A DNA stretch of 64,000 nucleotides from a virus, in the IMG/VR virus record IMGVR_UViG_3300037258_000374, positions 1-64,000 of that record. One strand, written 5' to 3'. Both the position numbers and the translations under genes were made by a program. The notes under the pieces were generated by a model, which worked only from the letters and a program-made list of their open reading frames with translations, had not been told where the DNA came from and did not search any database. Positions 1 through 64,000 of this stretch are shown piece after piece (the first letter of the stretch is position 1; every line of letters starts with the position of its first letter).

Positions 1-193
1 CGTCGCCGACCTCAGCGTCTCCGAGGAAGGCGTAGTCGTCGGGGTCGTCGGAGAGCTGGACCTTTGGCCGCGTGCTGGAGCCGAACGCCTTCTCGCATCT
101 TCCGTCGCACGCGACCTTGGCGCGCTGTTCGCAGAAGGTGATCAGCTTCTCGAAGCGCGGACCGCCCTCGAGCTTGCGAAACTCGATGGTCAT
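1..193 (-). CDS. Phage hypothetical protein, runs off left edge (MTIEFRKLEGG...ACDGRCEKAFG...)
   Basis: Manual translation; ATGA overlap with the stop of the upstream gene at 190-193. Confidence 0.6.
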   Translation of the reverse strand, partial: MTIEFRKLEGGPRFEKLITFCEQRAKVACDGRCEKAFGSSTRPKVQLSDDPDDYAFLGDAEVGD

Positions 194-546
194 CGCTTCC
201 TCGATCCGTCGATGCGCCACTCGCGCTTGAGCGCAGCGACCTCGCGCTCGAGGTGCTTGGTCTCCGGCCTGCCGATGGTGCTGGCGAGCTCGCGGAGCGC
301 GCGCACGAGGTGAGCTTTCCGCGCCGCTCCGGCACTGATGACGAAGAGCTCGCCGCGCGCGAGCTGCTCTCGGACGTGGTGCGGCTCGCGGACCTGTCCG
401 CCGCCGCGAAACGTGACGCATGGTACGAGCGCGGCAGCCCCGCACTCCGGGCACTCGGGGAGCTTGTTGATCTTGGCGTTGACGATGTGATTCACCAGAT
501 GACCTCGTGTTGAAGTTGTGCGGTGCAGCGTGCGGGGGTCGCTCAT
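190..546 (-). CDS. Phage zinc-finger protein (CPECG..PC..HHVR)
   Basis: C-terminal part of ORF 190..921; ATGA coupling at 543-546. Confidence 0.6.
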   Translation of the reverse strand: MSDPRTLHRTTSTRGHLVNHIVNAKINKLPECPECGAAALVPCVTFRGGGQVREPHHVREQLARGELFVISAGAARKAHLVRALRELASTIGRPETKHLEREVAALKREWRIDGSRKR

Positions 547-938
547 CCCCACACCAAATCTACGAGCCCGTCGAGAGTCATTTCTCGGTCTGCGTGATAG
601 CGCTCGCGCAGGCCCTCCACCAGCTCGCGCAGCACGACCTCGGGCATGCTCGGCGGATCGCTGACCTGATCGGCGTCGATGTCGCCATCCACGCTCGACC
701 AGTAGACGCGGACCACCGATACGCTCGCCACGTCGTCGGCCTCCCACGTCACGAAGATGTGATCGGGTCCCGACGCATGCGGCTGGACGCGCAGCAGCAT
801 CGGCTGGTTTCCGACCGTGCCACCGGATCCCGTGTAGCCGCAGCGCAGGCAGCGATGGTTCGTCGAGCCGATGGGAAAGCAGCCACGATCGTGGCCACCG
901 CCGCACTTCGGGCACGTCCACCAGCAGCCGGTCACCAC
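543..938 (-). CDS. Hypothetical protein with CxxC pairs
   Basis: ORF, coupled to neighbours. Confidence 0.55.
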   Translation of the reverse strand: MVTGCWWTCPKCGGGHDRGCFPIGSTNHRCLRCGYTGSGGTVGNQPMLLRVQPHASGPDHIFVTWEADDVASVSVVRVYWSSVDGDIDADQVSDPPSMPEVVLRELVEGLRERYHADREMTLDGLVDLVWG

Positions 939-1132
939 GACACCCCCAGCACCTCGGCGGCCTCGCCCGGAGTGAGCGGCTTACAGCCCGCGATGGAATA
1001 CATCAGGCGACCGTAGCCGCTCGGATCGCCTACGATGGCGATCGCGAGGCCAGCCTCGGCAGCCGCTTCGCGGATACGGGTAGCGAGCGCCTTGCGCTCC
1101 GTCGGGCTCGTGCTCGTCGTCGTCGTCATCAT
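932..1132 (-). CDS. Small hypothetical protein, leaderless
   Basis: ATG 6 nt downstream of a -10 box. Confidence 0.6.
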   Translation of the reverse strand: MMTTTTSTSPTERKALATRIREAAAEAGLAIAIVGDPSGYGRLMYSIAGCKPLTPGEAAEVLGVSW

Positions 1133-1168
1133 GGGATTAATATAGCCATGTCCTAGCTATAAAGCAAG
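1133..1168 (-). promoter_or_regulatory. Sigma70-type leaderless promoter TTGCTT-N17-TATATT-N6-ATG
   Basis: Direct reading of the AT-rich intergenic segment. Confidence 0.7.
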
Positions 1169-1267
1169 CCCCGAGATCGCCGGAAGTTCTGGCCATATTA
1201 CGGCTAGTTCGGGTGGGCGGCTGCGAATGACCTCGGACGCGAGCCCGAGATTTGAGCACGCTGCGGG

Positions 1268-1861
1268 TCACTCCTCGATTCCGTCCTCGCTGTGCAGCGG
1301 CAGCTCCGTTTGCATCGTGCGCGCGGTCGGTGCGGTCTCGTCGTTCTTGTAACCGGGCAGGAAGCGGACGCCGACGGTATCGGCCTTGGCTGGACGCCAG
1401 ACCATGCCGCAGCCCTGACACGCGTGCGTGTGATGGCGCTTGGTAGCGAACTCGCCCTCGTCGACATGGAGCGTCCCGCACGCAGGACACGTCAGCCGCA
1501 GCGGGATCGGAGCGCCGAGCTCGTGCTCGCGAGCGAGATGCTTCGCTTGCTCGCCCATCACATCAGACCTCAGACGTGCAACGAGAGCGCGTTGACCGTC
1601 GACCTCTTCACGGAGCGCACGAGCCATGCGAACAAGCTCTGACCGCTCGGTCACGCGCAGCACATCGGCGAGCAGCGAGAGCTGATTCGTAACTCGCGCG
1701 GATTCTTCGACTGCGGCGATGAGTTCGAGCGCGATCGTCGGACGATTGCGCGCCCACTTGTCGAGTTCTACGGCGCACTCGCGACAGTTGCACAGCACGG
1801 TGCAACTGAAGCACTGCCTATGCTCTGTGCAGGCGTGCTTGTGACATGCTTCGAGCGTCAT
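1268..1861 (-). CDS. Hypothetical protein: Cys/His-rich N-terminus, coiled coil, C-terminal Zn ribbon (CPACG..HTHACQGC)
   Basis: ATGA coupling at 1858-1861. Confidence 0.6.
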   Translation of the reverse strand: MTLEACHKHACTEHRQCFSCTVLCNCRECAVELDKWARNRPTIALELIAAVEESARVTNQLSLLADVLRVTERSELVRMARALREEVDGQRALVARLRSDVMGEQAKHLAREHELGAPIPLRLTCPACGTLHVDEGEFATKRHHTHACQGCGMVWRPAKADTVGVRFLPGYKNDETAPTARTMQTELPLHSEDGIEE

Positions 1862-3090
1862 ACGCCAGCCTTCCCGCGGTCGATGTTGCGCTGCGTCTGT
1901 GCCGCCAATCCTCGAGCGGTGTGGTGCGCGATCGTGTGCTTCATGCCCATGCAGATCGACCCGGGCCCGGAGCCGCACTGCGGGCACACGACGTCGATCG
2001 CAAGCACGCCGTATTTATGCCGGCGGTCATCGGCGCTGATGCCCTGCACGATATCCCAGACCTCTGAGCACATCGGCTCGCCAGTACACGCGTGTCCGCA
2101 GGTCGGCAGATGACCGCCTATCTTGCGGCGCTCCTCGTCCGGCGGCTTGAGCTGGCCGGACTCGATGATCGCTGGGCCCGGCGCATCGTCGGCCGAGCGC
2201 TCGACGGTGACCGAACTCTGCGTCGTGATCGCGATCTTGAGCGTGCGCGACTCGTGAAGTGTCGCCGAGACGGTTCCGTCCTTGTTGCGGCATGCCTCGA
2301 ACGGCTTCGCGCCGCACTGCGGACACGGAACGTCGAAGCGGCGGTTTGCGAGACGCTCGACAGGTTCCTCGGCCTTCTCGGCGCGAGTCAGGGCCGCGTC
2401 GCGTTCGCCCATCAGACGCATCTCGCGAGCGCTGTACGCGAGCGGATCGAGATCGATCGGATGGATCGCATCCGCTCGCTCGAGATCGAGCTTCGCGTCG
2501 GCTAGCGCCCGCTCATCTTCTTGAACCGTCGCCGCGGCGTTGGCGGACAGCTGTGCCGGATCGATGCCGGAGCGTCGCGCGATGTCAATCGCCTCCGCCT
2601 CGGTGAGCACGCCGAGCTTGAGGTAGAGCCGAAGGGACGCAAGGCTGCCGGTCGCGTTCTGCGTGCGCTGCGCGATGGTCATCTCGATGCGCATGCGCTC
2701 GGCGCGGGCGAGCTTGAGAATGAGGAGCCGCGTGTGCGGATCGTGGAGATCGAATCCGCGGTCGGCCGCGCTCTCGATGTAGCCCATCGCGGCCAGGAGG
2801 TCAGCGACCAAGTTGCCGGTCGGCGGAGGCTCCGGTAGAAGCCTCTCGAGCTGCGGCGGCTTGTTGTTCGGGGCCAGCCCAACGGACAGGCAGCGGAAGT
2901 ACGCGTCGAACAGCTTCCACGCCGCGATCGGACCGCACTCGGCGAGCACCGTGATCGCCGCGAGCGCGAGCGCGGCGCCGGCAACGGCGGCGGCCGGGCG
3001 TTCCTTCTCGATCAGCTTGAGGATCTCGTCGGCCAGCTTCGGCCCGGTCTTCGTTAGATCTTCGTTGGTCATGAACGTCTTCTCGGTCAT
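1858..3090 (-). CDS. Hypothetical protein with two phage zinc-finger motifs
   Basis: 410 aa ORF with SD; CPQCGAKPFEAC and CPQCGSGPGSIC. Confidence 0.65.
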   Translation of the reverse strand: MTEKTFMTNEDLTKTGPKLADEILKLIEKERPAAAVAGAALALAAITVLAECGPIAAWKLFDAYFRCLSVGLAPNNKPPQLERLLPEPPPTGNLVADLLAAMGYIESAADRGFDLHDPHTRLLILKLARAERMRIEMTIAQRTQNATGSLASLRLYLKLGVLTEAEAIDIARRSGIDPAQLSANAAATVQEDERALADAKLDLERADAIHPIDLDPLAYSAREMRLMGERDAALTRAEKAEEPVERLANRRFDVPCPQCGAKPFEACRNKDGTVSATLHESRTLKIAITTQSSVTVERSADDAPGPAIIESGQLKPPDEERRKIGGHLPTCGHACTGEPMCSEVWDIVQGISADDRRHKYGVLAIDVVCPQCGSGPGSICMGMKHTIAHHTARGLAAQTQRNIDRGKAGV

Positions 3091-3314
3091 CGGATGCTCC
3101 TTGCTAGTCGGATAAGCGCTTGCTTGAGCGGCGAGCGTTTGCGGAAGTGGCGGTTGTGGATCCCGAGGAAGCCGCGAGATCGAAGCTCGGCGATGCCGCG
3201 CGGATCGGTGTCGCCAGGAAGCGCGAGCGGGCGCGGCCAGTAGGCGGCATCGTGACGCCCCTGCTCGGCCTGGAGCATGCGCCGGTGCGGCAGGCCGTAG
3301 CTATCGAGTCCCAT
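3087..3314 (-). CDS. Hypothetical protein
   Basis: ORF coupled to the 3090 start. Confidence 0.4.
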   Translation of the reverse strand: MGLDSYGLPHRRMLQAEQGRHDAAYWPRPLALPGDTDPRGIAELRSRGFLGIHNRHFRKRSPLKQALIRLARSIR

Positions 3315-3471
3315 CGGTCCCCGTGAACGATTCCAGCAGCTTGACGCGATGTTCCTGCCACTTCCTGAGGAGCTCGGGCGTCGCGCCGTATCGGCCTGTC
3401 GGAATGTCCTCTATCAGTAGCGAAATCATGCGGTCGACGTAGACGATATCGGTGCTCGGCGGCGTGTTCAT
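3301..3471 (-). CDS. Hypothetical protein
   Basis: ATGA coupling, SD GAGG. Confidence 0.45.
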   Translation of the reverse strand: MNTPPSTDIVYVDRMISLLIEDIPTGRYGATPELLRKWQEHRVKLLESFTGTDGTR

Positions 3472-3683
3472 GTGGACCTCTTGAGTTCGTCGATCACTGC
3501 ATCGGTCGCCTTGTCGCTGGCGTGCTTCGCCGCGCGCTCGGACAGCGTTGCGTAGTGCGCGCGGCGCACGCGCGAGACGTGGTGGCCGGTCTTCGTGCGC
3601 GCCTCGTCGCCGACGCCGACATCGCGGCACTTGGCGCCGGGCTCGGCGTGGCAGTTCGGGCAGATCAACGCGAGCGCCCTCAC
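3468..3683 (-). CDS. Phage zinc-finger protein (CPNCHAEPGAKC..HVSR)
   Basis: GTGA coupling; motif. Confidence 0.55.
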   Translation of the reverse strand: MRALALICPNCHAEPGAKCRDVGVGDEARTKTGHHVSRVRRAHYATLSERAAKHASDKATDAVIDELKRST

Positions 3684-3982
3684 AGATCGAACTCCTTGCG
3701 CCAAGCGGCGATCTGCTCGCGCCGCTCGCTCACGGCGAAAGTGTTCAGCATGCGCGCGCCCTCGGCGACCGACAGCAGATGGCTGTAGTCATGCAGCGCG
3801 AAGGTCAGGGCATTCCGCAGCAGATCGACGGCCTCCTGCATGATCGAAGGAGCCTCCTGCGCGAGGGGCGACCTCAGCTTCGCGCGAAGCCCCTCGATCG
3901 CGACCGCATCGATGTCGTTGTAGTCGCTCGCGAGGCGACCCAGCGCGAGATCGATGATGTCTCGTTCGGGCTGCTCGAACAT
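3680..3982 (-). CDS. Hypothetical protein
   Basis: ORF, coupled. Confidence 0.5.
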   Translation of the reverse strand: MFEQPERDIIDLALGRLASDYNDIDAVAIEGLRAKLRSPLAQEAPSIMQEAVDLLRNALTFALHDYSHLLSVAEGARMLNTFAVSERREQIAAWRKEFDL

Positions 3983-4428
3983 CACAGGCCGCCAAGGCTG
4001 CGGAGCTCGTGGCACGTAGCGCACGTCGCGGACGCCGCGCCGCCATCGGATCGGCATTCGTTGCACAGCGGAGGATTGCGGAGTGCGAGCTGGATGGATT
4101 CCATCAGCTCGGCCGCGAACCCCGCGCTGCTGTTGTGTTCCGAATGCTGGAGAACCTGCATGCGCGCGATCTTGTCGGTCAAGAACAGATCGACATGCCG
4201 GATCGTTATCTCGAGCACGACGGCCTTCGCTTCGAGCTTCGCGATGGCATTCGCCAGTTCGGCGCGGTCGGGCAGCGCTTGGTCAGCACGCGTCTCGGCG
4301 AGGAGCTGCTCCTGCTTGTCGAGGCGCTCGATCAGCGGCGCGATTCCCGAGGCGATGGCTCGGCGCATCTCGACCCGATACTTGTCCATCGGCTCCGGCG
4401 TGGGCTCTTCATTGTCGAACTCGGGCAT
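3982..4428 (-). CDS. Coiled-coil protein with C-terminal CxxC pairs
   Basis: ORF with AAGGAG SD. Confidence 0.55.
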   Translation of the reverse strand: MPEFDNEEPTPEPMDKYRVEMRRAIASGIAPLIERLDKQEQLLAETRADQALPDRAELANAIAKLEAKAVVLEITIRHVDLFLTDKIARMQVLQHSEHNSSAGFAAELMESIQLALRNPPLCNECRSDGGAASATCATCHELRSLGGL

Positions 4429-4743
4429 CTAGCGCTCCTTCCGCCGCTTCCGCGGCTTGCATTCTCCGTCATGTCCGCGCGTGCGCGCGCACTTGAACAT
4501 CGGCCGATCGGCGCGCGCGACCGTGATTCCGCATCGATTGCTTCGCGTCATCCGCGGAACGTTGTCAGCCGCCCAGACGGCGCCGAGCCACGCGTCAATC
4601 GCGACATCGAATTTGATCGCGGCGCGCACGATGCGGCCGATCACGATGCCTGCAGCTCGATGGCTGGCTATCGGCGCGAGCAGGAATTCGAGCATCGACA
4701 TCCGCACATGCGCGGCATCGGTGAGCGGCATGCGTCCGCTCAT
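4429..4743 (-). CDS. Hypothetical protein ending RKRRKER
   Basis: ATGA coupling at 4740-4743. Confidence 0.45.
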   Translation of the reverse strand: MSGRMPLTDAAHVRMSMLEFLLAPIASHRAAGIVIGRIVRAAIKFDVAIDAWLGAVWAADNVPRMTRSNRCGITVARADRPMFKCARTRGHDGECKPRKRRKER

Positions 4744-5186
4744 CGCAGATGCCTCGCCCGGCATTCGGCGCGCGCGATTTCATCGCAGGAGCGGTAGCAG
4801 TGGTGGCCATCGCAATCGGCGCACGCGAGTTGTGGATGGCCATTGTCGCACTCGGTGAACGGATCCGAAGTCTCTTCGCTGCGGCCTTCGACGCCCATCT
4901 GCCGCACGGTGTCGATGTAGCCGCGCCATGCGCACCGCTCCATCTCGAAGCGCAGTTCGGGCGGCAGCTCGTCGCGCCTCGCCGGGTACCCATCGTCGAC
5001 GAACGCCTCGATGGTGGCCTCGCGATCGGCGCTGACGGCGTCATTGTCATTCCACGTGATCCTGACGACGCCGTCGCCGAACATCCCGACGACGACGCCT
5101 ACGCGCGCGCCAGAGCGAACGCGGTCCCCAACCGATATCCGACAGCGCTCACCGCCGGGCCCGACGATAGGCATCCAGCGCTTCAT
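4740..5186 (-). CDS. Hypothetical protein (SH3/KOW-like start, Cys-rich end)
   Basis: ORF with AAGGAG SD. Confidence 0.5.
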   Translation of the reverse strand: MKRWMPIVGPGGERCRISVGDRVRSGARVGVVVGMFGDGVVRITWNDNDAVSADREATIEAFVDDGYPARRDELPPELRFEMERCAWRGYIDTVRQMGVEGRSEETSDPFTECDNGHPQLACADCDGHHCYRSCDEIARAECRARHLR

Positions 5187-5342
5187 CTAGCGCTCCTTCC
5201 GCTTTTTCCGCTTCCGCAGCACAGCGTCCAGCTTGCGTTCGATCCGCTTGAGATGGTTCATCTGCTCATCGTGGAGTTGACAGATGACCCGCCTGAGTTG
5301 GTTCGATAGCCACGTCTGGATGCCGGTTTCATCAGCACTCAT
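5187..5342 (-). CDS. Small protein ending RKRKKRKER
   Basis: ATGA coupling at 5339-5342. Confidence 0.5.
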   Translation of the reverse strand: MSADETGIQTWLSNQLRRVICQLHDEQMNHLKRIERKLDAVLRKRKKRKER

Positions 5343-5695
5343 GGTCTTTGCCTTAGTGCGGCTTGTCGCGCCGCAATCGTTTTGCGCTGCTCTTCTTCGG
5401 TCTCCCACGCCTCGAGCGCAGCTACCGCGCGTTCGCGATACTGCTCCTTGATGCCGAGCGGGACCGCGAACCACTGCGCCGCGAGCTCGCCGCGAGCAGT
5501 CGCGTCCTCGGCGTGGATGACCTCGCTCGCGATGAAGTCGAGCGGTGACTGGTGGGCGGCAACGAATGCGGTCCACTCCGTCATCGACACAGCCATCACG
5601 CCGACCGCAACGCCATCCGCGAGTTGCACGGTGATGCGCACGCGGTTGTCTTCGAGCGCCTCGGGCTCGAAGGTCAGCGGTCCGATGGTGATCAC
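5339..5695 (-). CDS. Hypothetical protein
   Basis: ORF, coupled. Confidence 0.55.
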   Translation of the reverse strand: MITIGPLTFEPEALEDNRVRITVQLADGVAVGVMAVSMTEWTAFVAAHQSPLDFIASEVIHAEDATARGELAAQWFAVPLGIKEQYRERAVAALEAWETEEEQRKTIAARQAALRQRP

Positions 5696-5892
5696 CGGAC
5701 ACCCAGCAGCGCGAGCTGGCTCGGCTGTGCGTTCGCAGCTCCGCAGTCGTCGATGTCGTGGTCGAGTTCGATCAGCTCGCCGTGTCGGTTGAAGGCGAGG
5801 AGCTTGCGGCCGGGCAGTCCCCTGGCTAGCCGCTTGTCACGATACGGTGCTACATTCTTCAGCATCGAGCCTCCAGTTTCAGGTTCGGTCAT
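5692..5892 (-). CDS. Hypothetical protein
   Basis: ORF, coupled. Confidence 0.45.
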   Translation of the reverse strand: MTEPETGGSMLKNVAPYRDKRLARGLPGRKLLAFNRHGELIELDHDIDDCGAANAQPSQLALLGVR

Positions 5893-5941
5893 GGGCCCGA
5901 GCGTTGACGCGCTGCGGGCCCGATTTGCGGTCGGCGGTCAG

Positions 5942-6115
5942 CTACTGCGCAAGAGCCTTCTCGGCTTCGGCGAGCGCAGCCTGGAGCGTGAACGATGACA
6001 CGCTGAGTCCGCGCGCGTTGGCGGCGGCGGTGATCTTCTTCTTCTGATCGCCGGGCACGAGGACGCGAATCATCTCGTCCTTGCGGACCTGCTTCCGAAC
6101 CTTGGGGCGTGACAT
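5942..6115 (-). CDS. Ribbon-helix-helix (DUF1778/Arc-like) regulator
   Basis: IRVLV..QKKKITAAANARGLSVSSF pattern; AAGGAG SD. Confidence 0.7.
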   Translation of the reverse strand: MSRPKVRKQVRKDEMIRVLVPGDQKKKITAAANARGLSVSSFTLQAALAEAEKALAQ

Positions 6116-6239
6116 GTCTTTGCTCCTTGTATCGCTGGAATATGGCCTGGTCAAGTCCTAGCTATGGTAAGGGCGCGCCATAGACGACCTTGGCTGATCG
6201 TGCGACCACATCTTAGGCGCGAGGATGCCGCCAAGTGGG

Positions 6240-6584
6240 CTAGCGCCCTGTCTGCGGACAACCGTCGCCGCCCGGACATCCGACCACGCCCTCGCCGGGG
6301 AGCGTCTCGATGTCCCACCCCTTGCGATGCGTGTGCAGCCACGAGGCGATCTCGCGAACCGCATCGGCCTGTACCGATGGGGAGTGTCCGGCGCGGATCG
6401 CGCTCTGGATCAGTACCTGGCCGCCAGGCATGTATCCAATGGCCTGGAGATGCGGCCCGTCGGAGGTGAGCGTGTTCTTCACCATGTCGTTCTCTTTGAC
6501 GAGAGTCACGCGAACGTTGTGAACTCTGATCGTGATTAAGGTCGGCGAGCCCTTGGGCGCCCTCTGGGTGGTCATCTTGGCCAT
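6240..6584 (-). CDS. Hypothetical protein, leaderless
   Basis: ATG 6 nt after a -10 box. Confidence 0.6.
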   Translation of the reverse strand: MAKMTTQRAPKGSPTLITIRVHNVRVTLVKENDMVKNTLTSDGPHLQAIGYMPGGQVLIQSAIRAGHSPSVQADAVREIASWLHTHRKGWDIETLPGEGVVGCPGGDGCPQTGR

Positions 6585-6619
6585 GGGATGAATATAGCCA
6601 TATCCGTACCGGGTGTCAA
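6585..6619 (-). promoter_or_regulatory. Near-consensus sigma70 leaderless promoter TTGACA-N17-TATATT-N6-ATG
   Basis: Direct reading. Confidence 0.8.
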
Positions 6620-6657
6620 CTTCCTGTGCATGGTCGCAGTGAGCGACCTCGCAGATG

Positions 6658-7604
6658 TCAGGCGGCATTGCACACGCAATCGTTGATGTCGTCGAGCGCC
6701 TCGCCATCTAGGTCTGCCGGATCGAACGCCAGCATCGGCTGCTGAGACATCTCAAGCAGCGTGTGATAGCGCGGTGAATCGATGCGGAACGGATGACTCC
6801 GCGTCTCGGGCGGTCGGTTGTCGCGTGGCGCGAGCTCGTAGAATTCATCCCCAAGTTCGAACGCTGGCTGCGCACTGCTACTGATGGCCTTTGGCTTCTT
6901 GGCGATGCGCAACGGTTTGCGAGGGACACGCTGCTCCTGCTCCTGCATTCGGCAAGCTCCGGCCAATCGCGCATGATCCGCATCCGCTTGGCTCGGCCCT
7001 TGAGGAAACACAGATCGCAGTTACCCTCCCACTTCTTGAGTTGGAGATCGAACGGCTGCGCGCGCCAGAACGCATCGACATCTGCCACGGTAAGACCAGC
7101 GTCGGCGAGCGGCATCGACACGTCCCAGCGACCACCGCTGTCGTTGCGATTGCGGAGTTTGGAGACGCGTCGCGGCTCGTCGGCTCGCAGCCCGACGATA
7201 TTTGTCCAGTGCTCGTAGCCGCGCGCGAGCATCCACCCCTTCATCGCGCGAATCTTGAGATCGGTGGTGCAGAACCTAGTCACCGGATTCGGCAGATAGT
7301 TGCGGTCCAAAATCAGCCGAGCAAACGGCTCACCGTCTCGCGATGCGGTCTCGAACGTGACCTCGCGATAGTGGTGCTCGGAGTCCGGATCGCGCTCGAC
7401 CCAATGGATCGGCACGCGCCATCGCGTCTCGATCTCGTGGACAAAGTCGAGCGTCTCCTTGCGCTCCTTGCCGGTATTTGCGAATAGCACGTGCACATCA
7501 TCGGCGAGCCCAGCATTGAGGCACCGATGCAGCATGAAGCCGGACGTGCGACCACCCGAGAATGACAACTTCGCAGGTCCTACGATTTTGAATGGGTCAC
7601 GCAT
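6658..7604 (-). pseudogene. PAPS-reductase-family (PP-loop) phage protein, frameshifted near 6946
   Basis: SFSGGRTS, FANTGKE, GLRADE, GNCDLCFLK; the family-like C-terminus (FRIDSPRY..DCVC) continues in another frame. Confidence 0.7.
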
Positions 7605-7612
7605 CGTCGTAA

Positions 7613-8956
7613 TTATCCCCTTATCGGCATCTCAAGCGGCATCATCAGCGAGAGCTGAGCCGTGGACTCGGTCCCAGAGGATGACGAAGGCGACCGCCGC
7701 CGCGTGCGAGACGACGCCGTTGCCGAGTAGGTGGAGTTCGTCTGCATAGGCACTGTCGACCATCCCGAAGGCAATCCCATCATCCATCCCACGAACGCAG
7801 GGCTCAGGCGCGCGGCTCCACTCCCAGTGCTCTCGCCCGAGTTCGGCGATGCGCCCGATCTTTTCGATGGTGTGTCGAGACCACGTACCGCCACATCCGT
7901 CAGCGTTGCGCCCGCGTTGCGTCCGCTCTCCGGAGTCCAGTTGCCCGCGGTCCCGCTCGCTCGCGCGTCCTGCGCCGTAGGCGTCGGTAACGTCCCGCGA
8001 TTCCGCAGTCGGTTGATAGCCTCCGGCAGCGTCGGGCCTTCCTTCCCGTCGCGCTCTGGGATCGACTGCGCTCCTTTGGTCGCGTCCGATGCGCGCGGCG
8101 TCGGCAGTCGCGTCGCTGCCGATAGCAGCGTCAGCGGCTGGACGCCGGCTTCCGTCGTGCGGTCGTGACCGCTCCGATGTACGTTCGGCTTCGTCGTTGG
8201 CGTCGGTAGCAGCGCCTGCGCGATCGCCGCAGCCAGCGTCGGGTGCTCGTTCGGCTTGCGACGTGCCTCGGCCTCCGTCACTCGCCGCTTCGAATCGGTC
8301 GCGGTCGGCGTCGGCAAGAGTCCGCGCCGAGCTGCTGTCACGAGACTTAGTCGGGCGGCGCTTGGACGCTCGCGCTCCCCTCCGATCCCGTTGATCCCGT
8401 TCTGGCTGGAGCCGTACTGCGAGGCGCTCGGCGTCGGCAGCAAACAGGAAGAGACGATCTCGGAGGTGCGGGGCACCGACGGCTGCAGCGGAAACACAGT
8501 CCCAGCTCGCAGCCCACCCGCGCGCGCCCAGGTCCCGGAGGATCGCCTCGAACGCTCGGCCTCGATTAATGCTGAGGAGTCCGGGGACGTTTTCGAAGAA
8601 GAGCCACGGCGCGCCGGTTTCGATTGTGATCCGCCAGACGTCGGGCCAGAGCCATCGCGCGTCATCGACCCCGAGCCGTTTGCCTGCGACCGAAGCGCCT
8701 TGGCAAGGGAATCCGGCAGCGACGAGATCCACTCGGTCGCGATACGCCGTGCCATCGAAGGATTCCAGATCGTCGAAGATAGGGGCCATATCCAGGGCAC
8801 CTTCGACCATTCGACTTGCGAGGACGGCAGCTGCATAGGCTTGCCGCTCGACAGCACCCACAAGTCGAATTCCGGGCACAGCGAGAGCGATGGCTCGTTC
8901 GAGACCGCCATATCCGGCGCAGAGGGAGAGGACAGTCCGGGGACAAAGAGCAGCAT
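7613..8956 (-). CDS. Overlapping alternate-frame ORF with 5 LPTP repeats and motif-IX-like LSPAFVGWMMGLPSGW (putative MTase beta subunit; true start unknown)
   Basis: 447-codon open frame nested in the MTase gene. Confidence 0.6.
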   Translation of the reverse strand: MLLFVPGLSSPSAPDMAVSNEPSLSLCPEFDLWVLSSGKPMQLPSSQVEWSKVPWIWPLSSTIWNPSMARRIATEWISSLPDSLAKALRSQANGSGSMTRDGSGPTSGGSQSKPARRGSSSKTSPDSSALIEAERSRRSSGTWARAGGLRAGTVFPLQPSVPRTSEIVSSCLLPTPSASQYGSSQNGINGIGGERERPSAARLSLVTAARRGLLPTPTATDSKRRVTEAEARRKPNEHPTLAAAIAQALLPTPTTKPNVHRSGHDRTTEAGVQPLTLLSAATRLPTPRASDATKGAQSIPERDGKEGPTLPEAINRLRNRGTLPTPTAQDARASGTAGNWTPESGRNAGATLTDVAVRGLDTPSKRSGASPNSGESTGSGAARLSPAFVGWMMGLPSGWSTVPMQTNSTYSATASSRTRRRSPSSSSGTESTAQLSLMMPLEMPIRG

Positions 8957-8963
8957 CGATCAC
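7632..8963 (-). CDS. DNA cytosine-5 methyltransferase (alpha frame)
   Basis: Motifs SLCAGYGG, AGFPCQ, ENV, PHLRDR, LGNGVV. Confidence 0.85.
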   Translation of the reverse strand: MIDAALCPRTVLSLCAGYGGLERAIALAVPGIRLVGAVERQAYAAAVLASRMVEGALDMAPIFDDLESFDGTAYRDRVDLVAAGFPCQGASVAGKRLGVDDARWLWPDVWRITIETGAPWLFFENVPGLLSINRGRAFEAILRDLGARGWAASWDCVSAAAVGAPHLRDRLFLFAADAERLAVRLQPERDQRDRRGARASKRRPTKSRDSSSARTLADADRDRFEAASDGGRGTSQAERAPDAGCGDRAGAATDANDEAERTSERSRPHDGSRRPAADAAIGSDATADAARIGRDQRSAVDPRARREGRPDAAGGYQPTAESRDVTDAYGAGRASERDRGQLDSGERTQRGRNADGCGGTWSRHTIEKIGRIAELGREHWEWSRAPEPCVRGMDDGIAFGMVDSAYADELHLLGNGVVSHAAAVAFVILWDRVHGSALADDAA

Positions 8964-9131
8964 CGACCGCGAGGCTACCGTTCCCGTCTGACGCTCACGG
9001 CACAGCCGCCACAACCTCGGCGGCGAGCGGCCCCATCTGCCACTCGGTACCACCGCTCAGCGCTCCAGCGGCGCTCTGCGATGTACATGCGGCGTGCCTT
9101 GATCAGGCTGCCATTCGCACGGCTCAAATGC

Positions 9132-9434
9132 TCAGCGAACGGCATGCCCGAGGCCGAGCGGCGTGATCCTGTAGGTGCCCGGCTTGACCTTGCGGACGAG
9201 CTTCTCGCGGACGAGTCGACGCATCCCATTGCGCGACGCAAGGCTCGCGAGCCACGCGGTGCGCGAGTCGGGGCTCACCGTCTGAGCGTACTTCCATCCC
9301 TTCTTGTTCGGCGCCTTGACGCGGCGACGGAAGACATCCACCAGGCCCTTGAGGGTGAACGTTGGCTTTTCGCTCGCGTGCTTGATGATGATGCGCTCGT
9401 TGTCGTTGAGGACGATCTTCGCCTGGGTCTTCAT
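9132..9434 (-). CDS. Basic winged-helix-like protein
   Basis: AGGAG SD; C-terminal LV..GTYRITPLG wing pattern. Confidence 0.55.
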   Translation of the reverse strand: MKTQAKIVLNDNERIIIKHASEKPTFTLKGLVDVFRRRVKAPNKKGWKYAQTVSPDSRTAWLASLASRNGMRRLVREKLVRKVKPGTYRITPLGLGHAVR

Positions 9435-9501
9435 GATCAGCTCCTGGCCATGTTCTGGCCTGCTGATCTTGTACCGTTCCGCCGAGCTCGGCGCAAGCGG
9501 G

Positions 9502-11259
9502 CTAGTTCTCCTCGTGATCATCGGCGGTCTCGATGGTGCGCGGGTCGTCGATGATCGTGCGGATGCGCTCGCTGGCGATCTGGTGGTGCTTGGGCAGCAG
9601 CTCCCAGCCGATGAATCGACAGCCCTCGACCAACGCCGCGAGCGCTGTGGTCCCGCTGCCGGCGAATGGATCCAGCACTCGACCGCCCGGTGGCGTCACG
9701 AGTCGGATCAGCCAGCGCATGAGAGCGATCGGCTTCTTGGTCGGATGGATGTTGCGGCGACCGCTCGTGCGGCCCGCGCCGGCGCGCGGATTGTTCAGTC
9801 CGGCCGAGCCTTCCGCGCGTCCGCCCGTGAGCTCGCCTGGCGTCGCGACCGGCAGCGCATCGAGTCCGGCCTCGGTCTCCGCGACCGATGGCTTCGGGCA
9901 GTAGAAGTACAGCGCTGGATTCTCGATGTCGTTGATCTCGACGCCGGGCCCGACGGCCAGGTGAGCGGGCCAACGCCCAACCGCTGTGGTTCCGTCTCCT
10001 TTGCCGCGCATGCCGAGCTGATAGACCTCGTCGCCATCCGGGGAACCACCACTCGGACCGTTGAATCGCTCCTCGTCGCCGATGCGGCATGCGCCGAGAT
10101 TGATTCCGCCGGTCCCATATTTCAGTGCGTTCTCGGTGACGGTGCCCTCGCATGGCTTGCGGACGAGCCACCAGTCCTCGAGCGCTGGCTTTAGGGCTGT
10201 GCCCCATCCTTCCAAGGCGGCGGCGGTAGTAATCGGTTCGTTGCTTCTGAGTTCGCCGCTGTGGCCCAGCCCGTATGTGGTCTCGTCATCGCGTCGATCT
10301 TTTGCCTCCGATATCACTGGGCGCTCTTCGCCGAGCTTCTTGTCCACGGCCTTGGCGATATCCAGCGACTTCGGAAAGCCGCTCAAAAACAGATGGCCGA
10401 CGCGATCGCGAATCTCGAAGCCAGCGTCCTCGAGCGCCGTGGCGGTCCAGTGAGATGTGCGCGGCAGCGCCCACACGAGCGCGTGCGCCCCTGGCTTCAT
10501 CACGCGGAATGCTTCGGTCATGATCTCGCGCAGCCATGCGATCCACTTGTCGCGCCCTCCCTTGTCGCTGTCCCACTCGCGACCCATGAAGCTAATCCCG
10601 GCCGGCGGATCCGTGACCATCGCGTCGATGCTGCTCGCGTCGAGCTCGCGCATCCCGAGAAGGCAATCGCCCAGGTGGAGCGTCCAGTCGTCGTGCGTCA
10701 TCTGCTCGGGCGGCCGCACCTTGTGACCGCCGATCGTGCGCGTGTGGCCTCCGACATCGATCTCGCGGCCGTCTCCGCCTTCGTCGTCATCGTCCAGTCC
10801 GAGCTGGAGCAGCTCTTCGAGTTCGTCGTGCTCGATGCCGATGCCTTCGAAGCTGGCGCCAGCATCCTGGAGTTCCCGCAGGAAATCGCCGACGTTGTCG
10901 GCCCATCCGGCGCGCATTGTGTTCGCGTTGTCGGCGACAAGGTAGGCGTCTCGCTCGACCTCGTTCTCGAATTCGATGCCGCGCAGCACGGGAACCAGCC
11001 ACTCTCCACGCTCGTTGATGCCGATGCCCATCGGGACGGCGACTCTGGCCGCGCGCATCGACTCTAACGCTTCGCAGCGGCCATGTCCGGCGACGAGGAT
11101 CTGCGTGCCCTCGTCGATCGTCGGCGGCGCGACGAATCCCCAGCGCTTGATCGAAGCAACGAGATCAGGGATCGAATGCTCCTTCGGATTCTTCTTGTGT
11201 CGCATCTCGAGCAGGCTCGGCAGCGGCATCATCTCGGTCGTGATCGCAACTCGCTTCAT
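9502..11259 (-). CDS. ParB-like domain fused to N6A/N4C DNA methyltransferase
   Basis: LVAGHGR ParB motif; TDPPAG, HPTKKP, DPFAGSGTT. Confidence 0.85.
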   Translation of the reverse strand: MKRVAITTEMMPLPSLLEMRHKKNPKEHSIPDLVASIKRWGFVAPPTIDEGTQILVAGHGRCEALESMRAARVAVPMGIGINERGEWLVPVLRGIEFENEVERDAYLVADNANTMRAGWADNVGDFLRELQDAGASFEGIGIEHDELEELLQLGLDDDDEGGDGREIDVGGHTRTIGGHKVRPPEQMTHDDWTLHLGDCLLGMRELDASSIDAMVTDPPAGISFMGREWDSDKGGRDKWIAWLREIMTEAFRVMKPGAHALVWALPRTSHWTATALEDAGFEIRDRVGHLFLSGFPKSLDIAKAVDKKLGEERPVISEAKDRRDDETTYGLGHSGELRSNEPITTAAALEGWGTALKPALEDWWLVRKPCEGTVTENALKYGTGGINLGACRIGDEERFNGPSGGSPDGDEVYQLGMRGKGDGTTAVGRWPAHLAVGPGVEINDIENPALYFYCPKPSVAETEAGLDALPVATPGELTGGRAEGSAGLNNPRAGAGRTSGRRNIHPTKKPIALMRWLIRLVTPPGGRVLDPFAGSGTTALAALVEGCRFIGWELLPKHHQIASERIRTIIDDPRTIETADDHEEN

Positions 11260-11271
11260 CGGTAGAATCTA

Positions 11272-11584
11272 CGCTGGTTTTTAGCTCGGGCGGCAGCTGG
11301 TTCGCCTGCGTCATCGCGCCGCCATCGAAGTCCCATCCGGTGCCGCCGATCCAGACGCCTGGATAGAGCTGCTGCGCGCGCCGGCCGAGCGGCTTGCTCG
11401 ACTCGAAGATCATCGAGCCGTAGACGCGGCCCCACCCGGGATCGCCGAGCTCGGGCTCTAGCGATTTCATATTTCCGGCGTTGCGGAGCACGACGCGATC
11501 GCCGGCAGCTCGATGCCACGCCGCGAGCTTCATCAGCGCGAGGTTCGGCATCTTGCCGTCGAAGCGGAGGAGCAGAACGTTCAC
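11272..11584 (-). pseudogene. Truncated N-terminus of a phage radical-SAM-like protein
   Basis: DGKMPNLALMKLAAWH..GGTG..LP; the expected CxxxCxxC domain is absent. Confidence 0.55.
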
Positions 11585-11877
11585 GGGAGAGCCCGAGCAG
11601 CCTTCGCGCTGAGATAGATGCCGTGGGCGACGCACCACTCTTCGTGCTCGGACTCGGTCTCCGCCTTCACGATCGGCCAGAGACAGAGGCAGCTTCCGGC
11701 CATGCCCTGGATGAGCGCTCGCGCGCGGAACGCCTCATCGCGCTGCGCGCGTGTGCCGCTCTGCGTGTGCAGCGACGCTCGCTCCTTCAGCACCTCGCGC
11801 ATCGGCCTTTGCTCGAGTTCGGCGGACTCCGTGTACGCGACATCTTCGACGTTCCGTTTTACGCGCTCGTCGCTCAC
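11581..11877 (-). CDS. Hypothetical protein
   Basis: GTGA coupling at both ends. Confidence 0.5.
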   Translation of the reverse strand: MSDERVKRNVEDVAYTESAELEQRPMREVLKERASLHTQSGTRAQRDEAFRARALIQGMAGSCLCLWPIVKAETESEHEEWCVAHGIYLSAKAARALP

Positions 11878-13462
11878 TGCGCGCCGCCGGCATCGAACAG
11901 CGCGTTGTCGGCGAGCAGTCCGGCGCGTCCTTCGTCGATGACGTAGTCGAGGTTCACCAGCTTGCGCATCGCCGCCGATGTCGGTCCGCTGTCGGAATAC
12001 CCGGCGCGCGCGCGGATCTCTTCGCGCGTCAGCGACTGCGGCCACGCATCGCAGATCACCGTGAGCATATTCTTCTCTGCGGTGTTCAGCCTGGATCCCG
12101 ACAGCAGCATTGCGCGGAGGGCGTCTCCCTTGGGAAGCGGCGTGAACGGCCCGAGCGCCTGGAGGCCGGCGTTCGTCACAATGAGTAACTCTCGCTCCTT
12201 GATGGCCCAGCCGTTGGTGACGAGCGCGCGGATCGCGGCCGAAGTGGGGCCGCTGTCGGCGTAGCCGGTCGCGATGCGGAGCTTCTTGAGCGTCAGGCCC
12301 TCCGGGCGCTCGGCAAGCGCGGTCAACATCGACCGCTGGATGCGAGGTATCGCCCCGTCCGTCCGCGGCTTGGATTCGCGCCACGTCACGGTTCCATCGC
12401 CGTTATCGACGAGCGCGACCTTGCGCATGCGCATCGGCGCCCCCGTCGGCGGCGGCATCTTGATCAGCGTCGACTGCGATGGCATCGGCGGTAGCTGCGT
12501 GAGCGCGGTCGGCCGCGTCATCTTGACGAGGATCGCCATGATGGTGCGGTCGGTCTCGGCGCGGATGCCTTCGACGCGCTTGAGAACCGCCTCGGCGTCG
12601 GCGCCGAGCTGGCTGGAGACATCCTGCAGCCGCTCGATCATCTTGTCGGCGCGCTTCGGATCGAGCTGGACGATCTTCGCAGGCTTTGGTTGCTTCGTGG
12701 TCAGCGCGGCCGACGCACGTGCGGCTAGCTGCTTCTCGAGGTCGATGACGCGCGCCCGGAGCGCCCTCGGATCGTTTGCCTTCATCTGTTCGACCGTGGC
12801 GGCGATCGTTTTGCCAAGCCGAGCGATATCGACCTGGGCCAGAACCTTGGGCGCGAACGCACGCTCGCCGGCCTTCGGTCGACCTGGCCGAGGACGTTCT
12901 TCGATAGCACCTGCGGGCACTGCGTGATCAGCGTGCAGCCGATGCCGCGCTGGCGACCACGGCGCACGATGTCTTCGGCGGCTCCGAGCGTGCGGGCTTC
13001 CTCTCCGAACGGCCGCTGCGGCGCGACTGTGTCGGCCTCGTCGATGAACAAGTGCAGCACGTCGCGGTTACGGCGGTACAGCGTCTCGAGGAACGCCGCC
13101 ATGAACCGCAGCGCCTCGCCCTTACGGAACGCCGACAGGTCAACGATCGCCGAGAAGTGCTCTGTCGCGATCGCATCGGCGATCACCTCTCCAGCGGTTG
13201 GCTCGAGCGGCACGTCGCCATGCTCGCCACCGAGGACCGCGATCGGATAGCCCGCCGATTTACCATCCGCTGATGAACGAAGCCCATGCCAAGCGCCTAC
13301 CGGGTCGACGACCACAATCTGCTGTCCAGCGTCGAGCAGTTCCTCGGCCTCGACACTAGCGGTGTAGCTCTTGCCACTGCCCTTTTTGGCGAGGATCGCC
13401 TGCGTCCATGTGACGAAGCCTATCGGCAGCGAGAACGTCGGAGAGATTTTCAGCTTCTTCAT
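11874..13462 (-). pseudogene. HerA/FtsK-like (DUF87) ATPase with C-terminal winged helices, broken near 12878
   Basis: Walker A AKKGSGKS, Walker B FIDEAD, RGRQRGIG..ITQ; the C-terminal half is in a different frame. Confidence 0.7.
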
Positions 13463-13788
13463 GATGGTTGCTTGTGCTCCACGATCAGCGTTGAAAGCTT
13501 GGTGCGCGAGAAGTCGTATTGGATGCGGATCGGCGGCTCCCCGCGCAGCGCGGCCGATTGGTCGAGCGAGCATGTCACGGTGAGCGCCATCATCTCGGCA
13601 TGCTTGGTGACGCCGAGCTTGCTCCACATCCCGAGACCGACCTGGACAAGGACCGCCGAGCGAATCATCAGCGCGAGCCGGCGCAGTGCGCTGTCATCGG
13701 CCTCGATGCCTTCGAGCTTGGATACTGCTGCGCGATGCGCGATGTCGATCAGTCGAGTCGCCTCGACGTTGGTCTGGAACTCACGCAT
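13459..13788 (-). CDS. Hypothetical protein
   Basis: ORF, coupled. Confidence 0.5.
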   Translation of the reverse strand: MREFQTNVEATRLIDIAHRAAVSKLEGIEADDSALRRLALMIRSAVLVQVGLGMWSKLGVTKHAEMMALTVTCSLDQSAALRGEPPIRIQYDFSRTKLSTLIVEHKQPS

Positions 13789-14032
13789 CGGCAGCCTTTC
13801 TGCTCATCGCTGCGTGAAGATCCGCGATCAAGCCGGCCGCGCCCTCGCCGCACTGGCATTCGTTGACGTGCTGGCCGATGAACGAGAGCTGCATCAGCCG
13901 AGCGTGCGCCGGCCACTTGTCCATGATGGCGGCGATGCCGGAGAAAAACTGCGCCTGCTCGTCGTCGGTCATCGCGCAGAACGACATCGCGAGTTCGGCT
14001 GGAGATAGCTGGACATCGACCGTGACCTTCAT
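13781..14032 (-). CDS. Hypothetical protein
   Basis: ATGA coupling. Confidence 0.5.
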   Translation of the reverse strand: MKVTVDVQLSPAELAMSFCAMTDDEQAQFFSGIAAIMDKWPAHARLMQLSFIGQHVNECQCGEGAAGLIADLHAAMSRKAADA

Positions 14033-15132
14033 GCCGCCGCCTTCGGGAACGCCGCGTGCTGGACGCCGTCGAGATACGGCAGCTCGATGACACCGCCGCT
14101 CTTGCGTTTGGAGCCGTCGCCGGCCCCGAGTGGAACGCCGACTCCATCTTCGGGTCCCTCGACGGTGCAACCGCACGAGTACACCGCCGTGTCATGGGAC
14201 ACGACGTACGCTTTCACCGGCCGTCCGCACGGCCTGTCGCCGTTCGGGTTGTCGGAGTCGCCGCATCTGCCGAGGTCGGTCTCTTGCGCCTGTTTTAGGA
14301 AGTACGGCACGCCAGCCGCCGCGCACTGATCGCGGATCGATCGCAGCCATTCGACGTTGCACGGCCGCGCTCCAGGTCCGCTCTCGCAGCCGGCGATTAC
14401 CCAGTCGACGCCGCAGCAGTGGTCGCTCGTAAGCCAATCTAGGCCGTCCTCGTGGAGCGTCACCGGACCGAGCAGCGGCTCACAACTCAGGAACCGCACC
14501 GCGGCCGGTGTCAGCAGTAGCTCCGGGATGCGCTCGTCGGCCGCTTCCTGATTCTCGACGCTGACGCCTAACCACAGATTCTCCAGCGGCCAACTCGAGC
14601 AGGTGTCTTCGGTCCCCTCGCAGTGCTTGAGCCACGCATCGCCAGTCATGCCGGCCTTCGACGCGAGGTGATTCAGATAGGTCGCATCGTAGAGCGCCGG
14701 AGATGTACGCGTCACGATGCCGTCGCTGGCAGCCCACTCGAACCACTCGCGCATCCGCTTCGCGCGCTTGGTCAACATCTGGTACGTGTGCTGCGGCGTC
14801 GCGGCCATCACGCCGAAGACCGCGGCGATCTGCTCGTTGGAATAGCCCTCGTGGAACATGTCGGTCATCGAGTTGACGAACACCGTGCTCGGCTGTCGCC
14901 ATCGCATAGGCTCGCCGAGCTTGTGCGGAGCGAGCCGGACCGTGCCGTTCCACTTGCCCGTGCGCAAGTTGATGAGGCCCTGCGACCAGCCGCTCTCCGC
15001 GAACCGCGCGGCAAGGCGTTCGGCATAACACGCCTGGCACCCCGCGCTCACGCGCGAGCAGCCCTGGCCCGGGTTCCACGAGCGACCGACGGTGCCGGGG
15101 CGATGCGTCCAGCTGATCGAGGTCTCACCCAT
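14029..15132 (-). CDS. Phage Gp37/Gp68 (DUF5131) family protein
   Basis: ISWT..WNP..GCSRVSAGCQACYA, FVNSMTDMFH, LSCEPLLG, GCESG. Confidence 0.9.
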   Translation of the reverse strand: MGETSISWTHRPGTVGRSWNPGQGCSRVSAGCQACYAERLAARFAESGWSQGLINLRTGKWNGTVRLAPHKLGEPMRWRQPSTVFVNSMTDMFHEGYSNEQIAAVFGVMAATPQHTYQMLTKRAKRMREWFEWAASDGIVTRTSPALYDATYLNHLASKAGMTGDAWLKHCEGTEDTCSSWPLENLWLGVSVENQEAADERIPELLLTPAAVRFLSCEPLLGPVTLHEDGLDWLTSDHCCGVDWVIAGCESGPGARPCNVEWLRSIRDQCAAAGVPYFLKQAQETDLGRCGDSDNPNGDRPCGRPVKAYVVSHDTAVYSCGCTVEGPEDGVGVPLGAGDGSKRKSGGVIELPYLDGVQHAAFPKAAA

Positions 15133-15799
15133 CGGAGCCGTCTCCTGGAATCGGCATCACGATCGGCGTCGGCAGCTCCTGGCGCCTGGGGACTGGCTGC
15201 GGGATCGGCCCCATGATCAGACGCTCCGGCAACAGCTTGAGCCGCTCGTCGAATGAGCGCTGGCCAACCTCGTCGATCACGCGTCTTAGATCGTCGATGT
15301 CGCTGTTCTCGTTGCACAGCGCGACTGCGGCTGCAGCAACCGGATGGTCGGCGCCGAGCTGGGCGAGCAGCTCGCGGATCCACTCCGCCTGCGCCTTGAG
15401 CACGCGCCCCATCTTCGCCATGTCGGGCACGAGATGAGCCGGCAGCCCAGGCGGCGGCGGAATCGGAACACCGCTAGCGGTGCCGATGCCCATCGAGCTG
15501 CCGGCGTCTTCCGACACGCGCCGCGGACCCGACCTCGGCCCACGGTCGCGCACGGCATCCTCGAGATTCTCGATCTTCGTGATCGCGTGCTCGATGTTCC
15601 AACGCGTGCGCTTGACCTCTTCGGCGAGCTTGCTGTCCTTTAGCCATTCGCGACGTCGCCATCGCAACTCCGACGCCATCGCTGCGATCTCATCGGAGTC
15701 GGAGTCGGCATCGTGCGCCACGGCCGATGCTTCGATCTGCACGAGTCGATCGTCGCTGAGGTGACCAGATTCTGCCTTGGATTTGCTCATGGTCATCAC
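15125..15799 (-). CDS. Hypothetical protein
   Basis: 224 aa ORF. Confidence 0.55.
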   Translation of the reverse strand: MMTMSKSKAESGHLSDDRLVQIEASAVAHDADSDSDEIAAMASELRWRRREWLKDSKLAEEVKRTRWNIEHAITKIENLEDAVRDRGPRSGPRRVSEDAGSSMGIGTASGVPIPPPPGLPAHLVPDMAKMGRVLKAQAEWIRELLAQLGADHPVAAAAVALCNENSDIDDLRRVIDEVGQRSFDERLKLLPERLIMGPIPQPVPRRQELPTPIVMPIPGDGSDG

Positions 15800-15800
15800 C

Positions 15801-17099
15801 TCATGCCTGCGAGCAGGCGTAGCACTGCGCGCCCTGCGGATCGGCCCTCGGTACCTCGATCACGACTCCGCACTTGGCGCAGTTGCGATCTTCGTAGCCA
15901 TCCTTCGGCTTCGAGTCGGACATCCAGCCTGGCTCCTTCTCGGGATCGGAGCCTTCAACGAAAGCCTTCGGCGCCGTGGCGCCATCGGCCGGCGTCGTTT
16001 TGGGCTCCGCGGCAGGCTTGTCCTTGAGCGCAGCCTTCGCTGCGGCGGTTCCCTTGCCGCCGCTCTTCTGGCTCTGCGCTCCAGGATGCTCGGTCTTCGG
16101 GTGATCGGTCTTCTCTGGAGCCGCAGCGCCGTTTCCGTTTGAGGCCGGCGCCGATGGCGCTGCGGGCTGCGCCTTGGGCGCTGGGGCCTTGACGCGGTCG
16201 CCCTTCGCGCGCGCCTTCTGTGCCTCTTCCACCGCCGACTCCCAGCTGATGTGCCCGTCGCGGATCGCGATCCACAGATTGCGGAGCTCGGTGGTCTCGT
16301 GCGGCGTGATGCGCTCGATCGCGTGACCGAGCCACTGCTCGAGGTCGCTCGGCAAGATGTCGAGCTTGGAGAACCCGTCGAAGACCTCGTTACGAGCAGC
16401 ATCCGGATCGCGCGCGTCGGCTTTCGCCATCGTGGCTTCGCAGATTTTCTCGCACTCGGACTGGATGTTGCCGGGGACGAGCCGAAGGATCGCGGTGCGC
16501 GCAGCCTTCGAGATCATCGCAGCCTCCTTGGTGGCCACGTCGTCGTCGTTCGCATCGACGATGTAGATCATATCGCCGTAGCTGTTGACGCGCGTGCGCA
16601 GCGCCCGCTGGCCGCGCTGGAGTTGCTTGCGTTCGATGGTCTTCTTGACCGTGATGTCGCGGTGCCAGCTCGCGTTCGTCTCGTAGTCGGTCGCGGTCAC
16701 GCGCACGAGCCGCTCCTCGTCGCTGTCGAACAGCGTCTGCGCCTCGCACGACATGTTGCCCATGCAGCGCATCGCGACCTCGGCGAAGCGGATGGAGAGG
16801 CCGGTGATTTTCGAACCGCCACGCGGAATCGTATACATCGCCTCCTTCGCAAAGGACGGCCGCTCGCACTCCTTGGTGATGAGCTGGCGGACGTCCTTCG
16901 GATTGCGCGGCCGCCGCATTGCCATTACCCACCGCGCTTGGATATCGGCCGTGGCCTTCGCGATGAGCGCCTGCGTCGCAGCGTTTTCGCCAGCGACCTC
17001 GATGCCGCCGAATCCGCGGCGAACCAGCGTGTTCGTCTGCGGCGCGTCGTAGTCGTCTTCGTCGTGTCCGTTGCCGTCGTTTCCGTTGTCGGTAGCCAT
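15801..17099 (-). CDS. Putative single-strand annealing protein (recombinase)
   Basis: Directly downstream of YqaJ; YTIPRGG..GLSIRFAE motif; flexible C-terminus. Confidence 0.6.
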   Translation of the reverse strand: MATDNGNDGNGHDEDDYDAPQTNTLVRRGFGGIEVAGENAATQALIAKATADIQARWVMAMRRPRNPKDVRQLITKECERPSFAKEAMYTIPRGGSKITGLSIRFAEVAMRCMGNMSCEAQTLFDSDEERLVRVTATDYETNASWHRDITVKKTIERKQLQRGQRALRTRVNSYGDMIYIVDANDDDVATKEAAMISKAARTAILRLVPGNIQSECEKICEATMAKADARDPDAARNEVFDGFSKLDILPSDLEQWLGHAIERITPHETTELRNLWIAIRDGHISWESAVEEAQKARAKGDRVKAPAPKAQPAAPSAPASNGNGAAAPEKTDHPKTEHPGAQSQKSGGKGTAAAKAALKDKPAAEPKTTPADGATAPKAFVEGSDPEKEPGWMSDSKPKDGYEDRNCAKCGVVIEVPRADPQGAQCYACSQA

Positions 17100-17113
17100 G
17101 ATCGTCTCCTTGG

Positions 17114-18283
17114 TTATGCAGCCGTGTTGGTCTTGCCCCAGTAGCGCGGGCAGTTGAATGGCCTGTTACCAGGCACCTCTGACGTGTGCTCTTCTTCGAC
17201 CGCGGTCCCGGCGATCGCCTGCAGCGATTCGACGATCGCGCCGAGCGCAGTTGCGATGACCGGTCGCTCGATGCGATCGATCTCGGCATCCCAAACGGGA
17301 GCAGTCAGACGATCGATCGCGTGCTGCAGCGTGCCCTCGTGCGCGCCGAGCGTGAGCGCCGCGCGGTCCTTGCGGTCCTTGGCGATCGCGGCGTGATCGA
17401 CGACGATGCTCGGCTTGTTGAACTGCCACTTGATTGTGGACATCTGCGCTTTGTTGGAGCGCGAGATCGGCCGGCCCTGGTCCTTGTAGGTGATGCCGGC
17501 GTGCCCGTCGATGATCCGCTTGACGTGCTGGGACAGCTCCTTGACGCGCGTCTCGTCGCGATCGAGCGCAGCCTTCGCATCGCGCAAATCGGCGATGATC
17601 GACAGTGTGTACTCGTCATCGACGAGCAGGATTTTGTCGTCTGGCTTTGCGAATCGCTGCTCGAGATAGCGCGTCCAGGAGTCGCTGCCGTCGGGCTCGG
17701 GCGGCGTCTTGCTCTGCACATGGTCGCGCCAGAACTTCTCCGCTCGCTCGGCGAGCATGCCGAGCAGCTCGTCGTCTCGCTGGATGACGAACTCGGATGG
17801 TGAGCCGCCGAGAAAGGCGACGAGGTCCCAGCGGTCGAGCCCTGTGACCCCCATGCCCCAGACGCACTGGAAGAGCTCGTGGAGCGGAACTTGGTCGGTG
17901 CCGGGGTCTCCGTAGCTTAGGACCCGCAGCGCCTCGGGGCCGTGGACCTTGATCTCGAGGCCGCGGTCGGGCTCGATCGAACCGCGCGGATAAACGAGTC
18001 CGTCCGGTGTCGCGAGCCACCAATCGTGGTGGCGATGCTTCAGCGTGCCGGTCAGGTCGACGCGCACCTGATGGATCTCCTCGTAGTCGTCGCGGATGAT
18101 TGGCTCGAGAAGCATCCCCCATTTCGTTTTCAGGTTGCCTTCGAACGGCGGAGCCGCGCCGGTCTTGTCGAGCCACACATCGATCTCGCGCTTCCACGGG
18201 TTGACGCCGCAGATCGCCGAGATGTCGGTCGCCGTGATGCCGCCGAGCCGCTGCTCCAGCTGTTCAGGGCTCAGGCCGCTCAC
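17114..18283 (-). CDS. YqaJ-like viral recombinase exonuclease
   Basis: GITATD..GVNPWK, WG..LEP, ATPDG, LEIK. Confidence 0.85.
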   Translation of the reverse strand: MSGLSPEQLEQRLGGITATDISAICGVNPWKREIDVWLDKTGAAPPFEGNLKTKWGMLLEPIIRDDYEEIHQVRVDLTGTLKHRHHDWWLATPDGLVYPRGSIEPDRGLEIKVHGPEALRVLSYGDPGTDQVPLHELFQCVWGMGVTGLDRWDLVAFLGGSPSEFVIQRDDELLGMLAERAEKFWRDHVQSKTPPEPDGSDSWTRYLEQRFAKPDDKILLVDDEYTLSIIADLRDAKAALDRDETRVKELSQHVKRIIDGHAGITYKDQGRPISRSNKAQMSTIKWQFNKPSIVVDHAAIAKDRKDRAALTLGAHEGTLQHAIDRLTAPVWDAEIDRIERPVIATALGAIVESLQAIAGTAVEEEHTSEVPGNRPFNCPRYWGKTNTAA

Positions 18284-18513
18284 TTGGGCACCTGGACTGG
18301 ACGCAGCGACGCCGCGCGCGGGTGGTACAGGCGTCCGTTGACGCGCACGATGTACCATTCGTGATCGCGCGGCACCTGATAGCCGAACTTGTTCGGCGGG
18401 CGTGCGTTGGGAGGCACGATCACGACGACCTCGCCGATCTTGTCCTTCCGCCGTCCGCTGGCCTGTGACTTCCAACGGACGCGATCGCCGACCCTCCACG
18501 TGCGCGGCTTCAC
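18280..18513 (-). CDS. Small SH3-like protein
   Basis: VGDRVRW; GTGA coupling. Confidence 0.55.
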   Translation of the reverse strand: MKPRTWRVGDRVRWKSQASGRRKDKIGEVVVIVPPNARPPNKFGYQVPRDHEWYIVRVNGRLYHPRAASLRPVQVPK

Positions 18514-18665
18514 TGGCGCACCTCGCTCGCTGCGGCGATCTGATGCCGGAGCGCGGACTCGGTGAACTCGGAGAGCGAGACCTCTTGCTCTGCTGCGGTG
18601 GCCTTCGCGAGTTCGAACAGCTCGCGGTTGAGCGATACCGACCGTCGTGTCTGCTTCTTTGCCAT
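18510..18665 (-). CDS. Ribbon-helix-helix regulator, 51 aa (MAKKQTRRSVSLNRELFELAKATAAEQEVSLSEFTESALR...), not in the ORF track
   Basis: Manual translation; TAGGGT-N6-ATG leaderless start; coupled to the next gene. Confidence 0.7.
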   Translation of the reverse strand: MAKKQTRRSVSLNRELFELAKATAAEQEVSLSEFTESALRHQIAAASEVRQ

Positions 18666-18760
18666 ACGCGCACCCTATCAGGAGGGCCTGACATCGGACC
18701 GCCATCGCCATGGCTAGGCGCCATGTTCCAACGTCAGACCGTTGTGGTAACTCCGTGGGC

Positions 18761-19060
18761 ATGCCGAAGACGCCGATCCCGCTGAGGTCAAATGACCGGA
18801 TATCCCCGAAGACCACGCTCGTCAATCTCGCGAACAATTCGCTGCTCGACGCGCTGACAGGGCCGCAGCTCGTCGTCTATCTCAGGCTGCTGCGCGCGGT
18901 CGCGGAGCAGAGGTCGCGCAGCGTGCAGATCATCAACAGCTTGCTGTACCGCGACGCGCGCACGGCCGCTCGCGCATTACGCGAGCTCGAAGACATGGGG
19001 CTCATCAAGGTCGAGCAGGGCGCGCGTCCGCTCGATCGGAAGATCGAGGTATCGCGATGA
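18761..19060 (+). CDS. Winged HTH protein, first gene of the rightward arm
   Basis: RTAARALRELEDMGLI pattern. Confidence 0.65.
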   Translation: MPKTPIPLRSNDRISPKTTLVNLANNSLLDALTGPQLVVYLRLLRAVAEQRSRSVQIINSLLYRDARTAARALRELEDMGLIKVEQGARPLDRKIEVSR

Positions 19061-19253
19061 GCCTCGGAGTCTGCGAGGTCTGCCGCGGAATCGGTGCAAC
19101 CGAGATCCGATGCGGCGCCATCACAACCTGCGAGCGGTGCGGCGGTCGAGGTCTCGTGCCGCCGAGTCCTCCGCTGCCGCCGCTCGGCATCGTCTGGACC
19201 GATGCGCAGTGGGCGGCGGAGAAGCCGTGGCGGCCGGCGGACCGGAGCGCGTC

Positions 19254-19652
19254 GTGAGTGTGACCCGGGCCGACCTCCAGCGCTGGAAGGTGCTCGCGGT
19301 CTCGGCGACGCCGGGGCCGTGGCGTTACGACGGCGTCGACATCGATCAGCTCACCGATGCCGGCAAGGGCTACCCGCTCGACGCCTACCCGGACTCGCAC
19401 ACCGTCGTCGTCGGCAAGTGCGAGTGCGGCAATCTGAATGTCGCGATCATGCGGCGAGACGACGCCGCTTTTATCGCTGAGTCCCGCGTCGCCGTCCCCG
19501 CGCTGATCGCGGAGGTGGAGAGGTTGCGGGCGGCGCTGCGCGAGGCGTGCGACCTAGCCGACGAAGCGAACGGCGATCCGTCCCAGTGCTCGCACAACGT
19601 ACCGATCGGCGAGCGCATCGACGAGCTTCGGAAAGTCGCAGGCCAGCCGTGA
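19254..19652 (+). CDS. Ead/Ea22-like protein
   Basis: ATPGPW..DAAFIA..VPALIAEVERLR. Confidence 0.65.
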   Translation: MSVTRADLQRWKVLAVSATPGPWRYDGVDIDQLTDAGKGYPLDAYPDSHTVVVGKCECGNLNVAIMRRDDAAFIAESRVAVPALIAEVERLRAALREACDLADEANGDPSQCSHNVPIGERIDELRKVAGQP

Positions 19653-21421
19653 AGTTCGCGTGGCGCGTCGGTCCGCCTCTGGGCGCCGATGCCGAGTACT
19701 CGCTCACCGTGATCGAACGCGAACTGTTTCGGCAGTGGAAGACACTCGCCGAACTCGAGGTCAAGGTCGAGCGGCTGAAGTCCGCGCTGCGCTACCTGCG
19801 CCGCAAGATCGACGGCTACGACGGCACATTCGAGGCGTGCGGCTTCGAGGAATTCAAGGAGTCGCCATGACCCTACTCTCTGACCTCGAGCGCGAGCACG
19901 AGTCCGACCTCCGCAAGCTCCTCGAGGACCACGCCGCGAGGCTGCGGGCAGCGCTGACGAAGATCAGCGCGATTCGCGACAGCATCGTCGGCATGCAGGG
20001 ATTCAATTTCTCCGAGCATGCCTATCCGCTCGTCGCGGCGCTCGGCGAGGCTGGATTCGATGGTGCGGGATATGAGATCGCGCGCGTTAATCTCGGCACA
20101 CTGATCGAGCAGCGCGATCGCGTCGTCGCCGAGCGCGACCAGCTGCGCGGCGAGGTAAAGCGCATGCGTCCCGTGTTCGATGCGGCGCTGGCTTGGAACG
20201 CGAATGAGCGCGCTCTGTTCTCGTGCGAGTTGCCAGAAGGCTCCACGCACCTCACGCGACTTCGGCAGGGCGAGTGGCAAACAGTCAACGCACTTCGTGC
20301 GGCCGTCGACGCTGCCCGCGACGGGGAGGGATAGCCGTGGCGAGCGTCCAAATTGATCCAGCCTCGATTCGCCATTCGACGCCGTGGGTCAAGCTTCCAA
20401 ACAGTGACGCGCCGAGGGCGTGTCCACATGCATGGGAGTTTCACCTTTGGGATGACAGCGAAGCGTACTGCCCGCTGTGTGGGTCGTTCGCGACGTGCAC
20501 GAATCACCCGCACGCTACAAAGGAGCCCTAGCCGTGGCGAGACTGACTGACGAATACGTCAACGAGATCTGTCGCGACACCGGCGATTCCTATGGACCGT
20601 CCTTCGCGACCGCCGACGAGGTGCGATCGATGGCCGCCGAGCTGCGCGAGCGCCGCGGCGCCGACCTGACCAGCGAGGAGCGAGAAGCGTTGCGGACAGC
20701 CCGCGCGATGATCGAGGTGCGCTTTCCGAGCGGTCACGTCGCCCGGTTTGCGCTTTCCGCGCTCGACAAGCTGCTCGGAAAGGCTGACTCGTGATCGCGT
20801 CGGAGGTGCCCCCGCGCGAGCACAAACGTTGCGGCTGTCCGGCATGTTGCCGCGCGGATCGCGCGGGTCATGCGCCGGCGCCGGATTGGCCGGTGGATCC
20901 CGAGAGCGGCCGACTGATCTGCACGCCAGATCGTCCGATGCCGGGCGGCTCCAGGGGGCAATGGCTGCACCCTGGAGCCGAGATCGTCGGCGGATGGGGA
21001 ACCGGATGCTGCGACGACATGCGATGCCCGGCGTGCGGCGCGGAGTGGCGCGTGGAGTGGTCAGATTGAGCCGCTGCATCACGCCGAGCGGTCGCCACCG
21101 CTGGCTCGATGTCGCCGGTCAGCCACCAATGCAGTTCGACGATCCGGCCGAGCGCTGCTGCTGCCACTGCGGCGCGCGCGGCCGAGTCGACAAGCAGGGC
21201 GTCGTGAAAGCTGTCCCAGCTCTATGAAGCGGTGGAAAGTGGATGTGTACGGCTACGATTCCGCCGCCTTCGATGCTGTGTCGCGAGGAGCTGCGCGATA
21301 CGCGGCGTTCCGCGCCTTCCGTGAAGCCTTCGGTCAGAGCATCAGTTTTCGCGATTTCATCGCGCGTGGCGTTCGCGTCGTGCCGCTCGAAGATGAGGTC
21401 GCTCGTGTCGGTCTACGTTGA
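19649..21421 (+). other. Run of small coupled hypothetical genes (19649-19870, 19867-20334, 20337-20531, 20534-20794, 20791-21069, 21066-21227, 21224-21421)
   Basis: Stop/start overlaps or 2-nt gaps throughout. Confidence 0.55.
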
Positions 21422-21695
21422 TCGCTCGCTCTACAGCTGGGTCATGTGCCACATGATTGCTGATACGCCGACCGAGCTCGTCGCAATGGCGGACCGCATC
21501 GGCGTCGCGCGCCGCTGGTTTCAGTCCAAGGCGAGCGCTCCGCACTTCGACATCGCGAAGTCGAAGCGCGAGCTCGCGGTCGCGGCCGGCGCGCTCGAGG
21601 TCGATCGCGTGGCCTTCGTCGAAGTCGTCCGCCGCATCCGCACAACCTGGCCGCGCGCGAATGATGCGTGGCTCCTCACTGACTCGAAAGGATGA
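21405..21695 (+). CDS. DUF4031 family protein
   Basis: VYVD..MCHMIADT..EL..IG..WFQ..HFDI. Confidence 0.8.
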   Translation: MSVYVDRSLYSWVMCHMIADTPTELVAMADRIGVARRWFQSKASAPHFDIAKSKRELAVAAGALEVDRVAFVEVVRRIRTTWPRANDAWLLTDSKG

Positions 21696-22129
21696 ACGTG
21701 TCAACGCAGATCACTATCGACATCACGCAGGAAGAAAACGTCAAGATCATCTGCGGCAGCTGCGAGCGCCGCGTCGAGATCGTCTGGCGAGAATGTCAGC
21801 CCAGCGGTTTCCTCGGACTGATCGCTCACATCCGATGCCACGGTGTCGATCGCTTCGTCGAGATTTCGCAGTTCCAAGTTCGAGTCGCCGAGTACTGCGG
21901 GCTGCCCCGGCTCGTGCTGCTGTGGGAGCAGCTCGGCGACATGGACAATCCCGCCGCGGCGGCGCGCTTCCTGGACGAGCGCCTCGCCGAGATCGCATCC
22001 GATGCGAGGCGAAACGATCCGGAGATCGCCCACGTAATCAGACGCGCCGAGGATCTGCTCGGGGCGCGCCGCGATGCCATTCGACGCTTCGTCGCCGCGA
22101 AGGAGCGCGCGTGCGCGTCATCTCGCTGA
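21692..22129 (+). CDS. Hypothetical protein
   Basis: ORF, coupled. Confidence 0.5.
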   Translation: MNVSTQITIDITQEENVKIICGSCERRVEIVWRECQPSGFLGLIAHIRCHGVDRFVEISQFQVRVAEYCGLPRLVLLWEQLGDMDNPAAAARFLDERLAEIASDARRNDPEIAHVIRRAEDLLGARRDAIRRFVAAKERACASSR

Positions 22130-22167
22130 GCCAGCCGATCAGACCGATCGCATAGGACTAGAGGAGT

Positions 22168-23220
22168 ATGAGTTACACGAAGCTGTTCGGCAGCATCATC
22201 GGATCGACGATCTGGCGTCAGTCTCTCCACGTAAAGGTCGTGTGGATCACCATGCTCGCGATGAAAGATCAGGACGGCATCGTTGAGGTGTCGCTCCCCG
22301 GCCTTGCGCATCTTGCTGGTGTAACCCTGGAGCAGGCCACCGAAGCGATTCGTGATCTGATGGCGCCTGACCCCCATTCGAGCACCAAGGATCGCGAGGG
22401 TCGCCGCATCGAAGAGGTCGATGGCGGGTGGCGAGTTCTGAATCACTTCAAGTACCGGGACAAGGAAGACCAGGACGAGAGACGTCGCAAAGATGCGGAA
22501 AGACAGCAAAGGAAGCGTGGGCGTGGGCGTCACGCCCTGTCACGGACAGTCACGGACAGTCACGGTGTGTCACGCGTGGTCACGCCATCAGATACAGATA
22601 CAGATCCGGAACAGGACTCTATATCGGTTCCGGATCGGGCCTTAAGCCCTTTCAAGCTTCCGGATCCGGATCGTGGGCCCCTGCGAGATCTAGTACAGGC
22701 GCCCCCTCCGGTTGATCGCTCCGCCGCGCGCGACTCCGGCCGCCGCATTCCAGCCGCTCCCGCGCTCCCAGCCGCGTCCGCAGGCCCGGACGCGCCGTTG
22801 CCGCCGGCAGCCCCGCGCACGGCAGCGCGGCTCGTGGCGCTCTTCGTGGAGCTCGTCAACGCGGCTCGCGCGCGGGTGGCCGAGCACCACCGCGTGCAGC
22901 TGCGGCCGATCTACGAGCAGGGGGTAGGAGCCCCCGAGTTGCTGGCGCGCATCCGAGGCGCGCCCGATCCCGAGGCCGAGGTAAGGCACGCGATAGCCGC
23001 CGCCGAGGCGCAGGCGATCAGGGACCCTGACGCGGCGCGCTGGCTGAGCTGGTCGATCGCGGAGCCGAAGGCATGGCGCGCGCATCTCGCCGCCGCGCCA
23101 GCGCGCACGCGCAGCAAAGCCGGACGAAGCGAGCCAGTCCGCCGCTCCGGTGCCGAGGCCTCCGCGGAGGCTGCCGAACTCGGTGTCGACATGAAATCCT
23201 ACGGCGAGGAGGACGACTGA
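22168..23220 (+). CDS. Phage replication initiator
   Basis: YTKLFGSI..STIW N-terminus; internal iterons; followed by a loader ATPase. Confidence 0.75.
   Translation: MSYTKLFGSIIGSTIWRQSLHVKVVWITMLAMKDQDGIVEVSLPGLAHLAGVTLEQATEAIRDLMAPDPHSSTKDREGRRIEEVDGGWRVLNHFKYRDKEDQDERRRKDAERQQRKRGRGRHALSRTVTDSHGVSRVVTPSDTDTDPEQDSISVPDRALSPFKLPDPDRGPLRDLVQAPPPVDRSAARDSGRRIPAAPALPAASAGPDAPLPPAAPRTAARLVALFVELVNAARARVAEHHRVQLRPIYEQGVGAPELLARIRGAPDPEAEVRHAIAAAEAQAIRDPDAARWLSWSIAEPKAWRAHLAAAPARTRSKAGRSEPVRRSGAEASAEAAELGVDMKSYGEEDD
22529..22584. repeat. Six GTCACG-N4 iteron-like repeats (10-bp period), putative origin
   Basis: GTCACG at 22529, 22539, 22549, 22559, 22569 and 22579, followed by GATACA repeats. 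Confidence 0.7.
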
Positions 23221-23894
23221 TGGCGAGCGAGCGCGAGAACAAGCCGGTGACGGCCGCCGAGGCTCTACAGCGCGTGCTGTCCGGGCTGCCGATGCCGGAG
23301 GTCGACGGCGCTCGCCCGGATTTCGAGATCGAAGATCCCGTCGATCCGATCGCAGAGATCGCCGACATGCGCGCTAGGCAGATGCGAGCGAAGCTCGAGG
23401 TCTTCGGCTGGCCGACACGCGCGCTTGAGATCGCGGCCGCTGCCGATCTCGAGCGGCCGGCGCTGAAGGCGATCCGAGGCTGGGATCACCGCAGCGGAGG
23501 AGCGCTCGTGATCAGCGGCGGCATCGGCGTCGGAAAGACCGTCGCGGCGGCGTGGATCGCCGCCGACCGCGGACTGCGCTGCAGCTTCCTTCGGGCCGCA
23601 GAGTTTGCGCGCACATCGCGCTACGACGCCGAGGCCTTCGGGGCCGTGCTCGGTGCTGCTGCGCTGTGCCTCGACGATCTCGGATCGGAATGGGCGGACG
23701 AACGGGGTTCCTTGCGCGTAAGCCTCGACGAGCTGATCGACCGCTTCTACGCAGAGCGGCGCGTGCTCATCGTGACCACGAATCTCGGCGTTGCCGAACT
23801 CACTCAGCGCTACGGCGAGCGCGCGGTCGATCGCCTCCGCGAGTGGGCGACGTGGGCGCACGTCGGCGGCAAGAGCATGCGAGGCCGCAAGTGA
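23220..23894 (+). CDS. DnaC/IstB-like helicase loader ATPase
   Basis: GGIGVGKT, LDDLGSE, TTNL, YGERAVDRL. Confidence 0.85.
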   Translation: MASERENKPVTAAEALQRVLSGLPMPEVDGARPDFEIEDPVDPIAEIADMRARQMRAKLEVFGWPTRALEIAAAADLERPALKAIRGWDHRSGGALVISGGIGVGKTVAAAWIAADRGLRCSFLRAAEFARTSRYDAEAFGAVLGAAALCLDDLGSEWADERGSLRVSLDELIDRFYAERRVLIVTTNLGVAELTQRYGERAVDRLREWATWAHVGGKSMRGRK

Positions 23895-24241
23895 CCGCCG
23901 TGCTTACAACGCCGTGCGGCGAGTGCCTGTGCTGCCAGGCCGGGAAGCGGTGCGCGCGGATGCTGATGCTGTCGCCGAAGGACAACAAGGCGCTCGCGAA
24001 GGTGTCGCGCATCGCGGGCCCGACTCCTGGCGAGCGCAACATCGATCTTCGCCCTCGCGCGATCGTCGAGGAGCGGCAGCGTCACGCCGACGAGCCGACG
24101 ATCACGGCGAAGTGCTCGCGATGCGGCGACGACATGAAGGTGCTCGCGTTCATCGCGCACTCGATGAAGCTGCGCGGGATCCCATTGCCGCCGTGCGAGT
24201 ACTGCCGCGGCGCCGCGCCGGAAAGGGCGGACCTTCGATGA
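23891..24241 (+). CDS. Cys-rich hypothetical protein
   Basis: Coupled ORF. Confidence 0.5.
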   Translation: MTAVLTTPCGECLCCQAGKRCARMLMLSPKDNKALAKVSRIAGPTPGERNIDLRPRAIVEERQRHADEPTITAKCSRCGDDMKVLAFIAHSMKLRGIPLPPCEYCRGAAPERADLR

Positions 24242-24586
24242 TGGATCTTGGTGATGATCAAGGCTCTGCGCCGATCGATGCGCTGCGCGCGCCATTCCCA
24301 TGGTTCGGCGGCAAGAGCCTCGCGGCGCCGTTGATCTGGCGAGCCTTCGGCAACGTGCGAATTTTGTCGAGCCATTCTGCGGATCGCTCGCTGTTCTTCT
24401 CGCGCGCCCGCACGCGCCGAAGGTCGAAACGGTCAACGACAAAGACGGATTCATCGCGAACGTATGCCGCGAGGATGGACGCAGATCGCGTGGCGCTCGA
24501 AAGGCAGCGGCAAGAACCGCGGCAAAGAACGGATCTGGTTCTCGCCGCTCTGCGAAGCCTCACTCGCGCAAGGGAGTCTCTTCTGA
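24238..24586 (+). pseudogene. DNA adenine methyltransferase remnant (frameshift plus large internal deletion)
   Basis: APFPWFGGKS / FVEPFCGS..ETVND / ERIWFSPLC lie in three different frames; no DPPY. Confidence 0.75.
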
Positions 24587-25014
24587 TGGGCCGGCAACCA
24601 ACGCTCGTGCACATCTGCGTCGACTGCGGCGCTCGGGGCCAGCTCGGCGCGCTGCAGGCAAAGCGTGCAGGATGGAAGCTGTGGATCGGCGGCGGGTGGT
24701 GTCCGAAGTGCTACCCAAAGCACGAACCGCAGATCCGAACGCCGCAGCCGACGGGCACGCAGCCAGATCCGGTCTACGTGCGATGTTCGGCGTGTGGACG
24801 AGCCCCGCTACGCGGTGCGGAGATGACCCCCGACGCGTGGTGGCCAACGTTTCACTGGCTAGCGACCGAAGAGAACAAGCTCGCGCTCAAGGAGCGCAAG
24901 CGTCCTATCCCGCTGTGCCCGGGCATCCACAGGCCGGGCGCCGTCGTCAAGGTCGAGCGCGTTCCTCTCGACGAGGAGCAAGGAGACCGCGATGCGCCTG
25001 TTGAGGCACCATAG
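24586..25014 (+). CDS. Zn-binding hypothetical protein
   Basis: TGATG coupling; CxxC pairs. Confidence 0.5.
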   Translation: MGRQPTLVHICVDCGARGQLGALQAKRAGWKLWIGGGWCPKCYPKHEPQIRTPQPTGTQPDPVYVRCSACGRAPLRGAEMTPDAWWPTFHWLATEENKLALKERKRPIPLCPGIHRPGAVVKVERVPLDEEQGDRDAPVEAP

Positions 25015-25018
25015 TCCG

Positions 25019-25351
25019 ATGTCAGACGAGAACGGTATGCATCAAGCGATGGCCGATTTGCTTGATGACGACGCGGAGGGCTGGGCACGCCTTCAAGGCT
25101 TGTTCGCGATGCTCGCCCTTCCCCTCATCCACGATAGCGACGGTCGCTTTCGCAAGCGGATCATCGAGGTCGAGATCTCGGCTGGCCGATGGATAGCGAT
25201 CGATGGCGCCGCGCTCGAGATGCAGCGGCTGATCGTGTGGTCGGGGATGAACGGTACGCGCAGCACCTATGAGTTCCGTCGCTCCGAAGGCGTCCCGCAG
25301 TGGCGCGCTCCGAAGGAGGAGTCGCGCGCGAAAGGATTCATCGTCCCGTGA
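25019..25351 (+). CDS. Hypothetical protein
   Basis: ORF. Confidence 0.5.
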   Translation: MSDENGMHQAMADLLDDDAEGWARLQGLFAMLALPLIHDSDGRFRKRIIEVEISAGRWIAIDGAALEMQRLIVWSGMNGTRSTYEFRRSEGVPQWRAPKEESRAKGFIVP

Positions 25352-25893
25352 TCAGGATCGTCTTCCTCGACTTTGACGGCGTGCTGAACAGCACCGACTG
25401 GTACAAGCGGCGCCCGAACAAGGTCGAGTGGGCCGCGCGCCTCGGCATCTCCGAGGAGCAGTTCTGGAACGACCGCTTCGAGTGGGCTCTGCGATCGATC
25501 GACCCGGACGCGGTCGCGGCGCTTAACGATCTCGTGACGAAGACGCAGGCGCGCGTCGTCATCAGCAGCACGTGGCGCACGATGTGGTCGCTGCCGAAGC
25601 TCGAGAAGATACTCCGGTGGTTCGGGTTCGCTCACCATCTCGTCGGCGCGACGCCAGACCAGTGCGAGCAGGTCGATGGTGGACTGTTCGTCGGCGCGCG
25701 CCGCGGCAACGAGATCGCGGCGTGGCTCACCACGATGTTCGGAGCAGTCCGACCGGCAGATGTCGAGTTCGTGATCATCGACGACGACTCCGACATGGGC
25801 CCGCTCTGCGACCGGCTGTTCAACACGAGCCACGATGTCGGCCTCCGCGTGGGCGACGTCGAGGCGATCGCGGCGATGTTCGAGGTCGCGTGA
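25348..25893 (+). CDS. HAD-superfamily phosphatase (RNA-repair-associated HAD type)
   Basis: FLDFDGVLN, ISSTWR, RGNEI, IIDDDSD. Confidence 0.8.
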   Translation: MIRIVFLDFDGVLNSTDWYKRRPNKVEWAARLGISEEQFWNDRFEWALRSIDPDAVAALNDLVTKTQARVVISSTWRTMWSLPKLEKILRWFGFAHHLVGATPDQCEQVDGGLFVGARRGNEIAAWLTTMFGAVRPADVEFVIIDDDSDMGPLCDRLFNTSHDVGLRVGDVEAIAAMFEVA

Positions 25894-26306
25894 CCGCCTG
25901 CGCCAAGTGCGGCTACGACTCCGATGCCGTCGTCGTGGCCTCGTGGTCGTTCTTCATTGACCGCGATCCGCCGTCGCTCAACAGCCGCGTAATCAACCTC
26001 GGCGCGACCCGCTGGCGATACGCGAAGGAGCGCGATGCGTGGGGATGGGAGTTTCGCGCGGTGCGACTGATGAAGAAGATCCCGCCAGCGGAGGGCCTGC
26101 GCCGAGTGACGCTGACGCGCTGCTACTACGGGCGCCAGCAGGAGCGAGATCGAGACAACCTCGCGGGCGGCATGAAAAATTGCGTCGATGCCATGGTGCT
26201 GGAGCAACTGCTAACAAGCGACGACCCGGCGCACGCGGAGATCCACTACCAACAGGAGCGCGGCTCGCCGACCGGCCTGCGCGTGCTCATCGAGGAGCTA
26301 GCGTAA
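25890..26306 (+). CDS. RusA-like Holliday junction resolvase
   Basis: PPSLN, RDRDN..K..VD, DD. Confidence 0.7.
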   Translation: MTACAKCGYDSDAVVVASWSFFIDRDPPSLNSRVINLGATRWRYAKERDAWGWEFRAVRLMKKIPPAEGLRRVTLTRCYYGRQQERDRDNLAGGMKNCVDAMVLEQLLTSDDPAHAEIHYQQERGSPTGLRVLIEELA

Positions 26307-26502
26307 TGGCACGAGGGAAGCTGCTCAGCGATGTCGAGCAATACGTGCTCGAGATGAACCAGCTCTGCGAGGGCGTGCTCGCGCTACGCAGACGCGGCAC
26401 GAGGATCTGGAACCGCGCAGCCCACGGCGCGCCGCCGCTGACGAACGTCGAGATCCAGAAGATGCGCGCCGCACTTAAGCGGCTGCAGACGGTGGCGCGA
26501 AC

Positions 26503-26967
26503 GTGAACCATCTCGCCGAATCGGACCGCGCGCGAGCTCGCGCGTACATCGAAGCGCGATCGATCCCGGTCCCGCACTGCGGGTGCCGCCTCTGGCTGCT
26601 CGCGCCGCGCTCGAACGGATACGGAGCAGCGACGTTCAACGGCGAGCAGTGGACGGCCCATTGCCTAGCGTATGAGGCTTGGGTCGGTCCCGTCCCGGAT
26701 GGCGCGCTCCTTGAGCACCGCATTTGCGACGAACGGATGTGCTGCGAGTGGACGCATCTGCGGCCAGGCAGCATCGCGAGCAACATGGACGACGCGGCGC
26801 GGAAGCTGCGGCTTGGGCAGAAGCTGAACGCCGTCCAGGTACGCGCGATCCGCGAGCGCTACGGAGCAGGCGGCGTCATCAGCCTGCGACGGCTCGCGCT
26901 CGAATACCGCGTATCGAAGACGTCGATCGCGATGATCGTTCGCCGCGAGCATTGGAGCTACGCGTGA
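26503..26967 (+). CDS. HNH endonuclease with C-terminal HTH
   Basis: C.LW..GYG..AH.LAYE..H..C...C..HL..N..D. Confidence 0.75.
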   Translation: MNHLAESDRARARAYIEARSIPVPHCGCRLWLLAPRSNGYGAATFNGEQWTAHCLAYEAWVGPVPDGALLEHRICDERMCCEWTHLRPGSIASNMDDAARKLRLGQKLNAVQVRAIRERYGAGGVISLRRLALEYRVSKTSIAMIVRREHWSYA

Positions 26968-27142
26968 GGACGTGGCTCTTCTGGCTCCTCGTGCGCGGCG
27001 GCGTTTTGTATGTGCTGAACTGGCTGTGGTTCAACGAGGCCGAGGCGACGATCGCGCTGTTCATCGTCTTCTCGATGTTCCACGCGATGACCATCTACGA
27101 GCGGCGCGCCGAGGAGCGCGAGCGCTGGAGGACGATCGAACG

Positions 27143-27334
27143 ATGAGCAGAGCATCGACCAAGCCGATCGCGAGCGACCTCTTCGCAGCGGGCTGGCTCT
27201 CGCCCAACGCTGCGGCCGACGCTCTCGGTATCACCCTGCGTCAGCTCGAGCTTCGAGCGCGCCGCCGCGAGATCAAGCGGCGCGAGCTCGCGCCGGGCAC
27301 CGGCCTGTATCTTTACGAAGTGGCGCGGCGATGA
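27143..27334 (+). CDS. Excisionase-like HTH protein
   Basis: WLSP..AADALGIT. Confidence 0.55.
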   Translation: MSRASTKPIASDLFAAGWLSPNAAADALGITLRQLELRARRREIKRRELAPGTGLYLYEVARR

Positions 27335-27783
27335 CCGAGCCGGCTCGCGAGGCAATCAACGCGGTTCGCCGCGCGCTGTCGGGCTACGTGTTCCAGGTCG
27401 ACGACGAGGCGAGCGTTCAGCGGCAAGTGCTCCAGGCGCTCGGCGAGCGCGGAGTCGAAGTGCTAGGCAGCGAAGTGATCGCGCGCGTGCCGGAGAAGCG
27501 CGAGCCCGCGCCTCCGCGGCTGCGTAACATGCCTGCACCGAAGGGTGGACGATACGACATCTTGGTGTGCCACGCCGGCGTGCGCCTCGTGCTGGAGTTG
27601 AAAGTCTCGGGCTCGGCGCCAGCCGTCGAGCGCCAGGCGCAGCGCTACGCCTTGACGCATGGGATCGATGCCGTGGCGCTGGTGACGACCTCCAACCGCC
27701 TCGCGCGCGGGGTCGCTGCGATCGAGGACGACGAGATGCTCGGCGGTAAGCCGTTCGGCGTCGTGCTCCTCCGGTGCTTCTGA
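27331..27783 (+). CDS. PD-(D/E)XK nuclease-like protein
   Basis: RYDIL..LELKV..Q..RY. Confidence 0.6.
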   Translation: MTEPAREAINAVRRALSGYVFQVDDEASVQRQVLQALGERGVEVLGSEVIARVPEKREPAPPRLRNMPAPKGGRYDILVCHAGVRLVLELKVSGSAPAVERQAQRYALTHGIDAVALVTTSNRLARGVAAIEDDEMLGGKPFGVVLLRCF

Positions 27784-29666
27784 TGCGGCCGGGCAGCATC
27801 TCGCTCGATGGCGCAGGCGACTTCGTCGTCCGCTGTCCGCCGCACGTCGCGATCAAGCTGCGGCGCGTGTTCGGCGGCGTGCAACGGCGCGGTGCCGGCT
27901 ATTTCACTATCAGCGCGACGTCGGGCAATGCGTACGAGCTGCAGTGGTTCCGGCAGCGGTATCCGCTCGATCTGGAGCAGGACGCGGCCGACAGGTTCGA
28001 AGCTCTGCGCCTAGCCGAGGAGCATCGGCTCGCGTCGATCGCCGAGCTCGAGGCGGCCGACTACATCCCTCGGAAGTTCGATCTCGCGCTGCCGCCGCGC
28101 GAATACCAGCGCGTCGCGGCGGACCTCGCGCTGCGCACGGGCTCGCTGCTGGTCGCCGACGAACTCGGGCTCGGCAAGACGATCACCGCGATCTGCGCGC
28201 TGACGGCGGAGGGCAAGCTGCCGGCGCTCGTCGTGACGATGACGCACCTGCCGAGGCAGTGGGAGGTTCAGCTGCAGAAGTTCGCGCCGTCGCTGCGCGC
28301 GCATCGCATCCGCAAGGGAACGCCGTACGACTTCGCGAAGATCAAGTTCGAGACGGACGCGAGCGGCAAGCGCATGCGCATCCCGCGGCCGGGCATCCCA
28401 GACGTGATCATCTGCAACTACCACAAGCTGTGCGGATGGGCCGATACGCTCGCGCAGCTATGCAGGTCGGTCGTCTTCGACGAGGTCCAGGAGCTTCGGC
28501 ACGCCGGGACGAACAAGTACATCGCGGCGCACGCGATCGCCGGCAGCGTCCCGCTCCGAATCGGGCTGTCGGCGACGCCGATCTACAACTACGGCGCCGA
28601 GATCTACTCGGTCGTCGAGGCGATCGCGCCCGGCGCGCTCGGCACGCGCAAGGAGTTCTACGACGAGTGGTGCGGCGGCGCGAACCCTGGCTCCGACCAG
28701 GACGCCCGGAAGGTCTGCGTCGCGGATCCGGTCGCGCTCGGCACGTATCTGCGCGAGTCCGGCCTCATGATCCGCCGCACGCGGAAGGAGGTCGGTCGCG
28801 AGCTGCCGCCGCTGACCATCGTGCGGCATGCGATCGAGGTCGACCCGGCGCGCATCAACGAAGCGACGGCGGACGTAGCCGAGCTCGCCTCGCGCGTGCT
28901 CGCGCGCACTGGCAGCAACTTCGAGCTGATGAAGTGGTCCGGCGAAATCGACTACCAGATGCGCCAGGCGACCGGCATCGGCAAGGCCGGCGCGGTGATC
29001 GACTTCGTGCGGATGCTCGTCGAGGCCGGTGAGCGCGTGGTGCTCTACGGCTGGCATCATGAGGTCTACGCGCTGTGGCGCTCGGCACTCGACAAGCACG
29101 GCATCTCCTTCGCGATGTACACGGGCAGCGAGAGCGAGACGCAGAAGTCTGATAGCGTGCAGGCGTTCATCGATCACAAGGTCAACGTGCTGATCATCTC
29201 GCTGCGTGCTGGCGCCGGGCTCGACGGGCTGCAGCACGTCAGCCGCACGGTGGTGATCGGCGAGCTCGACTGGTCTCCGCAGGTCCATCAGCAGAACATC
29301 GGCCGCGTCTATCGCGATGGCCAGCTCGAGCCGTGCGTTGCGTACTACCTCGTCGCCGAGGAGGGCAGCGATCCGGTGATCGCCGACGTGCTCGGGCTGA
29401 AGGATGCGCAGGCGACCGGCATCATCGATCCTGATCGCGCGGGCGTCGCGCATCTGGTCGGCTCCTCCGAGAGCCACGTGCGAAAGCTCGCCGTCGAAGT
29501 GCTGCGCCGGCGCGGTATCGAAGTGCCAGACGAACAAGACGACTGCTCGCAAGGCGATGATCGCGGCTGCAGCATGCACGGCGATCCCGGCAATTGCCCA
29601 GCGCCACCGGAGCCGTCGCTCGAACTGGCTCCGCAACTCGGCCTAGCGCTAGGGTCCTCGCGATGA
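27783..29666 (+). CDS. SNF2-family helicase
   Basis: DELGLGKT, DEVQ, SATP, GAGLDGLQ, QNIGRVYRDGQ. Confidence 0.9.
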   Translation: MRPGSISLDGAGDFVVRCPPHVAIKLRRVFGGVQRRGAGYFTISATSGNAYELQWFRQRYPLDLEQDAADRFEALRLAEEHRLASIAELEAADYIPRKFDLALPPREYQRVAADLALRTGSLLVADELGLGKTITAICALTAEGKLPALVVTMTHLPRQWEVQLQKFAPSLRAHRIRKGTPYDFAKIKFETDASGKRMRIPRPGIPDVIICNYHKLCGWADTLAQLCRSVVFDEVQELRHAGTNKYIAAHAIAGSVPLRIGLSATPIYNYGAEIYSVVEAIAPGALGTRKEFYDEWCGGANPGSDQDARKVCVADPVALGTYLRESGLMIRRTRKEVGRELPPLTIVRHAIEVDPARINEATADVAELASRVLARTGSNFELMKWSGEIDYQMRQATGIGKAGAVIDFVRMLVEAGERVVLYGWHHEVYALWRSALDKHGISFAMYTGSESETQKSDSVQAFIDHKVNVLIISLRAGAGLDGLQHVSRTVVIGELDWSPQVHQQNIGRVYRDGQLEPCVAYYLVAEEGSDPVIADVLGLKDAQATGIIDPDRAGVAHLVGSSESHVRKLAVEVLRRRGIEVPDEQDDCSQGDDRGCSMHGDPGNCPAPPEPSLELAPQLGLALGSSR

Positions 29667-30232
29667 TCGCAGCGCTGATCCGGTGCCTCGCGCTCGCCGC
29701 CCGCGCCCATGCGGCGTGGCCGGAGTACTCGATCGCGGACGTAACCGCCGCATCCTGCGCGGCGGTTGGCGCCGCCGATCCGGGCGTCCCGGCCGAGCTC
29801 CTGCTCGCAATCGCGCAGCACGAGAGCGACCTGCATCCCAATGCGGTGAGCTGGGTCGCGACCAGCGGCCGAAGGGTGGATATCCTGTGGACGCGCGACC
29901 GCGCGCCGCCTGAAAACAAAGCGTTGGCATGCGGTTACGGGCAGACGATTGTCCACACCAGCCGCGCGTGCGCCGATGTGATCGCCGATCACGGTGGTCT
30001 CGTGACCGCGGAGCACGAGCTCGCCGCGTGGCTGCGGTCGCCGCTGAGCGGCGGTTCTCTGCGTGTCGCGCTCGGCGGCTACGCCGGCGGGATCGCTGGC
30101 GCGCGCGCGGCGCGCGAGGGTATCGACGCTCTGGCGGTCCGCTTCGCCGATCTCTTCATCGCTCGCGCGAGACGGTTAACGATGCAGTCGGTGACTGTCA
30201 TAGTAGGGTCCAATCAGTGGAGGAATCGATGA
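29663..30232 (+). CDS. Lytic transglycosylase-like protein with signal-like N-terminus
   Basis: LLAIAQHES, ACGYGQ, ALGGYAGG; TAGGGT-N7-ATG. Confidence 0.6.
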   Translation: MIAALIRCLALAARAHAAWPEYSIADVTAASCAAVGAADPGVPAELLLAIAQHESDLHPNAVSWVATSGRRVDILWTRDRAPPENKALACGYGQTIVHTSRACADVIADHGGLVTAEHELAAWLRSPLSGGSLRVALGGYAGGIAGARAAREGIDALAVRFADLFIARARRLTMQSVTVIVGSNQWRNR

Positions 30233-30310
30233 TCTAACCGCACCCCGCACCGCGTCGCAGCGCAGCGCTGCGCCCCGCAGCACAGCGCAAAGCAGAGCCC
30301 TAACGGGTCA
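30223..30310 (+). ncRNA. Pentamer-repeat RNA unit 1: GAATCGATGAT-(CRC-NN)x~11-CAGAGCCC(TAAC)GGGTCA
   Basis: Strict 5-nt periodicity; leader and tail shared with units 2 and 3; TAGGGT -10-like box at 30204. Confidence 0.7.
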
Positions 30311-30387
30311 ATCGGCCAGCGAGTCCAGTACCGACATTATGTCCGTCAGCGACTCCAGCGCCCCAAACGACAGCAAGAGGAATCTCA

Positions 30388-30972
30388 ATGCAGACGGTAC
30401 GCGCAGTTCTGAAATCCATCAGTCCCTATTCGCAGTCCAAGTATGTCGACAAAGACGAGCACCCCAAAAACGGCAAGGAGAGCGCCGACGACTACGAGAA
30501 GCGCACGTGGCAAGCGCGAGTGCATCTCGACGACAAAGGCGCTCCGTACATGCCGCCGATGGCGCTGAAGAAGTCGCTCGACGCCGCGAGTGCCTACCTC
30601 GGGAAGATTCCCGGCGAGCGCAATGCGACCTACGTGAAGCGATTCAAGTCTGGGCTGCTCGTTACCGACAACATCCCGCTCCGATCGAACGGCAAGCCGG
30701 TCACGAAGATCGACGACTTCGAGGGCGAGTGGCTATTTCTCGATGCTGGTGGCAAGGCCGGCCAAGGATCAACGCGCGTCAAACGCCGCATGCCTCGGCT
30801 CCGCGAGTGGGAGGTCACAGCAACGATCTATCTGATCGACGAGATCATCACACTCGATGTGCTGCGCCGCGCCCTCGAGGATGCCGGCCGCTTCGTCGGC
30901 GTCGGTCGCTTCCGCCCGCAGGTCGGAGGATTCTACGGTCGCTTCCTCGTCAAATCGCTGGAGGCGGTATGA
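30388..30972 (+). CDS. Stand-alone RAMP/Cas7-like RNA-binding protein
   Basis: N-terminal VLKSISPY strand, PYMPPMALK, C-terminal Gly loop GVGRFRPQVGGFYGRF. Confidence 0.65.
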   Translation: MQTVRAVLKSISPYSQSKYVDKDEHPKNGKESADDYEKRTWQARVHLDDKGAPYMPPMALKKSLDAASAYLGKIPGERNATYVKRFKSGLLVTDNIPLRSNGKPVTKIDDFEGEWLFLDAGGKAGQGSTRVKRRMPRLREWEVTATIYLIDEIITLDVLRRALEDAGRFVGVGRFRPQVGGFYGRFLVKSLEAV

Positions 30973-31463
30973 CGTTCAAGAGCGGTCGCCGGCCGATCGA
31001 AATCGTTTCGAATCGTCAACCTCACAAGCTCGCGATCATCGCGCTCGTGGTCACGACCAAGCCAGGCGATATCATCCACGATCCAGAGATCGATCGCGCA
31101 ACGAACTCCACGCTACAGGTCTGGAGCAGCGCCATGCAGTCTGCTCGGCGCGTGCTCGCCGTGGAGCACGGCATCGAGCTCAAGCGCGAGACGAAGCTCG
31201 GATATCGGCATCTCAAACCGGAAGAGAAGCCTGGCGCGGCAGATCGTCAAATGAACCGCGCGCGCAACCGCGTGAAGACCGCGAAGCGAATCGTCGATTC
31301 GATGACACAGGGCCAGTTTGACGAGCTGACGCCAGCCAATCAGTCGGTGCACGTCCAGACCCGCGCGCGCGTGCTCTTGACGCATGACATGATGTCGCCC
31401 AAGCGTCAGCGCGAGATCGCGGTCGCGGCGAACTCGAAGGAGAGGCCGATGCTGCCCAAGTAG
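30969..31463 (+). CDS. Basic partner protein of the RAMP-like gene
   Basis: ATGA coupling; enclosed by the repeat units. Confidence 0.7.
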   Translation: MTFKSGRRPIEIVSNRQPHKLAIIALVVTTKPGDIIHDPEIDRATNSTLQVWSSAMQSARRVLAVEHGIELKRETKLGYRHLKPEEKPGAADRQMNRARNRVKTAKRIVDSMTQGQFDELTPANQSVHVQTRARVLLTHDMMSPKRQREIAVAANSKERPMLPK

Positions 31464-31537
31464 AATCGACGATGCGCAGCGCTTCGCCTCGCATCGCGTC
31501 GCTCCACAACGCACTGCAGAGCCCGCAAGGGTCACCA
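31463..31537 (+). ncRNA. Pentamer-repeat RNA unit 2
   Basis: GAATCGACGAT-(CRC-NN)x8-9-CAGAGCCCGCAAGGGTCACCA. Confidence 0.7.
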
Positions 31538-31615
31538 ACGATTTCATCGCCACGCGGCGCGTCGCTCCGCATCGCGGCGCATCGCAACGCATCACAGAGC
31601 CCGCAAGGGTCACCA
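31538..31615 (+). ncRNA. Pentamer-repeat RNA unit 3
   Basis: ACGAT-(CRC-NN)x10-CAGAGCCCGCAAGGGTCACCA; 21-bp tail identical to unit 2. Confidence 0.7.
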
Positions 31616-31651
31616 CGCAGCCGACGCCGACAATGAAGTATCGTCGGCGTC

Positions 31652-32098
31652 ATGAAACCGCCCGAAGAGCTGGTCGCAGCGTTCCGCGCGCTCGTCGACA
31701 AGGCGAGCGAAGGGATAGCGATGCTGCTGGTCGACAATGGATTCGACGCCGCGACGATGCGCGTGCTCGCGGCGTGGCCGCATCTCGAGCATGGGTGGGA
31801 GCAGCCGAAGCGGCCGTGCCCGAGCTCGATGCCCACGCCTGCCGCATGGCGCTGGCTTGTCAGCGGACACCGATACGAGGCGCAGCAACTCGCCGACGCC
31901 GCCGGCGTAACGATTGCGATCGCACGCGCGAAGGCCACGATGCTGCTCGGCGCTCGGCTCGCGCTGCCGGACGGGACGATCACGTCCAGCGCGAGCGCCG
32001 CTCTCGCAGCGCATGCACGGCGCGCGCTGGGGCTCAAGTCGAAGGCCAAGGACAAGCAGTCGCGCGGTCGAATCGCTAGCGATGACGATGCGAACTGA
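31652..32098 (+). CDS. Hypothetical protein, leaderless
   Basis: TATCGT-N7-ATG. Confidence 0.6.
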   Translation: MKPPEELVAAFRALVDKASEGIAMLLVDNGFDAATMRVLAAWPHLEHGWEQPKRPCPSSMPTPAAWRWLVSGHRYEAQQLADAAGVTIAIARAKATMLLGARLALPDGTITSSASAALAAHARRALGLKSKAKDKQSRGRIASDDDAN

Positions 32099-32474
32099 GG
32101 CACGATGCCGATCGATGCCGTGTCCGCACAGCACGCGTCCCGATGCAGATCCGAAGTCGTGTTCGCTTTGCATCGGCGCAGTCGCGCGACCTGTGTGCCG
32201 CGATCCGATCACCGGCCTCTTCACGATCGACGGGAAGCTAGTCACCACGCGCGCGTTTCAGCCACCGACCGCATCACGCTACGCTCAGGTACTGAAGCGG
32301 CGCCGAAGCGCTGGCGAAGATCCAGACGAGTAGTTGCGTTCGCGATCCGCTCCGGACTATCGGATGCACGGGATGCGTGAACGTCAGCGGCGGATGGACC
32401 AGCTGATCGGTGAGCTCGTGGCGATGAGGCTCCGAGTCGACGAGATGTCAGCTGCCCGTGATAGGGTTCGCAGC

Positions 32475-32675
32475 ATGGAAAACAAACCGACCATCGGGCG
32501 CATCGTGCACTTCCTCCACAGCGATGGAGGCAAGCGCGCCGCTATCATCACCGCCGTCCACAACGACGAGTGCGTGAACCTCGCGGTCTTCCCGCCGAGC
32601 GGTCCTTCGTACAGCGAGACCAGCGTGCTGATGGGCGCCGACGCTGGGCGCTGGTGCTGGCCGACGCGCATCTGA
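32475..32675 (+). CDS. Small phage protein (PTIGRIVH..AAIITAV..W.WP)
   Basis: Motif; TAGGGT-N7-ATG. Confidence 0.7.
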   Translation: MENKPTIGRIVHFLHSDGGKRAAIITAVHNDECVNLAVFPPSGPSYSETSVLMGADAGRWCWPTRI

Positions 32676-33075
32676 GGATTGCCCCGGTACGCGACACAGC
32701 CAAGCTGCTGTACGAGGCGTACATCGCCAACAGCGAGGGCCTGAACTACCAGGGCTTGCCGTGTCCGCAGTGGGATGACCTGACGCCAGCGGTGCGCTCG
32801 CATTGGTGCGCGTCCGCGATCGCCGCGACCACCGGTCAGCCAGTGATCAGCCTACGCGCGCAGGGTGTCGACTGCGGGATGTGCGAAGACAACGTGCCGC
32901 ACATCCACGTCCACCAAGCTACGCCAGCGCAGCTCGTGCTCGCGCTCGGCGAGGCTTCCACGGCCCATCGCCAGCTCGTGCTCGACAACATGGCGCTCAA
33001 GCGAAAGGTCCAGCACTGGAGGCAGCGCGCCGCTCAGCATGGCTGCAACATCGATGGCGGCGACGCGGACTGCGG

Positions 33076-33505
33076 ATGATCGCGTACCTGAGCCACACGC
33101 TCGGCAGCTCGAACGGCATCGATTCCGTTCGCCGACAGGACAACATCGCGAACGCGATCTCGTGGCTCGACTTCCTCGTGATGCACACGACCTGGGCGAT
33201 CACGTTGCCGTGGCTGCCGTTCGTCATGACCGAGCACGGCGCGCGAGAGGTGCATCGGCCGCGCGGTTTCGCGGACCAGATTCGCATCCTGCAACGATGC
33301 GATGCGATCGTGCTGGTCGGCGGCATTATCAGCCCACACATGAACCACGAGATCGACATCGCTCGTCGAGGCCACATCGCCATCGTCGACCTGAGCGATC
33401 TTGGACGGCATCCGCCGGACAGCGAGGTTACGGACAATGCGTTCCGAGCGCTGCTAGCCGATCGCGCCCCGCGCTGCGCTCGCCGAGCGTGCCAGCGCGC
33501 AGTAG
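33076..33505 (+). CDS. DUF4406/nucleoside deoxyribosyltransferase-like protein; probable 1-nt indel near 33467
   Basis: YLSH..RCDAIVLVGG..S..E..A; a natural-looking stop lies in a shifted frame at 33503. Confidence 0.55.
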
Positions 33506-33546
33506 GTGTTCGCGCGGGGCGCCGCGCCCGTGTTAGCCTGCTCGGC

Positions 33547-33819
33547 ATGCCGACCAACGACGAGACCAAGAAGCCGGACGTGGCCGGGAACGCCCCGGGC
33601 ACGTCGCCGGAGACCAGGAAGCCGGACGTGGTAGCCGCGAGCGCGAAGGCGGTCGAGCCATCCAGGGCCGAGGCCGCGAAGCCGGCCGCGCCGGTGGCGC
33701 GCGTGATGCGCACGGACACGCCAGCGCGCCCTTCGATGAAGGCGGCCGCGCCCAAGAAGGGCGGCAGCAAGCCGCCGTGGAAGGGCGGCCACTGGAGGCA
33801 CTTCCACCCCTGGAAGTAG
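33547..33819 (+). CDS. Low-complexity basic protein, leaderless
   Basis: TAGCCT-N7-ATG. Confidence 0.55.
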   Translation: MPTNDETKKPDVAGNAPGTSPETRKPDVVAASAKAVEPSRAEAAKPAAPVARVMRTDTPARPSMKAAAPKKGGSKPPWKGGHWRHFHPWK

Positions 33820-33863
33820 CGCCGCGGCGCTGATCGTCAGAGCGGCGCAGTAGGGTCGCTCGC

Positions 33864-34481
33864 ATGTCACACGCGAAACATGCAGAGCAGATCTACGGCG
33901 CTGTGGAGCCGGGCTCGATCGAGCCGCCCGCGCCGATTCCATTTCGACCAGCGGGCGACCGCATCGTGGTCAAGCAGAACGCGCTCGACCCGATGACGGT
34001 CGGCGGCGTGATCAAACGACCAGACCGCGAGTCGGACTGGACCGCGTTTGGTGTCGTGGTCGCTGTCGGGCCCGGCGAACGCAACAAGCTCGGCGAGCGC
34101 ATCCCGCTCACGCTCAAGGTCGGCGATCAGGTCGTGTACGACTTCCGCCGCGGGCGCGAGGAGCGCGAGGTGCAGCACATCTGCGGTCCTCGGATGGTGA
34201 TCCTGCACGAGCACGAGGTCGCAGCCGTGATCGACGCCGATGACACGTGCGAGCATCCTGCGCTCACGCGGTGCACGAGCTGCGCGACGGTGATCTGCAG
34301 CGACTGCATCGAGCCCGTGCTCGAGCATCGGTTCGCGAGCAGCTACATGCGCGAGAGCGGCGCGACGTGCATGCCATGTCGTGTCGCGACCGAGGATGTC
34401 GACGACACCAACAGGTTCAAGCGCGAATCCGATTGGACCGCGCGGGACGCGGCCGGCGTGCCGGATGGCGGTCCGGCGTGA
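33864..34481 (+). CDS. GroES-like co-chaperonin with C-terminal Cys-rich Zn finger
   Basis: FRPAGDRIVVK, GVVVAVGPG, LKVGDQV. Confidence 0.75.
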   Translation: MSHAKHAEQIYGAVEPGSIEPPAPIPFRPAGDRIVVKQNALDPMTVGGVIKRPDRESDWTAFGVVVAVGPGERNKLGERIPLTLKVGDQVVYDFRRGREEREVQHICGPRMVILHEHEVAAVIDADDTCEHPALTRCTSCATVICSDCIEPVLEHRFASSYMRESGATCMPCRVATEDVDDTNRFKRESDWTARDAAGVPDGGPA

Positions 34482-35601
34482 TGTCGTCATCGCTGATTGG
34501 CCGCATCGCGTGGTTCATCGGTGCTGAACTCGAGCACGAGCAAATCGGCCAGATCGTTGCGGTCAATTTTCGCGAGGTCGGCGCCGAGCTGCTCGTGTTG
34601 CTTGGCAACGGACGCCTTCAGGTGTGGCCGACCGATCGGGTAGAAATCAACAAGCCCGTGGAGAAGCCGTACGAGCGACCACCGCCAACGAGCATGCCTG
34701 GCTCCGACAAGAGCATAAAATGAACGGCTACCAGACCCCGGACGGGACCCGTTACGTCATCGGGCCCGGCGGTGATCCGGTGCGCGCGCGGTTCCACATG
34801 ATCCTCGGGATGACGTGGATCGGATGGCTGAACTTCTGCGTGCTGCAGTGGTTCGGCGTGCGCCTGATCTACACCGTGCGCGACGATGGAGGCATGCGTG
34901 TCAAAGGCGCTCGGCTGCGGTGGCCGATGACGCGCTGGCACATGACGTGGGACCTCGCGGGCATCGTGCCGCTGATGTTCAGCTTGCCGGTGCTCGTGAT
35001 CGCCGCGCTGGTATGGTGGTGGGCATGCAGTATGTGATCGCCATCATCGGATTCGTTACGATCGTCTCGCTTGCGGTGTTCGCGGTCGTCCACCGCAAGC
35101 CGAGCGTGATGCACGCGCCGACTCCGATGCACTGCCCGGATGCCCTGGACAGGTCAATGGAGTGCGTGGGCGACGACCAGCGCGTGTACATCTGCGTGAA
35201 GGAGTACGGCGACGAGCAGCTCGACATCTTCTGCGCGGTGCGCACGCCGTGAAGGTCGGTAAGTTGCCCGAGTCGCTGCCAGCGGTGCGGACGCGAGCGC
35301 TCACGTTCGACGACCTCGACGACCTGCTCCGGCAGATCCGCGAGTCGGTGAAGGCGCCCGAGCCGTGGCCTCGAGCGCCGAGACCGGTGCAGCGATGAAG
35401 CGCCTGCTCCTGCTCCGCATACTCGTGCACCTCGTGATGCGTGCGCGCTCGTACGCGATGCAGGCAGCGATGGACCTATGCGCCCGAGGCGAGCCCGTAC
35501 CCGAGTTTTTGCTGCTGTACGAGCGGGCGCTCGACTACCTGCTGACCCCCGAGTCGGCGGTGTACGGCCGGGGCGCACAGCCAACGCGCGAAGGCCGATA
35601 G
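34478..35601 (+). other. Five small coupled hypothetical genes, two with membrane segments
   Basis: Stop/start overlaps. Confidence 0.5.
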
Positions 35602-35862
35602 CCCGCACGTCGGAGCCGGAGCCGACCCCGAGGCCGAGCCCGCGTTCGACCTCGACCTCCGGCGCTGTCCGTGCGGGTCGACTATCGGGGTGCCCGTCGT
35701 CGCATGATCCCGCTGTGCTCGATCGATGGCCCTTGAAGGGCGGAGAGCAGGCAGATCCTCGTCACGACCCGCGGTAGCTACTCTGAGCGTGTGGCGTTAT
35801 GCCCGTCAAGTCCGGAGTGGTTTCGGCGCCACGAATCCGGAACAGACCCCATCCGTAGCGTC

Positions 35863-35928
35863 GTCACGCGATGTCACGCGATGTCACGCGATGTCACGCG
35901 ATGTCACGCGACGTCACGCGACGTCACG
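35863..35928. repeat. Seven tandem GTCACGCGAY 10-mers upstream of terS
   Basis: Direct reading. Confidence 0.9.
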
Positions 35929-36056
35929 CCCGTTCCGAACAGGGCTGCGTCCGGCCTCCGCGCTGCTGCGTCGGTCCTGACCTCGCTCCGTAAGTTCGCG
36001 ATTCCTCGTTCGTGGTAGGGTCAGGATATCCGGACCAAGCCGGGTCAGCCGTGTCG

Positions 36057-36506
36057 ATGACCTCGAAGCCCCACAAGCCGCCTAGTGCTCGAACGCTGCG
36101 CGCGATGGAGCTGATGCGGCAGATGCGCCGGTCGGAGGCGGTGCGCGAGCAGATGGCGCAGTGGAAGATCGGCCGCACGCAGGCGCAAGAGGACATGAAG
36201 GCGGCGGAGCTGTTGCTCGCGGCCGAGCTCGTCGAGAAGCTGCCGGCCTACCGCGCCGTGAGCATCAATCGCCTGGAGCGGTTGCTGGACAAGGCCGAGG
36301 ACATCGGCGACCTGCGCGCGGCTGCGCTGCTCCAGCGCGAGATCACGCGCATCTCCGGCATCGCGGCTCCGCAGGAGATCAAGCACAGCGGCGCGATCGA
36401 CACGCGGCCTAGCGAGCAGAGCTACGCCGACCTCGAGCAGCCCGAGCTCGACCTGCTGGCCAAGATCGGCGCGATCCCTGCGCCGGCGAGCACGACCGAG
36501 CACTGA
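36057..36506 (+). CDS. Terminase small subunit (putative)
   Basis: HTH-like N-terminus; G..APQEIKHSG tail; position. Confidence 0.6.
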   Translation: MTSKPHKPPSARTLRAMELMRQMRRSEAVREQMAQWKIGRTQAQEDMKAAELLLAAELVEKLPAYRAVSINRLERLLDKAEDIGDLRAAALLQREITRISGIAAPQEIKHSGAIDTRPSEQSYADLEQPELDLLAKIGAIPAPASTTEH

Positions 36507-36535
36507 AGTCAGCCCCGCGTTGTAGGGTCGCGATC

Positions 36536-37537
36536 ATGAAGACCCAGCACAACGACATCCCGGCCAAGGCGAAGGTCAACTTCGACCTCGCGCTCGTGAA
36601 GCTCTACAGCGGCAGCCACGGCAACGACATCCCGAGCGGTCCAGACGACTGCGCGGTGTGCTTCAACGAGCTCGTCTCGCTGTTGCCCGGTGGTCATTCG
36701 AAGCCCGAGATGACGGACCGCCCGGACAGCGAATGTCCGGCTCTCAACGAGTTCACGATCTGGCTGAATGATCGCTGGTCCGACGAGGACCGCCAGAAGC
36801 TGATCCAGTTCGCCAACCTCGTGATCGGGACGCGTGGCTCGGACGCGTTGACGAAGGCGCGCCGCGAGTTCCTCGCCGATGGCTCGCTCAAGATCTTCGC
36901 CCAGTTCTTCCGCGAGCTGCCCGGCGCGCCCCAGAACGACGTAGCCGACCGCATCGCGAACCTGCCGTTCAACGATCGCGCGGCGCTACTCCGCATCTTG
37001 TACGATCAGACGAACGAGGCCATCCGCGTGTCACTGCCCAAGCTGCTCCGCGAGCTCGCGCACAAGCCTCGTCCCGACATCGCTGTGCGGCTCGAAGCGC
37101 TCGCGCCGATCATCGACCTCAATACCGCGCGCCTCGCGCGAGATCTTGTTTGGCGTATCAGGGACGAGAACGGTTGGTACGGCTGGACGTGGCGATCGCT
37201 GATCAGGAAGGCGGTCGAGGCGGTCGAGGCGGGCGCGGCGGGCGCGGCGGTCGCGGCGGGCGCGGCGGTCGCGGCGGTCGCGGCGGTCGCGGCGGTCGCG
37301 GCGGTCGCGGCGGTCGAGGCGGGCGCGGCGGTCGAGGCGGTCGCGGCGGTCGCGGCGGTCGCGGCGGTCGCGGCGGTCGAGGCGGGCGCGGCGGTCGAGG
37401 CGGTCGCGGCGGTCGCGGCGGTCGAGGCGGTCGAGGAAGATCTTGCGCCGAAGTATCGCGAGCTGCAGCAGCGCACCGTCGAGCGCACGCTCGCGCTGTT
37501 CAAGGCGGCGATCGAAATCCAAGAGCCGCCCCAATGA
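36536..37537 (+). CDS. Phage protein with N-terminal GSH..C..E..D.P..CP..LND domain and Ala-rich repeat
   Basis: TAGGGT-N7-ATG; 333 aa ORF. Confidence 0.7.
   Translation: MKTQHNDIPAKAKVNFDLALVKLYSGSHGNDIPSGPDDCAVCFNELVSLLPGGHSKPEMTDRPDSECPALNEFTIWLNDRWSDEDRQKLIQFANLVIGTRGSDALTKARREFLADGSLKIFAQFFRELPGAPQNDVADRIANLPFNDRAALLRILYDQTNEAIRVSLPKLLRELAHKPRPDIAVRLEALAPIIDLNTARLARDLVWRIRDENGWYGWTWRSLIRKAVEAVEAGAAGAAVAAGAAVAAVAAVAAVAAVAAVEAGAAVEAVAAVAAVAAVAAVEAGAAVEAVAAVAAVEAVEEDLAPKYRELQQRTVERTLALFKAAIEIQEPPQ
37211..37435. repeat. 9-bp coding tandem repeat (GCGGTCGCG/GCGGTCGAG/GCGGGCGCG), about 25 units
   Basis: Direct reading. Confidence 0.9.
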
Positions 37538-38940
37538 CGCCAGGCGATGATGAAGCGATCGACAGCGACTTCTTCATCTCGACAATCCGCGAGCACCAAC
37601 ACTGGTGCGCGTGGCTCGTCATGTGGGGCTGCGTCGGCATTCGCTACGCGATGGGCGGCTGATCGATGACACGCGCCGAAGCCAGTTCGAATCTTTACGA
37701 TGCGGCCTACAGAGTGATCGAGGCAGGCGACGACAAGCGACACCTTGATCGCGTCGCGCTCGCGTTCACTCTGGCTTACATGCAAGAGCGCGATGATCGA
37801 TGACGCCACGCTGCAGTGGATGGTGCGTAAGTTCGAGGAGGACGACGCGCTGTATCCCGAGGTCAGCGATGACTTGGCACCATGATCAGAAGCCCGGAGC
37901 GCGCTACCTGCGCTTCGAGCGCGATGGGGAGTTTCGCGAGCGCCTGCGCGTGATCGGCGCTCCGCACTACATGCTCGTCAGCAAGGCGCACGACACGCTG
38001 GACGAGTACGCATGGGACAGTCACCGCATGCAGCGGAGAATCGTCGAGGACGAAGCATGAGCAACGAAAAGCAGCCGACGTCATTCGATATACGAGGCCA
38101 GCTCGATGGGCTGACGCTCTCGCCGATCGTCGACGACGCTGGGAAGCTGATGTGCATCGACGCGACCTGCGATCGATTGCCCGGCCTGCGGCTCACCGTC
38201 CAGGCTGGTGCAGCCGAAGAATTGTGGACCGCGCTCGGCGCGCTGCTCGGCAAGGACAGCCTACTACCGCGATGACCAGGATCATCAAGGTCCATCTGCC
38301 AGGCGAGCTCGGCGACCCGACGCTGTGCAACCTGAAGTGTCGACGCTGGCTCCGCGGCGAGCTCGTAGCGACGTCGCCGACGATCGTCACGCGCCAGGAG
38401 TTCGATCGGCTGCCAGAGCACGAGCGATGCGGGCGCTGCGTCTCGAAGACGAGGGCCGCGTGATGGTCTGGCCGCTCGCATCCTGGTGGCGGCTCGACGG
38501 CAGCGATCGCGGCGCGCAGCTGCTGTGGCTGACGTCGACGCGAGCGCGTCGAGTTCAAGTTCGCCGACGAGTCGCATCCGCGCCGGATGAGCGCGCGCGG
38601 GTTCCTAGTCAAGTTCAGGCGCGTATCGTAAGCTGGAGCGATGATCGGCCGTCGCCTTCCGCTCGGGCAGTTCCCGCAGCAGCCCGGCGACTACATGGGA
38701 CCGATCGACGGCTACACTGGCGACAAGCCGGCGGTGTTCTTCTACAAGCCGAACGCGCGAGATCCTGGCGCGCCTGCAGTAACTCGAGCGATGCAGCACG
38801 TCGTCTCGCCTCCGCATCGGTTCCGCGAGTGCCCGGACGGCAGCTTAGAGATCCGCGAATCGCTCGGCGACATGCACAACGGCAAGAGCGACGGGTGGCA
38901 CGGCTTCCTTGATGCCGGCCACCGCTGGCGCAAGGTCTAA
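37534..38940 (+). other. Cluster of small hypothetical genes (incl. 38057-38275, 38272-38463, 38641-38940)
   Basis: Coupled short ORFs. Confidence 0.5.
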
Positions 38941-39017
38941 GCAATCAGTCCGCGACCGCGCGCGAGCTCGGCATCCCGCGCGGCCGGCTACGTCGCTGGC
39001 TCAAGAAGCGGCCGGAG

Positions 39018-39425
39018 CTACGAACCGCCAGGCTCGTTGACCAGCCGTGACGTCTTCGCGCGCGCGTTGATCATCGAGCGGCGCTCGGGATGCGCGAGCA
39101 CCTCGGCGGCATCTCGAACGACATGCGGGTTGAAATGCTTCCAGCTGTCGCCGTGCCCAATGAGAACGTGACACTCGTGCTTGTCCATGCAGAGCGTGAT
39201 CAGATTGCGCTCGTCGAGCTCGAGCTCGGGATGCGAGTGGAACGGCTTCTCGTGGTGCACCTGTAGCTTCGTGCGTCCGCCACACGCCGCGCACGTCGGG
39301 TGCGCCTCGAGATGATGCTTCTCGACTGTCCGCCAGTGCGGCGAGCGCGTAATGCCGTCGCTCTTCTCGCGCTCGTGCTTGTTCGCCTGGTGGACGCGGA
39401 TCAGATGCCTGAGGAACGCGATCAT
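39018..39425 (-). CDS. HNH endonuclease
   Basis: CAACG..LQVHH..NLITLC..CH..GH; TAGCAT-N6-ATG. Confidence 0.8.
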   Translation of the reverse strand: MIAFLRHLIRVHQANKHEREKSDGITRSPHWRTVEKHHLEAHPTCAACGGRTKLQVHHEKPFHSHPELELDERNLITLCMDKHECHVLIGHGDSWKHFNPHVVRDAAEVLAHPERRSMINARAKTSRLVNEPGGS

Positions 39426-39484
39426 GCCGCGATGCTACAGGGAGCGCGTGACCGTGAACAGCGGGCCGCGGTAGGCTCAGCCGC

Positions 39485-39880
39485 GTGATGGTTCACGTGC
39501 TGTGGTCGGAGCAGACCGGCCCCATCGTTTGCTACTGCGACAAGACGAAGGCTGAGAATCACCAGCGCACGATGCTCGGCGTCGAGCTCGCGATGTGCGC
39601 CGCCGACTTCGGTAGCGTCGCTGCAGGCAGAATGGTCAGCGTCGTGTGGTCGAAGACCAGCGGACCTATCGCTGCATTCGTCGAGGCCGCGTCGGCACAC
39701 TCGGCCGCAATGCTCGTCGAGACGATGATGGTCAACTCGTGCGAGGTGCGCCGCGACTTGCCAGATATCGTCACCGATGACATCGCATCTGACTTCGACG
39801 GAGACGACGACACGCCAGAGATCGCGAGCGACGAACACCACGAGATCGATGTGCGGATCGTGGATATCGACGACGCTTGA
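39485..39880 (+). CDS. Hypothetical protein with internal duplication and acidic tail
   Basis: VLWSEQTGPI / VVWSKTSGPI; TAGGCT-N7-GTG. Confidence 0.6.
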   Translation: MMVHVLWSEQTGPIVCYCDKTKAENHQRTMLGVELAMCAADFGSVAAGRMVSVVWSKTSGPIAAFVEAASAHSAAMLVETMMVNSCEVRRDLPDIVTDDIASDFDGDDDTPEIASDEHHEIDVRIVDIDDA

Positions 39881-39912
39881 CGCGGCGTGTTCCACGTGTT
39901 CGGCTTGCTGCC

Positions 39913-40932
39913 ATGCACAGTGTGTTCGCCCCGCACCTCAACAAGAATATCAAGCTCGGCGGCCGCAAGGCGCCGCGCATCCCGCACACCAAGCTGAAGG
40001 CGTCGAAGGTGATCGACGTGCCATCGCTCGTCGTGCCGGACACGACCAGCTTTCGCAACAGCGCGCCGACCGTTCTGCGGAACGTCTATGGCAATGACGA
40101 GCTCGGCGACTGCGTGCCGGCGTGGCTCGGGCACTTCCTTGGCCTCGTCACCGCGAACGCGGGCGATCCGTTCACGCCGACGCTCGACCAGGTCATCGCG
40201 ATGTACTCGGCGATCGGCGGCTACAAGCCCGGCGACCCGAGCACCGACCAGGGCTGCGACGAGGACACCGCGATCAGCTACGTCGAGCAGACCGGGTGGC
40301 CGAACGGTACCAAGGCGCTCGGCGCGATCTCGGTCGACGCGACCAACGCAGCTGAGGTCCACGCGGTCAACTGGCTGTTCGAGGGCACGATGTTCGGAGT
40401 CGGTCTGCCCGAAGCGTGGATCTCTCCGTTCCCGTCTTCCGATGGCGTCGTGTGGGATGTCGCTGGCGATCCGGTCCCGGAGAACGGCCACTGCTTCGGC
40501 GGCGTCGACAACGATCCGCGTGGGCTCGTGGTCGATAGCTGGGGGCTGTTCCTCATCGTCACGTTCGGGGCGATCGCGAAGTACGCGGTGAGCAACTCCG
40601 GCGGTCAGCTGTTCGCGATCCTGACGCCCGACCAGCTCGCCAAGGGCATGGCGAAAGCGCCCAACGGCGTGGACTGGGCGACCATCATCCAGTCGTTCGA
40701 CGCGCGTGGCGGCAGCGTGCCGATGGTGACGCCGCCGGCGCCACTGCCGCCCGCACCGCCAGCCCCGATGCCGCCGCCGGGCCCGGCGCCGAGCACGCCG
40801 ACGCTGCAGCAAGCCGAAGCTGCCGTCGCGCACGGCATCGGAAGCGTCGCGGGGTTCGGTCCGTACATCCAGAGGAACTCCGCGCAGCACGCGGCGCAGG
40901 CGGCGCTCGTCAGCCTGTTCGAGAAGCCGTAG
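39913..40932 (+). CDS. Papain-like cysteine peptidase with Pro-rich linker
   Basis: GND.LGDC, DQGC, GHC, DSWG. Confidence 0.65.
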   Translation: MHSVFAPHLNKNIKLGGRKAPRIPHTKLKASKVIDVPSLVVPDTTSFRNSAPTVLRNVYGNDELGDCVPAWLGHFLGLVTANAGDPFTPTLDQVIAMYSAIGGYKPGDPSTDQGCDEDTAISYVEQTGWPNGTKALGAISVDATNAAEVHAVNWLFEGTMFGVGLPEAWISPFPSSDGVVWDVAGDPVPENGHCFGGVDNDPRGLVVDSWGLFLIVTFGAIAKYAVSNSGGQLFAILTPDQLAKGMAKAPNGVDWATIIQSFDARGGSVPMVTPPAPLPPAPPAPMPPPGPAPSTPTLQQAEAAVAHGIGSVAGFGPYIQRNSAQHAAQAALVSLFEKP

Positions 40933-40958
40933 CCGACACGTTGTAATCTGTAGTTCGG

Positions 40959-42698
40959 ATGTCCGCGGCTGCAGCGCCGAGAATCTCAGCGGAGGCACGC
41001 ACCGCCATCGCGGGTGGTGCGTGCGCCGAGATCATGCGGCGCAGCTTCCTCGCGTTCGTTCGCGGCGGAGCCTACGAACAGATCGACGGCACGCCGCTCG
41101 AGGACAATCCTCACATCGACGCGATCTGCCTGCATCTGCAGGCGGTGTTCTTCGGCTGGCTCGTCGCCGAGGGCCGCGTCAGCGAGAAGACCGCGCGCGG
41201 GCGCCAGATCATCCGCGAGGTCAACGCGCATTGGGCGAGCCACGGCCTCGGCCGACATCGCGGCGAGCTGCTCGTCCAGAACCTGCTGATCAACATCGCG
41301 CCTGGCACGCTCAAGAGCCGCATCGTGATGGTGCTATTCCCGGCGTGGGTCTGGCTCCACGCGCCGGGATTCAAGTGGGGATGCGGAAGCGCGAGCGACC
41401 AGAACGTCGAGCGTGATTCTAGCGATCACAGAGCTGTCGTAGAAAGCTCCTGGTACCGCGAGACCTTCGACGTTGAATGGACTGTCCACAAAGACAAGGG
41501 CGGCGTCAACAGGTGGTCGACGACAGCGGGCGGTCTACGCAAGAGCCACACCATGCTGTCCAAAAAGTGGACTGGCATGCATGCCGATGGAATCCTGGTC
41601 GACGATCCGGACGATGCCCACGGCGTGTTCAACCAGCCAGAGCGATTGAATACGCAGAGCAAGTGGACGAAGGCGATGGAGAACCGCATCGTCTCTCCGA
41701 TTCGCAGCTTTCGAATCATCATCCAGCAGCGCGTTCACGTTCATGACCTAAGCGCATACGTGCTTGCGCAGAAGCGGTGGTCGAAGGTCCATCGTGATGG
41801 GTGGGCATGGCTGTGTATTCCGCTCGAGTGGGGCAAGCAGCCGGCGAACGCCCCGGCCGAGACTCCATTCGGATGGAGAGACTGGCGGACCGAAGAAGGA
41901 GAGGTGCTCCAACCCGAGCGCTTTACGGCTCGGGTCATCGCCGACAACAAGCTGACGCACGGCTTGCACGGATACGAGTCGCAGTACAATCAGAACCCCG
42001 AGCCGATCGACGGCGGCATGATAAGCCGCGGATGGTTCGGGTGGTTCCGTCCGTACGACATGCCAGATAACGGGCGAACTCGTCCGGATGGCTGCGCGAA
42101 GGATAATGACTCGCCGCTCGTCGAGCTCGGACCGAAGCTCGATGGACGCGGCTACGCACTCGACGAGTTGGTCATCAGCATCGATTCGACCTTCGGCTCC
42201 ACGTCAACGACCGCGAGCGCGGTTGGCTTGCTGGTGGTCGGCGTCAAGGACCTGAAGTTCTACGTTCTCGAAGACCTTACCGAGGTGCGCAGCTTTGACA
42301 AGACGCTCGATGCGCTGCGCGAGATAGTCGTCCGCTGGAGACCGCGCAAGCTGCTGATCGAAGACAAGGCGAACGGCGATAGCGTGATGTCGACGCTGCG
42401 GCGTGAGATCGCCGAGGGCAAGATCAAGGATGCCGATGGCGCGCCGATCATCGTCGTGATCGAGCCGTACAACCCCGGCAAGGACAGCAAGGAAGCGCGC
42501 GCGCATGCGCTGTCGATCCACGTGCAGGCCGGGCTCGTCTATCTGCTGCAAGGCGCCCAGTGGCTCGACGATTTTCTCGCCGAGGTCTGCGTCTATCCGA
42601 AGTCGCCGCGCGACGATCGCGTCGACGCGCTCGGCCAGGTCGTCGCGCGCTACCTCAAGAAGAAGAGCATCAATCCGCTACTCGCATCGCGGTGGTAG
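40959..42698 (+). CDS. terL: Terminase large subunit
   Basis: INIAPGTLKS, VDDPD, YNQNP, IEDKANG, DDRVDA. Confidence 0.9.
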   Translation: MSAAAAPRISAEARTAIAGGACAEIMRRSFLAFVRGGAYEQIDGTPLEDNPHIDAICLHLQAVFFGWLVAEGRVSEKTARGRQIIREVNAHWASHGLGRHRGELLVQNLLINIAPGTLKSRIVMVLFPAWVWLHAPGFKWGCGSASDQNVERDSSDHRAVVESSWYRETFDVEWTVHKDKGGVNRWSTTAGGLRKSHTMLSKKWTGMHADGILVDDPDDAHGVFNQPERLNTQSKWTKAMENRIVSPIRSFRIIIQQRVHVHDLSAYVLAQKRWSKVHRDGWAWLCIPLEWGKQPANAPAETPFGWRDWRTEEGEVLQPERFTARVIADNKLTHGLHGYESQYNQNPEPIDGGMISRGWFGWFRPYDMPDNGRTRPDGCAKDNDSPLVELGPKLDGRGYALDELVISIDSTFGSTSTTASAVGLLVVGVKDLKFYVLEDLTEVRSFDKTLDALREIVVRWRPRKLLIEDKANGDSVMSTLRREIAEGKIKDADGAPIIVVIEPYNPGKDSKEARAHALSIHVQAGLVYLLQGAQWLDDFLAEVCVYPKSPRDDRVDALGQVVARYLKKKSINPLLASRW

Positions 42699-42707
42699 GC
42701 TCGCGGC

Positions 42708-43007
42708 ATGGGCGATCAACCAACGAAAGATCCGATCCTGTTCGGCACCGAGAAGGACTATGCATGGGACGCGTACGAGAAGGCGTTCGACGCGAACGCG
42801 CTCCAGCCGGACCACGCAGTCTTCGACAAGTGGTTCGACGACGTATATCTGCAGCTCGGCTCGTACAGCCTGCACGATCGGCTACACGCCGCGTGGGGAG
42901 CTGGCGTTCAAGCGAGGAACATCGCGTGCACCGTTGGATTCGGCGCGTGGTGGCAGAAAATCCTCGACTCGCAGCCGGTGATCAGCGAGCAGCAGCAGCC
43001 ATCATGA
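42708..43007 (+). CDS. Hypothetical protein, leaderless
   Basis: TAGGCT-N6-ATG. Confidence 0.55.
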   Translation: MGDQPTKDPILFGTEKDYAWDAYEKAFDANALQPDHAVFDKWFDDVYLQLGSYSLHDRLHAAWGAGVQARNIACTVGFGAWWQKILDSQPVISEQQQPS

Positions 43008-43210
43008 AGCTTCGCATGACGAGTGGTCGCGACGAGCGCGAACCGAAGCAAGGCGACGTGGTCAAGCTCGCGAGCGGCGGACCGCAGATGACGGTCTGCA
43101 AGATCAGCGATGACGGGAACGCATGCACGTGCGTATGGTTCCCCGATCACGCATCGAAGCCCGAGCGATCGAGCTTCGAGACCTACCTGCTCGTGATCGT
43201 CACTCCCTGA
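43004..43210 (+). CDS. DUF2158/YodC family protein
   Basis: GDVVKLASGGPQMTV..CVWF. Confidence 0.8.
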   Translation: MKLRMTSGRDEREPKQGDVVKLASGGPQMTVCKISDDGNACTCVWFPDHASKPERSSFETYLLVIVTP

Positions 43211-43475
43211 TACAGCCGTCGATCGTCAGCACAGGCACGCGCACATCGGTGTCGTCGTTCACCACGACCAGCTCGTAGCATTGGACCACTTGCTCGACGA
43301 TGACCGGCGCGACGATCTGCGTCGCACGCGAGAGCATGGCGGCGATCGAGATGATGATCACCGCGACGACTGCGGACGAGACGCACGCCGCAAGCAGGAG
43401 TTGTGTTGGCGTCGGCGGTGGTGGCAGTACCTCGGAGCGAAGCGTTGGATCTTGTTCGAAAGGCGACATCCTCAT
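43200..43475 (-). CDS. Small membrane protein
   Basis: Hydrophobic segment; TATCAT-N6-ATG. Confidence 0.55.
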   Translation of the reverse strand: MRMSPFEQDPTLRSEVLPPPPTPTQLLLAACVSSAVVAVIIISIAAMLSRATQIVAPVIVEQVVQCYELVVVNDDTDVRVPVLTIDGCIRE

Positions 43476-43554
43476 GCTCGGATGATAGCCGAGCGCAATG
43501 ACATCTTGTTCGGCGGTTTACAGCCGTGGTTCTGCGTGGGATAGGATGCTCGGT

Positions 43555-45759
43555 ATGTCAACCTGGTTCGGTCGCATGTTCGGCCGCCGCGATGCCGCAC
43601 CGCGACAGCTGAGCAGCGGCGAACTCCGGCCGTTCTCGGGCGCGCAGCGCCTCGATTCATTCCTGGCGGAGCGTAGCGACGGATGGGGCAACGTCATCAC
43701 CGGTCTGATGACCGGTCGTGACAAGCGCCGCGGCGCGGTGCAGCAGTACCGGCCGATGGTCGACCTCGAGGCGCGCGAGTGGTGGCTCGGCGACGACATC
43801 GCCAAGCGCATCATCGAGACGCTGCCGAAGCTCGCGATGCATCGCGGCTACGACCTCAAGATCGCCGACGACGAAGACAGGGAGATGTCCGAGCAACTCG
43901 TCGCCAAGATGGAAGATCTGCAGTTCGATCAGAAGGTCACCAAGGCGATGATGATGAAGCGCGCGTACGGGGGCGCCGCGCTGTTCCCGGTCATCGATGG
44001 CGCGCAAGACGATCTGCGCCTGCCGATCGACCTCACCAGGATCCGCAATGTGGTCGCGCTGCATCTGCTCGAACCGCGCGAGCTGCTGCCGACGAGCTGG
44101 TACACCGACCTTCGGAATCCGAAGTTCGGTACGCCCGAACGGTTCATGTTCATCCCGGTGCTCACGGGTGGAGTGCCGCCGCCGCAGACGCTGTCGGAGA
44201 TCCACGAGTCTCGGCTCATCCTGTTCCAGGGCACGAAGGTCAGCCGCCTGTACCAGCCCGGAGATCGCATCGGCTGGGGCGACAGCGTCCTCACGCCGAT
44301 CCGCGACGTGATCATGGACTTCGGGCTCGCGTGGAGCTCGGCGTCTGCGCTGCTGCAGGACTTCGCGCAGGCCGTGCTCAAGATCGAAGGGCTCGCGAAT
44401 CTGATCACCACCGATCAGGACAAGGTCGCGCGCGCGCGCATCGAGCAGATCGACTTCATCCGCTCGGTGATGCGGATGATCGTGATCGACAAGAACGACG
44501 AGTTCTCGCGCGAGGAGACGCCGATCAGCGGGCTCGCGCAGCTGCTCGATCGCTTCTGCGTGCGCATGGCCGCTGGCGCCGACATGCCGATCACATGGCT
44601 GATGGGCCAGTCGCCAGCGGGACTGAATTCGACCGGCGAGAGCGACCGCGAGATCATGTACGACCGCGCGCGCGCCGAGCAGCACGAGACGGAGCCGCAG
44701 ATCGAGCAGGGCATCCGGCTCGTGATGCTCTCGAGTGAGGGTCCTTGCGAAGGCAAAGAGCCCGACGTGTGGGGTATCAACTTCCGACCGCTGAGCTCGC
44801 CGGACGATCAGGACATCGCGAAGACGCACAACCTCGACGCGGTCAGCGATGACTACTACATCAAGAACGGCACGCTCACGACGGACGAGGTGCGCAATCG
44901 CTGGCGCGGCGACAAGTACGGCGACATCCAGCTCGACGACGATGCGTGGCAGAAGCAACAGGACCTGCAAGCGAAGCAGATCGACGCTGCTGCGCGCGCC
45001 GCGCTCAAGGCTCCGGCGGACAGCGCGACCGGCGGCGGCACAGCGCGACCGCTCGACGTGCCGAACGCCGACGGGAAGGTGCAGCCCGGCGACTCCACGC
45101 AGAAGCTACCCGACAGCGACAATGCGCCGGCGCAAGGCGTTACGCCGCTCAACGCCGGGGCCGGCCAAATCATGATCAAGCCGCACGTCCGCAGCATCCC
45201 GAAGCGCGGCGCGATCGCGGCGCCGGTCACCGCCGGCGGCAGCGCGGCTGGACGAGCCGATCGCGATCGGTTCGATGACGAGCTCGCGGACGAGATCGCC
45301 AAGGAGCTAGCCAGCGACTATCCGCCCGAGGCGCTCACGTGGATTCGCTCGATCAAGTGGGAGGGACCGGAGCGCGTCGACCTGGCCGACATCGACTTCT
45401 CGAACGCCGATCAGTGGCAGGCATCGCGCGAGCCGGACAAGGTCGAGAAGTTCGTGCAGCGCATCAACGCCGGATGGTCGAAGCCGATCCTGCTCGTCAA
45501 GCGGCCCGGGATGGACAAGCTGATGATCGTCGATGGCCACCATCGCGCGCTCGCGTATCAGAAGCTCGGCCGCCGCGTCATCGCATTCGTGGGCACCGCG
45601 ACGAGCAACGTCGGGCCCTGGGATGACTTCCACAATTCGCAGCGGAGCAGCCCGGATAAGCAGATCCAGCGCGCAGCAATGACGAACGGAACCGCCGCAG
45701 CGCCATCCACCGACACTGCGGCACCGATGGCGCAACCGGTCGCGTCGTCGATGAGGTAA
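43555..45759 (+). CDS. Portal protein (DUF1073 type) with C-terminal ParB-like domain
   Basis: YGGA, IHESRL, GWGDSVL, GQSPAGLNSTGESD; C-terminal IVDGHHR. Confidence 0.85.
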   Translation: MSTWFGRMFGRRDAAPRQLSSGELRPFSGAQRLDSFLAERSDGWGNVITGLMTGRDKRRGAVQQYRPMVDLEAREWWLGDDIAKRIIETLPKLAMHRGYDLKIADDEDREMSEQLVAKMEDLQFDQKVTKAMMMKRAYGGAALFPVIDGAQDDLRLPIDLTRIRNVVALHLLEPRELLPTSWYTDLRNPKFGTPERFMFIPVLTGGVPPPQTLSEIHESRLILFQGTKVSRLYQPGDRIGWGDSVLTPIRDVIMDFGLAWSSASALLQDFAQAVLKIEGLANLITTDQDKVARARIEQIDFIRSVMRMIVIDKNDEFSREETPISGLAQLLDRFCVRMAAGADMPITWLMGQSPAGLNSTGESDREIMYDRARAEQHETEPQIEQGIRLVMLSSEGPCEGKEPDVWGINFRPLSSPDDQDIAKTHNLDAVSDDYYIKNGTLTTDEVRNRWRGDKYGDIQLDDDAWQKQQDLQAKQIDAAARAALKAPADSATGGGTARPLDVPNADGKVQPGDSTQKLPDSDNAPAQGVTPLNAGAGQIMIKPHVRSIPKRGAIAAPVTAGGSAAGRADRDRFDDELADEIAKELASDYPPEALTWIRSIKWEGPERVDLADIDFSNADQWQASREPDKVEKFVQRINAGWSKPILLVKRPGMDKLMIVDGHHRALAYQKLGRRVIAFVGTATSNVGPWDDFHNSQRSSPDKQIQRAAMTNGTAAAPSTDTAAPMAQPVASSMR

Positions 45760-45763
45760 CCGA

Positions 45764-47677
45764 GTGGTCGCGAAGGCCATCAAGCCGCTCAAGCTGTCGC
45801 AGCTGTCGCCGGACGGACAACGGTTGCACCGTCTCGTCCACATGCACCGCTCGATCGGAACCGCGTCGGCTCCGACACTGATCCCGCGCGTGCAGTATCC
45901 GCACGCGCTCGAAGTGAGCTACGCGAATCAGCTCGTCGGGATGATCACGGTCGCCCGCGAGGCCACCAAGCCAGCGATGGACCAGCTCGGCAAGCTGCTC
46001 GATAGCGCCCGCGCCGCGCGCGGTGACGCCGACGATCCATCGCCGTCCCGGCAGCAGTGGTACGCCGGGCTGCCGGTCGTAGTCGAGAATCCTGCCGGCA
46101 GTGTGCGCCGTTGGACCGACGAGCACGACAACACGACCGGCGAGACGCGTATGCACTACGCGTACGGCTATATCGACGGCGTGCGCGGAGCCGATGGCGA
46201 AGATGTCGACTGCTATCTCGGGCCCGACGAGAACGCGCCGTGGGTCTACATCGTCCGGCAGCTACGGCCGCAGCAGGCCGAGCCTGACAAGGGCCTTGGT
46301 GATCGACGGGGGTTTGACCTTCAAGCGACGCGCGATCTCAGCGCGTGTGAGCCCTCGGCCGAAGAGCTCGACCAGCTTCGCGCGATCGAAGCGCAGTTTT
46401 CGTGGCGGAGCGGAGGTGGAGTATCCGCGGCGCTTGAGCACGCGGTTGATCGCGCTATCGCTAACGCCAAAATGGCGCGCGATGCTGGCAATGGTGGCGC
46501 CCTTAGCGCGGAGGCGAAGTGCTTTCTGGATGTCCCAGAGGCGAGGTCCTCCGTGCTCGCGTCGATGGTCGGCTTGCTTCATGACGCTAAGATTCGAGAT
46601 GTCGTTGTTGAGACCGTTCCCGTCGATATGGTGAACGATCTCATCTCGAGAAAGACTTCGCCCGAGCGAGCGCTCCATGACTACGCGGTGCTCCAGGCGC
46701 TGGCGTCCGCAATCGTAGATGAGGCGATAGAGCGTGTCACCACCGAGCCTTCGAACGTGTCCATTCTTGCGCGGCCTGCCCATGAAGCCGACCATAACTC
46801 ATCATCGTTGCCGTGGGTCTTTGACGAGCAAAAGATCATGCTTGGATTTTCGAGCGCAGACATCGCGAAGGCGGCCTACCTGCTCCAGTACGATGATCCG
46901 AAGTTCTACGGCGGGATGACCGTCATGTCGCTCGACGACTTCAAAGCCGAACTCGCCGAGCACACGGGCGGCATGATCTCGCACAGAGATTCGGCTCCGC
47001 GCGCATGGCGCATGGACGCCGGCGAAGGAGCTCGAGCGCGCGCGCTGATCGAGGGAGCTCGGCTGAGGTTGACGGATGCGATCCATCCGAATCGCGTCGA
47101 CGCGATCGCAACGAAGTTCGCCAAGCAGACGAGCGATTGGCAGCGAATGCAGCTACGCCGACAGGCGAAGGCCGCGCTCGGCATCGACGTCACGACGACC
47201 GACACCAACATCCCGGCGCTCATCGAGCACTTCGTCTCGGAGAACGTCTCGCTGATCAAGTCATTCGGCAACAAGACGATGGACGATGTCGAGAAGATCG
47301 TCACGCGCGCCATCACGAGCGGCCGCCAGACCGAGGATGTAGCGAAGGACATCGGCGATCGATTCGACATCGGTGAGCGGCACGCTCGGATGATCGCGCG
47401 AGATCAGATCGGCAAGCTCAACGGCCAGATCAGCGCGACTCGGCACCGCGAGCTCGGCCTGCGCCGATTCATCTGGCGCACGGTCGGCGACGACCGCGTG
47501 CGCGACGAGCATACCGACCTGCAAGAGGAGAGCGAGTCGGAGCCGTTCGAATACGGCGATCCGCCGGACACCGACGACGGCCCGGCGATGCCAGGCGAGC
47601 CCATCCTTTGTCGTTGCAGCGACGAGCCGGTGTATGCCGACATCACGGATCCATCCGGCGAAGACGACAACGACTGA
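45764..47677 (+). CDS. Head morphogenesis protein (MuF/SPP1 gp7) with N-terminal inorganic-pyrophosphatase-like domain and insertion
   Basis: IARDQIGKLNG, WRTVGDDRVRDEH, PG.PILCRC; ENPAGSVR..YGYI..GADGEDVD..FDEQKIMLGF. Confidence 0.8.
   Translation: MVAKAIKPLKLSQLSPDGQRLHRLVHMHRSIGTASAPTLIPRVQYPHALEVSYANQLVGMITVAREATKPAMDQLGKLLDSARAARGDADDPSPSRQQWYAGLPVVVENPAGSVRRWTDEHDNTTGETRMHYAYGYIDGVRGADGEDVDCYLGPDENAPWVYIVRQLRPQQAEPDKGLGDRRGFDLQATRDLSACEPSAEELDQLRAIEAQFSWRSGGGVSAALEHAVDRAIANAKMARDAGNGGALSAEAKCFLDVPEARSSVLASMVGLLHDAKIRDVVVETVPVDMVNDLISRKTSPERALHDYAVLQALASAIVDEAIERVTTEPSNVSILARPAHEADHNSSSLPWVFDEQKIMLGFSSADIAKAAYLLQYDDPKFYGGMTVMSLDDFKAELAEHTGGMISHRDSAPRAWRMDAGEGARARALIEGARLRLTDAIHPNRVDAIATKFAKQTSDWQRMQLRRQAKAALGIDVTTTDTNIPALIEHFVSENVSLIKSFGNKTMDDVEKIVTRAITSGRQTEDVAKDIGDRFDIGERHARMIARDQIGKLNGQISATRHRELGLRRFIWRTVGDDRVRDEHTDLQEESESEPFEYGDPPDTDDGPAMPGEPILCRCSDEPVYADITDPSGEDDND
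46262..46795 (-). CDS. HNH homing endonuclease with two HTH motifs, antisense within the MuF gene
   Basis: EHRVVME..LGR.L..EIVHHIDGN.LNN.ISNL. Confidence 0.85.
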   Translation of the reverse strand: MVGFMGRPRKNGHVRRLGGDTLYRLIYDCGRQRLEHRVVMERSLGRSLSRDEIVHHIDGNGLNNDISNLSVMKQADHRREHGGPRLWDIQKALRLRAKGATIASIARHFGVSDSAINRVLKRRGYSTSAPPRKLRFDRAKLVELFGRGLTRAEIARRLKVKPPSITKALVRLGLLRP

Positions 47678-47756
47678 CCGGAACGCTCGACGGTAAACGG
47701 TCGCCTGAACCTGAGGGTCTTGTTCCCGGAACGGTGTTGGTGTTAGCGTGCTCTTC

Positions 47757-49244
47757 GTGTTCGGTTTCCGAACTGATGTAGCAACGCTCCGGCCCCCTAA
47801 GCGCATGCCCGATGGAAGGCTGCGCTTCGATGCGTTCATCACGAAGCCCGGCGTCTTCGAGTATGCCGACCCGACGTATCCGGGCGGCATTCGTCGCGAG
47901 CTCCGTGACGATCGCGAGGTGTACTCGCAGCGCACGATGGAATCGTTCGCGCAGGTTCCGGTCACGCATGGTCATCCGCCGACCATGCTCAATGCCGAGA
48001 ACGCGAAGTACCACATGGTCGGCAGCACGGGCGATCAGGTGCAGCGCCTGTCGCCTGGCGTGGGCGAGCCGGACCATCTCGCGACCTCGGGCATGGTCGC
48101 CGACCGCGCGACGATCGATGCGATGGAGTCGGGCGACACCGAGGTCAGCTGCGGCTACGGCTGCGCGATCGACGAGACGCCGGGCACGCATCCGGTGTAC
48201 GGCAAGTACGACTGCGTTCAGAGCAATATCATCGGCAATCATCTCGCGGTGGCGGTCGGTCGCGGCCGCGCAGGTCGCACGGCGCGCGCGCGCATGGATG
48301 CCGAACTCACCGCAGACGAGCGTAACAAGCTTCGCGATTCGCAGTTCGCAGTTCCCAGCACCGGTCAGCTGCCGATCAACGACGAAGCGCACACGCGCGC
48401 GGCGATGTCTCGCTACAACCAAACCGACTTCCCGTCAGCCGCGGCGAAGAAGACGGCCTACGACAAGATTTGCGCGGCGGCGAAAAAGTTCGGCATCGAC
48501 TCGACGGACTTCGAGAAGAAGTACGGCGGGGACGATCGGGCCGATTCACATCAACGAGGAGCCAGTATGGCGGACGAGAAGAAGAACGAGACCACGACCA
48601 CCACCACCGCTCCCGCCGGCGACATGTCGATCGCCGTGCTCGGCCACAAGCTGCGCGACGCCGAGACGCGCGCCGACGCTGCCGACCGCGCGCGCGACGA
48701 AGCCGTGACCGCTCGCCAGCACGCCGAGGGCAAGGTCAAGACGCTCGAGGAGCAGATCGTCGATCTGCGCACCCAGGTCTCGGCCCGCGTCGACGCGACC
48801 GAGACGGCCGCCATCACCGCGATGCGCGAGCGCGCGCAGACGGCCGAGGCTGCGGTCTCGCACTTCGACTCGCGCTTCGACGCAGCGGTCAAGCAGCGCG
48901 TCTTGATCGTCGCGAAGGCGCAGGCGTACCTCGGCCCGAAGTTCCGCTTCGACGACATGAGCGAGCGCCAGATCATGGCGGCCGTCGTGTCGAAGCTGAA
49001 CCCCAAGGCCGACGTGAGCGCGAAGGTTCCCGACGGCGAGATCAAGGGCCGCTTCGATGCCGAGACCGAGCGCGAAGACGGCTATGCGCAGAGCCTCGCG
49101 CGTTCGGCCGAGGTGCTCGCGGCCAACGTCACCGAGAAGCCGCGCACCGACGCGAAGTCCCAGTCGCAGGAGACGCTGCGCAACCTCTGGAAGCAGCCGC
49201 TTCCCAACGACATCCGTGCCGCGCACATCGCCGGCGGAAAGTGA
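47757..49244 (+). CDS. DUF2213 prohead protease/scaffold
   Basis: GVFEY, PVTHGHP, EVSCGY, NHLAV..GRAG; coiled-coil tail. Confidence 0.85.
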   Translation: MFGFRTDVATLRPPKRMPDGRLRFDAFITKPGVFEYADPTYPGGIRRELRDDREVYSQRTMESFAQVPVTHGHPPTMLNAENAKYHMVGSTGDQVQRLSPGVGEPDHLATSGMVADRATIDAMESGDTEVSCGYGCAIDETPGTHPVYGKYDCVQSNIIGNHLAVAVGRGRAGRTARARMDAELTADERNKLRDSQFAVPSTGQLPINDEAHTRAAMSRYNQTDFPSAAAKKTAYDKICAAAKKFGIDSTDFEKKYGGDDRADSHQRGASMADEKKNETTTTTTAPAGDMSIAVLGHKLRDAETRADAADRARDEAVTARQHAEGKVKTLEEQIVDLRTQVSARVDATETAAITAMRERAQTAEAAVSHFDSRFDAAVKQRVLIVAKAQAYLGPKFRFDDMSERQIMAAVVSKLNPKADVSAKVPDGEIKGRFDAETEREDGYAQSLARSAEVLAANVTEKPRTDAKSQSQETLRNLWKQPLPNDIRAAHIAGGK

Positions 49245-49253
49245 GCTGACGCC

Positions 49254-49793
49254 ATGACGATGCCCGTTCCTCAGACCTCGGTGCTGACCAGCCAGGACTT
49301 CGGCGTCCCGGGTCAGCTCGCCGATTTCCAGTCCGTCTCCGATGCGGTCGTCGACATGGCGATCAACACGGACACCGTCGACATGCCGTTCGGCACCTGC
49401 GTCAAGCAGGGCACGAGCGACGACGGTGCGCTCATGCCGACCTCGCTCGCCGACTTGCTCAAGGGCATCGTCGTGCAGGCGAACGACTTCGAGCGGCTCA
49501 CGCAGCTGAACTCGGACGGCATCACGCCGGGCACGCCGCTCGGCCTGCTGAAGCGGGGGCGGGTGTGGATCCTCCCCTACACCGACGTCACGCCGACGAG
49601 CGAAGTGCACGTGCAGGTCGTCGCGAACACCGACCATCCGGTCGGCACGATTCGCGGCACGGCCGACGCGAACAAGACGCTCGATATCACCGCGTTCGCG
49701 AAGTGGCTCACCACGGCCACGGTCGCGAGCGGCAATCCCGCCAAGCTCGACGTCGACTTCACGAACGTCAGCCTCGCCACCCAGGACACCTGA
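49254..49793 (+). CDS. Head decoration/cement protein
   Basis: Position; PGQLAD, MPFG, RGRVW. Confidence 0.7.
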   Translation: MTMPVPQTSVLTSQDFGVPGQLADFQSVSDAVVDMAINTDTVDMPFGTCVKQGTSDDGALMPTSLADLLKGIVVQANDFERLTQLNSDGITPGTPLGLLKRGRVWILPYTDVTPTSEVHVQVVANTDHPVGTIRGTADANKTLDITAFAKWLTTATVASGNPAKLDVDFTNVSLATQDT

Positions 49794-49813
49794 GAGAAAG
49801 GGCCGACGCCACC

Positions 49814-50785
49814 ATGCGCGCATACAATCCTCCCCAGTCCATCGGGCGTCTGGATGCAGACGACACGATGTTCTTCCTCCGCGAGCTGGAGTCGATCGAC
49901 CAGCGTCCGTACGAGGTGCTGTTCGCGGCCATGCTCGGTCGCCGTTACCTGCCGATGCAGGACGGCGTCGATCCGACCGCGGACGTGTACACGTACCGGA
50001 TGTACGAGCGACACGGCTCGGCGAATCTCGGCGGACCGCGTTCGAACAACTTCAACACCGTCAACGTGACCGGTGCGGAGCGCTCGAGCAACATCCGCCA
50101 GATCCCGGTCGGCTACGGCTGGTCGGTGCGCGAGATCCAGCAGGCGGCGAAGCTGAACAAGCCGCTCGACCAGCTGACGATCCGCGCAGCGCAGGCGGCC
50201 GTTGCTCGTCGCGTCGACAACATGCTCGCGTTCACGGACGCGCAGGCGGGCACGACCGGCATCTACGGATCGCAGGGCACGCCGATCGGCACCGCGTCGA
50301 CGGCATCCTCGAAGACGACCGCCCAGAAGTGGACGGACTCCGAGGACCCGACGAAGATGCTCGCGGACCTCAACACGATCGTCAACGACACCCACGGCCG
50401 GCTCAAGCAGGCGGGTGACGATGCGGCCGTGTTCCCGCGCTTCCTGCTCGTGCTGCCGAGCAACGAGTACGCCATCGCGGCGTCGACGCCGCGCTCGGCG
50501 AACTCGGACACCACGATCCTCAAGTACGCGATCCAGAACAACCCCTGGATCGAGTCGATCGAGGAGTGGTGGCAGGGCGAGACCGCGGGCGCGAGCTCGG
50601 CTCCGCGGTTCATCTGCTTCCCGCGTGACCCGCTGTGCCTCGCGGCGATCATCCCGCAGGAGTTCACGTCGCTCGCGCCGCAGCCGGAGGGGTTGAACAT
50701 CAACATCCCGGCGTACGGCTCGTGCGGTGGCCTCGCGATCCGCTACACGGTCGCGATCGGCTACATGGACATCGCGCAGAGCTGA
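49814..50785 (+). CDS. Major capsid protein (DUF2184 type)
   Basis: FFLRELESID, GYGWSVREIQ, size and position. Confidence 0.85.
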   Translation: MRAYNPPQSIGRLDADDTMFFLRELESIDQRPYEVLFAAMLGRRYLPMQDGVDPTADVYTYRMYERHGSANLGGPRSNNFNTVNVTGAERSSNIRQIPVGYGWSVREIQQAAKLNKPLDQLTIRAAQAAVARRVDNMLAFTDAQAGTTGIYGSQGTPIGTASTASSKTTAQKWTDSEDPTKMLADLNTIVNDTHGRLKQAGDDAAVFPRFLLVLPSNEYAIAASTPRSANSDTTILKYAIQNNPWIESIEEWWQGETAGASSAPRFICFPRDPLCLAAIIPQEFTSLAPQPEGLNINIPAYGSCGGLAIRYTVAIGYMDIAQS

Positions 50786-50823
50786 ACGAGCAGGAGTTCG
50801 GGCCGCTGTGTCGGCGGCCGTGC

Positions 50824-50896
50824 TGCGGGGTGGAGCAGTTGGTAGCTCGTCGGCCTCATAAGCCGAAGGTCGCTGGTTCGAGTCCGGCCTCCGCAA
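50824..50896 (+). tRNA. tRNA-Met(CAT), initiator-like, no encoded CCA
   Basis: Cloverleaf closely resembling tRNA-fMet; anticodon arm TCGGC-CTCATAA-GCCGA. Confidence 0.9.
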
Positions 50897-50905
50897 CGAA
50901 GATAG

Positions 50906-51937
50906 ATGCGCAACATCCAGTTCCAAACCGGCTCGCCCGCGCTGCTCTGCAGCGCTGCGACGGCGCTGGCGTTGCCGCCGCCCGACTTCGCGCTCGTGCC
51001 GGGGTACTGGTCGGGCAAGGGCACCACGGTGCCCGAACTGGAGGTCGCGATCTGGGCGGATGGCGCGGTCGACCTTACCGGCGCGACGCTCTACGGCGCG
51101 CAGCTGCGGCCGTACGCGCCGTCCGCACTCGCTGTGACCGGCACCGCTGCGGTCGCTGGCAGCCTCGACCTGTCCACGAAGACCACGGATTGCGACACGG
51201 TCATCGAGGCTGGCATCGCAGGCGCGGCGCCGACCGAGCCGGGCGACGGCATCACGATCGCCTTCGCTCATTCCGTCGGCGCGCCGAACGCCGGGGTTCT
51301 GACGAATGTCGGGCTCGCATACACGTTCACCTTCAAAACGGCGGTCACGACCGTCGCGAACTTCGAAGCTGCGATCGCTGCGCTGCCCGCGAATCCTGCG
51401 ACCGGTCGGCCGGACCTCGTCGTCAAGACGCCCGGCACCCCGACGAACGTGCTCGCGGTAACCGTCGACGAGTTCGCTGCGGCGCCGCTCACGGGCGCAG
51501 CCGACGCGGTCCTGACGCACACCGCGCATGGCTTGCTGATCGGCGATGGGCCGTTCCAGCTGACCGATGCCGGCGGGTCGCTGCCGACTGGCCTCGCGCT
51601 CCTCACCGACTACTACGTGGTGAAGGTCGGCGCGAACACCTTCAACGTGGCCACGAGCATCACGACTGCGCTGAGCGGGGTCGTCGTCGAGTTCACCACG
51701 AACGGGACCGGGACGATCGACCTCAACTCCAGCTCCTCCACCAAGCGCGTGCACTGGCACTCGATGGGGCTGCTCGGGCTCGCCGGCGACGGCGCGATCG
51801 ACCTCGATGCGCAGTCGTCGTACTGGGACGTGCGCAAGCACAGCCCGATGACGATCGCCTACGCGCTCGTCGCTACGATCGCGAGCGGCAGCGGCGCCAT
51901 CACGGCCGGCATCATCCCGCGCGTCGACCGCGAGTGA
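50906..51937 (+). CDS. Virion structural/decoration protein
   Basis: Thr/Ala/Gly-rich; modules shared with neck and sheath proteins. Confidence 0.65.
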   Translation: MRNIQFQTGSPALLCSAATALALPPPDFALVPGYWSGKGTTVPELEVAIWADGAVDLTGATLYGAQLRPYAPSALAVTGTAAVAGSLDLSTKTTDCDTVIEAGIAGAAPTEPGDGITIAFAHSVGAPNAGVLTNVGLAYTFTFKTAVTTVANFEAAIAALPANPATGRPDLVVKTPGTPTNVLAVTVDEFAAAPLTGAADAVLTHTAHGLLIGDGPFQLTDAGGSLPTGLALLTDYYVVKVGANTFNVATSITTALSGVVVEFTTNGTGTIDLNSSSSTKRVHWHSMGLLGLAGDGAIDLDAQSSYWDVRKHSPMTIAYALVATIASGSGAITAGIIPRVDRE

Positions 51938-51940
51938 TCC

Positions 51941-52309
51941 GTGGCCTCGATCACCTGGGATGACGTCAAGGCGGTCGCGGCGAATGACCCAAAGGTGTCC
52001 TCGGCGCCGCCAGCGACGCAGGCGATCGTCCTCGCGTACGTCAACGCCGAGCTCGATCCGTGTGCGTTCCAAGGCGGCGAGGGCGGACCTCGCATCAAGA
52101 TCGCACGCGCCTACCTGGCGGCGCACCTCGCGTCGCTTGGACCGCATACGGCGGTGCTGACGTCGATGAAGGAAGACGACGTGTCGATCGGCTATACGCT
52201 GCCGCCGATCCCTGTCGGCGATGACCCGTTCTGGCAGCGCACTGCGTACGGCTCGGCATACCGCGCGCTGGTGAACACGAGCTACGCTCGCTTGCCGTTC
52301 GTGACCTGA
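51941..52309 (+). CDS. Head-tail adaptor (DUF4054-like)
   Basis: YLAAHL, VSIGY, TAYG..Y. Confidence 0.75.
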   Translation: MASITWDDVKAVAANDPKVSSAPPATQAIVLAYVNAELDPCAFQGGEGGPRIKIARAYLAAHLASLGPHTAVLTSMKEDDVSIGYTLPPIPVGDDPFWQRTAYGSAYRALVNTSYARLPFVT

Positions 52310-52998
52310 TGCTCGCCGATGAGATGAATGGTGATCTGGCGACGGTCATCGACACCTTCGGCACCGGCAGCTATCAGGTCTGGCGGACGGCATCTGGCCC
52401 GATCACGAACGGCAACTACGCGAGCGGATCGTTCAGCTACTTCGCTGTCGCCGGCAGCATGCGACCAGACAACGGCGCCGAATTCCAGAACATGCCGGAC
52501 TCCACATACGGCCTGGAGATCCGCAAGCTCTACCAGCACGATGCCGCGCTGTGGACCGTCCGGCCCGGATACGAAGCGGACAAGGTGCTCGTCGGGACGC
52601 TGTCGGCGTCGATCGATCTGGGCGAGCACACGGCGCACGCGGATGGCGTCCTGAGCACGATCGCCTTTGGCGCACCCACAGATGTCGTGACGCTCCAGCT
52701 CGAGGCCGGCTCCGTCGCGGAGGCAGGCGTGCTCGATGAGAGCGCCTATCCGGCGATCGTCTACACGTTTCTCGATGGCGTGACGACCGAGCTCGACCTC
52801 GAGACGGCCATCACCGAGACGTCGCGGTACCTCCAGGTCGCCACAGCCGGAACGCCGACGAATGTGCTGCACGCAAGCGGCGATGTGCTCGCAGCGACCA
52901 ACCTCACGGGCGGCGATGGCGAATGGTGGCGCGTCATCAAGGCGAAGGCGCTGTCGACGTTCTGGAAGGCGTGGATCGATCGCCTTCCGAAGCCGTAG
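52309..52998 (+). CDS. Head closure protein with inserted domain
   Basis: Position; GYEADKV...GEWWRV split by an insert. Confidence 0.6.
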   Translation: MLADEMNGDLATVIDTFGTGSYQVWRTASGPITNGNYASGSFSYFAVAGSMRPDNGAEFQNMPDSTYGLEIRKLYQHDAALWTVRPGYEADKVLVGTLSASIDLGEHTAHADGVLSTIAFGAPTDVVTLQLEAGSVAEAGVLDESAYPAIVYTFLDGVTTELDLETAITETSRYLQVATAGTPTNVLHASGDVLAATNLTGGDGEWWRVIKAKALSTFWKAWIDRLPKP

Positions 52999-53869
52999 CG
53001 ATCGCCGCATCGAACGCCATCGACCAGCAGGGCGCGACCTGCGACCACGTGCGCTGCTCGAGCATGCGCTCCGCGTTTGCTCTGCCGGCAGTGCGCACGA
53101 AGTCGAGGTGGCCGCGGCACCAGTCGAGCGCGAGCGTGAAAGCTTCGGGCGTGCGCTCGACGACGAGGCCGTCGATGCCATCGCGCACGAGCTCGGGCAC
53201 GATTCCCACATCCGTGGTCACTGGGAAGCAGCCGGATGCCATGCTTTCGATCAGCGTGCGCGGATCGCCCTCGGCTCGGGATGCGATCACGAACACGTCC
53301 AGGTCGTTGTAGAAATCGCCCATCTCACCCTGCGTGAGACAGCGGTCCGCGACGAGCATCCCCGGTGCCGCAGCGCGCAGGACCTCCACGTGCTTGTCGG
53401 CCGCGTCGGCATTGCCAGCCCAGCCGATGCGCATGTCGCGGCCGTTGCGCCGGCGTTGGTCCATGCAGACGGACGGTTCGAACCCCTTGGGACCGAGCGC
53501 GATCGATCTCGCTGGTACCGGGTCATGCTTGGTGAGCAAGCGCTGCAGGCGAACCGACGGGACGATGACCGAGCAGTCCTTCGCGTACCGCTGCAGCATA
53601 TTCGTCGCGCTCAGCCCGCGCCAGCGCGTCTGCGACCAGCGGTGGCTGCTGATCTGCTTCAGCACCGGAGCGTGCGTCTTCCGAATCGCGCCGTGCCACC
53701 ACATGTCGACATAGAGGTCAGCGGGCCACGAGTTCATCTCGCCGTTCATCAACGAATACGAGTACGCGATGCGGATCTCGTGGCGGCCGCGGAGCTCGCG
53801 CTGCAGCGCCTTCGCTGCCGTGTCGTACGACCAGCCGGGGCTGTAGGCGATCATCCAGATCTTCGCCAC
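52937..53869 (-). CDS. Glycosyltransferase, GT-B (family 4-like)
   Basis: DVFVIASRAEG.P..IESMASG..VTTDVG..ELV.DGIDG. Confidence 0.85.
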   Translation of the reverse strand: MAKIWMIAYSPGWSYDTAAKALQRELRGRHEIRIAYSYSLMNGEMNSWPADLYVDMWWHGAIRKTHAPVLKQISSHRWSQTRWRGLSATNMLQRYAKDCSVIVPSVRLQRLLTKHDPVPARSIALGPKGFEPSVCMDQRRRNGRDMRIGWAGNADAADKHVEVLRAAAPGMLVADRCLTQGEMGDFYNDLDVFVIASRAEGDPRTLIESMASGCFPVTTDVGIVPELVRDGIDGLVVERTPEAFTLALDWCRGHLDFVRTAGRANAERMLEQRTWSQVAPCWSMAFDAAIATASEGDRSTPSRTSTAPSP

Positions 53870-53891
53870 GCCGGCAGCGTATCCTCAGCTC

Positions 53892-54386
53892 GTGCCCAAG
53901 TCGATGAAGACCACGGCCGACGACCGCGTGTGGCGTCGGCTGCGCGCGAAGGTCAAGGACGTCAACAAGCGCATCGTCAAGGTCGGCATCCTGTCCGGCG
54001 AGGCGTACGAGGACGGCACGACGATCGCCGAGGTCGGCGCGTTCCACGAGTACGGCTCCGCTGATGGCCGACTGCCCGAGCGGAGTTGGATGCGGCGCAC
54101 GTTCATCGAGCAGCGTCAGAAGCACATCCGCCTTCTCGCGGACCTGGCGCGCAACATCCTCAGCGAACGCATGAGCCCAGACAAAGCGCTCGGAGTACTC
54201 GGCTCGTGGGCGGTGACAGCTATCCGCACGACCATCAGGCAGAACATCCCGCCAGCGCTGAAGCCCGAGACCATCAGGCGCAAGACCGTCGGCGGCAAGC
54301 AGGGATTCATCGCACTCATCGACACGGCGCGTCTGTGGAACAGCATTACGTGGGCGCTCGGTAGCCGATCAGGCAGCGGAACGTAA
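53892..54386 (+). CDS. Neck/tail-completion protein
   Basis: VKVGI, HEYG..PERSWMR, LIDT. Confidence 0.7.
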   Translation: MPKSMKTTADDRVWRRLRAKVKDVNKRIVKVGILSGEAYEDGTTIAEVGAFHEYGSADGRLPERSWMRRTFIEQRQKHIRLLADLARNILSERMSPDKALGVLGSWAVTAIRTTIRQNIPPALKPETIRRKTVGGKQGFIALIDTARLWNSITWALGSRSGSGT

Positions 54387-54445
54387 GCCAGCGAACAGGG
54401 CTGCCCTGTTCCGCGCGAGGTTCGGGTGTTACGATGGCGCCGCGC

Positions 54446-55327
54446 ATGCCGGCGATCGACTGGACTACCATCGCGAACGCGATCCAAGCGTGGGTCGTCG
54501 CGGGCTCTGGGCTCGCGGCCGACCACGTCATCTGGTCGTTCAAGGGGCCAGGTCGACCGAGTACGCCGTACATCCAGCTGAACATCATCGCCGTGCGTCC
54601 GGTCGGATTCGACTACGAGGTGCGCCAGGACAACACGTTCACCTTCGAAGCGATGCCGATCGAGGTGGTGGACGTGGACGGCAACCGGTTGCAGATCACC
54701 GGCCATGGCTTCATCACTGGCGACGGTCCCATCGAGCTGGAGCTTGGCGGTGGAGCAACGGCGCCGGCGCCGCTCGCGCAGCTGACCAGCTACTGGGCGA
54801 TCGTCCTCGATGCGAATCACATCCAGCTCGCGAGCACCTTCCAGAACACCGGCGGCAACTACGAAGGCAATCCGATTACGCCGATCGTTCTGGAGTCGAC
54901 CGGCAGCGGCGATCTCAGCATCATCGACACCGACGACACGGTGCACGCTGGCATCGAGCTGGAGAATCGAGCGCGAGGAACGCGCGAGGTCTCCATCAGC
55001 ATGCAGTGCTTCCCGCCGGAGAACAGCGGACTGCAGTCGATGCAGATCATGACCGACGTCGGCGCATCGCTGCAGTTGCACATCGACGATCTCGACGCTG
55101 CTGGATTCGGCGTATCCGATCTGAATGGGGCCTACTTCGAGGGCGGCGCCAAGCTCGTCGAAGGTCGCCTCGGCAGCATCCTCGAGCCGCGCACGGTCTG
55201 GACGATGACGGGCTACGTCGCGTCCGAGGTCGTCGGCTTCGAGACGTTCGTCGAGAAGGTCTCGGTCACGTTCACGGAGACCAGCACGGACACGGAGACG
55301 ACCTTCCCAGTTCTTCCGCCACCCTGA
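54446..55327 (+). CDS. Tail terminator/neck protein with inserted domain
   Basis: Position before the sheath; VIW..RP.TPYI. Confidence 0.6.
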   Translation: MPAIDWTTIANAIQAWVVAGSGLAADHVIWSFKGPGRPSTPYIQLNIIAVRPVGFDYEVRQDNTFTFEAMPIEVVDVDGNRLQITGHGFITGDGPIELELGGGATAPAPLAQLTSYWAIVLDANHIQLASTFQNTGGNYEGNPITPIVLESTGSGDLSIIDTDDTVHAGIELENRARGTREVSISMQCFPPENSGLQSMQIMTDVGASLQLHIDDLDAAGFGVSDLNGAYFEGGAKLVEGRLGSILEPRTVWTMTGYVASEVVGFETFVEKVSVTFTETSTDTETTFPVLPPP

Positions 55328-55342
55328 CGAGGAGCAGATCCA

Positions 55343-56998
55343 ATGGCCGGCATCGACCAACACATCAGCATCACGATCTCGATCAAGAACACCGGCATCG
55401 CTCGCGCGGGATTCGGGCTCGCGATGATCTTGTCGTACAGCAGCGTGATCGCGCCCGACTTCACGCGCCTGTACAGCGATCCGTCGGACATGGTCAACGA
55501 TGGTTTCGCAGAAGACTCGCCCGAGGTGCTGGGCGCGGAGGCGCAGTTCGATCAGACGCCGCACGTCACAGGCGTGCTGATCGGCCGCGGCACGAACATC
55601 CCGACGCTGAAGTATCAAGTGTCCGCCAACCAGGTCGTCAACAGCGCGGCATACGGGGTTAACGTGACCGGCGAGGGCGTCACGCCGAGCTCGCCGTCGA
55701 TCACGTCGGCCGCGGACGCGACGCTGCAGGAGATCCATAACGATCTTCTGACCGCACTCAACGCTGTCGTGGGAGCTAACTACACGGCGGCGTTCGCGCC
55801 GCTGGCGTCGCTGACCGCGAAGAATTTCACGGCAGACCACACCACGCCTGCGCTCACCTCCGCCGCCCACGGGTGGAACACCGGTGACGGGCCGCTTCAG
55901 CTGTCGGAGGTTGGTGGCGCGCTGCCGACGGGACTCGCAGCAGCCACGAACTACTGGGTGATCAAGCTCACCGCCAACACCTTCCTGCTCGCGTCGACGC
56001 TCGCGAACGCGCTGGCCGGCACTGCGGTCGCGTTCAGCGACAACGGATCAGGCACCTTGACGGCCACGCCACAGGGCGCGTGCCTGTCGCCGATCCTTCC
56101 GTTCTTCGTGACGGCCAACGCTGCCGGCGACTACTTCACGCTCGAGGCGGTCAAGCTCCGCTACGTGCGTATCGCGATCGTCAACGTCGACCCCGGCGTG
56201 CAGGCGGACCTGACGAACATCCTCACCGAGGACAACACCTGGTACGCGATCGTGACGCCGATGCTGTCGAGTGCGATCGCGCTCGAGGTGGCGGCATGGA
56301 CCGAGTCGAACGGCGCGCACGTCTACTTCCTCGATCTGAACGAGAGCGACTCGGTCAACACCAGCGTGACCGATGCGACCGACACGCTCGCGCAGCTGCT
56401 CGCGCTCGGATACAAGCGGACGCTGTACAGCTTCCATCACTCGCAGGCCGAGCAGATGAGTTCGGCGTGGCTCGGCGTGCTGCTGCCGAAGACGCCCGGC
56501 ACGTGGAACGCCAAGTTCAAGTCGCTCGCCGGCGTGACGGTCACCAAGCTCGATGACACGCAGCGCGCCAATCTGATCGCGCGCCGCGGCAACGCGTACA
56601 CGAACGATGGCGTCCCGATGACCTGGGAGGGCACCGTTGCGAACCTGGTCTACGGCTTCATCGACGTCGTGGATAGCCTCGACTGGTGGTTCAATGCCGC
56701 GCAGACCAACGTGCTCGGCGTGCTCGTCGGCCACGACAAGATCGGATACGACGATCACGACATCGCGATGGTCGGCGGAGCGATCGAGGCCTCGCTGCAC
56801 GATGGCGTCGAGAGCACCGTGTTCGCGCCCGGCACGCCGGGCGACCCCAACGACCCGGCGCCCGAGGTCGACGTGCCGCTCGTCGCGAGCATCGATCCGA
56901 GCGTGCGCGCGCTGCGTGAGTTGCCCGACATCAACGCGAGCGCGCGGCTCGACGGATCGGTCAACAAGGTCTTCATCAACGCCACGTTCACCTTCTAA
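55343..56998 (+). CDS. Tail sheath protein (DUF3383 type)
   Basis: RAGFG, PGTWNAKFKSLAGV, FIDV..DW. Confidence 0.85.
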   Translation: MAGIDQHISITISIKNTGIARAGFGLAMILSYSSVIAPDFTRLYSDPSDMVNDGFAEDSPEVLGAEAQFDQTPHVTGVLIGRGTNIPTLKYQVSANQVVNSAAYGVNVTGEGVTPSSPSITSAADATLQEIHNDLLTALNAVVGANYTAAFAPLASLTAKNFTADHTTPALTSAAHGWNTGDGPLQLSEVGGALPTGLAAATNYWVIKLTANTFLLASTLANALAGTAVAFSDNGSGTLTATPQGACLSPILPFFVTANAAGDYFTLEAVKLRYVRIAIVNVDPGVQADLTNILTEDNTWYAIVTPMLSSAIALEVAAWTESNGAHVYFLDLNESDSVNTSVTDATDTLAQLLALGYKRTLYSFHHSQAEQMSSAWLGVLLPKTPGTWNAKFKSLAGVTVTKLDDTQRANLIARRGNAYTNDGVPMTWEGTVANLVYGFIDVVDSLDWWFNAAQTNVLGVLVGHDKIGYDDHDIAMVGGAIEASLHDGVESTVFAPGTPGDPNDPAPEVDVPLVASIDPSVRALRELPDINASARLDGSVNKVFINATFTF

Positions 56999-57012
56999 CC
57001 CGGAGAACGACG

Positions 57013-57471
57013 ATGCTCCTCAAGTACAATCCAAAGCGCGTGACGCTGTCGTTCACCGGCACGCTGCCGAGCGGCAAGAACTTCGCCGTGCAGTTCGAGG
57101 CATTCATGGACGGCACGATGATCGAAGCCGAATTCGACGTCGATCAGGTGACCAAGCATGTCGGCGGCGATGGCGTTGCCACGGCCACGCTCAGCGCCAA
57201 CCGTGGCGTCAAGGTCACGGCGACGCTGCTGCAGGGCTCGCCGACGAACGACGACCTGACGCTCCTCATCCCGAACGCCGATCTCAACTATCTACCGGTC
57301 GGCGTGCTCACACTGCGTGATCTCAACGGCACCGCCAAGCTCGTCGTGAAGAACGCGTGGATCGTCAAGCCGCCGAAGATCGAATACGCCGTGGCCGTCA
57401 CCGGTCGGCCGTGGATGTTCGATTGCGAGAAGGCCGACGCGTATCAGGTCGGCAGCGCCGGAGAGTTCTGA
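57013..57471 (+). CDS. Tail tube protein (DUF3277 type)
   Basis: YNPK.V, LLQGSPTN, W..KPP. Confidence 0.8.
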   Translation: MLLKYNPKRVTLSFTGTLPSGKNFAVQFEAFMDGTMIEAEFDVDQVTKHVGGDGVATATLSANRGVKVTATLLQGSPTNDDLTLLIPNADLNYLPVGVLTLRDLNGTAKLVVKNAWIVKPPKIEYAVAVTGRPWMFDCEKADAYQVGSAGEF

Positions 57472-57986
57472 TGGCACGTCGCAAGACAGAGACGTTCGAG
57501 TTCGAGGGCGCCACCGTCGAGGTGACCGAACTGCCGTGGGACAAATCGGAGGACCTACTCCCCGAAGTGTGGCAGCTCGTCACGGTCGTCTTCGAAACGA
57601 TGCGCGGGCACGCCGATGCGCTCGCTCTGCTCGAGATGCTAAAGGAGAACGCCGAGCAGGAGCTGGCGGCCGCGCTGCCAGCGATGCTGCCCAAGCTGAT
57701 CCCGATGCTCACCGAAGCGGCAAGCGCGATCGGCGTGAAGCTCGGCAACGGTCGGCTCAAGGCGCTGGCGCCGCAGCTGCTCTCCTCCACCAAGGTGATC
57801 CTCACCGATCCGGAGACCGGCCAGAAGGAGCGCTGCGAGCTCGCGCGCGCCGAGGACCGAGCGAAGGTATTCGAGACGTACCGCTACCTCTACTTGCCGG
57901 TGCTGTTCTTGGCCGGCAAGGTCACGTACGCCCCTTTTTTCTCCGGACGCGCCCTCCCCAAGTCCCTCGGGAAGGCGAGCACGTAA
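57471..57986 (+). CDS. Tail assembly chaperone; -1 frameshift form extends to 58192
   Basis: Position; slippery CCCTTTTTTC at 57932-57941. Confidence 0.7.
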   Translation: MARRKTETFEFEGATVEVTELPWDKSEDLLPEVWQLVTVVFETMRGHADALALLEMLKENAEQELAAALPAMLPKLIPMLTEAASAIGVKLGNGRLKALAPQLLSSTKVILTDPETGQKERCELARAEDRAKVFETYRYLYLPVLFLAGKVTYAPFFSGRALPKSLGKAST

Positions 57987-58188
57987 AGCTCGAGGGGCTG
58001 CAGCCCGAACACGAGAAGTACTGGAGGGGGTACCGGCTCGTCGTCGACGAATTCGCAACATGGTCGGAGGTCACAGAGATGAGTCTCAACGAAATCGACC
58101 TCGCGAATCTGTTGCTCGACGCAGTGGCTGAAGCGCGCGCGCGCGCCAACAAGGGCAAGAAGCACGACCACGAAGAAGTGGTGATCCC

Positions 58189-59715
58189 GTGATCGTAGCC
58201 GAATTTGCCGCGGCCTTAGGCCTTAACGTAAACGAGGGCGAGTTCGCCAAGGGCGACAAGCTCATGGATGGGCTGCGCCACGCCGTCGAGATCTTCATCG
58301 GCGTGGAGGCGATCCGCAAAGTCGGACAGATGGTGTCCGGCTTCGTGGAGTCGGCCGTCGCGGCGAAGCGACTCGGCGAGCGCATCGGAGATACCGCGCA
58401 GGCAGTCCAGGAGCTCGGCTATGCCGCACAGACCGAAGGCGCGAGCGCCGATGACCTTCAGGTCTCGATGCAGCACCTCGCGGTCGCACTTCAGGAGTTG
58501 CAGCGCAGCGGGACGGGCCCAGCCGCCGACGGGATGCGCGCGCTCGGCGTCAGCGCGGCGGCGCTGAAGAACAAGAAGCCGTCCGAGGTGCTCGGGATCC
58601 TCGCCGATCACTTCGCAAAGCTGCCGGATGGATCCAAGAAGACCGCCGCTGCGATGGACCTGTTCGGGCGCTCTGGCACCGCGCTGATCCCACTGCTGAA
58701 CAAGGGCAGCGCCGGCATCGCCGATCTCCGGGCCGAGGCCGAGAAGCTCGGCGTGGTCATCGGCGAGGATGCCGTCAAGAACGCGGAGAAGCTCGAGAAG
58801 GAGAACATCAAGCTCCACGCGTCGTTGACCGGCATCAAGAACCAGGCGATCTCCGCGCTGCTGCCGGCGATCACCGAGCTCGTCGAGCAGATGTCGGCGT
58901 GGATTGCGAAGAACAGGGACCTGATCGAGTCGCTGATCGAGGGCGTCGTTACCGCGCTGACGTACGTCGGCAAGGGGCTCGCGATCTTCATCCAAGCAGT
59001 CGGCTCCGCGATTGGCTTCCTGCAGGAGCACAAGGATCTCGCCGAGGCGGTCCTTGTAGCGCTCGGTACGGTCATCACCGCATTCGCGGTACAGGCCGCG
59101 ATCGACTGGCTGCTCGCGTTCTGGCCCATCCCGCTGATCATCATCGCGATCGCTGGGGTGGCCTACGGGGTCAAGAAGCTGTGGGACCTGATCAAGGCGA
59201 ATTGGCACTACGTCGTCGACGCCTTTCACCGAATCAAAGACGTTGTTGTCGAACTATTTCACGCGCTCACCGATGTGCCGCTAGAGGTCTTTGAACGCTT
59301 TAAGAGCGGAGCAGAGAACGTGAAAAAGAAGTTCGAGGAGGTCATCGACTGGATCAAGAAGAAGATCAACGAGAGCGAGGATTGGTTCAACAGCAGTTGG
59401 TTTGGCAAGGCGATCAAATGGAGCTACCACAACAGCCCTGTCGGATTGGTCCGCGATCATCTGATGAGCAACGGCAGCGCTCCGCCTGGCCCCTCTGCGA
59501 ACACGACCGGATGGATGAACCCCTATCGGAATGGCGTGATGGGACAAGCCGGCGCCACCTACACCTTCACGGGCGACATCAACAGCAACGTCACCGCGAA
59601 GACTGACTCCGACCCGGTCCAGATCGCGAACGCCAGTGCGGCGCAGACGAAGAAGATGATCGAGGAGCAGCTTCGCCATGCGAGAGGCTCGCTGATCTCT
59701 GGAGAGAAGCCGTAG
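58189..59715 (+). CDS. Tape measure protein
   Basis: Helical Ala-rich; AMDLFGRSG..LIPLL. Confidence 0.85.
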   Translation: MIVAEFAAALGLNVNEGEFAKGDKLMDGLRHAVEIFIGVEAIRKVGQMVSGFVESAVAAKRLGERIGDTAQAVQELGYAAQTEGASADDLQVSMQHLAVALQELQRSGTGPAADGMRALGVSAAALKNKKPSEVLGILADHFAKLPDGSKKTAAAMDLFGRSGTALIPLLNKGSAGIADLRAEAEKLGVVIGEDAVKNAEKLEKENIKLHASLTGIKNQAISALLPAITELVEQMSAWIAKNRDLIESLIEGVVTALTYVGKGLAIFIQAVGSAIGFLQEHKDLAEAVLVALGTVITAFAVQAAIDWLLAFWPIPLIIIAIAGVAYGVKKLWDLIKANWHYVVDAFHRIKDVVVELFHALTDVPLEVFERFKSGAENVKKKFEEVIDWIKKKINESEDWFNSSWFGKAIKWSYHNSPVGLVRDHLMSNGSAPPGPSANTTGWMNPYRNGVMGQAGATYTFTGDINSNVTAKTDSDPVQIANASAAQTKKMIEEQLRHARGSLISGEKP

Positions 59716-59717
59716 CC

Positions 59718-60716
59718 ATGGCCGGTCCGAGCAAATTCGTGATCGATGGGTACCCCATCGATGTACAGATTCGATTCGAAGGCCGCTACGAGAGCGAGGT
59801 CACGAAGTTCCCCGTCGAGAAGGGTAGCGATCCAACCGACAACATCCGCCAGAGGCCGCGCGTGATCGATGTCGAAGGCGTGGTCAGCTCGACGCCGATC
59901 GGAGCCATCGCGCTCGACCCGACTCGCGCATCGCTCCAGGGCTCGAAGCTGCCGCCGACCGATGCGTATCAGCGGATGATCGCGATCTGGACTGCGAAGC
60001 GATACGTCACCGTCCAGACGACGCGCGACACGTATCAGAACATGGCGATGACGTCGTTCGTCGACACCATCGAGAGCGGCGAGGCGAACTCGCTCATGTT
60101 CCAGGCGACTTTCGAAGAGATCGTCATCGTCGACACGCAGCGCGTCACGGTCAACAGCATCCAGCACCAGGGCCTCGGCTTCATCGCGCCGACAATCGCA
60201 AACCTCAACGCCTTCGGAAAGTTCGTGCTGAGCAAGGTGAGGGAATCGGATTTCGCCGGCTACTCGTACGAAGGGAATGCAGATACGGGGACACCGATCA
60301 TCAAATACACGAAGCACATCCCAGTCAACGACAGCATCTATGGCAGTCCGGTGCTTTCGACGACCCACGAAGACCGAATCGCGACGAACGGCTACGATCC
60401 GTTCCCCGGATTGAACTGGGTCGATCACTACATCATCCCTGGCATCACCAACGACGAGAGCGACAAGAAGCGAACTCTAGTCGACGGATACATCCAGACT
60501 CTCGATCAAGGCGTCAATCAGGCCAAGGGCTACTATGCGATTGCCCTAACGCGGAGTCAGGCGCCGACGGGGTCAAAACAAACCAACAGCGCGCCGACGC
60601 AGAACTACGGAGATGGGACCGTTCGCAACAGCAGTGGGCAGTCCATTACGCAAGCCCCGCCTGCGCCGAGCAACGTCACCACGTGGAATCATCTGGCCGA
60701 GAACGACGGAACATGA
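59718..60716 (+). CDS. Baseplate/tube initiator protein
   Basis: VTKFPVEKGS..DNI. Confidence 0.7.
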   Translation: MAGPSKFVIDGYPIDVQIRFEGRYESEVTKFPVEKGSDPTDNIRQRPRVIDVEGVVSSTPIGAIALDPTRASLQGSKLPPTDAYQRMIAIWTAKRYVTVQTTRDTYQNMAMTSFVDTIESGEANSLMFQATFEEIVIVDTQRVTVNSIQHQGLGFIAPTIANLNAFGKFVLSKVRESDFAGYSYEGNADTGTPIIKYTKHIPVNDSIYGSPVLSTTHEDRIATNGYDPFPGLNWVDHYIIPGITNDESDKKRTLVDGYIQTLDQGVNQAKGYYAIALTRSQAPTGSKQTNSAPTQNYGDGTVRNSSGQSITQAPPAPSNVTTWNHLAENDGT

Positions 60717-61093
60717 TCACCGAATATATATTGCCGTTGTCGCCATCGATTCCATCGTACGATTTTATCGCTACGATAGAAGGCCGCGCATTAGCATTCA
60801 ATGTCCGGTGGAATCAACGAGAGCCGTCTTCGAACCCCGTCGGCGCTGGCGCATGGTTCATGGACATCGCCGAGATCGACGCCACTCCGATCATGACCGG
60901 AATCAAGATCGTTCTCGGAGCATTCCTCGGTCGCGAGTCAACGCACATCATCTTCAAGCGCGGCGTGTTCATCGCCTACGACACGAGCTCGAATCAACAG
61001 GACGCTGGATACGACGACCTCGGAACGCGCGTGATGGTCAAGTACATCCCGGCGATCGATTGGCTTCGTCGACTCACACAAGAGACGCTGTGA
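60713..61093 (+). CDS. Baseplate plug-like protein
   Basis: RWNQR..WFMDI; position. Confidence 0.65.
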   Translation: MITEYILPLSPSIPSYDFIATIEGRALAFNVRWNQREPSSNPVGAGAWFMDIAEIDATPIMTGIKIVLGAFLGRESTHIIFKRGVFIAYDTSSNQQDAGYDDLGTRVMVKYIPAIDWLRRLTQETL

Positions 61094-61983
61094 CACTGCT
61101 GTTCGGACGCGTCGCGCGCATGACCTTCTGGCGCCAGCCCGCGCCGGCAACGTTCATCGGCGCGAATCCGCAGTTCTTCGACAGGATCGATAACGGCATC
61201 GAGATCACCGCGCTCCGATTCAAGTTCTCGGTCGACAAGCACATCGGCCCGGAGCCGAATACGTGTGACATCACGCTGTTCAACGCAAACGACGAAACGC
61301 GCAGCTTCATCGACCACAAACCGATGATGGTCAAGCTCGACGCCGGCTACGACGGCATCTATCGCAACCTGTTCATCGGGAACATCAGGTACAGCGACAG
61401 CATCCGCAAAGGAACCGAATGGGAGACCACGATGCAGGTCGCCGATGGAGCTCGGGCGTTCTCGTTCGGCCGGATGAATCGCAGCTACAAGAAGCCGATC
61501 AGCGTGCTCCGCGTGCTCCAGGATGCCGCCAACTCGATGAGCCTGCAGCTGCCGCCTGAGGTCGAGCAGAGCGTCGAGCTGAAGCAGGCGCTCTCGACCG
61601 GGATTTCGATGCACGGTCCGGCGCGCGATATCCTGACAAGGCTGCTGGCGCCGTACGGCTACTCGTGGAGCATTCAGAATCAGCGCCTGCAGATCCTCCG
61701 CGACGATCAGGTTCGCGAAGACCAGGCGGTGCTCATCAACCAGGGCACCGGGCTCGTGGGAACGCCAGCGCGCTCGACTCCGACGAACGACGGCAAGCCG
61801 TCCACGGTGTCGTGCGTCGTGCTGCTCTATCCCGAACTGACTCCTGGTGCGAAGATGAAGCTCCAGAGCCAGAAGATCAACGGCGAGTTCCGCATGCAGA
61901 AGATCGTATCGGAGGGCGACACGCACGACGACGGGGAGACCTGGACCTCGAAGATCGAGGCGCGTCCGCTAGGGCCTGCCTGA
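61090..61983 (+). CDS. Baseplate hub protein
   Basis: PNTCDITLFN, LDAGY, WSIQN, TGLVGTP. Confidence 0.75.
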   Translation: MTLLFGRVARMTFWRQPAPATFIGANPQFFDRIDNGIEITALRFKFSVDKHIGPEPNTCDITLFNANDETRSFIDHKPMMVKLDAGYDGIYRNLFIGNIRYSDSIRKGTEWETTMQVADGARAFSFGRMNRSYKKPISVLRVLQDAANSMSLQLPPEVEQSVELKQALSTGISMHGPARDILTRLLAPYGYSWSIQNQRLQILRDDQVREDQAVLINQGTGLVGTPARSTPTNDGKPSTVSCVVLLYPELTPGAKMKLQSQKINGEFRMQKIVSEGDTHDDGETWTSKIEARPLGPA

Positions 61984-62663
61984 TGCCGGAGCGCTCGCTA
62001 ACCGTTCGACTCGAGGAGCTCGTGCGAGACGCCGTGCAAGAGCAACTCTACGTGGTGCGCGTCGCGATGCCGGCGATGATCACCGAGTACGACAACACGA
62101 CGCAGTTCGCCTCGGTGCAGCCGCTCATCAAGCATGGCTATACGAACGAACAGGGCGACCGCATCGCGGAGACGCTACCGATCATCCACGATGTTCCGGT
62201 GCACATGTTCGGAGGATTCGGCGGGAACGCCCGCATCACGTGTCCGGTCCAGAAGGGCGACGTCTGCCTGATGGTGTGCAGCTCGAGCGCGATCGATCGC
62301 TGGCTGCAGCGAGCCGGCGCGGCCATCACCGATCCTATCGATGATCGGCGACACGACATCAACGACGCGATCGCGTACGTCGGGCTCCACAACTACAAGA
62401 CGGTGCCGACGACGGCGCCGCTCGATGCTCTCGTGCTCCATGCGTACAACGGTATCCTGATCCGGCTCGGCAGCCCTGATGCGGCCGGGGATGTCGTTGT
62501 GCAGTCCGCCCTTGACGACTTCGGCACTGCACTTGGGACGGCGATCATCGCGCTCGGCGCCAATCCTGCCGCTGCTGCGCTCACGGCGCTGCAGACCGCG
62601 CTCGGAGCCCTCAATACCGGAGCTGGCTGGAAGGCCGGAACCACAAAGACGAAGGCGGAGTGA
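61983..62663 (+). CDS. Baseplate spike (Gp138-like)
   Basis: VQPLI, DVPV, PVQKGD, RRHDINDA. Confidence 0.8.
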   Translation: MPERSLTVRLEELVRDAVQEQLYVVRVAMPAMITEYDNTTQFASVQPLIKHGYTNEQGDRIAETLPIIHDVPVHMFGGFGGNARITCPVQKGDVCLMVCSSSAIDRWLQRAGAAITDPIDDRRHDINDAIAYVGLHNYKTVPTTAPLDALVLHAYNGILIRLGSPDAAGDVVVQSALDDFGTALGTAIIALGANPAAAALTALQTALGALNTGAGWKAGTTKTKAE

Positions 62664-62664
62664 C

Positions 62665-63048
62665 ATGGCGACGACGACGCTACCGCTCGAGACCGACTTC
62701 ATCTGCTGGGCGATCGATCCGATCACGGGCGATCTGATCTTCCCGATCGTCTGGCTGTCGGGCATCCCTGCGATCGTTCAGGGCGTCACGTGCCGGTTGC
62801 GCCTGTTCCTCGGAGAATGGTTCCTAAAGCTGACCGATGGTGTGGACTGGCAAGACATCCTCGGCGAGAAGTTCAACGAGACGCTGCTGTACACCGAGGT
62901 CTCGAAGCAGATCCTCGCAACACCAGGAGTCACCGGCATCGTGTCGCTGACGGCTACTTTCGACAACCCGAGTCGAGCCGCGACTGTTACCTTCGTCGCG
63001 AGTTCGGAGTTCGGCAACACGCCTTCGACGACCCTCACCGTGCCCTAG
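62665..63048 (+). CDS. Baseplate wedge/sheath initiator
   Basis: RLRLFLGEWFL..GV. Confidence 0.75.
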   Translation: MATTTLPLETDFICWAIDPITGDLIFPIVWLSGIPAIVQGVTCRLRLFLGEWFLKLTDGVDWQDILGEKFNETLLYTEVSKQILATPGVTGIVSLTATFDNPSRAATVTFVASSEFGNTPSTTLTVP

Positions 63049-63056
63049 GAGCTGCC

Positions 63057-64000
63057 ATGGCCACCCCAGGATTGTCCCCGACCGGCCTCGTCATCGACAC
63101 GATCGATACGATCATGGCGGCCATCACCGCCGACGTCCAAGATCGGTGGGGGCAATCGATCGACAACAGTTCGGCGACGCCGAACGGGCAATTCTCCGGG
63201 ATCGTCGCCGAGCGACTAGCATCGGTCTGGCAGGGACTCGAGTCCGTGTACTCGGCATGGGATCCCGACAAGGCGACGGGGCAGGGTCTCGACGCCATCT
63301 GCAAGATCACCGGAACGTTTCGAACGCCGGCCACGAGCTCGACGGTCACCGAGACGCTTGCCGGAGATCCATCGACGGTGGTTGCGGCTGGATTCACCGT
63401 GGCGACCTCGAGCACCGAGGAGCCATTCGTCTCCCAGGTCGACATCTCGCTCGATGCGCTAGACGATTGGGCGACCTCTACCAGCTACGATCTGGACGAT
63501 CGAGTCACGGCGAATGCACGCTGCTACCAGTGCATCACCGCGGGCGAGAGCGACTCGACCGGCAGCGGACCGAGCACGACTGATGCCGACATCACGGACA
63601 ACGATGCTCATTGGACGTACATCGGAGACGGCACGGCGGTCGGCGATGTGGTCTGCGCGAGCCAGGACACGGGGCCGATCGTCGGCACCGCGCGCGACAT
63701 CACGGACATCCAGACGCCGCTCGGTGGCGTGAACACGGCCATCAATATCGATGACGCCGAACTCGGATCGCTCGAGATGAGCGATCAGAACCTGCGACTT
63801 CTCCGCGAGGAAGAACTCGCGAAGCCGGGGTCGACGACGCAGGATGCGATTCGCGCGCTGCTGCTCGAGATCAGTGGCGTTACCAGCGTGACCGTCTACA
63901 TGAACGTCGACGACGTCACCGACGATAACAGCGTGCCGCCGCACGCGGTGATGGCGCTCGTCGTTGGCGGTGCCGATCAGGACACCGGGAACGCGCTTTG
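63057..64000 (+). CDS. Baseplate J/gp47-like protein, runs off right edge; contains a CBM5/12-like insert (~63460-63630)
   Basis: Manual translation: GLSPTG, DPDKATGQGLD..ITG; insert W..STSY..DRVT..YQC..W. Confidence 0.75.
   Translation, partial: MATPGLSPTGLVIDTIDTIMAAITADVQDRWGQSIDNSSATPNGQFSGIVAERLASVWQGLESVYSAWDPDKATGQGLDAICKITGTFRTPATSSTVTETLAGDPSTVVAAGFTVATSSTEEPFVSQVDISLDALDDWATSTSYDLDDRVTANARCYQCITAGESDSTGSGPSTTDADITDNDAHWTYIGDGTAVGDVVCASQDTGPIVGTARDITDIQTPLGGVNTAINIDDAELGSLEMSDQNLRLLREEELAKPGSTTQDAIRALLLEISGVTSVTVYMNVDDVTDDNSVPPHAVMALVVGGADQDTGNAL

What the first reader, a model, noticed from the sequence alone, without database searches (positions are those of the whole stretch)
30204..31615. 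Candidate RNA-guided system: stand-alone RAMP/Cas7-like gene with three (CRC-NN)n pentamer-repeat guide units
Seen in sequence: three non-coding units flank a two-gene cassette. Each has an AYGAT-containing leader (GAATCGAYGAT in units 1 and 2), then a strict 5-nt register of a near-constant triplet (CGC/CAC) alternating with a variable dinucleotide. Each ends in a CAGAG-CCC(N4)GGG-TCA hairpin; the loop is TAAC in unit 1 and GCAA in units 2 and 3, with the stem kept. Variable dinucleotides: unit 1 CG CC AC GT AG AG TG CC AG AG AA; unit 2 (TG) AG TT CT AT GT TC AA AC; unit 3 AT CA GG GT TC AT GG AT AA AT. The 194-aa protein has RAMP-like hallmarks (first strand ending SPY, PYMP..ALK, terminal Gly-rich loop). 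No Cas1/2, nuclease or CRISPR array is nearby. Established: Cas7-type RAMPs polymerise along RNA with a fixed nucleotide step. Inference: one subunit binds each pentamer, the triplet is scaffold, and the NN pairs form a discontinuous guide, probably against competing phages. From memory, a phage system called VIPR with GGY-NN repeats has been reported; I cannot verify this here. This locus would be a variant with a different triplet (CRC, or GYG on the other strand).
Basis: partly seen in the sequence, partly recalled or inferred. Interest (0 to 1): 0.95.

Follow-up and report, generated by a model that had tools for sequence, protein, structure and literature searches.

The report
Soil phage VIPR system, CGC-NN guides
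This is a real VIPR system, the CRISPR-like, phage-borne RNA-guided DNA-silencing system first described in 2026, carried by a 75-kb soil phage whose three guide RNAs use C-G-C in place of the published G-G-Y scaffold letters; it is a tidy new member of a known family, and its targets were not found.

Summary

**What is there**
- Three 5-nt-periodic CGC/NN tracts lie at window 30222-30310, 31463-31534 and 31536-31612 on the + strand. Each ends in CAGAGCCC-N4-GGGTCA.
- They flank two translationally coupled genes.
- Tracts this periodic are nearly absent from composition-matched simulations.

**The proteins**
- The 194-aa protein matches the solved SUSP1 Vipr protein (PDB 36pp; E 4.5e-5, profile 5.9e-10).
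- It models confidently (pLDDT 88) as a Cas7/Csm3-type RAMP (Z 9.9).
- The 164-aa partner looks winged-helix-like, as published vap genes do.

**Context and relatives**
- The host contig is a 74.8-kb tailed phage from a soil metagenome.
- 86 of 98 related loci carry adjacent pentamer tracts. The fixed triplet varies: CGC 31, GGC 22, GAC 16, CTC 6, CAC 3.
- The nearest full relative (67% Vipr identity) keeps the scaffold and tail, but all its NN pairs differ.

**Novelty**
- VIPR is published (bioRxiv 2026.04.26.720920 and .720927, 2026.10.15.759431).
- Non-GGY scaffolds are also in print (YNNNG; GAC/NN and CAC/NN in 2026.10.21.760802).
- This scan has already noted VIPR-like loci in at least 425 other genomes.

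No natural target was found and no expression data exist. Verdict: new member of a known kind, modest interest.

The parts
30222..30310 (+). vrRNA 1 (candidate). Leader GGAATCGATGAT overlaps the stop codon of the upstream gene. About 12 CGC/CAC-NN pentamers lie at 30236-30295. The tail CAGAGCCC-TAAC-GGGTCA is at 30293-30310.
   Evidence: Sequence; periodicity scan; register anchored on the tail.
30388..30972 (+). vipr: a 194-aa single-RRM RAMP (Cas7-like) with a thumb hairpin (strands 112-119 and 130-138) and a G-loop (170-186). GAGGA lies 7 nt before the ATG.
   Evidence: PDB 36pp_D 'SUSP1 Vipr protein', E 4.5e-5, profile 5.9e-10. phrog_4652, E 3.9e-16. AF2 pLDDT 88. Csm3/Cas7 top fold hits.
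30969..31463 (+). vap-like accessory gene, 164 aa. Its ATG overlaps the vipr stop (ATGA), and GGAGG lies upstream. The N-terminal part is probably winged-helix-like.
   Evidence: ORF list. No Pfam, PDB or PADLOC hit. Homologous to the gene after vipr in L037 (28% identity, E 4e-12). Atlas nearest clusters are 62-100% viral, with weaker structural likeness (TM 0.33-0.47) to GntR, HTH_11, ScpB and PuR_N winged helices.
31463..31534 (+). vrRNA 2 (candidate). The leader GAATCGACGAT starts at the last base of the vap stop codon. It has 9-10 pentamers. The tail CAGAGCCC-GCAA-GGGTCA is at 31517-31534.
31536..31612 (+). vrRNA 3 (candidate). Leader CAACGATTTCAT, 10-11 pentamers, tail CAGAGCCC-GCAA-GGGTCA at 31595-31612.
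31623..31651 (+). A 9-bp perfect hairpin (GACGCCGAC ... GTCGGCGTC) directly after the array and directly before the next ORF's ATG (31652). It may be a terminator or a processing barrier. It has no U tract.
   Evidence: Fold: -17.2 kcal/mol, z -2.8, 2 of 200 shuffles as good. The terminator scan did not call it.

Best explanation
This is a phage-encoded VIPR (Viral Interference Programmable Repeat) system. It consists of vipr (30388-30972), a vap-like accessory gene (30969-31463) and three vrRNA genes, one upstream and two downstream, all on the + strand.

By homology with the SUSP1 system, the likely mechanism is as follows.
1. Each vrRNA (about 72-89 nt) is coated by Vipr protomers, one per pentamer.
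2. The protomers sequester the fixed triplet, here C1-G2-C3 rather than G1-G2-Y3.
3. The two variable bases of each repeat are exposed.
4. The exposed NN pairs read double-stranded DNA, skipping one base after each pair. This covers about 7-10 informative NN, a footprint of roughly 21-30 bp.
5. The bound filament silences transcription of a competing phage, prophage or satellite. The winged-helix-like Vap assists.

The cassette contains no nuclease, so repression rather than cleavage is expected.

Shown here: the anatomy, the protein's homology and fold, the phage context, tract co-occurrence across relatives, and NN hypervariability beside a constant scaffold and tail.

Inferred from the literature only: transcription and processing, one protomer per repeat, the 1-nt skip rule, silencing, and the role of Vap.
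For: - **Protein homology:** sequence match to the solved SUSP1 Vipr protein.
- **Protein fold:** confident model (pLDDT 88, pTM 0.81), with nearest solved folds all Cas7-family RAMPs.
- **Not a CRISPR locus:** no Pfam, NCBIfam or PADLOC cas model hits the protein. No CRISPR-like array is in the window.
- **Published architecture:** the locus layout is vrRNA, vipr, vap, then a vrRNA array. Each unit has 10-13 repeats, within the published 9-16.
- **Tract then tail:** in 7 units from two phages, the tail and the last repeats (AG, then mostly AA) are constant. Repeats -3 to -9 carry unrelated NN.
- **Relatives:** 86 of 98 loci have tracts beside the gene. In GGC-type relatives the strand of vipr reads GGC-NN, the published sense. 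Nearly all triplets end in a pyrimidine, as the Y3 pocket of the SUSP1 structure requires.
- **Scaffold fit:** C-NN-CG fits the YNNNG alternative in the discovery paper's Methods.
- **Viral context:** the contig encodes TerL, portal, protease, major head protein and tail sheath. It is one 74.8-kb contig of 65% GC from a soil metagenome.
- **No self-targeting:** no site in the phage reaches 80% NN match, as reported for published systems.
- **Single-stranded tracts:** they do not fold better than shuffles, as expected for a protein-bound guide.
Against: - No expression or binding data exist for this locus. No RNA run holds it.
- No sigma-70-like promoter lies next to any unit.
- No natural target was found. 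Exact 1-nt-skip scans of IMG/VR gave nothing for units 1 and 3. For unit 2 they gave one hit in a 40%-GC contig, which is the number expected by chance for 18 fixed bases.
- Nothing turned up in the related viral records with up to 3 mismatches, tried for units 1 and 3 only, or in any fetched locus.
- Similarity to SUSP1 Vipr is distant and confined to the C-terminal half.
- Two SUSP1 residues that contact the guanines are not conserved (D177 aligns with R174, R138 with M135). The recognition details and the skip rule cannot simply be assumed for a CGC scaffold.
Confidence: 0.9

Rival explanations
1. Same machinery, different rule. The Vipr-like protein coats the CGC/NN RNAs, but this divergent subfamily reads its target with another skip length, or reads RNA rather than dsDNA. 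The published decoding would then not apply.
For: The 1-nt-skip search found no target. The guanine-contacting residues of SUSP1 Vipr are replaced. The skip rule has been tested experimentally only for GGY systems.
Against: The thumb, G-loop and helical parts that set the geometry are all present in a confident model. Failing to find targets is expected for a soil phage whose host and rivals are barely sampled. Skip lengths 0, 2 and 3 gave no better matches than 1.
Confidence: 0.06
2. A relic. The cassette was inherited or captured but is no longer used, and the tracts are decaying.
For: No targets and no expression data. Unit 1 has a non-GNRA loop (TAAC) and degenerate first and last triplets (AAC, AGC).
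Against: Both ORFs are intact, translationally coupled and preceded by Shine-Dalgarno motifs. Vipr, at 64-67% identity, is the best-conserved protein shared with the related phage, whose structural proteins are 29-55% identical. Scaffold triplets are 80-97% uniform.
Confidence: 0.03
3. The tracts are not RNA guides. They would instead be DNA-level elements (protein-binding iterons, recombination or phase-variation sites) or coding sequence that happens to sit beside a RAMP-fold gene.
For: ORFs overlap units 2 and 3 on both strands (for example 31472-31636 +). The phage has other short tandem repeats.
Against: A 5-nt period is incompatible with coding constraint. The link between tracts and this protein family holds in 86 of 98 loci from many phyla. 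The same kind of tract has been shown to be an RNA bound by Vipr in SUSP1.
Confidence: 0.01

Closest known systems
Type II VIPR system of Escherichia phage SUSP1 and the Pseudomonas fulva prophage (bioRxiv 10.64898/2026.04.26.720920, .720927 and 2026.10.15.759431; PDB 36pp)
   Same: A small single-RRM RAMP homologous in sequence. A two-gene vipr-vap operon. One vrRNA upstream and an array downstream. About 10-13 pentamer repeats with a fixed triplet and hypervariable NN. A constant 3' tail. Phage-borne. No nuclease, cas genes or CRISPR array. No self-target.
   Different: The scaffold is C-G-C, not G-G-Y; position 1 differs, while G2 and Y3 are kept. The tail is a 4-bp hairpin with a tetraloop rather than the pseudoknot described for the SUSP1 clade. 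The Vipr protein is only distantly related (E 4.5e-5, C-terminal half), with D177 replaced by R and R138 by M. The Vap has no detectable sequence match to anything solved. The host and targets are unknown. The VIPR type (I-VII) could not be assigned because the papers' tables are not held.
Non-canonical VIPR arrays: the YNNNG, NNNGG and NNNNG repeats in the discovery paper's Methods, and the GAC/NN, CAC/NN, WGT/NN and TGH/NN clusters in bioRxiv 10.64898/2026.10.21.760802
   Same: Five-nt units with a non-GGY fixed triplet next to a Vipr-like fold. C-NN-CG fits YNNNG. GAC and CAC scaffolds were also seen here among relatives.
   Different: CGC/NN is not named in the text of any of the four preprints held, and their figures and tables could not be read. 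In my sample of relatives of this protein, CGC is the commonest scaffold (31 of 86 loci with tracts).
Cas7 family RAMPs of class 1 CRISPR-Cas (Csm3, Cmr4, type VII Cas7, Csf2)
   Same: RRM core, thumb hairpin and glycine-rich loop. These are the best structural matches (Z 8-10). They polymerise along a guide RNA with a fixed step.
   Different: No CRISPR array, no other cas genes, and no cas HMM match. The step is 5 nt rather than 6, and the guide is discontinuous rather than contiguous. The system is viral rather than cellular.

Membership tests
VIPR system | Vipr protein: a small (about 20 kDa) RAMP with a single RRM core, thumb and G-loop, homologous to characterised Vipr proteins | tested here: met
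   194 aa. PDB 36pp_D SUSP1 Vipr, E 4.5e-5, profile E 5.9e-10. Model pLDDT 88 with thumb strands 112-119 and 130-138 and G-loop 170-186. Csm3/Cas7 top hits.
VIPR system | vrRNA genes: 9-16 tandem pentamers in which a fixed triplet alternates with a hypervariable NN | tested here: met
   Three tracts of 10-13 pentamers. Triplet columns are 88, 80 and 97% uniform; NN columns are 53 and 36%. Far beyond chance.
VIPR system | Canonical scaffold GGY (YNNGG) | tested here: not met
   The scaffold is CGC (sometimes CAC). It does fit the 'related consensus' YNNNG that the discovery paper accepts for some types. This argues against the canonical subtype, not against the family.
VIPR system | Invariant 3' tail after the repeat tract | tested here: met
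   CAGAGCCC-N4-GGGTCA occurs in all 3 units here and in all 4 units of L037 (67% Vipr identity). Loops are TAAC, GCAA or GAAA. It is a hairpin, not the SUSP1-clade pseudoknot. No covariation is available because the stem is invariant.
VIPR system | NN hypervariable between related loci while scaffold and tail are kept | tested here: met
   The window and L037 units share no guide. Tracts occur at 86 of 98 related loci.
VIPR system | Minimal locus (vipr plus vap) without cas genes or a CRISPR array | tested here: met
   Two coupled ORFs. No cas hit in PADLOC, Pfam or NCBIfam. No CRISPR-like array. Neighbouring genes are ordinary phage genes.
VIPR system | Mostly virus- or provirus-borne | tested here: met
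   A 74.8-kb contig with TerL, portal, protease, major head protein and sheath.
VIPR system | vrRNAs are expressed as roughly 100-nt RNAs and co-purify with Vipr | not testable with these tools
   No RNA run holds the stretch.
VIPR system | NN code matches natural dsDNA targets under the 1-nt skip rule (at least 80% NN), with no self-target | tested here: inconclusive
   No self-target: best matches 16/22, 13/18 and 14/20. No credible target in IMG/VR by exact scans, in related viral records (units 1 and 3 only) or in fetched loci. Mismatch-tolerant searches of large collections were not possible.
CRISPR-Cas class 1 (type III, IV or VII Cas7) | Cas7-fold backbone subunit | tested here: met
   Z 9.9 to Csm3 6ae2_B; Foldseek probability 1.0.
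CRISPR-Cas class 1 (type III, IV or VII Cas7) | CRISPR array of 24-40-nt repeats with spacers, plus other cas genes (Cas5, Cas6, Cas10, large or small subunits) | tested here: not met
   No such array. No cas profile hit for the cassette or its neighbours.

The most novel reading that the evidence does not exclude
CGC/NN may be a scaffold class that Vipr proteins of this lineage tell apart from GGC, GAC and CTC scaffolds. On the Vipr tree the scaffold changes repeatedly between close relatives. Scaffold switching could therefore be a way to keep co-infecting VIPR systems, or satellite-borne decoy guides, from loading onto a rival's protein. It could also give a set of mutually orthogonal Vipr-scaffold pairs for multiplexed DNA targeting. 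Alongside this, the cassette looks mobile among related soil myophages: it sits at a different genomic site in the relative, and Vipr is better conserved than the virion proteins.
Probability: 0.3. Interest if true: 0.55.

Novelty: new member of a known kind. Interest (0 to 1): 0.3.

Why it matters
- It extends VIPR to an uncultured high-GC soil myophage.
- It documents, with sequence-level controls, that a C-G-C scaffold is common among relatives of this Vipr lineage.
- It gives a compact test case (194-aa protein, 72-89-nt guides, simple hairpin tail) for asking how Vipr proteins choose their scaffold triplet, and whether scaffolds are orthogonal.
- It changes no concept. The system, its code and the existence of non-canonical scaffolds are already in print, and this scan has met VIPR loci in hundreds of genomes.

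Tried and rejected
1. **Unaligned structure prediction.** Folding the protein without an alignment gave a useless model (pLDDT 36). Only the model built with an alignment was used.
2. **D177-to-R174 hypothesis.** I asked whether replacing the G1-contacting Asp of SUSP1 (D177) by R174 explains C at scaffold position 1. Rejected: GGC-type relatives also carry R174 (19/19).
   - R174 tracks G at position 2 (46/47 xGC loci against 4/21 GAC, CTC and CAC loci).
   - Residue 119 is P in GGC, GAC and CTC loci but N or D in most CGC loci.
   - Only 2 phylogenetically independent pairs lie on supported branches, so neither association is significant. Four CGC loci keep P119.
3. **Target search.**
   - Own genome at skip 0-3.
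   - Five exact 1-nt-skip scans of IMG/VR. The single hit, L099, is a 40%-GC contig and is taken as chance.
   - Five related viral records with up to 3 mismatches, units 1 and 3 only.
   - All fetched loci.
   - The reverse test: 247 guides from relatives against this phage, where skip 1 was no better than skips 0, 2 and 3.
4. **More loci with this tail.** An IMG/VR scan for the tail found only the L037/L100 contig.
5. **Expression.** No RNA holder is listed. The one DNA holder is probably the source sample.
6. The best TerL matches are only 30-32% identical, including Myxococcus phage Mx4.
7. **Other blanks.** Rfam has no family for the units. The discovery paper's supplementary tables are not held, so the VIPR type could not be assigned and I could not check whether this lineage is among its 667 loci.
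8. **Strand caveat.** The '+' label printed is uninformative, because a periodic tract scores the same on both strands. The strand assignment rests instead on tail position, on GGC-type relatives reading GGC on the gene strand, and on the pyrimidine at position 3.
Full report
**Observation.**
Three + strand units lie at 30222-30310, 31463-31534 and 31536-31612. Each has three parts:
- a short leader containing CGAT (GAATCGATGAT, GAATCGACGAT, CAACGATTTCAT);
- 10-13 pentamers in which CGC (sometimes CAC) alternates with a variable dinucleotide;
- the tail CAGAGCCC-N4-GGGTCA, with loop TAAC in unit 1 and GCAA in units 2 and 3.

A scan for 8 consecutive pentamers with three near-constant columns finds only these three tracts in the 64 kb, plus an unrelated 10-nt tandem repeat at 35883-35930. 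The real sequence has 67 qualifying windows (maximum 24/24). Of 30 first-order Markov simulations, 28 had none and two had 3-6 at the threshold.

The units flank two ORFs:
- 30388-30972 (194 aa), with GAGGA upstream;
- 30969-31463 (164 aa), with GGAGG upstream and a start that overlaps the first ORF's stop as ATGA.

**The protein.**
Pfam, NCBIfam and PADLOC give nothing for the 194-aa protein. PHROGs gives phrog_4652, of unknown function, at E 3.9e-16.

Against all PDB sequences, the only significant hit is 36pp_D, 'SUSP1 Vipr protein'. The E-value is 4.5e-5 over residues 126-183. With a 22-sequence profile it rises to 5.9e-10 over residues 84-189.

AlphaFold2 with that alignment gives pLDDT 88 and pTM 0.81. 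The model shows a beta-alpha-beta core, a beta-hairpin at 112-138 (the thumb) and a low-confidence glycine-rich loop at 170-186.
- Foldseek's best PDB matches are all Csm3 or Cas7 subunits of type III and type VII complexes, at probability 1.0.
- An exhaustive VIA-align pass over 48,161 chains puts Csm3 6ae2_B first (Z 9.9, rmsd 2.8, 140 residues). The first 23 rows are all CRISPR RAMPs.

**The literature.**
- The discovery preprint (10.64898/2026.04.26.720920) describes phage-borne two-gene loci (vipr plus vap) flanked by roughly 100-nt vrRNAs. These have 9-16 YNNGG repeats followed by an invariant tail. In SUSP1, one vrRNA lies upstream and three lie downstream.
- In that system the NN pairs read dsDNA with a one-base skip, without a PAM, and silence transcription of rival phages and satellites.
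- Seven types are defined, and alternative repeat consensuses NNNGG, YNNNG and NNNNG are mentioned.
- The structural preprint (.720927) shows one protomer per repeat. G1 is read by H17 and D177. G2 is held by R138 and W178. Y3 sits in a pocket that excludes purines.
- A third preprint shows the system at work in phage-satellite competition.
- A fourth (2026.10.21.760802) reports 21 clusters with non-canonical triplets such as GAC/NN and CAC/NN next to Vipr-like folds.

CGC is not named in the text of any of these. However, C-NN-CG fits YNNNG exactly: position 1 is free, while G2 and Y3 are kept.

**Context.**
The window is part of a single 74.8-kb contig of 65% GC. It encodes a large terminase, portal, head protease, major head protein and tail sheath. 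The only public run holding it is a soil metagenome. This is a tailed phage genome, as expected for VIPR.

The genes around the cassette are ordinary phage genes:
- an SNF2 helicase;
- a weak SLT-like protein;
- a HAD-type protein;
- a weak HNH match;
- a Cpn10-domain protein.

There is no CRISPR-like array. No sigma-70-like promoter lies next to the units. The cassette sits inside a long co-directional gene block, so the vrRNAs may be cut from longer transcripts. This is an inference. A strong hairpin at 31623-31651 (-17.2 kcal/mol, z -2.8) closes the array just before the next ATG.

**Relatives.**
- A word-indexed search finds 334 homologues.
- A full profile scan of 1.84 billion cluster representatives finds 3,667 clusters at E up to 1e-3, and 551 at 1e-30.
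- I fetched 98 loci from genomes of many phyla, from IMG/VR and from metagenomes.
- 86 of them have 5-nt-periodic tracts within 1.5 kb upstream or 2.5 kb downstream of the gene.

The fixed triplet, read on the gene's strand, is distributed as follows:

| Triplet | Loci |
|---|---|
| CGC | 31 |
| GGC | 22 |
| GAC | 16 |
| CTC (cyanobacteria) | 6 |
| CAC | 3 |
| Others (GTC, GTT, GAT, ATT, and so on) | singles |

Nearly all triplets end in a pyrimidine.

In GGC-type relatives the gene strand reads GGC-NN, the published RNA sense. Together with the tail position, this fixes the + strand for the CGC units here. The strand label printed is itself uninformative, because periodicity is strand-symmetric.

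On a maximum-likelihood tree of 76 Vipr proteins, the scaffold is clustered but changes repeatedly. CGC needs 9 changes on the best tree, and at least 3 are forced by well-supported branches.

**The closest full relative.**
IMG/VR contig UViG_3300047160_006225 (L037/L100) encodes a Vipr 67% identical, followed by a gene 28% identical to the vap here (E 4e-12). Four units follow, each with the same CGC scaffold and the same CAGAGCCC-GAAA-GGGTCA tail.

Aligned backwards from the tail across all seven units:
- the last repeat always carries AG;
- each of the two repeats before it carries AA in 4 of 7 units;
- repeats -3 to -9 carry unrelated NN.

This is the published pattern of a hypervariable guide capped by a constant end. 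It also suggests that only about 7-10 NN per unit are informative.

That contig is a related myophage whose structural proteins are 29-55% identical. There the cassette sits directly beside the head genes rather than in the early region. Vipr is the best-conserved shared protein, at 64% in the ORF-based comparison. This suggests the cassette moves between related phages.

**The accessory gene.**
The 164-aa protein has no Pfam, PDB or PADLOC match. It has only two close homologues in 5.8 billion proteins.
- The ESM Atlas places it among viral (62-100%) hypothetical-protein clusters.
- Its residues 14-88 resemble winged-helix domains (GntR, HTH_11, ScpB, PuR_N) at TM 0.33-0.47.

This is a lead, and it is consistent with the published WH-like and HTH-like Vaps.

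**Targets.**
- No site in the phage itself reaches 80% NN match at any skip length. The best were 16/22, 13/18 and 14/20, matching the published absence of self-targets.
- Exact 1-nt-skip scans of IMG/VR found nothing for units 1 and 3, with or without the end repeats.
- Unit 2 gave one hit in a 40%-GC contig, which I take as chance for 18 fixed bases.
- Related viral records searched with up to 3 mismatches, for units 1 and 3 only, gave nothing. Neither did any fetched locus.
- 247 guides parsed from relatives do not match this phage better at skip 1 than at skips 0, 2 or 3.

The targets are therefore unknown. Given how poorly soil phages and their hosts are sampled, and that only exact matching was possible at scale, this is uninformative rather than negative.

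**Recognition residues.**

| SUSP1 residue | Aligned residue here | Role in SUSP1 |
|---|---|---|
| D177 | R174 | reads G1 |
| W178 | F175 | stacks on G2 |
| R179 | R176 | contacts Y3 |
| C173 | V170 | contacts Y3 |
| R138 | M135 | holds G2 |

The alignment is and the roles. The aromatic residue that stacks on G2 and the Arg that contacts Y3 are kept, while the Asp that reads G1 is not.

I tested whether this swap explains C1. It does not, because GGC-type relatives also have R174.
- R174 goes with G at position 2.
- Residue 119 (P against N or D) goes with G against C at position 1.
- Too few independent contrasts exist for either association to count.

**Verdict.**
The locus is a genuine VIPR system with a CGC/NN scaffold. 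The family, its code and the existence of non-canonical scaffolds were published in 2026. This scan has already noted VIPR-like loci in at least 425 other genomes.

This is a new member of a known kind. Its modest added value is the CGC scaffold documented across a lineage, a simple hairpin tail, and hints of cassette mobility and scaffold switching.

Noticed in passing
L100:11211-12704 (IMGVR_UViG_3300047160_006225), compared with window 30222-31612: In a related myophage the vipr-vap-vrRNA cassette sits directly beside the head genes, not in the early region. Vipr (64% identity in this comparison) is better conserved than any shared virion protein (29-55%). This suggests the cassette moves between related phages.
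   Followed up: partly
L001-L098, alignment of 76 Vipr proteins; window residues 119 and 174: The scaffold triplet changes repeatedly on the Vipr tree. Residue 174 is R in 46/47 xGC loci but in only 4/21 GAC, CTC and CAC loci. Residue 119 is P in GGC, GAC and CTC loci but N or D in most CGC loci. Only 2 independent contrasts lie on supported branches, so this is a lead only.
   Followed up: partly
L045, L046, L084, L089, L097: Some CGC/NN relatives carry very long arrays: 11-16 tracts totalling 600-840 nt beside one vipr gene.
   Followed up: no
L101:1581-1899 (Pseudomonas phage vB_Pae_LESphi2, OQ594955.1): This phage, recorded with host P. aeruginosa LESB58, has a Vipr homologue (P21_9, 29% identity to the one here). 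Three GGC/NN tracts lie just upstream, between the genes annotated as cI repressor and sigma factor and two hypothetical genes. It is probably part of the Pseudomonas VIPR clade already published.
   Followed up: partly
window 35863-35929 and 22539-22565: Ten-nt tandem repeats share a GTCACG core: GTCACGCGAT x6.7 and GTCACGGACA x2.7. They are iteron-like, the first in non-coding DNA ahead of the packaging genes. An earlier first-reader note also flagged them.
   Followed up: no
window 37210-37433: A 9-nt repeat, GGCGGTCGC x24.9 (91% matches), lies inside ORF 36536-37537. It would encode a long tripeptide repeat in a protein with no Pfam match.
   Followed up: no
window 31623-31651: A perfect 9-bp hairpin without a U tract sits between the last vrRNA tail and the next ORF's ATG (z -2.8). 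It may be a terminator or a processing barrier for the array.
   Followed up: partly
window 33864-34481 and 25300-25893: The phage encodes a 205-aa protein with a Cpn10 (GroES) domain in residues 27-123 plus a C-terminal extension. It also encodes a HAD_SAK_2 domain protein, a family found in 'Swiss Army Knife' RNA-repair proteins.
   Followed up: no

Follow-up and report, generated by a model that had tools for sequence, protein, structure and literature searches.

Results

An insert splits the InPase domain of a phage head-morphogenesis gene

The window analyzed here comprises 64,000 nucleotides of a complete phage genome of 74.8 kb (DTR; 100% by CheckV) with a GC content of 65%. It contains a plus-strand open reading frame (ORF) of 637 codons whose product fuses an InPase domain to MuF, as expected from the original prediction of a head-morphogenesis gene. 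Pfam matched InPase (PF18823, 8.9e-28; score of 97.3 bits, cut-off 26.8) over two separate stretches and Phage_Mu_F at 5.3e-14. Polyvalent proteins that combine InPase and MuF were described by Iyer et al. 2017 (PMC5512222). A whole-genome profile search detected one InPase gene and one MuF gene in this phage; the interrupted gene is therefore without back-up. The element is located between the portal gene and a scaffold/protease-like gene. A ParB-like motif in the C-terminal extension of the portal protein was considered and set aside, having no Pfam support. The features read on the plus strand are as follows.

45764 to 47677, plus strand: host gene for a 637-aa InPase-MuF head-morphogenesis protein of the polyvalent type, its frame remaining open throughout the insert
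46061 to 46282, plus strand: N-terminal half of InPase (profile positions 16-88), ending in the strand PWVYIVRQ; its last 7 codons lie inside the insert
46262 to 46819, plus strand: the insert of 186 codons as read by the host (residues 167-352), replacing an 8-residue beta-hairpin loop
46796 to 46819, host frame: eight codons, NSSSLPWV, between the HNH start region and the resumption of InPase
46820 to 46951, plus strand: C-terminal half of InPase (profile positions 89-133), starting FDEQKIMLGF and including the invariant residues D354, E355, and K357
47285 to 47620, plus strand: Phage_Mu_F domain, downstream of the insert and reached only if translation crosses the insert in frame

The original prediction had placed about 180 codons between two parts of a pyrophosphatase-like domain and had described the plus frame as stop-free throughout. 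We found 186 codons, which in the whole-genome search split InPase cleanly, exactly between Pfam profile positions 88 and 89, within the single ORF. Alignment with insert-less homologues, which had been proposed as the way to define the junctions, was performed at the protein level. Homologues P0002-P0009, which include proteins 83% (P0002) and 68% (P0003) identical to the host protein, have an 8-residue loop, flanked by PWVYIV[HR]Q and [YF]DE[DQ]K[VI]MLGF, where the host protein has residues 167-352.

Despite this interruption, the InPase residues E108, D144, D149, D354, E355, and K357 are kept. Every family-invariant residue is present in both halves of the domain, here and in six other carriers of the insert that are 36-44% identical over the region aligned. 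When modeled using AF2, the two halves (pLDDT 88-98 for the N-terminal half and 94-98 for the C-terminal half) fold into one PPase core with pLDDT of 90-98. Comparison of this model with known structures by VIA gave Z of 6.5-7.1 against family I PPases over model residues 8-315, spanning both halves, and the best 50 matches were all PPases (50/50, Z up to 7.1). Nevertheless, pyrophosphatase activity may well be lost, given that 186 residues are inserted next to the active-site DE.K motif. Identity to P0002 is 57-70% in the 65 residues that follow the insert, compared with 93-100% in the MuF part, which makes the InPase C-terminal half the stretch most diverged from P0002. A co-conversion tract was considered for this dip in identity; the same stretch is also more variable relative to P0003.

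As read in the host frame, the insert is acidic (net charge of -10) and rich in Ala, Leu, Ser, and Val. This passenger segment is predicted by AF2 to be helical, with low to middling pLDDT (31-80), and has no Pfam match at E ≤ 10. A region-restricted search of 5.8 billion proteins with the host-frame insert returned the query itself alone, and a scan of IMG/VR with alignment of the host-frame insert peptides yielded no confirmed locus. Among sequencing runs, one DNA run, the probable source metagenome, was listed as containing the locus, and no RNA run was listed; none of the contigs in the DNA run skipped the insert.

On the minus strand, the eight codons at 46796-46819 flank the element on its 5' side, and their W-V, with the [YF] that follows, is common to most carriers. 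An 11-bp direct repeat, GCCGTGGGTCT, occurs at 46237-46247 and at 46810-46820. We rejected it as a target-site duplication: its first copy lies upstream of the host YIVRQ, which is not repeated, and most other carriers have the downstream W-V-[YF] and no upstream PWV. Most likely, the repeat represents two codings of P-W-V under strong codon bias.

The opposite strand of the insert carries a predicted I-HmuI-like HNH gene

The original prediction also held that the opposite strand of the insert encodes an intact HNH motif and two helix-turn-helix (HTH) motifs, and each of these was recovered by our searches. The corresponding features are as follows.

46262 to 46795, minus strand: HNH homing-endonuclease ORF, 177 aa from the first ATG, wholly within the plus-strand ORF
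46559 to 46690, minus strand: HNH_3 catalytic core, EHR...VHHIDGNGLNN..NL...H...H, with all family-invariant residues present
46430 to 46528, minus strand: first helix-turn-helix, HTH_23 (residues 90-122)
46280 to 46360, minus strand: second helix-turn-helix (residues 146-172), with MarR/HTH-like matches
46791 to 46796, minus strand: hexamer TATGGT, -10-like, 7 nt before the ATG at 46783

The minus-strand protein matched HNH_3 (PF13392; 1.1e-9, above the cut-off) and HTH_23 (3.3e-11) in Pfam and PHROG 59 at 4e-18. Its full-length family, whose members are 45-70% identical, has 33 invariant residues, and all 33 are present in the protein encoded in the window. Within the insert, GC3 exceeds GC1 on the minus frame, whereas the flanks show the reverse. 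The AF2 model of the protein (pLDDT 85) has helical triplets at the HTH motifs, and its best PDB match is I-HmuI (1u3e; probability 0.92 over 142 columns), with paired-domain/Tc3-like structural matches for the DNA-binding part. A PDB profile search by sequence matched the HTH part alone. Family conservation, the codon GC pattern, and the model with its I-HmuI match indicate that the minus-strand ORF is a real gene. Judging from its motifs and predicted fold, the product is I-HmuI-like, with an HNH_3 core followed by two HTH DNA-binding modules. It was absent from the matches returned among 5.8 billion clustered proteins.

Translation likely starts at the ATG at 46783, where the predicted product begins with the family consensus N-terminus (MGRPRK...) and is 173 aa long. 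At the other end, the TAG stop (46264-46262) appears to the host frame as CTA, the codon for Leu167. TATGGT could serve as the promoter of a leaderless HNH mRNA, and the same layout (TANNNT, 6 or 7 nt, start codon) also precedes about 18 other coding-like genes of the phage. A scan for sigma-70 promoters and terminators identified a single promoter-like site, which lies inside the HNH ORF; the sequence upstream of this ORF yielded no match.

The HNH family lies antisense, in codon register, and avoids stop-mimic codons

The host and HNH frames share one codon register, since (46262 - 45764) mod 3 = 0. In this antisense register (register 0), the only HNH codons that mimic stops, because the host frame would read them as such, are TTA, CTA, and TCA, all of which are synonymously replaceable, and the HNH gene of the window contains none of them. 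The in-register antisense frame is also the one most often open by chance, in 38% of stretches compared with 2% and 0% for the two remaining antisense frames; for stretches of 177 codons in this phage, the values for the in-register frame were 20-37%. The stop-free host frame is therefore not improbable in this window taken alone, where chance would give it about one time in three once the register is given, and its significance rests on the relatives of the HNH gene.

Each of the 12 full-length relatives for which DNA was available lies antisense and in register 0 and has zero stop-mimic codons, at gene GC contents of 0.32-0.62. In comparison, only 5 of 54 free-standing HNH_3 control genes have none; among the seven controls with GC of at least 0.58, three have none. 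Calculated from host codon usage, the probability of finding no stop-mimic codon is 0.32 for the window and 9e-5 for the relative L128, with a product over 11 loci of ~1e-14. Relatives were found in giant polyvalent genes of unrelated phages, and 7 of the 12 lie inside unbroken ORFs of 2100-2540 aa. In two of the relatives, L125 and L128, the element coincides with a break of the host gene into overlapping ORFs (ATGA-type overlaps); read-through into one polypeptide is therefore not universal.

These data suggest that an HNH homing gene lies antisense in the InPase loop of the MuF gene and is probably tolerated via straight-through translation. On balance, we also favor a broader reading in which an HNH lineage has become specialized for a backwards, in-register life in coding genes. 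Synonymous codon choice would keep the host frame open and the host would translate through, with a sub-lineage homing to one InPase loop in whatever protein contains it, including an essential head protein. The original prediction of a selfish element tolerated by double-strand coding is thus supported by the relatives, whereas the window alone could be explained by luck.

The latter possibility deserves consideration, although we regard it as unlikely. The gene would have landed by accident in a permissive register of a high-GC gene; InPase activity would be destroyed and dispensable, ribosomes would still reach the essential MuF, and the passenger would be junk without selection. The probability of an open frame in this phage (about 0.2-0.37) and the stop-mimic-free genes among the high-GC controls are compatible with such an accident, as are a passenger with no Pfam match and a weak AF2 model and the divergence of the InPase C-terminal half from P0002. 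However, stop-mimic codons are missing also in family members at GC 0.32-0.55, where chance fails, and the host-frame translations of embedded members contain few Cys or aromatic residues. The retention of all invariant residues in both InPase halves, across carriers of such low identity, also speaks against an accident.

The element occurs sporadically at one InPase loop

An alignable insert at the same InPase loop was present in P0073, P0078, P0084, P0085, P0098, and P0104. In these six carrier clusters, Pfam InPase is split at profile positions 84-92, and their architectures differ (Portal_Mu, Phage_portal_3, RadC, and PBECR3+ART). Each of the six has 45 host residues that face conserved HNH positions, and 43-45 of these are codon-compatible with an HNH read from the opposite strand, compared with 19% at shuffled positions. 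Presence at this conserved site is sporadic, with empty alleles in P0002 and P0003 and occupied sites in six other architectures. An HNH profile search over 401 genomes of the order of Aromatoleum gave 2 matches and no new same-site carrier.

This distribution bears on whether the HNH gene might instead be a domesticated phage gene, for example a packaging-associated or regulatory nuclease placed antisense for timing. The gene is intact, has a phage-type start signal, and has the portal and scaffold/protease-like genes as neighbors; a passage in PMC3592412 states that HNH proteins adjoining terminase and portal genes are required for cos cleavage in some phages. We consider domestication very unlikely. 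Close relatives of the host gene have no HNH, the HNH relatives reside in unrelated phages, within giant polyvalent genes, and an HNH joined to tandem HTH motifs is the layout of I-HmuI-type homing enzymes. Moreover, the same InPase loop is occupied across architectures, and the element therefore tracks a DNA target rather than a packaging module.

No intron or intein signature was detected at the insert

As anticipated in the original prediction, we found no intron or intein scaffold. Rfam 15 gave no family at E ≤ 10 on either strand of 45000-48000, and no Hint/intein domain was detected by Pfam in the host-frame insert at the same threshold. The insert does contain the HN-S that had been noted as an intein-like and possibly coincidental junction (H344 N345 S346). 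We rejected it as an intein junction: its His codon is simply the HNH ATG read on the complementary strand, and conservation of the junction does not extend to the six other carriers. An intein was also rejected on the grounds that the insert starts with Leu167 and is modeled as helical rather than as a Hint beta fold. The shared register and the avoidance of stop-mimic codons argue against splicing, as judged from the gene sequences. Both InPase halves keep all family-invariant residues here and in the six other carriers, and a dead upstream part with a separate downstream start is therefore unlikely. It is thus highly improbable that the insert is removed before the protein functions, whether as an unrecognized self-splicing RNA, by protein splicing, or in a two-piece gene with a downstream MuF start: HN-S, the in-frame ATG (M359) just after the insert, and the split host genes at L125 and L128 point that way, but splicing would make register and stop-mimic avoidance needless in 12 of 12 relatives, and a 45-residue InPase C-terminal half would not stay conserved if translated apart.

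Discussion

We propose that a mobile I-HmuI-like HNH gene inserted into the DNA for the beta-hairpin loop of an InPase domain. The gene would lie on the opposite strand with its codons in register with those of the host and with TTA, CTA, and TCA unused. Because these three codons are not used, the host gene is most likely translated straight through. Its product would have 637 residues, from which a 186-residue passenger loops out of the pyrophosphatase fold, and neither RNA nor protein splicing would be involved. The position of the HNH gene on the opposite strand means that it needs its own antisense transcript; this minus-strand mRNA would probably be leaderless and arise from the TATGGT hexamer that precedes the ATG at 46783 by 7 nt. 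To spread, the element would cut InPase-coding DNA that lacks it, and the break would then be repaired from an insert-bearing copy. Read-through translation, HNH expression, and homing activity are what we infer from the arrangement of the locus and its relatives.

To our knowledge, homing endonuclease genes (HEGs) are thought to enter coding genes only within a self-splicing intron or intein and otherwise to stay between genes. If our model is correct, it would add a third route into coding DNA beside introns and inteins. The element sits in the compact catalytic fold of an essential virion protein rather than in a floppy linker. The system offers a defined site (InPase profile 88/89), natural empty alleles, and seven independent host architectures for testing homing, antisense expression, and how well large insertions into a loop are tolerated. 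There are consequences for annotation as well: the host ORF is all that gene callers report, so that such nucleases go unseen and host proteins carry unexplained "domains."

The closest known case is the ShiLan domain, or "hidden HNH" elements, in mycobacteriophage DNA methylase genes (Arsenault, Gosselin and Gogarten 2025, PMC11855218). As at the locus described here, an HNH gene occupies a conserved site in a host protein gene, the host frame is stop-free, intron and intein features are absent, the distribution among close relatives is disjunct, and the insert is predicted to protrude from the host fold as a loop. The host in that system is a DNA methylase, whereas here the element occupies the InPase domain of head, portal, and polyvalent proteins. 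The ShiLan HNH is encoded on the same strand and out of frame, while the present gene is on the opposite strand and codon-in-register. Our case would thus be a mirror image of that 2025 exception: an antisense, codon-aligned nuclease with three replaceable codons to avoid. Our literature search returned no paper on an antisense form of hidden HNH.

The polyvalent proteins described by Iyer et al. resemble the host in that a type I InPase OB-fold domain is fused to MuF, portal, and other effectors, but that architecture was described without a nested nuclease gene. The text of PMC5512222 contains none of the words "antisense," "homing," or "opposite," and its lone mention of HNH concerns GmrSD. 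Antisense HEGs occur in nuclear rDNA group I introns, according to a passage in PMC9548176. Inteins and HEG-bearing group I introns, like the present element, place a selfish nuclease gene at a conserved, functionally critical host site with little cost to the host. At the present locus no splicing apparatus was found, and the cost would be avoided by translating through the element. HEGs within introns have no need for register or stop avoidance, unlike the gene described here.

Phages also carry free-standing HNH homing endonucleases, such as I-HmuI, and HEG insertion can produce "genes in pieces," as with mobE in nrdA of Aeromonas phage Aeh1. I-HmuI-type enzymes share with the present protein an HNH core and a C-terminal HTH DNA-binding part, and free-standing and mobE-type elements share insertion at or in conserved genes without a ribozyme. 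Such elements lie between genes or split the host gene in two, and are usually co-oriented with it, whereas the host ORF here is continuous. Among the relatives, L125 and L128 resemble the split, genes-in-pieces form, while the host gene of the window is a single ORF of 637 codons.

The element interrupts a hairpin loop of the InPase domain

The phage genome is complete (74.8 kb, direct terminal repeats, 100% by CheckV; GC 65%), and the window is its first 64 kb. A soil metagenome was the only sequencing run found to contain its DNA. In a six-frame genome search, the host gene was the phage's sole InPase gene and sole MuF gene. The features considered are the following:

45764..47677, plus strand: host gene, 637 aa, between the portal gene (Phage_portal_3) and a DUF2213 gene
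46061-46282, plus strand: InPase profile positions 16-88 (six-frame genome search)
46820-46951, plus strand: InPase profile positions 89-133 (six-frame genome search)
46262..46795, minus strand: HNH gene, 177 aa, with HNH_3 (1.1e-9), HTH_23 (3.3e-11) and a second HTH at residues 146-172 (Pfam)

In Pfam, the host protein, annotated as head morphogenesis in PHROGs, has a Phage_Mu_F domain at residues 508-619 and an InPase match (PF18823) that falls into two stretches. Because the InPase matches end at profile position 88 and resume at 89, the domain is cleanly cut between two neighboring positions. The original prediction had a pyrophosphatase-like domain split by about 180 codons. Alignment with insert-less homologs (P0002, 473 aa, 83% identical; P0003, 459 aa, 68% identical; and others) puts the figure at 186, with protein-level junctions at residues 167-352 (nt 46262-46819), where the homologs have 8 residues, e.g., TKAPAFDE. 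The insert is flanked by the motifs PWVYIV[HR]Q and [YF]DE[DQ]K[VI]MLGF.

An AF2 model covering residues 90-410 gives pLDDT values of ~88-98 to the two halves of InPase and places the exit point of the insert at a turn that joins two strands (model residues 71-80 and 262-271). The top 50 VIA-align rows were all family I pyrophosphatases (Z up to 7.1; 107-122 residues aligned), with alignments covering model residues 8-315, i.e., both halves. All family-invariant InPase residues are kept (E108, D144, D149, D354, E355, and K357). An exact 11-bp direct repeat, GCCGTGGGTCT, lies around the insert at 46237-46247 and 46810-46820 and was considered as a target-site duplication; both copies encode P-W-V, and the repeat is more likely a codon-bias coincidence than such a duplication.

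The minus strand of the insert encodes an intact HNH protein

The minus-strand ORF carries the HNH and both HTH motifs that had been read from the sequence, and its product matches PHROG 59, HNH endonuclease (4e-18). Members of its family, mostly 170-200 aa long, share 45-70% identity; 33 residues, the catalytic ones among them, are invariant. The AF2 model (pLDDT 85) has the homing endonuclease I-HmuI (1u3e) as its best PDB match. In the minus frame of the insert, GC3 is higher than GC1 (0.73 vs 0.66), whereas the flanks show the opposite pattern; the minus frame is therefore the one shaped by coding. The phage has a second HNH_3 gene (26503-26967, plus strand, 154 aa), which is free-standing, runs in the same direction as its neighbors and has no long antisense ORF around it.

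Relatives, not the window, show that the open host frame exceeds chance

The host and HNH frames share one codon register, in which TTA, CTA, and TCA codons of the HNH gene would read as host-frame stops. The HNH gene contains none of them, in line with the stop-free plus frame noted at the outset. Such an open frame is not unusual in this phage: in the shared antisense register, 37% of stretches of 177 codons taken from its own genes are stop-free (vs 2% and 0% in the other two), resampling synonymous codons with phage usage left 21% open, and host-gene codon usage gave P = 0.32. Since the chance is 21-37% in the phage, the window alone proves little.

The relatives decide the matter. All full-length relatives with DNA (loci L125, L126, L127 [=L283], L128 [=L204], L129, L130, L131, L133, L203, L205, and L284; L205 is a prophage in Aromatoleum anaerobium) run opposite an open frame, antisense and in register 0, with zero stop-mimic codons, at gene GC contents of 0.32-0.62. 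Unbroken ORFs of 2100-2540 codons enclose seven of them. For L128 (GC 0.38), zero stop-mimic codons has P = 9e-5, and the joint P, taken as the product over 11 loci, is ~1e-14; with proteins 40-55% identical, codon choice should be close to independent among the loci. Among free-standing, more distant HNH_3 genes, only 5 of 54 are free of stop-mimic codons, and 3.7% of their codons would read as antisense stops. Tolerance by double-strand coding, as originally proposed, thus draws its support from the relatives and not from the window's own frame.

Members within unbroken genes encode almost no Cys and few aromatics in the host frame. Two relatives have a host polyvalent gene that is interrupted at the HNH (L125:3959-4546 and L128:3962-4570, on the minus strand of each locus). 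Antisense to the HNH, an ORF of ~200 codons still stays open by itself, overlapping the ORFs on both sides at its start and stop (ATGA-type overlaps). These hosts may be translationally coupled "genes in pieces" or assembly frameshifts. The HNH ORFs of L125, L128, and L203 have a GC3 (0.22-0.32) far below that of their hosts and strongly prefer CTT for Leu, a codon that appears as AAG (Lys) to the host. At L139:2765-4339, a frame of 524 codons is open, antisense and in register, opposite an HNH_3 gene of a more distant kind (GC 0.62) that lacks stop-mimic codons; this may be another nested case or chance.

The same InPase loop is occupied in other proteins

Using phmmer against 1.84 billion representative proteins, we found six that align across the insert in one stretch (P0073, P0078, P0084, P0085, P0098, and P0104). 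Their InPase is split at profile positions 84-92 (Pfam), in the architectures Portal_Mu-InPase (n = 2), Phage_portal_3-InPase, InPase-RadC, InPase-PBECR3-ART, and InPase alone. We examined, in the protein sequences, 45 host-frame positions opposite conserved HNH residues, scoring a position as compatible when its residue has a codon that reverse-complements some codon of the opposite HNH residue. The six carriers were compatible at 43-45 of 45 positions, vs 19% on average (maximum 42%) for shuffled positions, which argues for an HNH gene, antisense and in register, in this loop of all six.

In a second group (L127, L129, L131, L125, and L128), the element lies 8-20 residues past a complete InPase domain in polyvalent proteins. 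With the loop carriers and the InPase-adjacent group, much of the family thus tracks InPase-coding DNA, although four members (L130, L133, L205, and L284) show no match to InPase close by. One precise insertion site is common to seven architectures. In the window, the host of the element is a small head protein encoded by a single-copy gene, and the site falls inside its compact catalytic domain; close empty alleles exist. The window's portal protein (44850-45759, plus strand) has a ~300-residue C-terminal extension past Phage_portal_3 without a Pfam match; it is here that portal proteins of other phages carry a fused InPase domain, interrupted by the same HNH insert.

Splicing is disfavored

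No intron or intein scaffold had been visible, and Rfam (45000-48000, both strands) returned nothing relevant and Pfam no match to the insert read in the host frame, both at E ≤ 10. The intein-like "HN-S" ending, noted as possibly coincidental, is not conserved in the other six carriers. Its H344 codon, CAT, is the first HNH ATG read on the opposite strand, and the codon of the first insert residue, Leu167 (CTA), likewise complements the TAG stop of the HNH gene. Were the element spliced out, neither the shared register nor the avoidance of stop-mimic codons would have a purpose; since both are seen, splicing is disfavored.

Proposed mechanism and expression

From the sequence, we infer a homing endonuclease gene that would avoid cost to its host by read-through translation. 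The host product would be an InPase-MuF protein of 637 residues, 186 of which leave the hairpin loop as an acidic segment that is mostly helical or disordered; the nuclease would be expressed from its own antisense transcript and would mediate homing. No other overlap is as cheap as the in-register antisense one, since keeping stops out restricts only three single codons, all with synonyms. The closest published case, the "hidden HNH" of ShiLan in mycobacteriophage methylase genes, lies out of frame on the strand of its host (PMC11855218), whereas the HNH here is antisense and in register. That paper does not mention the antisense form, nor does the polyvalent-protein paper that defined InPase mention an antisense in-frame HNH, and our literature search found no paper on one in a phage protein gene.

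In most HNH relatives the start corresponds to the second ATG (46783, MGRP...), and TATGGT lies 7 nt ahead of this ATG on the minus strand, a candidate promoter of a leaderless HNH mRNA. The TANNNT-N6/7-start layout, expected at a given start codon with a chance of ~0.3%, occurs at only 36 sites in the window (both strands counted) and precedes ~18 other coding-like genes, including the portal gene, which suggests leaderless transcripts in this phage. Example sites, 6-7 nt before ATG/GTG, are 29663, 33864, 36536, 43555, 47757, and 46783 (minus strand); TAGGGT recurs among gene starts. The window (46796-46815, minus strand) also shares an ACGATGA(G) motif with two relatives (L125:3975-4000 and L126:755-782), located 10-20 nt upstream of where the HNH gene starts.
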